Source of the DNA: a virus
Taxonomy: Duplodnaviria > Heunggongvirae > Uroviricota > Caudoviricetes
Direction: 5' to 3' (one strand)
Length of the DNA: 6,607 nucleotides
Virus record (IMG/VR): IMGVR_UViG_2531839662_000008
Location: 1-6,607 of that record
In this document: positions 1 to 6,607 of the stretch, piece after piece
How the letters are laid out: each line of letters starts with the position of its first letter
Numbering within the stretch: the first letter of the stretch is position 1
Notes under the pieces: model-generated
Databases searched by the model: none
The model's input: the letters and a program-made list of their open reading frames with translations, nothing else
What the model was told of the DNA's origin: nothing
Translations under genes and position numbers: made by a program

Positions 1-1
1 A

Positions 2-646
2 GGGCAAATAAATGAGTTGGTGACTCCGTTGCCGTATGTTTCCAGCGTAAGGAATCTAACAACATCTAATTCTGGTGCTGATACAGAGTCAGATGATAAT
101 TATGCTGAAAGAATAAAACTGTCGCCGGAAAAACTGTCTACAGCAGGGCCGGAGGATTCTTATAAATATTGGACAAGAACAGCCAATCAGAATATAAAAG
201 ATGTGAATGTATATACACCATCGCCCGGAACTGTAGAAATCCGTTCTTTGTTAGAGAACGGAGATATACCTTCTGATGAACTATTGGAGCAGATAAATAG
301 CGTTCTCTCTGCAACTAATATTCGACCATTCACAGATAAAGTTCTTGTTAAGAAACCAGAGAGCATTGAATACGATATAATAATTAAATACTGGATTAAC
401 TCATCGGACAAAAACAGAACAACATTAATTCAAAGTGAGGTTGAGAAAGCTATTGATGAGTATAAACAATGGCAACGTTCGGTTATGGGAAGAGATATAA
501 ATCCAGATGAAATTATTCAACGTTTAAAAAATGCCGGGGCTAAAAGATTAGAAATATCAAGTCCTGTATTTACTGTGGTTGGAGAGACGCAGGTCGCCAG
601 AGAGAGAAATGTAAATTGCCAGTATGCGGGGTTAGAGGATGGCTGA
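2..646 (+). CDS. Baseplate assembly protein J-like (P2 gpJ / Mu gp47 family), C-terminal part; 5' end lies outside the window
   Basis: Reading frame is open from the window start (no stop upstream of the listed start at 17). Translation contains the acidic 'ESDDNYAERI' motif typical of baseplate-J proteins. Stop overlaps the start of the next gene (639 ATG), and the next gene is gpI-like, giving the conserved J-I-fibre order. AT-rich codon usage. Confidence 0.7.
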   Translation, partial: GQINELVTPLPYVSSVRNLTTSNSGADTESDDNYAERIKLSPEKLSTAGPEDSYKYWTRTANQNIKDVNVYTPSPGTVEIRSLLENGDIPSDELLEQINSVLSATNIRPFTDKVLVKKPESIEYDIIIKYWINSSDKNRTTLIQSEVEKAIDEYKQWQRSVMGRDINPDEIIQRLKNAGAKRLEISSPVFTVVGETQVARERNVNCQYAGLEDG

Positions 647-1220
647 TATCTTTAATGTTAGCTTGTTGGATGTTTTACCTCCTAACTTAGCTAGAGATCC
701 CAACGTGATAGCTATGTCGAAAGCTATCGATGATGAACTACAAGCAATTAACAATTTAATATATAAGACAGAAATATATAGCGTTGTTGATAACCTGGAT
801 TCAGTTGTTCTCGATCATTTAGCTTGGCAATGGAATGCTGATACATGGAGGGATAGTTGGCCTGTATCGTTAAAGCGTTCTGTTTTTAAATCAATAATAC
901 GAACAAAGCGAATAAAGGGTACAAGGGCAGCGGTTGAAGATGTAGTAAATAGCTTGGGTGGAGAGGTAAACATAACAGAATGGTTTGAAACATCACCACC
1001 TGGCGAACCATATACAGCCTCAATTGTTGCTTCGATTAACTCTTTTGATGGTGCCGTTCCTTCGAAAGAGATGTTGGAAGATACGTTAAGAAGTATCAAG
1101 AGCGCAAAGTCGGCAAGAACATTATTTACATTTTCGCAAGCAGCCAATGTTTCTGGTGGTGTCGGTATTGTTGGTGCTTGTCAGCCTGTGTCTTATGTAC
1201 GATTAATTGGCGAGTGCTAA
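639..1220 (+). CDS. Phage tail protein I-like (P2 gpI family)
   Basis: 193-aa ORF whose start is translationally coupled to the J-like gene. The segment 'LDHLAWQWNADTWRDSWPVSLKRSV...GTRAAVEDVVNSLGGEVNITEWFETSPPGEPYT' matches my recollection of the gpI pattern (W..W, KR.V, G...A, NVTEW). Positioned between the J-like gene and the fibre gene. Confidence 0.7.
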   Translation: MADIFNVSLLDVLPPNLARDPNVIAMSKAIDDELQAINNLIYKTEIYSVVDNLDSVVLDHLAWQWNADTWRDSWPVSLKRSVFKSIIRTKRIKGTRAAVEDVVNSLGGEVNITEWFETSPPGEPYTASIVASINSFDGAVPSKEMLEDTLRSIKSAKSARTLFTFSQAANVSGGVGIVGACQPVSYVRLIGEC

Positions 1221-1250
1221 TTCGCAATTTGTTAATTCAAGGAATTAAGC

Positions 1251-2147
1251 GTGAGTAAATTATTATTTACGATGACTGACGCCGGGCGTCAGGAGCTGGT
1301 TAATGCCAACAAAACAGGAACAAATAAAGTTGAGATTGTTTCTGTTGGTTTAGGTAGTAGATATTATGTCACGTCAACTTCACAAACAAATATAACAAAC
1401 GAAATAAAACGACTTACCACAATAGGTGGCAAAGTTGTTTCCCCTGATACAATTCATGTAACAGCGAAGGATGATAGTAAAGATGAGTATGTTGTCCATA
1501 CAATAGGATTGTATACGAATAAGGGTACGTTGTTTGCTGTATACTCACAAGAACAAGCAATAATAAATAAAGCATCATCTACTATCGCTTTAATATCAAG
1601 TGATATAGCAATTAAAACTCTTGATACTAAAAATATTACATTTGGTGATATTGAGTTTATTAATCCTCCCGCGACCGAAACTGTTGTTGGGGTTGCAAGA
1701 TTTGCCAATGAACAAGAAATTGATGACGGTACAGATGATTCCCTTGCTGTTTCAGCAAAGCGGCTTAAGCAAGCCATTGTGAAACATGAACAATCACGTA
1801 ATCATCCTGATGCAACTTTAACCTCAAAAGGCTTTGTTCAACTTAGCAGCGCCACCAATAGCACGTCTGAAACGCTTGCTGCGACGCCTAAGGCTGTTAA
1901 GGCAGCATATGACCTGGCTAATGGCAAATACACCGCACAGGACGCTACCACAGCGCGAAAAGGGATTGTTCAGCTCAGTAGTGCCACCAACAGCACGTCT
2001 GAAACGCTAGCAGCAACACCAAAGGCTGTTAAGGCAGCGTATGATCTTGCGGCCGGAAAGGCTCCGTCCAATCACACGCATTCGTGGGAGCAGATAACAA
2101 ATGTGCCTGTAGCTTCACTGACTGTAAGGGGAATAACTGGGGTCTGA
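1251..2147 (+). pseudogene. Tail fibre protein, N-terminal part only; 3' end replaced by a Tn3-family inverted repeat at 2139 (the stop at 2145-2147 lies inside the repeat)
   Basis: GTG start at 1251 with AAGGA 6 nt upstream. N-terminal tail-collar/fibre attachment-type domain, then 'HEQSRNHPDATLTSKGFVQLSSATNSTSETLAATPKAVKAAYDLANGKYTAQDATTARKG' fibre repeats (two copies), then 'APSNHTHSWEQITNVP'. The last codons (LTVRGITGV*) are encoded by the junction and the Tn3 repeat GGGGTCTGA, so the native C-terminus is missing. Confidence 0.75.
1827..2050 (+). repeat. Tandem 132-bp (44-codon) phage tail-fibre repeats, about 1.7 copies
   Basis: 'aaaggctttgttcaacttagcagcgccaccaatagcacgtctgaaacg...' at 1827 recurs as 'aaagggattgttcagctcagtagtgccaccaacagcacgtctgaaacg...' at 1959. 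Encoded peptide repeat is KG[FI]VQLSSATNSTSETLAATPKAVKAAYDLA. Confidence 0.85.
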
Positions 2148-2176
2148 CGCTCAGTGGAACGAAAACTCACGTTAAG
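2139..2176 (+). repeat. Tn3-family (Tn1/Tn2/Tn3-type) 38-bp terminal inverted repeat, outer end at 2139
   Basis: Sequence GGGGTCTGACGCTCAGTGGAACGAAAACTCACGTTAAG matches the Tn3 terminal repeat as I recall it. It is not followed by the bla-proximal interior (GGATTTTGGTCATGAG), so this is probably the tnpA-proximal end. Confidence 0.8.
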
Positions 2177-2223
2177 CAACGTTTTCTGCCTCTGACGCCT
2201 CTTTTAATGGTCTCAGATGTCCT
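2139..2223 (-). mobile_element. Remnant of a Tn3-family transposon (terminal repeat plus about 47 bp of interior, probably the 3' end of tnpA), truncated by IS26
   Basis: Terminal repeat at 2139..2176 followed by 47 bp that run straight into the IS26 left repeat at 2224. A minus-strand reading frame terminates at 2167..2169 inside the repeat, as expected for the tnpA end of Tn3-family elements; that frame continues as antisense into IS26, so only the 2177..2223 part could be tnpA-derived. Confidence 0.65.
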
Positions 2224-3043
2224 GGCACTGTTGCAAATAGTCGGTGGTGATAAACTTATCATCCCCTTTTGCTGATGGAGCTGCACATGAACCCATTCAA
2301 AGGCCGGCATTTTCAGCGTGACATCATTCTGTGGGCCGTACGCTGGTACTGCAAATACGGCATCAGTTACCGTGAGCTGCAGGAGATGCTGGCTGAACGC
2401 GGAGTGAATGTCGATCACTCCACGATTTACCGCTGGGCTCAGCGTTATGCGCCTGAAATGGAAAAACGGCTGCGCTGGTACTGGCGTAACCCTTCCGATC
2501 TTTGCCCGTGGCACATGGATGAAACCTACGTGAAGGTCAATGGCCGCTGGGCGTATCTGTACCGGGCCGTCGACAGCCGGGGCCGCACTGTCGATTTTTA
2601 TCTCTCCTCCCGTCGTAACAGCAAAGCTGCATACCGGTTTCTGGGTAAAATCCTCAACAACGTGAAGAAGTGGCAGATCCCGCGATTCATCAACACGGAT
2701 AAAGCGCCCGCCTATGGTCGCGCGCTTGCTCTGCTCAAACGCGAAGGCCGGTGCCCGTCTGACGTTGAACACCGACAGATTAAGTACCGGAACAACGTGA
2801 TTGAATGCGATCATGGCAAACTGAAACGGATAATCGGCGCCACGCTGGGATTTAAATCCATGAAGACGGCTTACGCCACCATCAAAGGTATTGAGGTGAT
2901 GCGTGCACTACGCAAAGGCCAGGCCTCAGCATTTTATTATGGTGATCCCCTGGGCGAAATGCGCCTGGTAAGCAGAGTTTTTGAAATGTAAGGCCTTTGA
3001 ATAAGACAAAAGGCTGCCTCATCGCTAACTTTGCAACAGTGCC
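2224..3043 (+). mobile_element. IS26 (IS6 family), complete 820-bp copy
   Basis: 14-bp terminal inverted repeats GGCACTGTTGCAAA at 2224..2237 and TTTGCAACAGTGCC at 3030..3043. Internal ORF is the canonical Tnp26 sequence (MNPFKGRHFQRDIILWAVRWYCKYGISYRELQEMLAERGVNVDHSTIYRW...). The flanking 8-mers differ (GATGTCCT vs TTATTGCG), so there is no target-site duplication. Confidence 0.95.
2287..2991 (+). CDS. tnp26: IS26 transposase Tnp26 (234 aa)
   Basis: Translation from ATG 2287 begins MNPFKGRHFQRDIILWAVRW and ends ...GEMRLVSRVFEM, the IS26 transposase with its DDE motif. The listed ORF start at 2269 (MLMELH...) is an upstream in-frame extension; the canonical start is 2287. Confidence 0.93.
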   Translation: MNPFKGRHFQRDIILWAVRWYCKYGISYRELQEMLAERGVNVDHSTIYRWAQRYAPEMEKRLRWYWRNPSDLCPWHMDETYVKVNGRWAYLYRAVDSRGRTVDFYLSSRRNSKAAYRFLGKILNNVKKWQIPRFINTDKAPAYGRALALLKREGRCPSDVEHRQIKYRNNVIECDHGKLKRIIGATLGFKSMKTAYATIKGIEVMRALRKGQASAFYYGDPLGEMRLVSRVFEM

Positions 3044-5108
3044 TTATTGCGGAGCTGGTTATTCCTCCTGAAACGGGCGGATTCTGGATCCGGGAAATTG
3101 GTGTATTTGATGAGCACGGCGATTTAATCGCGGTGGGCAATACTGCCGAAAGTTACAAGCCAGCCGTTGCTGAAGGGTCCGGTCGTGCACAAACATTTCG
3201 CACCATTCTGACCGTATCCAGCACGGCCACCGTGGCGCTTACCGTGGATAACACCATGGTGATGGCCACAGTGGATTACGTGGATGACAAACTGAAAGAG
3301 CATGAACAGTCACGACGTCACCCGGACGCCTCGCTGACCGCAAAAGGCTTTGTTCAACTCAGTAGCGCCACTAACAGCGTGTCTGAAACGCAGGCTGCAA
3401 CGCCGAAAGCGGTTAAGGCCGCATATGACCTGGCTAACGGAAAATATACCGCTCAGGACGCCACGACGGCACGAAAAGGCCTTGTCCAGCTCAGTAGCGC
3501 CACCAACAGCACGTCTGAAACGCAGGCTGCAACGCCGAAAGCAGTAAAGGCCGCGTATGACCTTGCTAACGCAAAATATACCGCTCAGGACGCCACGACG
3601 GCACAAAAAGGGATAGTCCAGCTCAGTAGTGCCACCAACAGCACGTCTGAAACACTGGCCGCGACATCGAAAGCGGTTAAGGCGGTAATGGATGAAACGA
3701 ACAAGAAAGCGCCCTTAAACAGTCCTGCGTTGACCGGAACGCCAACAACGCCAACTGCGCGACAGGGAACGAATAATACCCAAATCGCAAGCACGGCTTT
3801 CGTTATGGCTGCGATTGCCGCCCTTGTAGATTCGTCACCTGACGCACTGAATACGCTGAACGAGTTAGCGGCGGCGCTGGGAAACGACCCGAATTTTGCG
3901 ACCACCATGACTAACGCGCTTGCGGGTAAGCAACCGAAAGATGCCACCCTGACGGTGCTGGCCGGGCTTGCTACTGCGGCAGACAAGTTTCCGTATTTTA
4001 CGGGGAATGATGTCGCCAGCCTGGCAACCCTGACAAAAGTCGGGCGGGATATTCTTGCGAAATCGACCGTTGCTGCCGTTATCGAATACCTCGGTTTACA
4101 GGAAACGGTAAACAGGGCTGGTAACGCCGTGCAAAAAAATGGCGATACCTTGTCCGGTGGGCTTACTTTTGAAAACGACTCAATCCTTGCCTGGATTCGA
4201 AATACTGACTGGGCAAAGATTGGTTTTAAAAATGATGCCGATAGCGATACTGATTCATACATGTGGTTTGAAACAGGCGACAACGGCAATGAATATTTCA
4301 AATGGAGAAGCAAACAAAGCACCACAACAAAAGACCTGATGAATCTTAAATGGGATGCTTTGTCTGTTCTTGTTAAAGCCCTTTTCAGCAGTGAAGTAAA
4401 AATATCGACAGTCAATGCACTGAGGATATTTAATTCATCTTTTGGTGCCATTTTTCGCCGTTCTGAAGAATGCCTGCATATCATCCCTACACGAGAGAAT
4501 GAGGGGGAAAATGGCGATATAGGGCCGCTACGCCCCTTTACGCTTAATCTCAGAACTGGTCGCATAAATATGGGGCATGGTCTGGATGTTACAGGAGATA
4601 TAACAACTAACGCATGGGTGTACGCAAACCGCTTGCAATTAACAGCAGCACAGGCATGTGGATTCATATGCGTGACCAGAATGTTATTTTTGGACGTAAT
4701 GCGGTATCCACTGATGGTGCTCAGGCTTTGCTCCGTCAGGACCATGCCGACCGCAAATTTATGATTGGCGGTCTGGGAAATAAGCAATTTGGCATCTACA
4801 TGATTAATAACTCAAGGACAGCCAATGGCACCGATGGTCAGGCGTACATGGACAATAACGGTAACTGGCTTTGCGGTGCGCAAATTATTCCCGGAAATTA
4901 TGGCAATTTTGACTCACGCTATGTGAGAGATGTCCGACTTGGCACACGTGTTGTTCAATTGATGGCGCGTGGAGGGCGTTATGAAATAGCCGGACACGCA
5001 CTTACCGGATTAAGGATTATTGGTGAAGTTGATGGCGATGATGAAGCTATCTTCAGGCCGATACAAAAATACATCAATGGCATATGGTATAACGTCGCAC
5101 AGGTGTAA
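3044..5108 (+). pseudogene. Tail fibre protein (P2 gpH / P1-Mu S type), 5'-truncated by IS26 and apparently frameshifted (-1) near 4630
   Basis: Coding sequence starts mid-gene directly at the IS26 right end ('..IAELVIPPETGGFWIREIGVFDEHGDLIAVGNTAESYKPAVAEGSGR..' is an internal stretch of gpH-type N-terminal domains). Then three fibre repeats, then 'TAFVMAAIAALVDSSPDALNTLNELAAALGNDPNFATTMTNALAGKQPKDATLTVLAGLATAADKFPYFTGN'. Frame 1 is protein-like up to about 4632 (..NAWVYANR), after which only frame 3 is protein-like (LAINSSTGMWIHMRDQNVIFGRNAV...IPGNYGNFDSRYVRDVRLGTRVVQ...RPIQKYINGIWYNVAQV*), implying a 1-nt deletion. The listed ORF's TTG start at 3031 lies inside IS26 and is not a real start. 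Confidence 0.75.
3343..3690 (+). repeat. Tandem 132-bp tail-fibre repeats, about 2.6 copies, homologous to those at 1827..2050
   Basis: Units begin at 3343, 3475 and 3607 ('aaaggctttgttcaactcagtagcgcc', 'aaaggccttgtccagctcagtagcgcc', 'aaagggatagtccagctcagtagtgcc'). A 35-nt stretch 3619..3653 is identical to 1971..2005. Confidence 0.85.
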
Positions 5109-5111
5109 ATT

Positions 5112-5638
5112 ATGCAGCATTTAAAAAATATTAAGTCTGGAAATCCAAAAACAAAAGAACAATATCAGCTAACAAAGAATTTTGATGTTATCTGGTTATG
5201 GTCCGAAGACGGAAAAAACTGGTATGAGGAAGTGAAAAACTTTCAGCCAGACACAATAAAGATGTTTACGATGCAAATAATATTATTGTCGCCATCACCA
5301 AAGATGCCTCCACGCTTAACCCTGAAGGTTATAGCGTCGTTGAGGTTCCTGATATTACAGCTAATCGTCGTGCTGATGATTCCGGTAAGTGGATGTTTAA
5401 GGACGGAGCTGTGGTTAAACGGATTTATACGGCAGACGAGCAACAACAACAGGCCGAATCACAAAAGGCCGCGTTACTTTCCGAAGCAGAAAACGTTATT
5501 CAGCCACTGGAACGCGCTGTCAGGCTGAATATGGCGACGGATGAGGAACGCGCACGACTGGAGTCATGGGAACGCTATAGTGTTCTGGTCAGCCGTGTGG
5601 ATACGGCAAATCCTGAATGGCCACAAAAGCCTGAATAA
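5112..5638 (+). pseudogene. Tail-fibre assembly chaperone (lambda Tfa / P2 gpG / Mu U family) with an apparent 1-nt deletion at about 5264
   Basis: N-terminus [51 protein letters not shown] closely parallels the intact minus-strand paralogue ([54 protein letters not shown]...). After codon 51 the frame becomes junk; shifting by -1 at 5264 gives [65 protein letters not shown]...PEWPQKPE*, which runs to the stop at 5638. ATG at 5112 lies 3 nt after the fibre stop. Confidence 0.75.
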
Positions 5639-5643
5639 AAATT

Positions 5644-5663
5644 AAGGCCCGATAGCGGGCCTT
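5644..5663. terminator. Bidirectional intrinsic-terminator-like hairpin between the convergent chaperone genes
   Basis: Perfect 8-bp stem AAGGCCCG / CGGGCCTT with a 4-nt loop ATAG. It sits in the 28-bp gap between the stop at 5638 (plus) and the stop at 5667..5669 (minus), with an A-rich tract on one side (TAAAAATT) and a T-rich tract on the other (TTGTTTCATT). Confidence 0.6.
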
Positions 5664-5666
5664 GTT

Positions 5667-6200
5667 TCATTCTGGTTGTTCTGGAAACGTTACTGGCAGG
5701 CTGGAGGTGTCTGTGGATTCGACCTTCTGCGCATAGAGCATCCACTCGGTTAATTTTTGTTTATTCTCGTCGGGAATGATACCCAGCCGTAGCTGTGAGT
5801 CCCATAGCTGGGTTTTATCCCTGACAAGTTGCAACAGGCTTTGCTTTTCATTCTCTGCCTGCTGCCTCTGTTCCTCCTCGGTATAAGTTCGCTTTATCAC
5901 TACGCCATCTTTGAACATCCATTTACCCGAAATATCAGCCCGGCGATTTGCTGTAATATCAGGTAATTCAACGACGCTTGCGCCTTCCGGATTAATTGCT
6001 GAAACATCCTTTTCAATACAAATAATAACGCCGTTATGGTCATAGACCATTTTCAAAGTGTCTGGCTGGAAATTCTTTTGTTCCTCATACCAGTTTTTTC
6101 CATCATCTGAATAAAGCCATTTGATGTTAAATTGCTTTGTTAGCTGGTATTGCTCTTTTGTTTTAGGGTTGCCAGCAGTAATGTTTTTTAAGTGCATCAT
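5667..6200 (-). CDS. Tail-fibre assembly chaperone, alternative copy (Tfa' / U'-like), intact
   Basis: 177-aa ORF. N-terminal 50 aa are highly similar to the plus-strand chaperone, and the C-terminal half is divergent. Start ATG lies 2 nt after the stop of the upstream minus-strand fibre-tip ORF (translational coupling). Confidence 0.8.
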   Translation of the reverse strand: MMHLKNITAGNPKTKEQYQLTKQFNIKWLYSDDGKNWYEEQKNFQPDTLKMVYDHNGVIICIEKDVSAINPEGASVVELPDITANRRADISGKWMFKDGVVIKRTYTEEEQRQQAENEKQSLLQLVRDKTQLWDSQLRLGIIPDENKQKLTEWMLYAQKVESTDTSSLPVTFPEQPE

Positions 6201-6202
6201 CG

Positions 6203-6607
6203 TTAAATACTCCCCGCGTTATACCACGTCCCATTAATGCAATACTGAATTGGCCTTGCCTGAGTTGTATCAATTAATTCATCACGGTTTCCGTTAACTG
6301 AACCCGTAACGACATAACCTGACCTGTCAGACCAGCCGGGGCCATTCCATGTCTGAACAGATGACAGACCGCCAAGGCGAATACCTGTAATAAACCTTGA
6401 GTTACATTCTGCCTGCGTGTATGCACCAACATCTCCCGCAGAGGGTTTGCGGGTCGTGGTGTAAAACTCTGACCAGTTAGCCTCAAATCCATAACCATCA
6501 CGCGCTGAACGATAAAAAATACCGCCGTTCCTGTAATTCACGCGGAACTGTACAGCAGGGCAGCTCCCCGTATTCATATTGAAGTGGAGGATTAATGTCG
6601 ATGCGCC
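6203..6607 (-). CDS. Alternative tail-fibre C-terminal (receptor-binding tip) segment, partial; continues past the right edge of the window
   Basis: Minus-strand frame is open to the window edge (…GASTLILHFNMNTGSC…), so the listed Met at 6577 is internal. The C-terminal end '...RPIQYCINGTWYNAGSI*' parallels the plus-strand fibre end 'RPIQKYINGIWYNVAQV*'; the rest is divergent. Immediately followed by its own chaperone. Confidence 0.7.
   Translation of the reverse strand, partial: GASTLILHFNMNTGSCPAVQFRVNYRNGGIFYRSARDGYGFEANWSEFYTTTRKPSAGDVGAYTQAECNSRFITGIRLGGLSSVQTWNGPGWSDRSGYVVTGSVNGNRDELIDTTQARPIQYCINGTWYNAGSI

What the first reader, a model, noticed from the sequence alone, without database searches (positions are those of the whole stretch)
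2139..3051. IS26 without target-site duplication joins two unrelated tail-fibre genes
The 8 bp flanking IS26 differ (GATGTCCT left, TTATTGCG right). The left flank is a Tn3-family remnant attached to an AT-rich fibre gene; the right flank is the interior of a different, higher-GC fibre gene lacking its first ~100 codons. Both fragments contain an N-terminal attachment-type domain, so they cannot be two halves of one gene. This indicates an IS26-mediated rearrangement (adjacent deletion, inversion, or recombination between IS26 copies) rather than a simple insertion, and implies further IS26 copies elsewhere in the replicon.
Basis: seen in the sequence. Interest (0 to 1): 0.6.

Follow-up and report, generated by a model that had tools for sequence, protein, structure and literature searches.

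The report
IS26 scar joining two phage fibre genes
A copy of the common resistance-associated insertion sequence IS26 sits between the front of a phage-plasmid tail-fibre gene (already hit by a Tn2/Tn3-type transposon) and the back of a different, P2-like prophage tail-fibre gene; this is an ordinary kind of IS26 rearrangement scar that inactivates both genes, and whether the join is real depends on one draft-assembly contig.

Summary
IS26 lies at 2224-3043: 820 bp, perfect 14-bp ends, one private SNP. Its 8-bp flanks (GATGTCCT, TTATTGCG) differ, and each can be traced to a different uninterrupted reference.

- **Left arm (1-2138):** 99% identical to ~48-kb E. coli/Yersinia phage-plasmids (vB_YpM_39). 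Its fibre gene is cut after codon 296 by the terminal 85 bp of a Tn2/Tn3-type transposon (2139-2223, 100% match).
- **Right arm (3044-6607):** 99.4% identical to P2-like prophage P88. It starts at codon 77 of the P88 fibre gene.
- **Not two halves of one gene:** both fragments carry the same homologous collar-repeat region.

The window is the whole contig AFAB02000093.1 of the E. coli 2.3916 draft assembly. A second assembly confirms the fibre-Tn junction but not the IS26-P88 junction. Neither junction occurs in PLSDB or in 5,426 complete E. coli genomes.

The most likely history is Tn2 insertion, then IS26 truncation, then IS26-mediated fusion of phage-plasmid and prophage DNA. About one chance in five remains that the join is an assembly artefact made through a repeated IS26. 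IS26 copies without matching flanks are commonplace, so interest is low.

The parts
1..646 (+). 3' part of the baseplate J gene of the phage-plasmid, cut by the contig end
   Evidence: Pfam Baseplate_J_M/C on the called product. 99.0% identical to Yersinia phage vB_YpM_39.
639..1220 (+). Tail protein I (P2 gpI-like), phage-plasmid type
   Evidence: PF09684. The exact 193-aa protein is listed in about 5,000 index blocks of the collection, mostly with contigs of 20-50 kb.
1251..2138 (+). Codons 1-296 of the phage-plasmid tail-fibre gene (GTG start). The open frame runs on to a stop at 2145-2147 inside the transposon end.
   Evidence: 99.0% identical to vB_YpM_39 over L002 6001-8138; the fibre gene there is 7251-9605. 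Two PF03406 repeats and a sub-threshold PF12571 match. Window 1-2215 is identical to contig NOEZ01000041.1.
2139..2223 (-). Remnant of a Tn2/Tn3-type transposon: 38-bp terminal inverted repeat (2139-2176) plus the last 16 codons and stop of tnpA (2172-2222, minus strand)
   Evidence: 85/85 identical to L013 5399-5483, the end of a tnpA-tnpR-blaTEM-1 element. The translation GHLRPLKEASEAENVA* equals the TnpA C-terminus.
2224..3043 (+). IS26, complete; tnp26 at 2287-2991. One SNP against the common sequence (C at 2438, Tnp26 V51A).
   Evidence: An identical 820-bp variant lies next to an aphA1-like sequence (identified by eye) in metagenome contig L014.
3044..3051 (.). TTATTGCG, the octamer of the P88-type fibre gene next to the IS26 right end (presumed IS26 target)
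   Evidence: P88 reads CAGAACCGCA|TTATTGCG|GAGCTGG at the same point.
3046..5108 (+). P88-type tail-fibre gene H from codon 77 to its stop, broken by a 1-nt deletion (CC to C) at 4631/4632
   Evidence: 99.4% identical to phage P88. PF12571 positions 74-149, three PF03406 repeats and PF21446.
1785..2059 (+). Collar/fibre-repeat module shared by both fibre genes; further direct copies at 3301-3575 (81%) and 3433-3707 (72%)
   Evidence: Exact in-frame matches of 35 bp (1971/3619) and 25 bp (1983/3499).
4075..4139 (.). Left inverted-repeat (crossover) region of the invertible fibre segment; its partner lies beyond the contig end
   Evidence: In P88 the arms L001 5032-5096 and 8072-8136 are inverted repeats, and the second lies next to the DNA invertase gene. 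Mapped to the window by the 1:1 alignment.
5112..5638 (+). Tail-fibre assembly gene (U/tfa), broken by a 1-nt deletion (TT to T) at 5262/5263
   Evidence: With the base restored, the product equals P88 Tfa (175 aa) exactly.
5667..6200 (-). Alternative tail-fibre assembly gene (U')
   Evidence: PF02413. The exact protein is on 118 contigs, some of chromosome size.
6203..6607 (-). 3' part of the alternative fibre C-terminal segment (S'), cut by the contig end
   Evidence: Aligns to the P88 CDS at L001 7162-7905, minus strand.

Best explanation
This is a multi-step mobile-element scar, not a functional unit.

1. A Tn2/Tn3-type (blaTEM-type) transposon inserted into the tail-fibre gene of a ~48-kb phage-plasmid, after codon 296. 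Shown: the junction is present in two assemblies.
2. IS26 came to lie 85 bp inside that transposon, and the rest of the transposon is gone from this locus. Shown.
3. The other end of the same IS26 is joined to codon 77 of fibre gene H of a P88-like, P2-family prophage, at the octamer TTATTGCG. Shown in this contig only.

Inferred: step 3 arose when IS26 fused the phage-plasmid with the replicon carrying the prophage. This could be copy-in transposition into TTATTGCG, or recombination with an IS26 already there. Either way the window would be one of the two junctions of an IS26 cointegrate.

The consequences are loss of function. The left fibre gene ends after 298 codons. The right one lacks the first half of its baseplate-attachment domain. 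I put about 0.75 on 'a real IS26-mediated junction between two distinct phage elements' and about 0.45-0.5 on the cointegrate route specifically.
For: - **IS26 and flanks:** IS26 is intact with unlike flanks, and each flank continues differently in an uninterrupted reference.
- **Left arm origin:** 98.0-99.0% identical to vB_YpM_39 and to circular ~48-kb plasmids, one of which (pP136-7) has an annotated repA. A 100-bp stretch of its fibre gene matches at 100% only on 39-52-kb E. coli plasmids among the listed hits.
- **Right arm origin:** 99.4% identical to P88 along its whole length. Three phage-plasmid fibre genes match it only from 3301 onward, at 83-93%. In the whole-window searches, hits beginning at 3041/3044 were E. 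coli chromosomes, plus an IncC plasmid with a P2-like tail module next to IS26.
- **Overlap:** both fragments carry the same homologous region.
- **Second assembly:** NOEZ01000041.1 (45.4 kb) is identical over window 1-2215, including the fibre-transposon junction.
- **The IS26 SNP is real:** an identical element exists in an unrelated contig.
- **Literature:** more than half of 70 IS26 copies in nine genomes had unmatched flanks, and Tn2-like ISSwi1 was an IS26 hot spot (PMC4471558). Cointegrate routes are described in PMC4196232.
- **Precedents:** IS26-bounded regions in fibre genes are seen in L020, L009 and L010.
Against: - No independent sequence carries the IS26-TTATTGCG-fibre junction: 0 of 5,426 complete E. 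coli genomes, none in PLSDB among the ranked hits, none in IMG/VR.
- The products that cross or follow the junction occur only in this contig.
- Eight predicted products of the reciprocal junctions are absent from a 15-billion-protein collection. This is weak evidence, because contigs usually break at IS26.
- This IS26 variant's transposase is called only once in the assembly. That fits a single copy better than a two-copy cointegrate.
- That both arms are fibre genes in the same orientation is a roughly 1-in-1000 coincidence under random target choice (my estimate), and it remains unexplained.
Confidence: 0.5

Rival explanations
1. Assembly chimera. The strain has at least two IS26 copies, one in the transposon remnant on the phage-plasmid and one in the P88-type fibre gene. 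The draft assembler threaded one contig through the collapsed 820-bp repeat, so the two arms are not physically adjacent.
For: - The window is a whole 6,607-bp contig of a draft assembly.
- The sister assembly breaks exactly 77 nt into the transposon end, as a de Bruijn assembler does at a repeat, and gives no support for the right junction.
- Two single-base deletions in 2-nt runs that frameshift otherwise P88-identical genes are private to this contig. That is compatible with pyrosequencing-type errors.
Against: - Collapsed multi-copy IS elements usually end contigs rather than sit inside them.
- The IS26 here carries a genuine rare SNP, and its transposase variant is called only once in the assembly. 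That fits a single assembled copy.
- The left arm shows 0 differences in 2,215 bp against the independent assembly.
- Two separate IS26 copies each next to a fibre gene would be an even larger coincidence, unless they are the two junctions of one cointegrate.
Confidence: 0.2
2. Real junction left by an IS26 adjacent deletion, or by another secondary deletion, on a single molecule that already carried both fibre genes after an earlier fusion. One IS26 copy remains and there is no reciprocal junction.
For: - The transposase variant is called only once in the assembly.
- Unmatched flanks with a partial gene left behind are the signature of cis intramolecular transposition (PMC4471558).
- Everything of the transposon beyond 85 bp is missing.
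Against: - It still needs a prior step that put plasmid and prophage DNA on one molecule, so it takes more steps than a plain cointegrate.
- The homologous-recombination routes I drew by hand do not place H codon 77 to the right of IS26 (reasoning recorded).
Confidence: 0.15
3. Capture of a prophage segment by the plasmid. An IS26 translocatable unit carrying the P88 fibre 3' part and downstream genes was inserted next to the IS26 already in the phage-plasmid by the targeted conservative route. The plasmid stays a plasmid and gains a second, truncated fibre module bounded by another IS26.
For: - The targeted conservative reaction is strongly preferred over copy-in transposition to a new site (abstract of PMC4676283; see also PMC4196232).
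- An IncC plasmid carries a P2-like tail module next to IS26 (L005).
- An 82-kb derivative of this phage-plasmid family has an IS26-bounded blaTEM/sul region in its fibre gene (L020).
Against: - It needs IS26 first inserted in the chromosomal fibre gene plus a second IS26 downstream.
- No such second IS26 is visible, because the contig ends inside the invertible segment at 6607.
Confidence: 0.12
4. Simple IS26 insertion into one fibre gene, with the 8-bp duplication overlooked or mutated.
For: None beyond the fact that both sides are fibre genes on the same strand.
Against: - The flanks agree at 2 of 8 positions.
- The left flank is transposon sequence, not fibre sequence.
- Both fragments contain the same homologous collar region.
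- Related plasmids have the left gene contiguous with a different 3' part, and P88 has the right gene contiguous with a different 5' part.
Confidence: 0.01

Closest known systems
IS26-mediated replicon reorganisation in Enterobacteriaceae (He et al. 2015, PMC4471558; Harmer, Moran and Hall 2014, PMC4196232)
   Same: An intact IS26 with unlike 8-bp flanks, truncation of a Tn2-like (ISSwi1/blaTEM) transposon, and joining of DNA from different replicons. These are exactly the signatures those papers use to infer cointegrates, deletions and inversions.
   Different: The joined partners here are two phage tail-fibre genes (phage-plasmid and P2-like prophage), not resistance regions. No resistance gene is present in the window, and the partner junction has not been seen.
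CP087535.1, an 82-kb derivative of the same phage-plasmid family (locus L020)
   Same: Same tail module (identical gpI, fibre 5' part 98% identical). IS26 abuts the fibre gene inside the collar repeats, followed by a beta-lactamase gene, a pterin-binding (sul-type) gene and a second IS26.
   Different: The break point and IS26 orientation differ. There is no transposon-end remnant between fibre and IS26, and the other side is a resistance region rather than a second fibre gene.
IS26-truncated fibre genes of P2-like prophages in E. coli chromosomes AVS0947 and KA0011 (L009, L010), and the P2-like tail module next to IS26 on IncC plasmid pC-Ec2-KPC (L005)
   Same: IS26 lies directly against or close to a P88/P2-type fibre gene with the same 83-aa N-terminus. 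The genes are annotated as incomplete.
   Different: The junction positions differ, the 5' part is retained there rather than the 3' part, and no phage-plasmid DNA lies on the other side.
Resistance-carrying phage-plasmids (Pfeifer, Bonnin and Rocha 2022, PMC9600943; P1-like examples, PMC9603915)
   Same: A phage-plasmid that has taken up transposable elements typical of resistance plasmids.
   Different: It belongs to a different phage-plasmid group (P2-like tail, IncFII-type RepA, ~48 kb). Here the insertions destroy an essential virion gene and leave no resistance gene in view.

Membership tests
IS26 (IS6/IS26 family) | 820-bp element with 14-bp perfect terminal inverted repeats GGCACTGTTGCAAA | tested here: met
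   2224-3043; arms 100% complementary.
IS26 (IS6/IS26 family) | Single 234-aa DDE transposase Tnp26, near-identical to reference copies | tested here: met
   ORF 2287-2991. Pfam rve and DDE_Tnp_IS240. 819/820 nt identical to annotated IS26 copies.
IS26 (IS6/IS26 family) | 8-bp target-site duplication flanking a copy that arrived by simple insertion | tested here: not met
   GATGTCCT against TTATTGCG. This defines the history of a copy, not membership. More than half of the IS26 copies surveyed in PMC4471558 lack it.
Tn3 family, Tn1/Tn2/Tn3 (blaTEM) group | 38-bp terminal inverted repeat followed by the 3' end of tnpA | tested here: met
   85/85 identical to the end of a tnpA-tnpR-blaTEM-1 element. 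The encoded C-terminus matches TnpA.
Tn3 family, Tn1/Tn2/Tn3 (blaTEM) group | 5-bp target duplication (candidate TAACT, 2134-2138) at both ends | not testable with these tools
   The other transposon end is absent from the window and from the sister contig.
P2-type tail fibre (gpH-like) | N-terminal tail-collar domain PF12571, then PF03406 repeats | tested here: met
   Right fragment: PF12571 positions 74-149 (94 bits) and three PF03406 repeats. The full P88 protein scores 185 bits.
P2-type tail fibre (gpH-like) | The same architecture in the left (phage-plasmid) fragment | tested here: inconclusive
   PF03406 is clear (two repeats, 140 bits). PF12571 scores only 21.2 bits against a cut-off of 23. 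BLASTP finds no N-terminal similarity to P88.
~48-kb P2-tailed phage-plasmid family (vB_YpM_39, pP136-7, pO145_122715_2) | Left arm collinear and at least 98% identical with circular ~48-49-kb records that carry both a plasmid replication gene and a P2-like tail module | tested here: met
   The sister contig is 45.4 kb. Caveat: the identical gpI also occurs in a chromosomal context next to carAB (L021).
Invertible fibre segment (Cin/Gin/Hin/Pin type) | Inverted crossover repeats flanking alternative fibre C-termini and tfa genes, next to a serine invertase gene | tested here: inconclusive
   The left repeat (4075-4139) and the paired U/U' and S' genes are present. The right repeat and the invertase lie beyond the contig end and are inferred from P88.

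The most novel reading that the evidence does not exclude
IS26 has physically fused a phage-plasmid with a resident P2-like prophage at their tail-fibre genes, in the same orientation. The collar repeats on either side of IS26 share exact, in-frame stretches of 35 and 25 bp. A single homologous crossover there would delete the transposon remnant and IS26. It would leave an intact hybrid fibre gene, with the phage-plasmid attachment domain joined to the P88 receptor-binding part. That is the same mosaic boundary seen in natural members of this plasmid family. If so, this would be an IS-assisted intermediate in host-range module exchange between a chromosomal phage and a phage-plasmid.
Probability: 0.08. 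Interest if true: 0.5.

Novelty: new member of a known kind. Interest (0 to 1): 0.2.

Why it matters
The value is mainly in annotation and quality control. The two 'tail fibre' ORFs here (298 aa and 577 aa) are truncation products, not proteins. The contig should not be used as evidence of linkage until reads are checked.

Biologically it adds one more example of resistance-plasmid elements (a Tn2/Tn3-type transposon and IS26) entering a very common E. coli phage-plasmid family and destroying a virion gene. That would turn the element into a plain plasmid, or fuse it to the chromosome. It does not open a new question.

Tried and rejected
- **Whole structure in databases.** Searched PLSDB, INPHARED phages and 5,426 complete E. 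coli genomes. No listed hit spans IS26 together with both arms; the only records covering about 80% of the window are intact phage-plasmids without the IS26 and transposon remnant.
- **Each junction separately.**
  - A concatenated junction query was swamped by fibre-repeat hits.
  - Short junction queries found no record with the fibre-transposon junction, with the 85-bp-remnant-IS26 junction as one continuous match, or with the IS26-TTATTGCG junction.
  - Exact-pattern scans of IMG/VR found none.
- **A false lead.** Two hits that seemed to extend 7 bp into the fibre sequence were IncX1 resistance plasmids, so this was chance.
- **Reciprocal junction.** I predicted eight ORF products (P88 fibre codons 1-76, or TnpA, read into either IS26 end, with and without duplication). 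None is in the protein collection.
- **Confirming the right junction in the sister assembly.** I looked up frameshift-corrected products. None was found.
- **Literature.** Searches for the strain or assembly accessions found nothing relevant.
- **Expression signals.** A promoter/terminator scan of 1900-3300 found nothing.
- **Homologous-recombination routes.** I considered routes via the collar repeats or the U/U'/S' region to explain why both arms are fibre genes. None reproduces a junction at H codon 77 (hand reasoning, recorded).

Full report
**What the window is**

The 6,607 bases are the whole of contig AFAB02000093.1 of draft assembly GCA_000194535.2. Its proteins are named 'Escherichia coli 2.3916' (EII48575-EII48581). 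All linkage statements below therefore rest on one draft contig.

**Check of the observation**

IS26 occupies 2224-3043. It starts with GGCACTGTTGCAAA, ends with its exact reverse complement, and is 820 bp long. It differs from annotated IS26 copies in five plasmids by one base, C instead of T at 2438, which gives Tnp26 V51A. An identical 820-bp variant lies beside an aphA1-like sequence (identified by eye) in an unrelated metagenome contig, so the SNP is real and not a consensus error.

The outside octamers are GATGTCCT and TTATTGCG. Each continues differently in an uninterrupted reference:
- GATGTCCT|TTGGTCACC in an intact Tn3-like element (L013).
- CAGAACCGCA|TTATTGCG in phage P88.

The missing duplication is therefore genuine.

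**The transposon remnant**

Positions 2139-2223 are 85/85 identical to the tnpA-proximal end of a tnpA-tnpR-blaTEM-1 transposon. That end comprises the 38-bp terminal repeat plus the last 16 codons of tnpA, and the translation GHLRPLKEASEAENVA* equals the TnpA C-terminus.

**Left arm**

Bases 1-2138 are 99.0% identical, without gaps, to Yersinia phage vB_YpM_39, a 49-kb circular genome. They are 98.0-98.7% identical to circular ~48-kb E. coli plasmids; pP136-7 carries an annotated repA. The family is very common: the exact gpI protein of the window is listed in about 5,000 index blocks, mostly with contigs of 20-50 kb.

The fibre gene starts at 1251 and is interrupted after codon 296. The open frame stops 9 nt into the transposon end. 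An independent assembly, NOEZ01000041.1 (45,403 bp), is identical to window 1-2215. It ends exactly 77 nt into the transposon end. That confirms the fibre-transposon junction. I infer that this genome holds another copy of the same transposon end. It says nothing about what lies beyond.

**Right arm**

Bases 3044-6607 are 99.4% identical, over their full length, to P2-like prophage P88, with 20 substitutions and two 1-nt deletions. P88 is an inducible P2-like coliphage (PMC5285337). The match begins 229 nt into the P88 fibre gene, so 76 codons are missing.

Three phage-plasmid relatives match this arm only from 3301 onward, at 83-93%. In the whole-window searches, hits that begin at 3041/3044 were E. 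coli chromosomes. The exception was an IncC plasmid with a P2-like tail module next to IS26.

Downstream lie the standard parts of an invertible fibre segment:
- the left crossover repeat (4075-4139, mapped from P88);
- U (5112-5638);
- U' (5667-6200, minus strand);
- part of S' (6203-6607, minus strand).

The right repeat and the invertase would lie beyond the contig end.

**Are the fragments two halves of one gene?**

No. Left residues 178-270 align with P88 fibre residues 162-254 at 87%. The right fragment spans P88 residues 77-764, so this region is present twice.

Pfam finds PF12571 positions 74-149 and three PF03406 repeats in the right fragment. In the left fragment it finds two PF03406 repeats plus a sub-threshold PF12571 match.

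**Mechanism**

The steps shown are:
1. A transposon end abuts fibre codon 296.
2. IS26 lies 85 bp inside the transposon.
3. The other end of IS26 abuts H codon 77.

The rest is inference. Because the arms derive from a plasmid-type element and a normally chromosomal prophage, the fewest-step history is an IS26 fusion of the two replicons. This could be copy-in transposition into TTATTGCG, or recombination with an IS26 already there. The two routes give the same flank pattern. The window would then be one of two junctions.

This is textbook IS26 behaviour. He et al. found more than half of 70 IS26 copies without matching flanks, and found a Tn2-like element to be an IS26 hot spot (PMC4471558). 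Cointegrate and translocatable-unit routes are described in PMC4196232 and related papers.

Independent examples of IS26 against fibre genes exist:
- an 82-kb derivative of this same plasmid family, with an IS26-bounded beta-lactamase/sul-type region in the fibre gene (L020);
- two chromosomal P2-like prophages.

**Rivals**

- **Assembly chimera through IS26.** This is the main rival. The right junction is absent from 5,426 complete E. coli genomes. It is also absent from the ranked PLSDB hits and from IMG/VR. The sister assembly gave no support for it. Against this rival, the IS26 sits inside the contig. It carries a genuine rare SNP, and its transposase variant is called only once in the assembly.
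- **Single copy.** The same single-copy hint argues somewhat for a deletion-type outcome rather than a persisting two-copy cointegrate.
- **Capture of a prophage segment onto the plasmid** is also possible.
- **Simple insertion** is refuted.

**Unexplained**

Both arms are fibre genes on the same strand. With random targets this is roughly a 1-in-1000 event (my estimate). None of the homologous-recombination routes I drew by hand reproduces the junction at codon 77 (reasoning recorded).

The collar repeats on the two sides share exact in-frame matches of 35 and 25 bp. A crossover there would delete IS26 and make an intact hybrid fibre. The boundary would be the same mosaic boundary seen in natural family members, whose similarity to the right arm starts at 3301. 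This is a possibility, not a finding.

**Verdict**

This is a new instance of a well-known kind of IS26 scar, with loss of function in both fibre genes. Interest is low.

Noticed in passing
window 4631-4632 and 5262-5263: Two 1-nt deletions relative to P88 (CC to C, TT to T) frameshift the fibre gene and the tfa gene. With the base restored, the tfa product equals P88 Tfa exactly. The frameshift products occur only in this contig. They could be sequencing errors or private pseudogenising mutations.
   Followed up: partly
window 2438: This IS26 carries C instead of the usual T (Tnp26 V51A). The identical 820-bp variant lies next to an aphA1-like sequence (identified by eye) in metagenome contig k141_57875 (L014), so it is a real, rare IS26 variant that could serve as a lineage marker.
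   Followed up: partly
window 1971-2005 / 3619-3653 and 1983-2007 / 3499-3523: Exact, in-frame identical stretches of 35 and 25 bp lie in the collar repeats on either side of IS26. A crossover there would remove IS26 and create an intact hybrid fibre gene.
   Followed up: partly
window 1785 (and 3301): There is a sharp mosaic boundary inside the phage-plasmid fibre gene. GC rises from 36% to 50%, and nucleotide similarity to P88/P2-type fibres begins at the HEQSR(N/R)HPDA motif. Three phage-plasmids of this family match the P88-type arm only from 3301 onward.
   Followed up: partly
window 2138/2139; proteins P0004, P0002, P0015: The transposon insertion point coincides with the start of a QLSSATNS repeat unit. 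It also coincides with the end of a 296-aa partial fibre protein found on 19 other contigs of up to 44.5 kb. I could not tell whether those are the same transposon-bearing lineage or ordinary assembly breaks at a shared repeat.
   Followed up: no
L006 10889-10965 (NOEZ01000041.1 end): The sister contig stops exactly 77 nt into the transposon end. This suggests a k=77 graph break and at least one more copy of that transposon end elsewhere in that genome.
   Followed up: no
window 4075-4139 and contig end 6607: The left crossover repeat of the invertible fibre segment is present, but the contig ends inside the segment, about 0.5 kb before where P88 has the right repeat. Inversion heterogeneity or shared prophage sequence may have ended the contig.
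   Followed up: partly
L021 (JACFDQ010000006.1, 324-kb contig) 10001-20582: The identical gpI and the same tail module sit in a chromosomal context, followed by an invertase, Com/Mom-like genes and carAB. This tail module is therefore not confined to plasmids.
   Followed up: no
L018 (UGFE01000007.1, 265-kb contig): A phage-plasmid with repA is embedded in a 265-kb contig. This may be a concatemer artefact of long-read assembly or a cointegrate.
   Followed up: no
L013 5379-5398: In plasmid NZ_CP055120 the same transposon end is inserted into what reads by eye as IS26 sequence (TCTCTCCTCCCGTCGTAACA), the reverse relationship to the window.
   Followed up: no

What the first reader, a model, noticed from the sequence alone, without database searches (positions are those of the whole stretch)
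2139..2223. Footprint of a Tn3-family transposon inside a phage tail-fibre gene
A Tn3-type 38-bp terminal repeat plus 47 bp of interior is all that remains between the fibre gene and IS26. IS26-truncated Tn2/Tn3 ends are a hallmark of multiresistance regions, so this locus was probably once occupied by, or is still adjacent to, an antibiotic-resistance region (blaTEM-type transposon or derivative). The fibre reading frame terminates fortuitously at a TGA inside the repeat.
Basis: partly seen in the sequence, partly recalled or inferred. Interest (0 to 1): 0.5.

Follow-up and report, generated by a model that had tools for sequence, protein, structure and literature searches.

The report
IS26-cut Tn3-family transposon end remnant
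An 85-base stump of the common ampicillin-resistance transposon (Tn1/Tn2/Tn3 type), cut off by the insertion sequence IS26, sits in the tail-fibre gene of a ~48-kb E. coli phage-plasmid; it is a routine scar of resistance-element traffic, not a new kind of element.

Summary
Window 2139-2176 is the 38-bp Tn3-type inverted repeat. Bases 2177-2223 are the last 16 codons of tnpA on the minus strand. All 85 bp equal bp 1-85 of a complete 4,950-bp tnpA-tnpR-blaTEM-1 transposon and at least 5,000 plasmid records. IS26 (2224-3043, 820 bp) abuts it with no 8-bp duplication. The fibre ORF stops at a TGA inside the repeat.

The window is a whole draft contig of E. coli 2.3916 (AFAB02000093.1). The fibre::IR junction is also present, base-identical, in a second assembly (NOEZ01000041.1), so it is real.

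The transposon entered after codon 296 of a 785-codon fibre gene of a ~48-kb phage-plasmid (99% identical to Yersinia phage vB_YpM_39).

One correction. The DNA right of IS26 is not the rest of that gene. It is a different, P88-type (P2-like) fibre gene, starting at its nt 230. IS26 therefore either fused two phage genomes, or the draft assembly mis-joined two IS26 copies.

No resistance gene lies in the window, so "once occupied" is well supported and "still adjacent" is untested. This is a known kind of structure and of low interest.

The parts
1..646 (+). 3' part of the baseplate J gene of the ~48-kb phage-plasmid (the contig starts inside the gene)
   Evidence: Pfam Baseplate_J_M/_C on the called product; collinear with the annotated baseplate gene of pO145_122715_2 and vB_YpM_39.
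639..1220 (+). Tail protein I gene (193 aa), phage-plasmid backbone
   Evidence: PF09684 Tail_P2_I; the exact protein is present in thousands of ~48-50-kb contigs with the same gene order, followed by an IncFII_repA-type gene.
1251..2138 (+). First 888 nt (296 codons) of the phage-plasmid tail-fibre gene; the ORF runs on to TGA at 2145-2147 inside the repeat (298 aa)
   Evidence: 99.0% ungapped identity of window 1-2138 to vB_YpM_39, ending exactly at 2138. The intact gene is 785 codons and continues ...VRGIT|QLSSAT. ORF listed.
2134..2138 (.). TAACT: the 5 bp expected to have been duplicated by the Tn3-family insertion (only this copy survives)
   Evidence: Inference from the 5-bp duplication rule of Tn3-family elements. 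The uninterrupted allele reads GGAATAACT|CAGCTC.
2139..2176 (+). 38-bp terminal inverted repeat of a Tn1/Tn2/Tn3-type transposon (IRL, tnpA end), read inward
   Evidence: 38/38 identity to the reference element; single occurrence; 0 expected by chance.
2172..2223 (-). Last 16 codons plus stop of tnpA (GHLRPLKEASEAENVA*), all that is left of the transposon interior
   Evidence: Identical to bp 34-85 of the 4,950-bp element, where the annotated tnpA CDS ends at the same base.
2224..3043 (+). IS26, complete (820 bp, 14-bp terminal repeats, tnp26 at 2287-2991), with one SNP (T>C at 2438, Tnp26 V>A). Flanks GATGTCCT / TTATTGCG, so no 8-bp target duplication
   Evidence: 820/820 aligned with 1 mismatch to IS26 of p22C037LT2; Pfam DDE_Tnp_IS240/rve; flanks read.
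3044..5108 (+). 3' part of a different tail-fibre gene (phage P88 / P2-like type), starting at nt 230 (codon 77) of that gene. A one-base deletion at 4631 (CC>C) splits the frame
   Evidence: 99.4% identity of 3041-6607 to phage P88. Junction and residue offset; indel.
4079..4104 (+). Left crossover site of the DNA-invertase switch (TTATCGAATACCTCGGTTTACAGGAA) at the constant/variable boundary of the P88-type fibre gene
   Evidence: Same site in P88, with an inverted copy (2 mismatches) just before its invertase gene. Matches to the P1/P7/D108 invertible segments begin here.
5112..5638 (+). Tail-fibre assembly gene (P88 type) with a one-base deletion at 5262 (TT>T)
   Evidence: With the base restored, the 175-aa product is an exact, widespread protein seen on 603 contigs.
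5667..6200 (-). Alternative tail-fibre assembly gene of the invertible segment
   Evidence: PF02413 Caudo_TAP; collinear with P88.
6203..6607 (-). 3' part of the alternative fibre tip gene of the invertible segment (the contig ends inside it)
   Evidence: Collinear with P88 CDS 25952-26695.

Best explanation
Bases 2139-2223 are a dead remnant of a Tn1/Tn2/Tn3-type (blaTEM-carrying) replicative transposon. Step 1 is shown by sequence. The transposon inserted into the tail-fibre gene of a ~48-kb phage-plasmid between nt 888 and 889 (codon 296 of 785), with its tnpA end (IRL) facing the 5' part of the gene. This cut off the receptor-binding two thirds of the fibre and created a 298-aa ORF that stops in the repeat. 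Step 2 has a shown outcome and an inferred route. IS26 came to lie at transposon position 85/86 and everything beyond it (tnpA, res, tnpR, blaTEM, IRR, the second TAACT) is gone from this place. The absence of an 8-bp duplication around IS26 means it did not simply insert there. One of its flanks was exchanged by an IS26 replicative event (adjacent deletion or cointegrate formation) or by recombination between two IS26 copies. Step 3 is unresolved. IS26's other flank is a P88-type prophage fibre gene. The contig therefore shows either an IS26-mediated fusion of the phage-plasmid with that prophage or a mis-join of two IS26 copies. What is left can do little. It has one IR and no transposase, so it cannot move by itself. 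From established Tn3 biology (not tested here), a single 38-bp IR still binds TnpA and can confer target immunity on its replicon. The fibre gene is inactivated, so the phage-plasmid probably persists only as a plasmid.
For: 85/85 identity to the tnpA end of a complete 4,950-bp tnpA-tnpR-blaTEM-1 element and to at least 5,000 plasmids. No match expected by chance. Window 1-2138 aligns ungapped at 99.0% to vB_YpM_39 and stops exactly at the IR, while the intact gene continues for 489 more codons. An uninterrupted copy of virtually the same allele exists in other assemblies. The fibre::IR junction is base-identical in a second assembly, whose contig ends 77 nt into the IR. IS26 is complete with non-matching flanks. 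The right flank is 99.4% identical to phage P88 from nt 230 of its fibre gene, with GC 0.48-0.50 against 0.40 on the left. IS26 moves through cointegrates and reshuffles flanks (PMC7986276). IS26-truncated Tn2 and lost tail-fibre modules are described in P1-like plasmids (PMC6906374). A relative of the same phage-plasmid family (CP087535.1) carries IS26-blaTEM-sul3-IS26 in the same fibre gene at another site.
Against: The other transposon end, its 5-bp duplication and blaTEM are not in the window, so a complete transposon at this site is inferred, not seen. No record in PLSDB, 5,426 complete E. coli genomes, GTDB representative genomes, IMG/VR or JGI metagenomes shows either junction, so no ancestral or sister state with the full transposon was found. 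The contig comes from a draft assembly with two frameshifting one-base deletions unique to it, so the linkage across the 820-bp IS26 is not secure.
Confidence: 0.9

Rival explanations
1. The right-hand linkage is real. The contig records an IS26-mediated cointegrate (or IS26 x IS26 recombinant) in which the phage-plasmid is fused to a P88-type prophage at their respective fibre genes. A second, directly oriented IS26 would lie at the other boundary, possibly with the rest of the transposon and blaTEM next to it.
For: The arrangement donor flank (transposon stump) - IS26 - target (P88 fibre) without an 8-bp duplication is exactly one boundary of an IS26 cointegrate, which is the obligatory product of IS26 transposition (PMC7986276). 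The assembler carried one contig right through IS26. The IS26 copy carries a rare but genuine SNP variant, seen also in an unrelated metagenome contig.
Against: It is seen in a single draft contig. The second assembly breaks before IS26. The predicted reciprocal junction protein and the frame-corrected fusion ORF are absent from the 15-billion-protein collection. The junction DNA is absent from all collections scanned.
Confidence: 0.5
2. The right-hand linkage is an assembly chimera. The genome holds two IS26 copies, one beside the transposon stump in the phage-plasmid and one inserted in the fibre gene of a chromosomal P88-type prophage, and the assembler joined the wrong flanks across the 820-bp repeat.
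For: The assembly is a draft, and this contig has two private one-base deletions in otherwise P88-identical sequence, which suggests low-quality consensus. An independent assembly of an identical phage-plasmid stops 77 nt into the IR, showing that this region is repeat-bounded in that genome. The two configurations differ only in how four flanks are paired.
Against: Assemblers usually break at multi-copy IS26 rather than bridge it. No contig with the alternative pairing could be retrieved. Even under this reading, IS26 sits in the P88-type fibre gene, which itself requires a past cointegrate.
Confidence: 0.4
3. The 85 bp are not a truncated autonomous transposon. They are either cloning-vector contamination (pBR322/pUC carry a Tn3 IR) or the end of a Tn3-derived miniature element (TIME).
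For: Vectors do contain this 38-bp repeat (own knowledge). TIMEs interrupted by IS26 are described (PMC13367494).
Against: The interior is the tnpA end. It shares only 8/47 bases with the bla-end interior, which (own knowledge) is the IR end carried by those vectors. The junction with phage DNA is reproduced in a second assembly. The 47 bp are identical to the tnpA 3' end of the full element. Only one IR is present. That TIME paper describes no Tn2-derived miniature element.
Confidence: 0.03

Closest known systems
Tn2 (and its near-identical relatives Tn1 and Tn3), the 4.95-kb blaTEM transposons of the Tn3 family
   Same: Window 2139-2223 is identical to bp 1-85 (IRL plus the tnpA 3' end) of a complete 4,950-bp tnpA-tnpR-blaTEM-1 element.
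   Different: Only 85 of about 4,950 bp remain. There is no tnpA, res, tnpR, bla or second IR, so it is non-functional. The variant (Tn1, Tn2 or Tn3) cannot be told from these bases.
IS26-truncated Tn2 ends in multiresistance regions, including P1-like phage-plasmids such as pTZ20_1P (PMC6906374)
   Same: IS26 cuts into the IRL/tnpA side of the transposon, IS26-mediated loss of neighbouring DNA follows, and tail-fibre modules of a phage-plasmid are affected. Many plasmids have IS26 within a few hundred bp of this end.
   Different: Here the cut is at bp 85, a boundary that appears in none of the rows listed from PLSDB or the complete E. coli genomes (only 15 rows per search were inspected). 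The host element is a ~48-kb P2-tailed phage-plasmid, not P1. No resistance gene remains in view.
Phage P7, a natural P1-like phage-plasmid carrying Tn2 with blaTEM-1b (stated in PMC6906374)
   Same: A blaTEM transposon of this type inserted in a phage-plasmid genome.
   Different: In P7 the transposon is complete, and it is described as lying near the c8-mat region rather than in a tail-fibre gene. Here it hit the fibre gene and was later destroyed.
Plasmid CP087535.1 (82 kb), same phage-plasmid family
   Same: Same backbone (98% identity to window 1-2050) and the same fibre gene interrupted by an IS26-bounded region with blaTEM (with a Tn IRR) and sul3.
   Different: It is an independent event. 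IS26 abuts the fibre gene directly at a different position (equivalent to about window 2003), with no IRL stump.
IS26 cointegrates between replicons (e.g. pBK32533; Varani et al. 2021, PMC7986276)
   Same: One IS26 with unrelated 8-bp flanks joins DNA of two different mobile elements.
   Different: Only one boundary is seen here, in a draft contig. The second IS26 and the reciprocal flanks were not found.

Membership tests
Tn3-family transposon, Tn1/Tn2/Tn3 (blaTEM) subgroup | 38-bp terminal inverted repeat of the GGGGTCTGACGCTCAGTGGAACGAAAACTCACGTTAAG type | tested here: met
   38/38 at 2139-2176; single match; 0 expected by chance.
Tn3-family transposon, Tn1/Tn2/Tn3 (blaTEM) subgroup | Interior next to the IR continues as the transposon's own sequence (tnpA 3' end at IRL) | tested here: met
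   47/47 identity to bp 39-85 of the complete element; encodes the last 16 residues of TnpA on the minus strand.
Tn3-family transposon, Tn1/Tn2/Tn3 (blaTEM) subgroup | Second IR in inverted orientation, and tnpA, res/tnpR and passenger bla between the IRs | tested here: not met
   No second IR even with 3 mismatches allowed. No such ORFs in the window. It is therefore a remnant, not a transposon.
Tn3-family transposon, Tn1/Tn2/Tn3 (blaTEM) subgroup | 5-bp target-site duplication flanking the element | not testable with these tools
   Only the left copy (TAACT, 2134-2138) can exist here, because the other end is deleted or elsewhere in the genome.
Tn3-family transposon, Tn1/Tn2/Tn3 (blaTEM) subgroup | Assignment to Tn1, Tn2 or Tn3 by diagnostic differences | tested here: inconclusive
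   Reference records for Tn1 (RP4) and Tn3 (R1) were not in the collections. The 85 bp are invariant in the 5,000 best plasmid hits. The matching complete element is 4,950 bp long.
IS26 (IS6 family) | 820-bp element with 14-bp terminal inverted repeats and a 234-aa DDE transposase | tested here: met
   2224-3043; 819/820 identity to IS26 of p22C037LT2; Tnp26 intact with one V>A change; Pfam DDE_Tnp_IS240/rve.
IS26 (IS6 family) | 8-bp direct duplication of the target around a simple insertion | tested here: not met
   Flanks are GATGTCCT and TTATTGCG. This is expected after IS26-mediated deletion, cointegration or IS26 x IS26 recombination, so it concerns history rather than identity.
~48-kb phage-plasmid family (pO145_122715_2 / Yersinia phage vB_YpM_39 type) | Collinear baseplate J - tail protein I - fibre genes at high nucleotide identity; plasmid replication gene in the element | tested here: met
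   Window 1-2138 is 99.0% identical to vB_YpM_39 and 98% identical to pO145_122715_2 over 1-2050. A second assembly places the identical sequence on a 45.4-kb contig of that element. Relatives carry an IncFII_repA-type gene after the invertase. The rep gene itself lies outside the window.
Phage P88-type (Xuanwuvirus, P2-like) tail-fibre module | Fibre - assembly gene - inverted assembly gene - alternative tip, with an invertase crossover site | tested here: met
   Window 3041-6607 is 99.4% identical and collinear to P88. Crossover site at 4079-4104. The first 229 nt of the fibre gene are missing.

The most novel reading that the evidence does not exclude
The contig is correct as assembled. IS26 has physically fused a ~48-kb phage-plasmid to a chromosomal P2-like (P88-type) prophage, breakpoint to breakpoint within their two tail-fibre genes. 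The phage-plasmid, and whatever remains of its blaTEM region, would then be integrated in the chromosome inside a prophage, and both phages would have lost a functional fibre.
Probability: 0.45. Interest if true: 0.3.

Novelty: already known. Interest (0 to 1): 0.12.

Why it matters
The stump is a reliable historical marker: a blaTEM-type transposon once landed in this phage-plasmid, and IS26 then reworked the site. That adds one more case to the documented traffic of resistance elements through phage-plasmids (PMC9600943, PMC6906374). It also shows, together with CP087535.1, that the tail-fibre gene of this ~48-kb family has been hit more than once. In practice the unique fibre/IR junction is a lineage marker for strain 2.3916 and its relative. 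The truncated fibre predicts a phage-plasmid that can no longer make infectious particles. None of this changes current understanding of Tn3-family elements or IS26.

Tried and rejected
1. I looked for the same junctions elsewhere. The fibre/IR, IS26/P88-fibre, predicted reciprocal P88/IS26 and predicted IRR/TAACT/fibre junctions gave no hits in GTDB representative genomes, IMG/VR or JGI metagenomes. No record with at least 80% coverage turned up in PLSDB or 5,426 complete E. coli genomes.

2. The exact transposon(bp 85)/IS26 boundary: all listed full-coverage hits are two-piece matches with IS26 further inside tnpA. Only 15 rows per search were inspected, so rarity is probable but not proven.

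3. Tn1/Tn2/Tn3 typing failed because accessions BN000925, KY749247 and L27758 are not in the collections.

4. A 296-aa partial fibre protein (P0004, about 20 contigs) ends at exactly the insertion codon and at first looked like further carriers. Two of the contigs continue ...TAACTCA, the uninterrupted gene. The others stop at 2137, just before a base (T2138) shared by the uninterrupted gene's internal repeat and by the transposon junction. They are therefore not evidence for the junction.

5. Exact look-ups of the frame-corrected IS26-fibre fusion ORF and of the predicted reciprocal junction peptide found nothing in the collection.

6. E. coli AVS0947 (CP124460) and E. fergusonii p22C037LT2 have IS26 next to fibre genes, but at other sites and without the stump, so they are unrelated events.

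7. Assigning the backbone to the pSLy3 phage-plasmid group was rejected, because that group belongs to the SSU5 supergroup, a set of P-Ps defined by relatedness to SSU5.

8. The large homology search was not used. Short junction peptides are absorbed into 90% clusters of full-length fibres (see cluster 1), so it was unlikely to reveal them.

Full report
OBSERVATION. Bases 2139-2176 read GGGGTCTGACGCTCAGTGGAACGAAAACTCACGTTAAG. Bases 2177-2223 are 47 further bases. IS26 begins at 2224 with GGCACTGTTGCAAA and ends at 3043 with the inverted copy, 820 bp in all. The 38-mer occurs once in the window even with three mismatches allowed, and none of 200 shuffles gave a match. The 85 bp are 100% identical over their full length in at least 5,000 plasmid records, the cap of the search. 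The fibre ORF (1251-2147, 298 aa) ends at a TGA at 2145-2147, inside the repeat.

WHICH END, WHICH ELEMENT. In plasmid pM160133_p2 the same 85 bp are bp 1-85 of a complete 4,950-bp element. That element is bounded by two inverted copies of the 38-mer and carries tnpA (3,006 nt, minus strand), a resolvase gene and blaTEM-1. The annotated tnpA ends 34 bases into the repeat. On the minus strand, the window's interior reads GHLRPLKEASEAENVA-stop, with the stop codon at 2172-2174. This is therefore the tnpA end (IRL). The bla end shares only 8 of 47 interior bases. From my own knowledge, the bla end is the Tn3 IR end carried by pBR322/pUC vectors, so vector contamination is excluded. I could not retrieve Tn1 or Tn3 reference records, so the variant is unresolved. 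The matching element has the length usually quoted for Tn2 (own knowledge, not a test).

SOURCE AND REALITY OF THE JUNCTION. An exact look-up of the 298-aa truncated fibre protein found two contigs. One is the window itself: the whole 6,607-bp contig AFAB02000093.1 of assembly GCA_000194535.2. Its protein record is named as from Escherichia coli 2.3916. The other is a 45.4-kb contig, NOEZ01000041.1 of GCA_002516985.1. Its last 2,215 bases are identical to window 1-2215, and it ends exactly 77 bases into the repeat. The fibre/IR junction is therefore reproduced in an independent assembly. The end position is what a k=77 graph assembler gives when the repeat starts at 2139. I infer from this that the second genome holds at least one more copy of this transposon end with a different left flank.

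WHAT WAS HIT. Window 1-2138 aligns without gaps at 99.0% to Yersinia phage vB_YpM_39 (49 kb) and at 98% (1-2050) to E. coli plasmid pO145_122715_2 (48.6 kb). The alignment to the phage stops exactly at 2138. Relatives found through the tail-protein-I look-up are ~48-50-kb contigs with the order tube, tape measure, baseplate, J, I, fibre, two assembly genes, invertase and then an IncFII_repA-type gene. This is a phage-plasmid family, at least one member of which has been isolated as a phage. In the intact gene the fibre is 785 codons. The transposon entered after nt 888 (codon 296), at GGAATAACT|CAGCTC, so the expected 5-bp duplication is TAACT. Uninterrupted copies of essentially the same allele exist in other assemblies.

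WHAT LIES BEYOND IS26. Window 3041-6607 is 99.4% identical to phage P88 (Xuanwuvirus, P2-like). It is collinear with P88's fibre gene, assembly gene, inverted assembly gene and alternative tip gene. The match starts 229 nt into the P88 fibre gene. The window therefore holds the N-terminal region of one fibre gene on the left and, from codon 77, the overlapping homologous region of another on the right. The G+C content is 0.40 on the left and 0.48-0.50 on the right. IS26 has unrelated 8-bp flanks, GATGTCCT and TTATTGCG. IS26 did not simply insert into one gene; it joins DNA from two different phage genomes.

MECHANISM. Steps 1 and 2 of the best explanation follow from the sequence plus the established behaviour of the elements. 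Tn3-family elements need both IRs and TnpA to insert. IS26 transposes only through cointegrates and produces adjacent deletions and flank exchanges (PMC7986276).

For the right-hand linkage, two readings remain. Either the contig shows one boundary of a real IS26 cointegrate or recombinant between the phage-plasmid and a P88-type prophage, or the assembler mis-paired the flanks of two IS26 copies. The two states differ only in how four flanks are paired, and they interconvert by recombination across IS26. Even the chimera reading requires a past cointegrate to put IS26 into the prophage.

Several points argue for caution. This contig has two one-base deletions (4631, CC>C; 5262, TT>T) in 2.3 kb that is otherwise identical to P88. 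The resulting ORFs are unique to this contig. Restoring the base at 5262 gives an exact, widespread assembly protein. Against a collapsed repeat, the IS26 copy carries a rare SNP (T>C at 2438, Tnp26 V>A). That SNP also exists in an unrelated metagenome contig, so it is a genuine variant. I put the real fusion at about 0.5 and the chimera at about 0.4.

RESISTANCE REGION. No resistance gene is in the window. 'Once occupied by a blaTEM-type transposon' is a strong inference. 'Still adjacent' is untested, because the tools do not give access to the other contigs of these assemblies. Supporting context comes from a relative of the same phage-plasmid family. CP087535.1 (82 kb) has IS26 directly in the same fibre gene at another position. 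It is followed by blaTEM (with the transposon's IRR), sul3 and another IS26. The literature already describes IS26-truncated Tn2 and lost tail-fibre modules in P1-like plasmids (PMC6906374). It also describes the general association of IS26 with resistance genes in phage-plasmids (PMC9600943).

COMPARISON AND VERDICT. The remnant is identical to a known element end, cut by a known IS in a known manner. It fails the membership test for a functional transposon, since it has no second IR, tnpA, res or bla. It is best filed as a Tn1/Tn2/Tn3 IRL remnant. The exact cut at bp 85 and the insertion site are private to this lineage as far as the searches reach. They are new instances, not a new kind. 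Novelty: already known. Interest: low (0.12). The only reading with some novelty is the phage-plasmid/prophage fusion, which long reads would settle.

Noticed in passing
window 3044-6607: The DNA right of IS26 is not the continuation of the interrupted fibre gene. It is a P88-type (P2-like) fibre module at 99.4% identity, starting at nt 230 of that gene. The contig therefore joins two different phage genomes across IS26.
   Followed up: yes
window 4631 and 5262: There are two one-base deletions relative to P88 (CC>C in the fibre gene, TT>T in the assembly gene) in otherwise identical sequence. The frameshifted ORFs are unique to this contig, and the repaired assembly protein is an exact widespread protein. 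They are probably consensus errors, possibly very recent pseudogenisation.
   Followed up: partly
window 2438 (IS26): IS26 differs from the canonical copy by one T>C change (Tnp26 V>A). The exact variant protein is on record in only one other contig, an ENA metagenome contig (L008) with completely different flanks whose right flank resembles an aminoglycoside phosphotransferase region.
   Followed up: partly
window 4079-4104: TTATCGAATACCTCGGTTTACAGGAA is the left crossover site of the Gin/Cin/Pin-type invertase switch. In P88 an inverted copy lies before the invertase gene. The window ends inside the invertible segment, which may be why the contig stops there.
   Followed up: partly
L005 (NOEZ01000041.1), last 77 bases = window 2139-2215: The second assembly's 45.4-kb phage-plasmid contig stops exactly 77 nt into the IR. 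This implies that the transposon end is a multi-copy repeat in that genome, so another Tn2-type copy is likely elsewhere.
   Followed up: no
L012 (CP087535.1) 11498-17181: A relative of the same phage-plasmid family carries an IS26-bounded region with blaTEM, a Tn IRR and sul3 inserted in the same fibre gene at a different site. A 2026 preprint on phage-plasmid-mediated heteroresistance cites this accession but could not be opened.
   Followed up: partly
L021-L028 (GCA_0118... and related assemblies), contig ends = window 2137: About a dozen assemblies have contigs identical to window 1-2137 that stop one base before the junction. This fits either the internal fibre repeat or the transposon junction, so it is ambiguous whether they carry the insertion.
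   Followed up: partly
window 3031-4764: The annotated 577-aa ORF starts at a TTG inside the right terminal repeat of IS26 and reads into the truncated P88-type fibre gene. It is probably an annotation artefact, although IS26 ends are known to supply a -35 box for hybrid promoters (PMC7986276).
   Followed up: no
window 1780-2050 and 3330-3690: Both fibre genes contain tandem copies of a ~44-residue unit (KGFVQLSSATNSTSETLAATPKAVKAAYDLA...) shared between unrelated phage fibres. These repeats cause many cross-matches and appear to be where draft assemblies of this gene commonly break.
   Followed up: no
plasmid hits H30 (CP099184.1) and H40 (NZ_CP117657.1): Other members of the ~48-kb family have IS3-family transposases annotated within the J / I / fibre stretch. 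This suggests the module tolerates insertions while the element persists as a plasmid.
   Followed up: no

What the first reader, a model, noticed from the sequence alone, without database searches (positions are those of the whole stretch)
1827..3690. Directly repeated fibre-repeat DNA flanks the IS26 island: substrate for in-frame recombination
The 132-bp fibre repeats at 1827..2050 and 3343..3690 are in the same orientation and the same codon phase relative to their genes, and include a 35-nt perfect identity (1971..2005 = 3619..3653). Homologous recombination between them would delete the Tn3 remnant, IS26 and the orphan N-terminal fragment, producing an in-frame chimeric fibre (AT-rich N-terminal domain plus the right gene's distal part). 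It also suggests the left gene's repeat region was itself acquired by such an exchange, since it is much more GC-rich than the rest of that gene.
Basis: seen in the sequence. Interest (0 to 1): 0.5.

Follow-up and report, generated by a model that had tools for sequence, protein, structure and literature searches.

The report
Two phage fibre genes joined by IS26
Two tail-fibre genes from different E. coli phages sit side by side across an IS26 insertion and share a real 275-nt similar stretch that could recombine in frame, but this is the familiar way phage fibre genes swap parts and no such event was found here.

Summary
Window 1785-2059 and 3301-3575 are direct repeats, 81% identical over 275 nt. 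They include the 35-nt exact run (1971-2005 = 3619-3653) and a 25-nt run, and every register is in codon phase.

The window is the whole contig AFAB02000093.1 of E. coli 2.3916. It joins two different phages. The left arm (1-2138) is 99% identical to a ~49-kb phage-plasmid (Yersinia phage vB_YpM_39 / pO145_122715_2 family). Its fibre gene is cut after codon 296 by a Tn3 end. An 85-bp Tn3 remnant and IS26 (2224-3043) follow. The right arm (3044-6607) is 99.0-99.4% identical to chromosomal P2-type prophages: gene H lacking its first 229 nt, then G and part of the invertible G'/H' segment.

The repeats are the shared collar plus PF03406 module of the two fibre genes. Deleting 1516 nt would give a fibre colinear with intact family fibres (96.8% amino-acid identity to AP019710.1), but only if a one-base frameshift after 4631 is repaired. 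Relatives switch from left-arm to right-arm alleles inside the repeat. No descendant of this particular pair was found, and the right-hand junction exists only in this draft contig. This is an ordinary, known kind of fibre mosaicism and of low interest.

The parts
1..646 (+). 3' part of the baseplate J gene of the phage-plasmid (left arm)
   Evidence: PF04865 Baseplate_J, E 2.3e-38. 99.0% identical to vB_YpM_39.
639..1220 (+). P2 gpI-like tail protein gene of the phage-plasmid
   Evidence: PF09684 Tail_P2_I, E 3.9e-27.
1251..1784 (+). Left fibre gene: AT-rich N-terminal domain specific to the phage-plasmid (inferred to be the baseplate-attachment part)
   Evidence: GC 0.361. PF12571 only below threshold, 21.2 bits vs a cut-off of 23. 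No BLASTP similarity to the P2-type H N-terminus, E 0.23. P2-type phages do not match upstream of 1783.
1785..2059 (+). Left copy of the direct repeat: collar (HEQSRNHPDA) plus about 1.7 units of the 132-nt PF03406 fibre repeat
   Evidence: Family D1 reference copy. PF03406, 2 stretches, E 2e-41. GC 0.50.
2060..2138 (+). Left-type post-repeat segment (GKAPSNHTHSWEQITNVPVASLTVRGIT). The fibre gene is cut after codon 296 by the Tn3 end.
   Evidence: Intact relatives L002, L011 and L012 continue past 2138 into a third repeat. The identical junction is present in NOEZ01000041.1.
2139..2223 (.). Tn3-family remnant: 38-bp terminal inverted repeat plus 47 bp of the tnpA 3' end
   Evidence: Exact 38-bp inverted repeat at 2139 (the IR sequence is from my own knowledge). 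Matches at 99.5% lie under annotated Tn3 transposase genes.
2224..3043 (+). IS26, 820 bp, tnp26 at 2287-2991. No 8-bp target duplication (GATGTCCT / TTATTGCG).
   Evidence: Perfect 14-bp inverted repeats (I12). PF13610, E 2.4e-48. 819 of 820 identical to annotated IS26 copies; the one difference is C at 2438, giving V51A. Flanks.
3044..3300 (+). Remaining part of the N-terminal domain of a P2-type gene H (the first 229 nt are missing)
   Evidence: PF12571 profile positions 74-149 of 150, E 8.3e-27. The junction corresponds to L010 9001 in a CDS that starts at 8772. 100% identical to several chromosomal prophages.
3301..3707 (+). Right copy of the direct repeat: collar plus about 2.6 units of the 132-nt PF03406 repeat (two registers relative to the left copy)
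   Evidence: D1 copies at 3301-3575 (81%) and 3433-3707 (72%). TRF 3342-3683. PF03406, 3 stretches, E 1.7e-60.
3708..5108 (+). Distal part of P2-type H: constant shaft up to the inversion site at 4079-4104, then the variable tip. Frameshifted by loss of one C after 4631.
   Evidence: 99.0-99.4% identical to chromosomal P2-type prophages. Indel. Inversion site.
5112..5638 (+). Tail-fibre assembly gene G, frameshifted by loss of one T after 5262
   Evidence: PF02413 on the 5411-5638 product. Indel.
5667..6200 (-). Alternative tail-fibre assembly gene G' (inverted)
   Evidence: PF02413, E 6.2e-36. The exact protein lies in P2-type prophages on large contigs in all 9 places shown.
6203..6607 (-). 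3' part of the alternative fibre tip H' (inverted). It runs off the contig end.
   Evidence: Colinear with the H' CDS of E110019 and of the family plasmids.

Best explanation
The window is a junction between the tail-fibre loci of two different temperate phages of E. coli 2.3916. On the left is the J-I-fibre region of a ~48-49-kb RepA/ParA phage-plasmid. A Tn3-family transposon inserted after codon 296 of its fibre gene, and IS26 later removed all but 85 bp of that transposon. On the right of IS26 is a P2-type prophage fibre operon: H lacking its first 229 nt, then G, then part of the invertible G'/H' cassette. The direct repeats are not a local duplication. They are the homologous collar plus PF03406-repeat modules that both fibre genes carry between an N-terminal domain specific to each phage (inferred to be the part that attaches to the baseplate) and an exchangeable distal part. 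Because the two genes point the same way and the module is in phase, a crossover within it would delete 1516 or 1648 nt. That deletion removes the left gene's tail, the Tn3 remnant, IS26 and the H fragment, and recreates a fibre of the type that most intact members of the phage-plasmid family already have. Shown: the anatomy, the origin of each arm, the phase, the product, and mosaic joints at this module in relatives. Inferred: that the junction arose through IS26 (cointegrate formation or IS26-IS26 recombination, given the absence of a target duplication), and that recombination across the repeats can happen. It should be rare (about 1e-6 or less per generation or burst) and would more likely use a phage recombination function than RecA alone.
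For: Left arm 1-2138 is 98.97% identical to vB_YpM_39 and 98-99% to 48-kb plasmids. The family has RepA, ParA, ParB-like proteins, a toxin-antitoxin pair and a full myovirus structural module. Right arm 3044-6607 is 99.0% identical to the E110019 chromosome and 99.3-99.4% to six other P2-type prophage loci. Its exact G' protein lies in P2-type prophages in all 9 places shown. The left junction is independently present in NOEZ01000041.1, 100% identical over 2215 nt. Both tracts map to the same positions of the intact relative L001. The predicted product is 96.8% identical to a natural intact fibre and colinear with at least 12 family plasmids. L001 and L013 switch alleles inside repeat unit 2. 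Published benchmark: phage Rad52-like recombinases give about 8e-7 recombinants per phage on 79% identity over 980 bp with a longest exact run of 41 bp; the minimal exact pairing segment is 31-34 bp for RecA and 23-27 bp for Red-beta (PMC3945230).
Against: The IS26/H junction is seen only in this one 6.6-kb draft contig. It is absent from 72,556 plasmids, 5,426 complete E. coli genomes, and the metagenome, viral and species-representative collections, so physical linkage of the two arms is unconfirmed. No recombinant derived from this pair was found. As sequenced, the product is frameshifted. The tract is short (275 nt) and 19% diverged, with only one exact run above the RecA minimum. No read data could be examined.
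Confidence: 0.7

Rival explanations
1. Assembly chimera. The two arms lie on different replicons, the phage-plasmid and the chromosome, each next to its own copy of IS26, and the 2011-era draft assembly joined them across the collapsed IS26. There would then be no deletion substrate in cis. The repeats would only allow intermolecular exchange or plasmid integration.
For: The right junction exists only in this contig. Neither junction is in any complete record. IS26 has no target duplication. The sister assembly breaks 77 nt into Tn3 and gives no linkage information. The contig is short, and both ends fall inside genes.
Against: Assemblers usually break at multicopy IS elements rather than bridge them, so a contig that crosses IS26 suggests pairing or long-read support. 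Hybrid flanks without a target duplication are also what IS26 cointegrate formation or IS26-IS26 recombination produces (established knowledge of IS26). The left arm of the contig is error-free relative to an independent assembly.
Confidence: 0.2
2. The linkage is real but the repeats are inert. The similarity simply reflects a conserved protein module. At 19% divergence, with mismatch repair active, recombination is negligible, and the locus is a decaying dead end: the fibre is disrupted and H and G are frameshifted.
For: Two frameshifts in the right arm that all four aligned close relatives lack. The J gene is possibly frameshifted in the sister assembly. Only one exact run of 31 nt or more. 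No recombinant was found.
Against: Relatives show allele switches inside this very module. Exchange at comparable divergence has been measured at about 1e-6 with phage recombinases (PMC3945230). The family encodes an annotated Ref-family recombination-enhancement nuclease.
Confidence: 0.3
3. The right arm is a fragment of a P2-type prophage captured onto the phage-plasmid, for example as an IS26-bounded translocatable unit or by recombination in the ~94%-identical G/G'/H' region. In that case the whole window is plasmid-borne, rather than a plasmid-chromosome cointegrate.
For: Family plasmids carry a G/G'/H' cassette 87-95% identical to the right arm, which is a far better recombination substrate than the repeats. 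The 45.4-kb sister contig lacks about 3.6 kb of a 49-kb genome, roughly the distal fibre plus the invertible cassette (my arithmetic). IS26 next to P2-type H genes on plasmids is seen elsewhere (L006).
Against: The right arm is uniformly closer to chromosomal prophages (99.0-99.4%) than to any family plasmid (87-95%) all the way to 6607. No plasmid record contains the junction.
Confidence: 0.2

Closest known systems
Mosaic tail-fibre genes of P2, P1, Mu, lambda and T4 (Haggard-Ljungquist, Halling and Calendar 1992; Sandmeier 1994, both cited in PMC3945230)
   Same: Conserved sequence motifs inside fibre genes act as joints where a phage-specific proximal part is combined with an exchangeable distal part. 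Here the joint is the collar plus PF03406 repeat, and relatives switch parent inside it.
   Different: Here the two parental genes are in tandem on one contig, separated by IS26. Exchange would therefore be a simple deletion rather than a cross between co-infecting genomes.
Relaxed homologous recombination between temperate phages and defective prophages (De Paepe et al. 2014, PMC3945230)
   Same: Diverged fibre-gene homology (79-88% in their assays) between a phage and a resident defective prophage serves as a recombination substrate. The identity and longest exact run here (81%, 35 nt) are in the same range.
   Different: The tract here is shorter (275 nt vs 700-980). No recombination was measured. 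Whether these elements encode a Rad52-like recombinase is unknown; only a Ref-family nuclease is annotated in the family.
IS26-mediated cointegrates and hybrid junctions (IS6 family)
   Same: 820-bp IS26 with 14-bp inverted repeats, flanked by unrelated DNA on each side and without an 8-bp target duplication. This is what cointegrate formation or IS26-IS26 exchange leaves.
   Different: The partners are two phage fibre genes rather than resistance regions, and the second IS26 copy and the reciprocal junction were not seen.
Gin/Cin/Pin-type invertible fibre cassettes (Mu G segment, P1 C segment, e14 P segment)
   Same: The H constant part ends at a 26-bp crossover site (4079-4104) with inverted partners next to the invertase in relatives, and G/G' and H/H' are arranged head to head. 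Both orientations are seen in relatives.
   Different: This lies downstream of the finding and is not part of the proposed deletion. The invertase and the second site lie beyond the contig end.

Membership tests
Phage tail fibre repeat (Pfam PF03406, Phage_fiber_2) | Match to the 42-position profile above the gathering score, in tandem copies | tested here: met
   Left ORF: 139.7 bits, 2 stretches. Right ORF: 200.8 bits, 3 stretches. Cut-off 22.
IS26 (IS6 family) | 820-bp element with 14-bp perfect terminal inverted repeats and one DDE transposase | tested here: met
   2224-3043; inverted repeats GGCACTGTTGCAAA (I12); PF13610, E 2.4e-48; 819 of 820 identical to annotated IS26.
IS26 (IS6 family) | 8-bp target-site duplication flanking a simple insertion | tested here: not met
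   Flanks are GATGTCCT and TTATTGCG. This shows the copy is not a simple insertion; it is expected after cointegrate or recombination events and does not affect the element's identity.
Tn3-family transposon end | 38-bp terminal inverted repeat followed by the tnpA 3' end | tested here: met
   Exact 38-bp inverted repeat at 2139 (the IR sequence is from my own knowledge). 99.5% matches lie under annotated Tn3 transposase genes. Only 85 bp remain.
P2-type (Peduovirus-like) prophage fibre operon H-G with invertible cassette | Near-identity and colinearity with H, G, G', H' of prophages that carry P2 capsid, terminase, baseplate and ogr genes | tested here: met
   99.0-99.4% identity over 3564 nt to seven chromosomal loci with full P2 gene sets.
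P2-type (Peduovirus-like) prophage fibre operon H-G with invertible cassette | Intact H with the complete PF12571 N-terminal domain | tested here: not met
   The first 229 nt are missing. PF12571 matches only profile positions 74-149 of 150. There are also frameshifts after 4631 and 5262. It is a truncated remnant.
~48-kb RepA/ParA myovirus phage-plasmid family (vB_YpM_39, pO145_122715_2, pP136-7, ATCC 25922 48-kb plasmid) | Near-identity of J, I and the fibre N-terminal domain | tested here: met
   98-99% identity over 2138 nt.
~48-kb RepA/ParA myovirus phage-plasmid family (vB_YpM_39, pO145_122715_2, pP136-7, ATCC 25922 48-kb plasmid) | Plasmid replication and partition genes on the same molecule | not testable with these tools
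   These genes lie outside the 6.6-kb contig. They are present in complete family members, and the identical left arm sits on a 45.4-kb contig in the sister assembly.
Homologous-recombination deletion substrate (direct repeats in cis) | Same orientation, on the same molecule, with exact runs at or above the minimal pairing length | tested here: inconclusive
   Orientation and phase are met. One 35-nt run exceeds the RecA minimum of 31-34, and the 35- and 25-nt runs exceed the Red-beta minimum of 23-27. Linkage on one molecule rests on a single draft contig.

The most novel reading that the evidence does not exclude
IS26 has physically docked a phage-plasmid onto a chromosomal P2-type prophage, placing their diverged fibre genes in tandem. 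One short deletion would then hand the prophage's host-range cassette (distal H, G and the invertible tips) to the phage-plasmid's virion module. That would make insertion-sequence-mediated cointegration a stepping stone for host-range exchange between episomal and integrated phages, and a route by which a phage-plasmid becomes a chromosomal prophage.
Probability: 0.1. Interest if true: 0.45.

Novelty: new member of a known kind. Interest (0 to 1): 0.18.

Why it matters
It is a clear, well-dated example of how transposable elements and a conserved fibre module can bring together and potentially reshuffle the host-range genes of two unrelated temperate phages living in one cell. It also shows a phage-plasmid whose fibre gene was knocked out by resistance-associated elements (Tn3, IS26). 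The principle, mosaic fibre genes exchanged at conserved motifs, has been known since the early 1990s. The value is therefore illustrative rather than conceptual, unless the plasmid-prophage fusion is confirmed.

Tried and rejected
1. Local duplication of one fibre gene. Rejected: the arms have different closest relatives (phage-plasmid vs P2-type prophage), and their N-terminal domains are unrelated.

2. Motif-level or chance similarity. Rejected: 81% nucleotide identity over 275 nt, and both tracts align to the same positions of intact relatives.

3. H61 and H62, chromosomes with IS26 between fibre pieces. These are independent IS26 insertions at other positions in P2-type H genes, not this structure.

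4. E. fergusonii IncY plasmids and pC-Ec2-KPC (L005, L006). IS26 lies near fibre genes, but the junctions differ.

5. Searches for either junction in complete plasmids, complete E. coli genomes, and the metagenome, viral and GTDB-representative collections. Nothing was found.

6. Search for the 85-bp Tn3 remnant/IS26 junction as a widespread unit. All ten best-listed hits were two separate pieces; a contiguous copy further down the list of ties cannot be excluded.

7. Literature search for the assembly accessions. No paper found. The strain name came from cluster records instead.

8. Looking up the right arm in the sister assembly through the exact G' protein. The protein is too common (156 blocks), and that assembly was not among the places shown.

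9. My first reading of the frameshifts as long-homopolymer errors. Corrected: they are CC to C and TT to T, so it remains open whether they are real or artefacts.


Full report
**1. What the window is**

An exact look-up of the truncated fibre ORF shows that the 6,607-nt window is the entire contig AFAB02000093.1 of assembly GCA_000194535.2. Cluster records name the source as Escherichia coli 2.3916, with proteins EII48580.1 and EII48581.1.

**2. Check of the observation**

- The repeat finder reports one dominant direct-repeat family. Its copies are 1785-2059 (reference), 3301-3575 (81%) and 3433-3707 (72%), each 275 nt.
- TRF finds a 132-nt period, 2.6 copies, at 3342-3683.
- The 35-nt exact run 1971-2005 = 3619-3653 is confirmed. 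There are further exact runs of 25 nt (1983-2007 = 3499-3523), 19, 17, 16 and 14 nt.
- All offsets (1516, 1648, 1780) are 1 mod 3, which equals the frame difference between the two ORFs. Any crossover in register is therefore in frame.
- Both proteins carry Pfam PF03406 (Phage_fiber_2): two stretches on the left and three on the right.
It ends near 2050/3566, after which the two genes are unalignable.
- The GC step is real: 0.361 for 1251-1784 against 0.50 for 1785-2138 (profile).

**3. The island**

- IS26 occupies 2224-3043: 820 bp, perfect 14-bp inverted repeats (I12), a DDE_Tnp_IS240 transposase, and 819 of 820 identity to annotated IS26 copies.
- To its left, 2139-2223 is the 38-bp Tn3 terminal inverted repeat plus 47 bp of the tnpA end.
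- The 8-bp flanks of IS26 differ (GATGTCCT and TTATTGCG). This copy is therefore not a simple insertion. It sits between DNA of two histories.

**4. The two arms come from two different phages**

Left arm:
- Window 1-2138 is 98.97% identical to Yersinia phage vB_YpM_39 (49 kb) and 98-99% identical to a family of ~48-kb non-mobilizable E. coli plasmids.
- A complete member, pP136-7, encodes RepA, ParA, ParB-like proteins, a RelE/ParE toxin-antitoxin pair and a full myovirus structural module. It is a phage-plasmid.
- In intact members the fibre is 774-786 aa. Here it is cut after codon 296.
- The same fibre/Tn3 junction, 100% identical over 2,215 nt, ends a 45.4-kb contig of a second assembly, NOEZ01000041.1. 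That contig stops 77 nt into Tn3, a typical k-mer break. The left junction is therefore independently confirmed.

Right arm:
- Window 3044-6607 is 99.0% identical over its full length to the chromosome of E. coli E110019, and 99.3-99.4% identical to six other loci.
- All of these lie inside complete P2-type prophages with P2 capsid, terminase, baseplate V/W/J/I, sheath, tube and ogr genes.
- IS26 abuts nucleotide 230 of gene H. Pfam PF12571 matches only profile positions 74-149 of 150. The "orphan N-terminal fragment" is thus the remainder of a 5'-truncated P2-type H.

**5. What the repeats are**

- Both window tracts align to the same positions of the uninterrupted relative AP019710.1 (L001 3285-3550). 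They are the homologous collar-plus-repeat modules of two different fibre genes, not a duplication.
- Upstream of the module the two proteins are unrelated by BLASTP (E 0.23). P2-type phages match the left gene only from 1783-1826 onward, at 80-87%.
- Intact family members come in two forms. L002, L011 and L012 follow the left arm to 2138 and then carry a third repeat. L001 and L013 follow it only to about 2050 and then continue as the right-arm (P2-H) type.
- At sites where the two window tracts differ, L001 and L013 carry left-arm alleles up to 1904, mixed alleles from 1922 to 2030, and right-arm alleles from about 2036 on. This is a mosaic joint inside repeat unit 2.
The event is a property of the whole family, not of this copy.

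**6. The predicted deletion**

- A crossover at offset 1516 removes 1,516 nt, and one at offset 1648 removes 1,648 nt.
- As sequenced, both products stop early (aa 665 and aa 621). The right arm lacks one C after 4631 relative to all four close relatives aligned. G likewise lacks one T after 5262.
- These are one-base losses in two-base runs. Whether they are true pseudogene mutations or draft errors cannot be decided here.
- With the C restored, the offset-1516 product is 780 aa and 96.8% identical end to end to the intact fibre of AP019710.1.
- A 1,070-nt query spanning the predicted junction matches at least a dozen family plasmids as a single ungapped piece at 92-95.7%. Nothing reaches 98%.
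- The product type is therefore the common natural architecture, but no descendant of this particular pair is known.

**7. How likely is the event?**

- De Paepe et al. (PMC3945230) give minimal exact pairing lengths of 31-34 bp for RecA and 23-27 bp for Red-beta.
- They measured about 8e-7 recombinants per phage on 79% identity over 980 bp with a 41-bp longest exact run, mostly dependent on the phage recombinase.
- Here the tract is 275 nt at 81%, with one 35-nt and one 25-nt run. I infer a rate no higher than that. It could be helped by phage functions: a Ref-family recombination-enhancement nuclease is annotated in the family.
- This step is inference only; nothing was measured.

**8. How the junction arose, and its main weakness**

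- The hybrid flanks fit either IS26 cointegrate formation into H or recombination between two IS26 copies, one beside the Tn3 remnant on the phage-plasmid and one in H. This rests on established IS26 behaviour and is inferred, not shown.
- The IS26/H junction is found only in this contig. It is absent from 72,556 plasmids and 5,426 complete E. coli genomes and from the metagenome, viral and species-representative collections.
- A chimeric join across multicopy IS26 therefore cannot be excluded. I put it at about 0.2.
- A plasmid-borne captured P2 fragment is also possible. The family's own G/G'/H' cassette is 87-95% identical to the right arm, a much better recombination substrate than the repeats.

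**9. Comparison with what is known, and verdict**

- Exchange of distal fibre parts at conserved motifs among unrelated phages is classical: Haggard-Ljungquist et al. 1992 and Sandmeier 1994, both cited in PMC3945230.
- Relaxed recombination between phages and defective prophages in fibre genes has been demonstrated experimentally (PMC3945230).
- IS26 hybrid junctions are commonplace.
- What is particular here is that the two diverged parents lie in tandem.
The feature is a new instance of a known kind, and interest is low (0.18).
- The most novel reading not excluded is IS26-mediated docking of a phage-plasmid onto a P2-type prophage as a stepping stone for host-range exchange (probability about 0.1).

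Noticed in passing
window 4079-4104: A 26-bp Gin/Cin-type inversion crossover site (TTATCGAATACCTCGGTTTACAGGAA) marks the border between the constant and variable parts of H. Relatives carry an inverted partner next to the invertase gene (L002 11646-11671, L010 13106-13131). The segment downstream of about 4075-4116 is found in both orientations in related loci (L011, L016, L022). The partner site and the invertase lie beyond the contig end.
   Followed up: partly
window 4631 and 5262: One-base losses (CC to C in H, TT to T in G) relative to all four close P2-type relatives aligned. They frameshift both genes. They are either real pseudogenisation of the truncated prophage or draft sequencing errors.
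   Followed up: partly
L002 8139.., L011 7138.., L012 2971.. (equivalent to just after window 2138): In intact left-type fibres the Tn3 target site is followed directly by a third PF03406 repeat. In L012 its first 40 nt are identical to window 3619-3658. The left-type fibre therefore has repeats on both sides of a ~29-aa insert.
   Followed up: partly
cluster of the 298-aa ORF (window 1251-2147): Many 'partial' fibre proteins of 246-303 aa sit at the ends of 44-48-kb contigs in other E. coli and Shigella drafts. Assemblies of this phage-plasmid habitually break inside the repeat tract. This suggests the tract is duplicated elsewhere in those genomes, so co-residence with a P2-type prophage may be common.
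   Followed up: no
L014 (pP136-7) 29077-29481: The phage-plasmid family encodes an annotated Ref-family recombination-enhancement nuclease. This could be relevant to recombination at short or diverged homologies. It rests on annotation only and was not examined.
   Followed up: no
L008 8273-9396 (NOEZ01000041.1), equivalent to upstream of and into window 1-646: Baseplate J is called as two overlapping ORFs spanning 1124 nt, which is not a multiple of three. That implies a frameshift in the sister assembly. The AFAB contig begins at the equivalent of L008 8751, inside that overlap.
   Followed up: no
window 2438: This IS26 copy differs from the annotated copies in L005 and L006 by one base (C for T), changing transposase residue 51 from V to A.
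   Followed up: partly
window 5112-5457 vs 5854-6200: G and G' form diverged inverted repeats (72-76% over about 150 nt each), and the H and H' 3' ends share a 40-nt inverted match (5055-5094 / 6217-6256). This is the usual head-to-head layout of alternative fibre tip and chaperone pairs.
   Followed up: no

Follow-up and report, generated by a model that had tools for sequence, protein, structure and literature searches.

Identification of a G/C-type invertible tail-fibre segment

The sequence between positions 4079 and 6607 of the window (the whole stretch of 6607 nucleotides analysed here) very probably represents the left five-sixths of an invertible tail-fibre segment of the Mu G / P1 C type, ~3.07 kb in full length, within the fibre gene of a P88-like (P2-family) prophage. 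The window corresponds to one whole draft contig of 6607 bp (AFAB02000093.1, assembly GCA_000194535.2), and it ends inside the invertible segment. Tail-fibre segments inverted by Gin, Cin or Pin have been understood since the 1980s, and the segment described here is an ordinary, near-identical copy of this textbook system and is thus already known. For the biology of Mu S/U and S'/U', of Gin and of the 34-bp repeats, summaries are given in PMC4406740 and PMC3575834. The initial annotation had proposed a switch of the Mu G / P1 C type, and this core reading was strengthened by the present analysis: the window, from 4075, 4097 or 4141 to 6607, shows 90-95% DNA identity to the G segments of D108 and SfMu and to the C segments of P1 and P7, and is therefore a direct homologue at the DNA level, beyond mere architectural resemblance. 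It is this DNA-level identity to annotated systems that settles what the segment is.

The constant 5' part of the fibre gene runs into the 26-bp crossover site at 4079-4104, downstream of which lie two convergent promoterless cassettes, each with a variable fibre tip and its own Caudo_TAP chaperone, with a bidirectional terminator between them. On the model of these systems, a Gin-type serine invertase, predicted to have its gene immediately beyond the far end of the segment, would pair the left site with its inverted far-end copy, cut both at the central TC, rotate and religate. Either tip A plus U or tip B plus U' would thereby be expressed, as an in-frame fusion to the constant part, and the resulting phage would bear one of two receptor specificities. 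The orientation found in the contig is Mu G(+)-like, tip A being currently joined to the constant part.

The left crossover site

The left crossover site (gix/cix-type, 26 bp) was identified on the plus strand at 4079-4104 as TTATCGAATACC-TC-GGTTTACAGGAA, with the central dinucleotide at 4091-4092; in the inverted orientation it reads TTCCTGTAAACCGAGGTTTTAGATAA. The site makes up the outer portion of a 34-bp inverted repeat (4079-4112); it is read in frame within the fibre gene, at the boundary of the constant and variable parts (VIEYLGLQETVN). The site differs from the right site of D108 by 2 mismatches, a match that was unique in the window, found in none of 200 shuffles and thus beyond chance expectation. 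It is identical to the left sites of P88, UMNF18 and pO145, and corresponds to the sites that bound the segment in all the relatives. The record of D108 labels its equivalent as 'related to inverted repeat in Mu', and the alignments with PEC399 change strand across 4075-4116.

A crossover site had instead been expected near 4620-4645. No crossover-like site was detected in 4590-4670, where the best 26-mer carries 11 mismatches to the D108 site, and this candidate was discarded; the place is where a 1-nt deletion breaks the fibre frame. A text match to 'gix' in PMC11267873 was likewise rejected as false, being part of a DOI string.

The two fibre-tip and chaperone cassettes

The tail-to-tail arrangement of fibre-tip and chaperone cassettes was confirmed, with the plus-strand tip ending at 5108 and followed by the U-like chaperone at 5112-5638, and the minus-strand U'-like chaperone at 5667-6200 followed by a tip running from 6203 to the end. 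Tip cassette A, the counterpart of Mu/D108 Sv, spans ~339 codons on the plus strand (4092-5108) and aligns collinearly with D108 S. It carries a 1-nt deletion near 4630 (GCCTT to GCTT) relative to all close relatives, and once the base is restored a single ORF extends from 3046 to 5108. The tip appears short, with an apparent start at 4614, because this deletion breaks the frame. The earlier placement of its beginning at 4614 or 4630 was therefore replaced: the true beginning is the crossover site at 4079-4104, and the ORF at 4614-5108 is an out-of-frame tail.

The chaperone for tip A, the Mu U counterpart, occupies 5112-5638 on the plus strand, and its P88 orthologue matches Pfam Caudo_TAP (E=5e-38). 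The span and the chaperone identity given in the initial annotation hold, but not its description as one ORF, since a 1-nt deletion at 5263 (GATTG to GATG) splits the gene into ORFs 5112-5528 and 5393-5638; the translation is full length once the frameshift is repaired. Both frameshifts, that of tip A and that of U, are peculiar to this contig, and may reflect either real decay or errors of the draft assembly.

Between the convergent cassettes lies a bidirectional intrinsic terminator hairpin (5643-5664), terminator-like on both strands, and rho-independent terminators are annotated on both strands of D108 at the same place. On the minus strand, the chaperone for tip B (the Mu U' counterpart, 177 aa, 5667-6200) is intact and matches Pfam Caudo_TAP (E=6e-36); the exact U' protein is present on many P2-like prophage contigs. 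Tip cassette B, the counterpart of Mu S'v, is represented by its 3' end, the last 134 codons (6203-6607, minus strand), as an ORF open to the contig end. This visible part is intact, and the first ~185 codons (LGLQETVNQASGALQKNQ...) would lie beyond the contig end. In P88, tip B, with a Pfam gp37_C match, is a 319-codon cassette that runs from the right crossover site.

The two tips share a C-terminal motif (RPIQKYINGIWYN vs RPIQYCINGTWYN), beneath which lies a 40-nt inverted repeat with 75% complementarity, and they are 37% identical over the last ~70 aa. They were thought to be alike only at this extreme motif; the motif stands but the restriction does not, since the first ~20 aa (LGLQETVN...), encoded by the inverted repeat, are also common to both. 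Likewise, the similarity of the chaperones is not confined to the N-terminal 50 aa as had been proposed: the U-like and U'-like proteins are 58% identical and 75% similar over all 177 aa, strongly diverging only in the last ~55 aa.

The right end, the invertase and the two orientations in relatives

Since the window is the whole contig and ends before both, the right site and the invertase are known from relatives. Their prediction past the right edge was borne out in every close relative examined (P88, UMNF18, PEC399 and pO145_122715_2). In these four an inverted second site lies ~0.54 kb past the position of the window end (D108 also has one) and is followed by an invertase gene encoding Resolvase (E=1e-50) and HTH_7 domains, with an invariant Ser9. 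In the P88-type relatives this gene, for a Gin-like serine invertase of 195 aa, starts ~0.62 kb past the window end. The P88 enzyme shares 82% identity with D108 Gin and 73% with Cin, and over its first ~110 nt the P88 gene does not differ from D108 gin. On a Fis-dependent recombinational enhancer, which would be expected in the 5' part of such a gene, this agreement bears only indirectly, as does the putative enhancer annotated in the P7 record at +19 to +86 of cin. A Resolvase plus HTH_7 gene adjoins the segment in six annotated relatives and in 9 of 10 contigs whose U' is identical; the remaining contig stops short of that point.

The evidence for both orientations is drawn from these relatives and not from this strain. 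PEC399 has the same segment flipped relative to P88 and UMNF18. In this comparison two polymorphic bases in the outer half-sites stay with the outer flanks and the inner flanks swap, and thus the exchange took place within the 26-bp site. Among the 10 contigs with an identical U', half (5/10) encode a 764-aa fibre with tip A and half (5/10) a 744-aa fibre with tip B. Both orientations are also common in complete E. coli genomes: the junction of the constant part with tip A was found in 359, and that with tip B in 126. That this strain still keeps the invertase and that its segment still flips are inferences, as is the nature of the host-range phenotypes.

These findings bear on a reading in which the two cassettes would be independent convergent fibre genes, without inversion, that resemble Mu G in architecture only. 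The minus-strand tip is visible only in its 3' part, and a full-length gene would be compatible with the window alone. In relatives of 99% identity, however, tip B is a cassette that begins at the crossover site without a start of its own and with an in-frame stop directly upstream, so that it is not an independent fibre gene, contrary to the outcome named in the initial annotation as a refutation of the switch. With the 90-95% DNA identity to the annotated invertible segments of P1/P7 and to the Mu-type homologues (D108, SfMu), and with both orientations occurring by exchange inside the site, this reading is already contradicted, and we regard it as scarcely conceivable.

The left part of the contig

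The window starts with genes of the 48-kb phage-plasmid type. The 3' part of a baseplate J gene (17-646, plus strand; Pfam Baseplate_J, E=1.9e-37) is followed on the same strand by a gene for tail protein I (639-1220; Pfam Tail_P2_I, E=3.9e-27) and by the 5' part (~296 codons) of a tail-fibre gene (1251-2137; Pfam Phage_fiber_2 and Phage_tail_fib). Positions 1-2050 are 98% identical to pO145_122715_2, and this fibre gene, which is 98% identical to that of pO145_122715_2 up to 2050, is cut off by the end of a Tn3-family transposon. The remnant (2139-2223) consists of the terminal inverted repeat and the first inner bases (GGGGTCTGACGCTCAGTGGAACGAAAACTCACGTTAAG..., which we take to be the Tn3 38-bp IR) and is itself truncated by IS26. 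The only other contig found with the same left fibre ORF (L008, from another assembly) matches window 1-2215 at 100% identity and stops at that point, 8 nt before IS26.

IS26 (2224-3043, plus strand, 820 bp, DDE_Tnp_IS240 transposase at 2269-2991) joins two different fibre genes, and is bounded by the 14-bp terminal repeats GGCACTGTTGCAAA at 2224-2237 and 3030-3043. Window ~2132-3051 matches many plasmids at 99.5%, where a Tn3-family transposase is annotated beside IS26. No target-site duplication was found for IS26, the flanks CAGATGTCCT and TTATTGCG being different. A simple insertion into one fibre gene was rejected on the lack of an 8-bp duplication and on the presence of a homologous fibre stretch on both sides (1826-2035 and 3474-3683). 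To the right of IS26 the constant part (Sc-like) of a P88-type tail-fibre gene extends over 3044-4091 on the plus strand by comparison with P88; it lacks the first 76 codons and the start, and from nucleotide 230 on it matches the P88 fibre CDS at 99.4% identity. The P88 fibre protein carries Pfam Phage_tail_fib and Phage_fiber_2.

The exact Tn3-IS26-fibre configuration was not found in complete E. coli genomes or plasmids, which gave partial matches only. We consider unlikely the reading in which the join at 2139-3043 is real, and no assembly artefact, with IS26 fusing the baseplate and fibre module of a 48-kb phage-plasmid to the invertible module of a chromosomal P2-like prophage. If it were real, IS26-mediated cointegration of a phage-plasmid into the prophage fibre gene may be one example of the route; the product would be a hybrid tail locus, in a strain having two or more G-type segments together with Gin-like and Pin-like invertases, each able to act in trans on the sites of the other.

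State of this copy

An intact, expressed constant part together with intact cassettes is not what this contig holds: 76 codons of the fibre gene are replaced by IS26, and tip A and U carry deletions. As assembled, the segment cannot yield a fibre in either orientation. The host-range switch is probably not productive in this copy, because the constant part, abutted by IS26, is without its first 76 codons.

These defects raise the question of whether the segment, although of the same origin, is a dead relic, that is, a decaying remnant in a defective prophage that makes no fibres and no switch, its cassettes merely inherited. This has a substantial chance of being correct, somewhat short of even. 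IS26 removes not only the first 76 codons but also the upstream signals, and does so without target-site duplication; the two frameshifts are found in no other copy; and the adjacent left-hand fibre gene is truncated as well, by the Tn3-family end. U' and what is visible of tip B, however, are intact, and draft assemblies typically contain errors of both kinds, losses of single bases and joins across a repeat such as this one of 820 bp. Besides the two single-base deletions, the contig differs from PEC399 by 5 substitutions in 2.5 kb, and any decay must therefore be very recent. A defective prophage might also have its cassettes kept for the host, with inverted fibre-like proteins blocking adsorption of other phages. 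A published precedent exists for e14, PinQ and StfE2, inversion of the e14 P segment by PinQ being reported to have this effect (PMC12529663), and the prophage here looks defective. Nothing in the window bears on such a role, however; with neither start nor promoter in the constant part, a fusion protein would be expected from neither orientation, and the nearest relatives, P88 among them, are P2-like phages that are complete and inducible (PMC5285337). We judge this host-benefit explanation to be very improbable.

Little in this segment is new, and the practical value of the analysis lies in annotation. The tip ORF and the chaperone should be recorded as frameshifted parts of a G-type segment with its crossover site at 4079-4104, and the contig should carry a flag that it ends within an invertible segment and that IS26 joins two different fibre genes in it.

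Comparison with known systems

One module of ~3 kb is widely common to P2-like, Mu-like and P1-like phages and to 48-kb phage-plasmids. The G segments of Mu, D108 and SfMu have the same order and orientation, Sc-gix-Sv, U, terminator, U', S'v, gix and gin, and the 34-bp inverted repeat whose outer portion is the site in the window is Mu-like. In contrast to Mu, P2-like sequence (P88 type) makes up the constant part and the remaining phage. DNA identity is 95.4% to D108 G over window 4079-4380 and 4625-6607, and 90.6% to SfMu G. The D108 record annotates S, U, U', S', the flanking inverted repeats and gin. The left sites of the window and D108 differ at 3 of 26 positions. The stretch of tip A at 4381-4624 is unmatched to D108 by megablast; the module is therefore mosaic.

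The C segments of P7 and P1 are 93.1% and 92.4% identical in DNA, respectively, over window 4097/4141-6607, with homologous tips and chaperones, and in the P1/P7 records the match is annotated as an invertible host-range segment with the invertase Cin, the same serine-invertase mechanism. The P7 variable parts are longer (annotated Sv' 1345 bp and Sv 1567 bp, vs ~1.0 kb in the window), and the P7 site TTATCCAATACCTTGGTTTAAGAGAA differs from that of the window at 5 of 26 positions.

The 48-kb phage-plasmids (pO145_122715_2, with pinE, and Yersinia phage vB_YpM_39) carry the same module with 93.6% identity over window 3337-6607, located downstream of baseplate genes like those forming the left part of the window. 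Their invertase is Pin-like, 55% identical to the Gin-like enzyme of P88, and their right site is TTCGCAAAAACCTCGGTTTGCAGGAA. The segment of the window is nearer to the P88 type than to this phage-plasmid type. Escherichia phage P88 (Xuanwuvirus, Peduoviridae) and the P88-like E. coli prophages UMNF18 and PEC399 are 99.4-99.7% identical over window 3041/4075-6607 (PEC399 99.7%, P88 99.4%). A DNA invertase is annotated in the GenBank record of P88, whereas the P88 paper (PMC5285337) contains no word beginning with 'invert' and uses 'recombinase' only for the lambda Red system. The P88-like copies have the same constant part, left site and cassettes as the window; their fibre gene, tip A and U are intact, whereas the window carries IS26 at codon 76 and two 1-nt deletions.

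Crossover site and opposed fibre-tip cassettes

The 26-bp crossover site, TTATCGAATACC-TC-GGTTTACAGGAA, was identified at positions 4079-4104 as the sole match in the window, with 2 mismatches, to the site flanking the G segment of the Mu-type phage D108 (0 shuffles matched). This sequence is identical to the left sites of P2-like phage P88, of E. coli UMNF18, which carries a P88-like prophage, and of the phage-plasmid pO145_122715_2, and is translated in frame as VIEYLGLQETVN inside the fibre gene. The site and the 8 bases that follow make up a 34-bp repeat unit, the equivalent of which in D108 is annotated as 'related to inverted repeat in Mu'. The initial annotation had placed the site at 4620-4645, where the best sequence carries 11 mismatches; a frameshift sits in that region, and led to the reading of the plus-strand fibre tip (tip A) as an ORF of 160 codons starting at 4614 or 4630. 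Near 4630 the window reads GCTT where all close relatives read GCCTT and, once the missing base is put back, a single frame runs from 3046 to 5108.

The tail-to-tail arrangement noticed at the outset is real, two cassettes of fibre tip plus Caudo_TAP chaperone being located on opposite strands. On the plus strand, tip A ends at 5108 and is followed by its chaperone (5112-5638), while the minus strand carries tip B (6203-6607, its frame open to the contig end) and its chaperone U' (5667-6200); the hairpin between the cassettes (5643-5664) scores as a terminator on both strands. The two chaperones, earlier thought to be alike only in the N-terminal 50 aa, are 58% identical over the full length, strong divergence being confined to the last ~55 residues. 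As to the tips, the similarity noted at the C-terminus was found to cover the last ~70 residues (37% identity), but it is not the only one, because the first ~20 residues are shared as well.

Invertase and both orientations in relatives

The second site and the invertase, predicted to lie beyond the right edge of the window, are both present in the relative P88: the second site, inverted, corresponds to about window 7148-7173, and a 195-aa gene begins at what would be about 7228. The protein contains Resolvase (E=1e-50) and HTH_7 domains, retains the catalytic Ser9, and shares 82% identity with D108 Gin and 73% with P7 Cin. Over its first ~110 nt the gene matches D108 gin exactly, and in P7 a putative recombinational enhancer is annotated in the matching part of cin. 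The tip B cassette of P88 is 319 codons long and begins at the site without a start codon, an in-frame stop lying immediately beyond the site. Its expression therefore requires fusion to the constant part of the fibre gene; the minus-strand tip is not an independent full-length fibre gene.

In the P88-like prophage of E. coli PEC399, the segment is 99.7% identical but in the opposite orientation with respect to the constant part and the invertase. Two positions (G/T and T/A) distinguish one outer half-site from the other, and the variants stay with their outer flanks in P88 and PEC399; the inner flanks (…acggtaaaCAGGGCTGG vs …acggtaaaTCAGGCTTC) are swapped between the two, placing the exchange inside the site, as cleavage at the central dinucleotide would predict. 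Among ten contigs encoding exactly the U' protein of the window, the fibre ends with tip A in five (764 aa) and with tip B in five (744 aa), and a 195-aa Resolvase plus HTH_7 gene adjoins the segment in nine, the tenth contig ending before that point. Within 5426 complete E. coli genomes, the junction of the constant part is intact with tip A in 359 and with tip B in 126.

The exact U' protein is listed in 156 collection blocks, for 80 of which the longest carrying contig is below 5 kb; in 62 of these 80 it measures 2-5 kb, matching the segment itself in length, which is what short-read assemblers would give if the sequenced culture held both orientations. In the 48-kb phage-plasmids (pO145_122715_2, L005 8110-8754), the module is partnered with a Pin-like invertase that shares only 55% identity with the Gin-like enzyme of P88, and the right site of pO145_122715_2 is diverged (TTCGCAAAAACCTCGGTTTGCAGGAA). 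The invertible module is common to P2-like, Mu-like, P1-like and phage-plasmid backbones.

State of the AFAB02000093.1 copy and the IS26 join

The window is the complete 6607-bp draft contig AFAB02000093.1 (assembly GCA_000194535.2), its right end falling inside tip B. From the left, it carries the 3' part of the baseplate J gene (17-646), the tail protein I gene (639-1220), the first ~296 codons of a first tail-fibre gene (1251-2137), a Tn3-family terminal remnant of ~85 bp (about 2139-2223) adjoining a complete IS26 (2224-3043), and, from 3044 onward, a second tail-fibre gene that begins at its own codon 77 and continues into the invertible-segment region. In addition to the frameshift near 4630, the plus-strand chaperone has lost 1 nt at 5263 (GATTG to GATG), which breaks its frame. 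Both single-base deletions are private to AFAB02000093.1 among the relatives aligning at each position, and could be sequencing errors of the old draft assembly. As assembled, the switch would be unable to function productively, because the first 76 codons of the constant part and the region upstream of them are missing, and frameshifts interrupt both tip A and its chaperone. Just five substitutions in 2.5 kb separate the remainder of the segment from PEC399, so that the damage either arose very recently or is in part a draft-assembly artefact.

Window 1-2050 is 98% identical to the phage-plasmid pO145_122715_2, and window 3041-6607 is 99.4% identical to P88. Since homologous fibre repeats (1826-2035 and 3474-3683, 83% identical) lie on either side of IS26 and the two sides have different closest relatives, the fibre sequences to its left (1251-2137) and right (3044-4091) each represent the 5' part of a different fibre gene. 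Either IS26 mediated a true rearrangement, giving a hybrid, or the join is a chimeric one made in assembly through a repeat. The 8-10 bp flanks of IS26 are unlike each other, and therefore there is no target-site duplication. The Tn3-end/IS26 junction is frequent on resistance plasmids, at 99.5% identity. The fibre/Tn3-end junction was seen independently, because a 45-kb contig of another assembly (GCA_002516985.1; L008 10001-10965) is 100% identical to window 1-2215, stopping 8 nt short of IS26. Pending read-level confirmation, the Tn3-remnant/IS26 join of a phage-plasmid fibre to a P2-like prophage fibre is the sole mildly unusual aspect of the contig.

The constant part includes tandem Phage_fiber_2 units at 3324-3683 (3324-3551 vs 3456-3683, 87% identical) encoding the recurring motif KGxVQLSSATNSTSETxAATPKAVKAAYDLA. 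Substitutions relative to P88 are concentrated at 3411-3471, within these units, and this clustering suggests exchange between repeats.

Comparison with known invertible segments

From the site rightwards, the window is 95.4% identical to the D108 G segment, 90.6% to SfMu, 93.1% and 92.4% to the C segments of P7 and P1, respectively, and 93-95% to D6, RCS47 and PhiR68_1; the P1 and P7 records explicitly annotate the invertible segment, its invertase and the crossover sites. Alignment with D108 is collinear in the order S-U-U'-S', and therefore tip A with its chaperone is the counterpart of the G(+) set of Mu, and tip B with its chaperone that of the G(-) set. Megablast gave no D108 match for the middle of tip A (4381-4624), both flanks of which are 93-96% identical, indicating a mosaic tip even in what is nominally the 'same' cassette.

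The mechanism follows that established for Mu, in which Gin binds the two inverted sites and is activated by Fis, cleavage of both duplexes leaves a phosphoserine link at Ser9, and the ends are religated after a 180-degree rotation of the subunits. The orientation sets whether S plus U or S' plus U' is produced, and thereby to which hosts the phage is able to adsorb (PMC3575834; PMC4406740). The AFAB02000093.1 contig itself carries the site, the cassettes and the homology; for this strain we infer the invertase, the switching and two receptor specificities. The proposal of an invertible segment of the Mu G or P1 C type is supported by homology, the site, the invertase of the relatives and the occurrence of both orientations. 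The system is already known; corrected here are the position of the site, how long tip A really is, the presence of two frameshifts and how far the similarity of the chaperones extends.

Follow-up and report, generated by a model that had tools for sequence, protein, structure and literature searches.

Two single-base frameshifts, one in the tip of a tail-fibre gene and one in the gene of its assembly chaperone, raise the question whether a phage element has lost the use of one orientation of an inversion switch, or whether the breaks reflect something less specific. Both lie on the plus strand of the window, as the whole stretch of 6,607 nucleotides analysed here is called. In the initial annotation they had been put down either to errors of assembly or to decay of the plus-oriented cassette in an element that is locked in, or selected for, the other orientation.

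Composition of the contig

The window is identical to AFAB02000093.1, a contig of 6,607 bases in total from the draft assembly GCA_000194535.2. Three parts can be distinguished in it: a phage-plasmid part (1-2138), a Tn3-type transposon end with IS26 (2139-3043) and a P88-like part (3044-6607). Judged by its sequence, the window joins two different phage fibre genes via IS26 and the Tn3-type end.

The E. coli plasmid pFDN11_2 (~48 kb) matches positions 1-2138 at 100% identity, and the identity stops at 2138. All genes of this part are on the plus strand. The 3' part of the baseplate J gene of the ~48-kb phage-plasmid (1..646; Pfam Baseplate_J, E 2.3e-38) runs off the contig start; it is followed by an intact gene for a P2 gpI-like tail protein (639..1220; Pfam Tail_P2_I, E 3.9e-27) and by the 5' part of the phage-plasmid's own tail-fibre gene (1251..2138; assigned by the pFDN11_2 identity and Pfam Phage_fiber_2), which is cut by the transposon end. 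The first 296 codons of this fibre gene are kept and the reading frame continues to a stop at 2147. An exact product look-up of the listed ORF 1272-2147 gave no match, the gene call on record being 1251-2147. The 298-aa product of the cut gene is also recorded in a second draft assembly, NOEZ01000041.1 (GCA_002516985.1; positions 8751-10965 of the fetched locus), which is 100% identical over window 1-2215. There, too, the transposon has entered the fibre gene at this very point, and the contig stops within the remnant, 8 bases short of the place of IS26. Since NOEZ01000041.1 has the same junction, the left junction between the fibre gene and the Tn3-type end has been seen twice independently.

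The transposon end sits exactly where the homology of the phage-plasmid fibre to the P88-like fibre starts (window 2138/2139 and 3619). In pFDN11_2, base 8138, the equivalent of window 2138, is directly followed by a 98%-identical counterpart of window 3619-4116 (fetched locus 8138/8139). The agreement of junction and homology start may be a coincidence at a repeated QLSSATNS motif, or it may be a trace of recombination.

The terminal 85 bases of a Tn3-family transposon (2139..2223) are identical at 85/85 positions to a stretch of pKSH203-qnrS that forms the end of a Tn3-like element, next to the gene of its transposase, and the start of this remnant is presumably the Tn3 terminal inverted repeat. 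Next to it stands a complete IS26 of 820 bases on the plus strand (2224..3043; Pfam DDE_Tnp_IS240), 819/820 identical to the annotated IS26, with terminal inverted repeats and a gene (2287-2991) for a 234-aa DDE transposase. The ends of the element, read directly from the sequence, are GGCACTGTTGCAAA and TTTGCAACAGTGCC. Its sole difference, C for T at 2438, is a rare substitution by which the transposase has Ala instead of Val. This exact variant of the protein is recorded on only one other contig, from a metagenome, in which the whole 820-base IS26 is identical; its neighbour there we take to be the aph(3')-Ia kanamycin-resistance gene. The substitution at 2438 was considered as a sign of poor consensus and this was rejected, since the identical 820-base element occurs in that unrelated metagenome contig.

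The left flank of IS26 is the Tn3-type remnant in the phage-plasmid fibre gene and the right flank is the prophage fibre gene. In having a full 820-base IS26 with unrelated flanks, the window resembles the IS26 disruptions and replicon fusions of Enterobacteriaceae. Unrelated DNA on the two sides of IS26 is the typical leftover of cointegrate formation or of an adjacent rearrangement, and IS26 and Tn3-family structures are generally regarded as recent. Neither junction is present in 5,426 complete E. coli genomes, and scanning the species-representative genomes for the IS26/fibre junction gave no match. Either IS26 has really fused the two sides, or the assembler has misjoined them across two IS26 copies.

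On the right, phage P88 (KP063541; Xuanwuvirus, P2-like) aligns at 99.4% identity over window 3041-6607. The constant part (Sc) of a P88-type tail-fibre gene occupies 3044..4091 on the plus strand, as assigned by the P88 alignment and Pfam Phage_tail_fib. It begins inside codon 77 and has no start codon: the alignment starts at 4745 of the fetched P88 locus, in which the fibre CDS starts at 4516. Codons 1-76 are absent, together with the genes that precede the fibre gene in its own phage, IS26 stands in their place, and Phage_tail_fib covers only profile positions 74-149 of 150 in Sc. The fibre fragment contains three Phage_fiber_2 matches (fibre repeats) and one Gp34_trimer match (trimerisation domain) in Pfam. 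A P2 gpH-like fibre, with collar, repeats and C-terminal tip in one frame, is not found, because IS26 has removed the N-terminus and the tip is not in frame with the rest.

Thirteen substitutions relative to P88 are clustered at 3411-3471, inside the second fibre repeat. E. coli TW10828 has just 3 mismatches over all of Sc (3044-4095), which suggests that the cluster is common to it and represents a recombination or gene-conversion patch between tandem fibre repeats and not a set of point mutations. A C-to-T substitution at 3956, which changes Ala to Val in Sc, is private, being absent from 18/18 related loci that cover the position.

The invertible tail-fibre segment

The layout of the P88-like part shows the region to be, at the sequence level, the Sv-U cassette of a Gin/Cin-type invertible tail-fibre segment (Mu-G/P1-C type) from a P88-like (P2-like) prophage. 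The fibre gene consists of a constant part and a variable tip, with the crossover site within the reading frame. The left crossover site (4082..4101), of the gix/cix type, matches the annotated P1 cixR 20-mer at 15/20 bases in a manual count; the reverse-orientation match to pFDN11_2 begins at window 4088. Two opposed cassettes, each consisting of a tip and its own chaperone, are present: Sv-U on the plus strand (4092-5638) and U'-Sv' on the minus strand (5667-6607).

The variable tip Sv (4092..5108, plus strand) is in the expressed position. In the P88 alignment it is continuous with Sc until the first frameshift, by which it is broken, and it differs from P88 only at 4152 and by a missing C. 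The tail-fibre assembly chaperone U (5112..5638, plus strand) is broken at codon 51; its Pfam Caudo_TAP match (E 5.3e-38) was obtained on the repaired protein. Between the convergent chaperone genes lies a G+C-rich hairpin of 9 pairs (5643..5664), terminator-like on both strands. The alternative chaperone U' (5667..6200, minus strand) is intact, has a product identical to that of P88 and contains the Caudo_TAP domain (E 6.2e-36). The chaperone genes form inverted repeats of 153-158 nt at 72-76%. The 3' part of the silent alternative tip Sv' (6203..6607, minus strand) has no stop codon and is open to the contig end; one residue differs from P88 (N for D, base 6478), and this difference is also found in UMNF18.

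The window holds one crossover site and no invertase; the contig ends before the partner site and the invertase. In the fetched P88 locus the inverted partner site is at 8816-8880, ~3 kb downstream, and the invertase is at 8931-9518; in the relatives the invertase has Resolvase and HTH_7 domains. In the intact relatives, inversion of the segment by this serine invertase, between the two inverted crossover sites, joins Sc to one of two alternative receptor-binding tips, each with its own assembly chaperone. Both orientations occur among near-identical relatives with both cassettes intact. For example, P88, UMNF18, U90 and the E110019 chromosome have one orientation, whereas the other is seen in PEC399, in TW10828 and in a 25-kb E110019 record; in one set compared, the split is 5 vs 4 places. 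The E. coli E110019 assembly thus contains the same prophage segment twice, in opposite orientations, and the fibre is annotated as frameshifted in the chromosome copy and is intact in the 25-kb linear 'extrachromosomal' record. This double record is consistent with active inversion or with an induced phage population in the sequenced culture.

The window shares with P88 the gene order, the segment orientation, the tail-fibre gene, the two convergent chaperone genes and the silent tip. Unlike P88, it has IS26, the Tn3-type end and phage-plasmid genes in the place of the first 76 codons and the baseplate genes, it lacks one C and one T, and the invertase end of its segment is beyond the contig. 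The G segment of Mu (Gin) and the C segment of P1 and P7 (Cin) are similar in the Sc/Sv split, in the two opposed Sv-U cassettes and in the crossover site inside the fibre reading frame, which agrees with P1 cixR as given above; the cassette is covered to 82-100% at 89-92% identity in P1, P7, D108 and Mu. In contrast to Mu and P1, the segment of the window is on a P2-like prophage.

Positions and distribution of the frameshifts

Both frameshifts fall inside the predicted invertible part, in the tip and the chaperone that are currently joined to Sc. The alignment with P88 confirmed their presence, since it contains exactly two gaps in 3,567 aligned bases, a missing C (4632) and a missing T (5263), and between 4153 and 6477 these two gaps are the only differences of any kind from P88. 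The positions initially proposed, 4632/4633 and 5263/5264, proved right to within one base.

At the first site (4631..4633, plus strand; codon 606-607 of the P88 fibre) GCT stands where relatives have GCCT. The missing C adjoins window 4632, P88 reading ...AACCGCCTTGC..., and the repair by addition of a C, as suggested in the initial annotation, is borne out. ORF 3031..4764 includes ...TNAWVYANRLQLTAAQ..., and ORF 4614..5108, in the other frame, reads MGVRKPLAINSSTGMW... With the C restored, a fibre fragment of 687 codons is obtained that has 3 residue differences from P88. The frameshift costs the fibre its last ~158 residues, including the host-range region. Residues 716-746 of the P88 fibre (HR2) have been demonstrated by experiment to set the host range of P88 (PMC5285337); the corresponding codons, placed through the P88 alignment at 4959..5051 on the plus strand, are downstream of the frameshift and hence out of frame with Sc.

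At the second site (5262..5264, plus strand) ATG is found instead of the ATTG of the relatives. The missing T adjoins window 5263, where P88 has ...AAGATTGTTTAC... Here the repair proposed earlier, ATGGTT (K-M-V-Y-D), supplied the wrong base: the homologues read ATTGTT (K-I-V-Y-D), and the Met version is that of the paralogous minus-strand chaperone. ORF 5112..5528 holds the start of the chaperone, the remainder being in another frame (ORF 5393..5638). Restoration of the T gives a 175-aa chaperone U identical to that of P88, and only then is the Caudo_TAP domain (PF02413, ~130 residues), at residues 40-175, uninterrupted; as encoded, U loses everything beyond residue 50.

The intact 23-mer of the first site is present in 26/26 related loci and the deleted version in 0/26; for the second site the counts are 17/17 and 0/17. 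Both extra bases are present in 17/17 close relatives aligned. The deleted string of site 1 had no exact match in the viral, genome or metagenome collections, whereas the intact string had 10 matches in the viral collection. For site 2 the scans with the deleted string covered the viral and metagenome collections and gave no exact match; the scan of the genome collection covered site 1 only. Exact product look-ups of the listed ORFs 4614-5108 and 5112-5528 gave no match, the gene calls on record being 3031-4764 and 4761-5108 for the fibre and 5411-5638 for the chaperone. The frameshift-specific products (577, 115 and 75 aa) are recorded only from AFAB02000093.1. Within these collections and loci, both deletions are private to AFAB02000093.1.

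The comparison with homologues, which had been proposed as a check, not only placed the missing bases but also showed that neither site is a natural end or start of the proteins. The breaks would have to be programmed ribosomal frameshifts, or true ends and starts of shorter proteins, in order to be natural, and we found no support for this. The relatives, at 97-99.8% identity, all have uninterrupted frames of 764 aa and 175 aa, the shifted sequence occurs in none of the 26 and 17 related loci, so that a conserved shift site is not seen, and the second break would split the Caudo_TAP domain of the chaperone. A natural origin of this kind is hardly credible.

Single-base frame breaks in tail genes are also on record in other close relatives. 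Near the counterpart of window 6434, TW10828 contains one C too many, which coincides with the annotation of its expressed fibre as two CDSs, and in UMNF18 a tail protein and the tape measure are frameshifted (9554-12859 of the fetched locus).

Origin of the deletions and state of the switch

On a modest balance of probability, both deletions are consensus errors of the draft assembly rather than mutations. The window is a short contig of such an assembly, and the private changes in its P88-like part are 2 indels vs 1 substitution (3956), which is a normal ratio for consensus errors; the natural chance of a 2:1 ratio was estimated at roughly 3-10%, if indels make up 10-20% of mutations. Frameshift flags in the tail genes of other public assemblies (UMNF18, the E110019 chromosome, TW10828) point in the same direction, as does the finding that all related loci are intact at both sites and that the broken products are unique to the contig. 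However, the contig is not generally poor: its left 2,215 bases agree at 100% with those of an independent assembly, and the single IS26 substitution is a real variant found elsewhere. All runs of at least 5 bases in the region (17/17) are intact, although platform errors usually concentrate there, and both lesions are in an already dead gene, where real neutral damage would be tolerated.

Two particular sources of error were considered. A strict homopolymer error is a weak candidate in view of the 17/17 correct long runs. The initial annotation had stressed that both deletions lie in dinucleotide runs; this is true but uninformative, since 48% of the bases of the region are in runs of two or more and the chance of both deletions falling in such runs is about 0.23. 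Mixing of reads with the 94%-similar invertible segment of the phage-plasmids, the family that matches the left part, was not supported either: the first site is in a locally divergent patch of the phage-plasmid paralogue and the second is not, and the contig follows the P88 type at all diagnostic positions.

The same accuracy of the contig wherever it can be checked, and its correct long homopolymers, which are at odds with the usual platform error, speak for real, recent and neutral mutations that are unrelated to the orientation of the segment. According to this explanation, the tail-fibre module would have been freed from selection, with the IS26 cut at codon 77 coming before or after, and two single-base losses by slipped-strand events would then have been fixed in the lineage of the strain. 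IS26 does indeed interrupt the fibre gene, which no longer adjoins its own baseplate genes, and the private substitution at 3956 in Sc indicates some real private divergence in the lineage. Against this, two indels to one substitution is a high proportion for natural change; 4153-6477 holds no substitution relative to P88 and yet two indels; neither deletion was found in any other assembly; and, IS26 and Tn3 structures being recent as stated above, there would have been little time for two neutral events in 1.5 kb. We regard neutral mutation as a serious possibility, though somewhat short of probable. It is improbable that the deletions are real in a more specific sense, as the loss by mutation of one host-range cassette or as the mark of a mismatch-repair-deficient strain. 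In the former case the switch would flip between a working tip and a dead tip, and in the latter single-base deletions would have been left in a recently fused IS26 structure.

Of the two origins offered initially, the assembly error is thus slightly favoured, but decay tied to a locked or selected orientation is unsupported. The latter would require that the plus cassette decays selectively while a lock or selection keeps the segment in the orientation that uses the minus cassette. It is true that both lesions are in the plus cassette and that the visible minus cassette is intact, U' being identical to that of P88 and Sv' open. However, the tip that continues the frame of Sc in the contig is the broken one and not the intact one; therefore the assembled molecule is not in the 'other' orientation. 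Moreover, Sc is cut at codon 77 and has no start, and because neither orientation can make a complete fibre, no selection for the minus cassette is possible. Two hits against none is also not significant for the lengths of the targets (p about 0.19 for the P88-like part to 0.38 for the invertible part only). The parts from which locking could be read, the invertase and the right crossover site, are not in the contig, and the near-identical relatives show both orientations with both cassettes intact. A locked switch is accordingly a far-fetched explanation of the two deletions.

Elements of this kind are already well described, both the invertible tail-fibre segments with their chaperones and the disruptions by IS26, and it is routine to find single-base frame breaks in one draft contig alone. 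The contig, which fuses two phage fibre genes, should itself be checked before it is used. Since IS26 had already interrupted the fibre gene at codon 77, the deletions are uninformative on the switch, and such frame breaks should not serve as evidence on the state of an inversion switch. If the deletions are real, they would simply be two more lesions in an already non-functional fibre gene.
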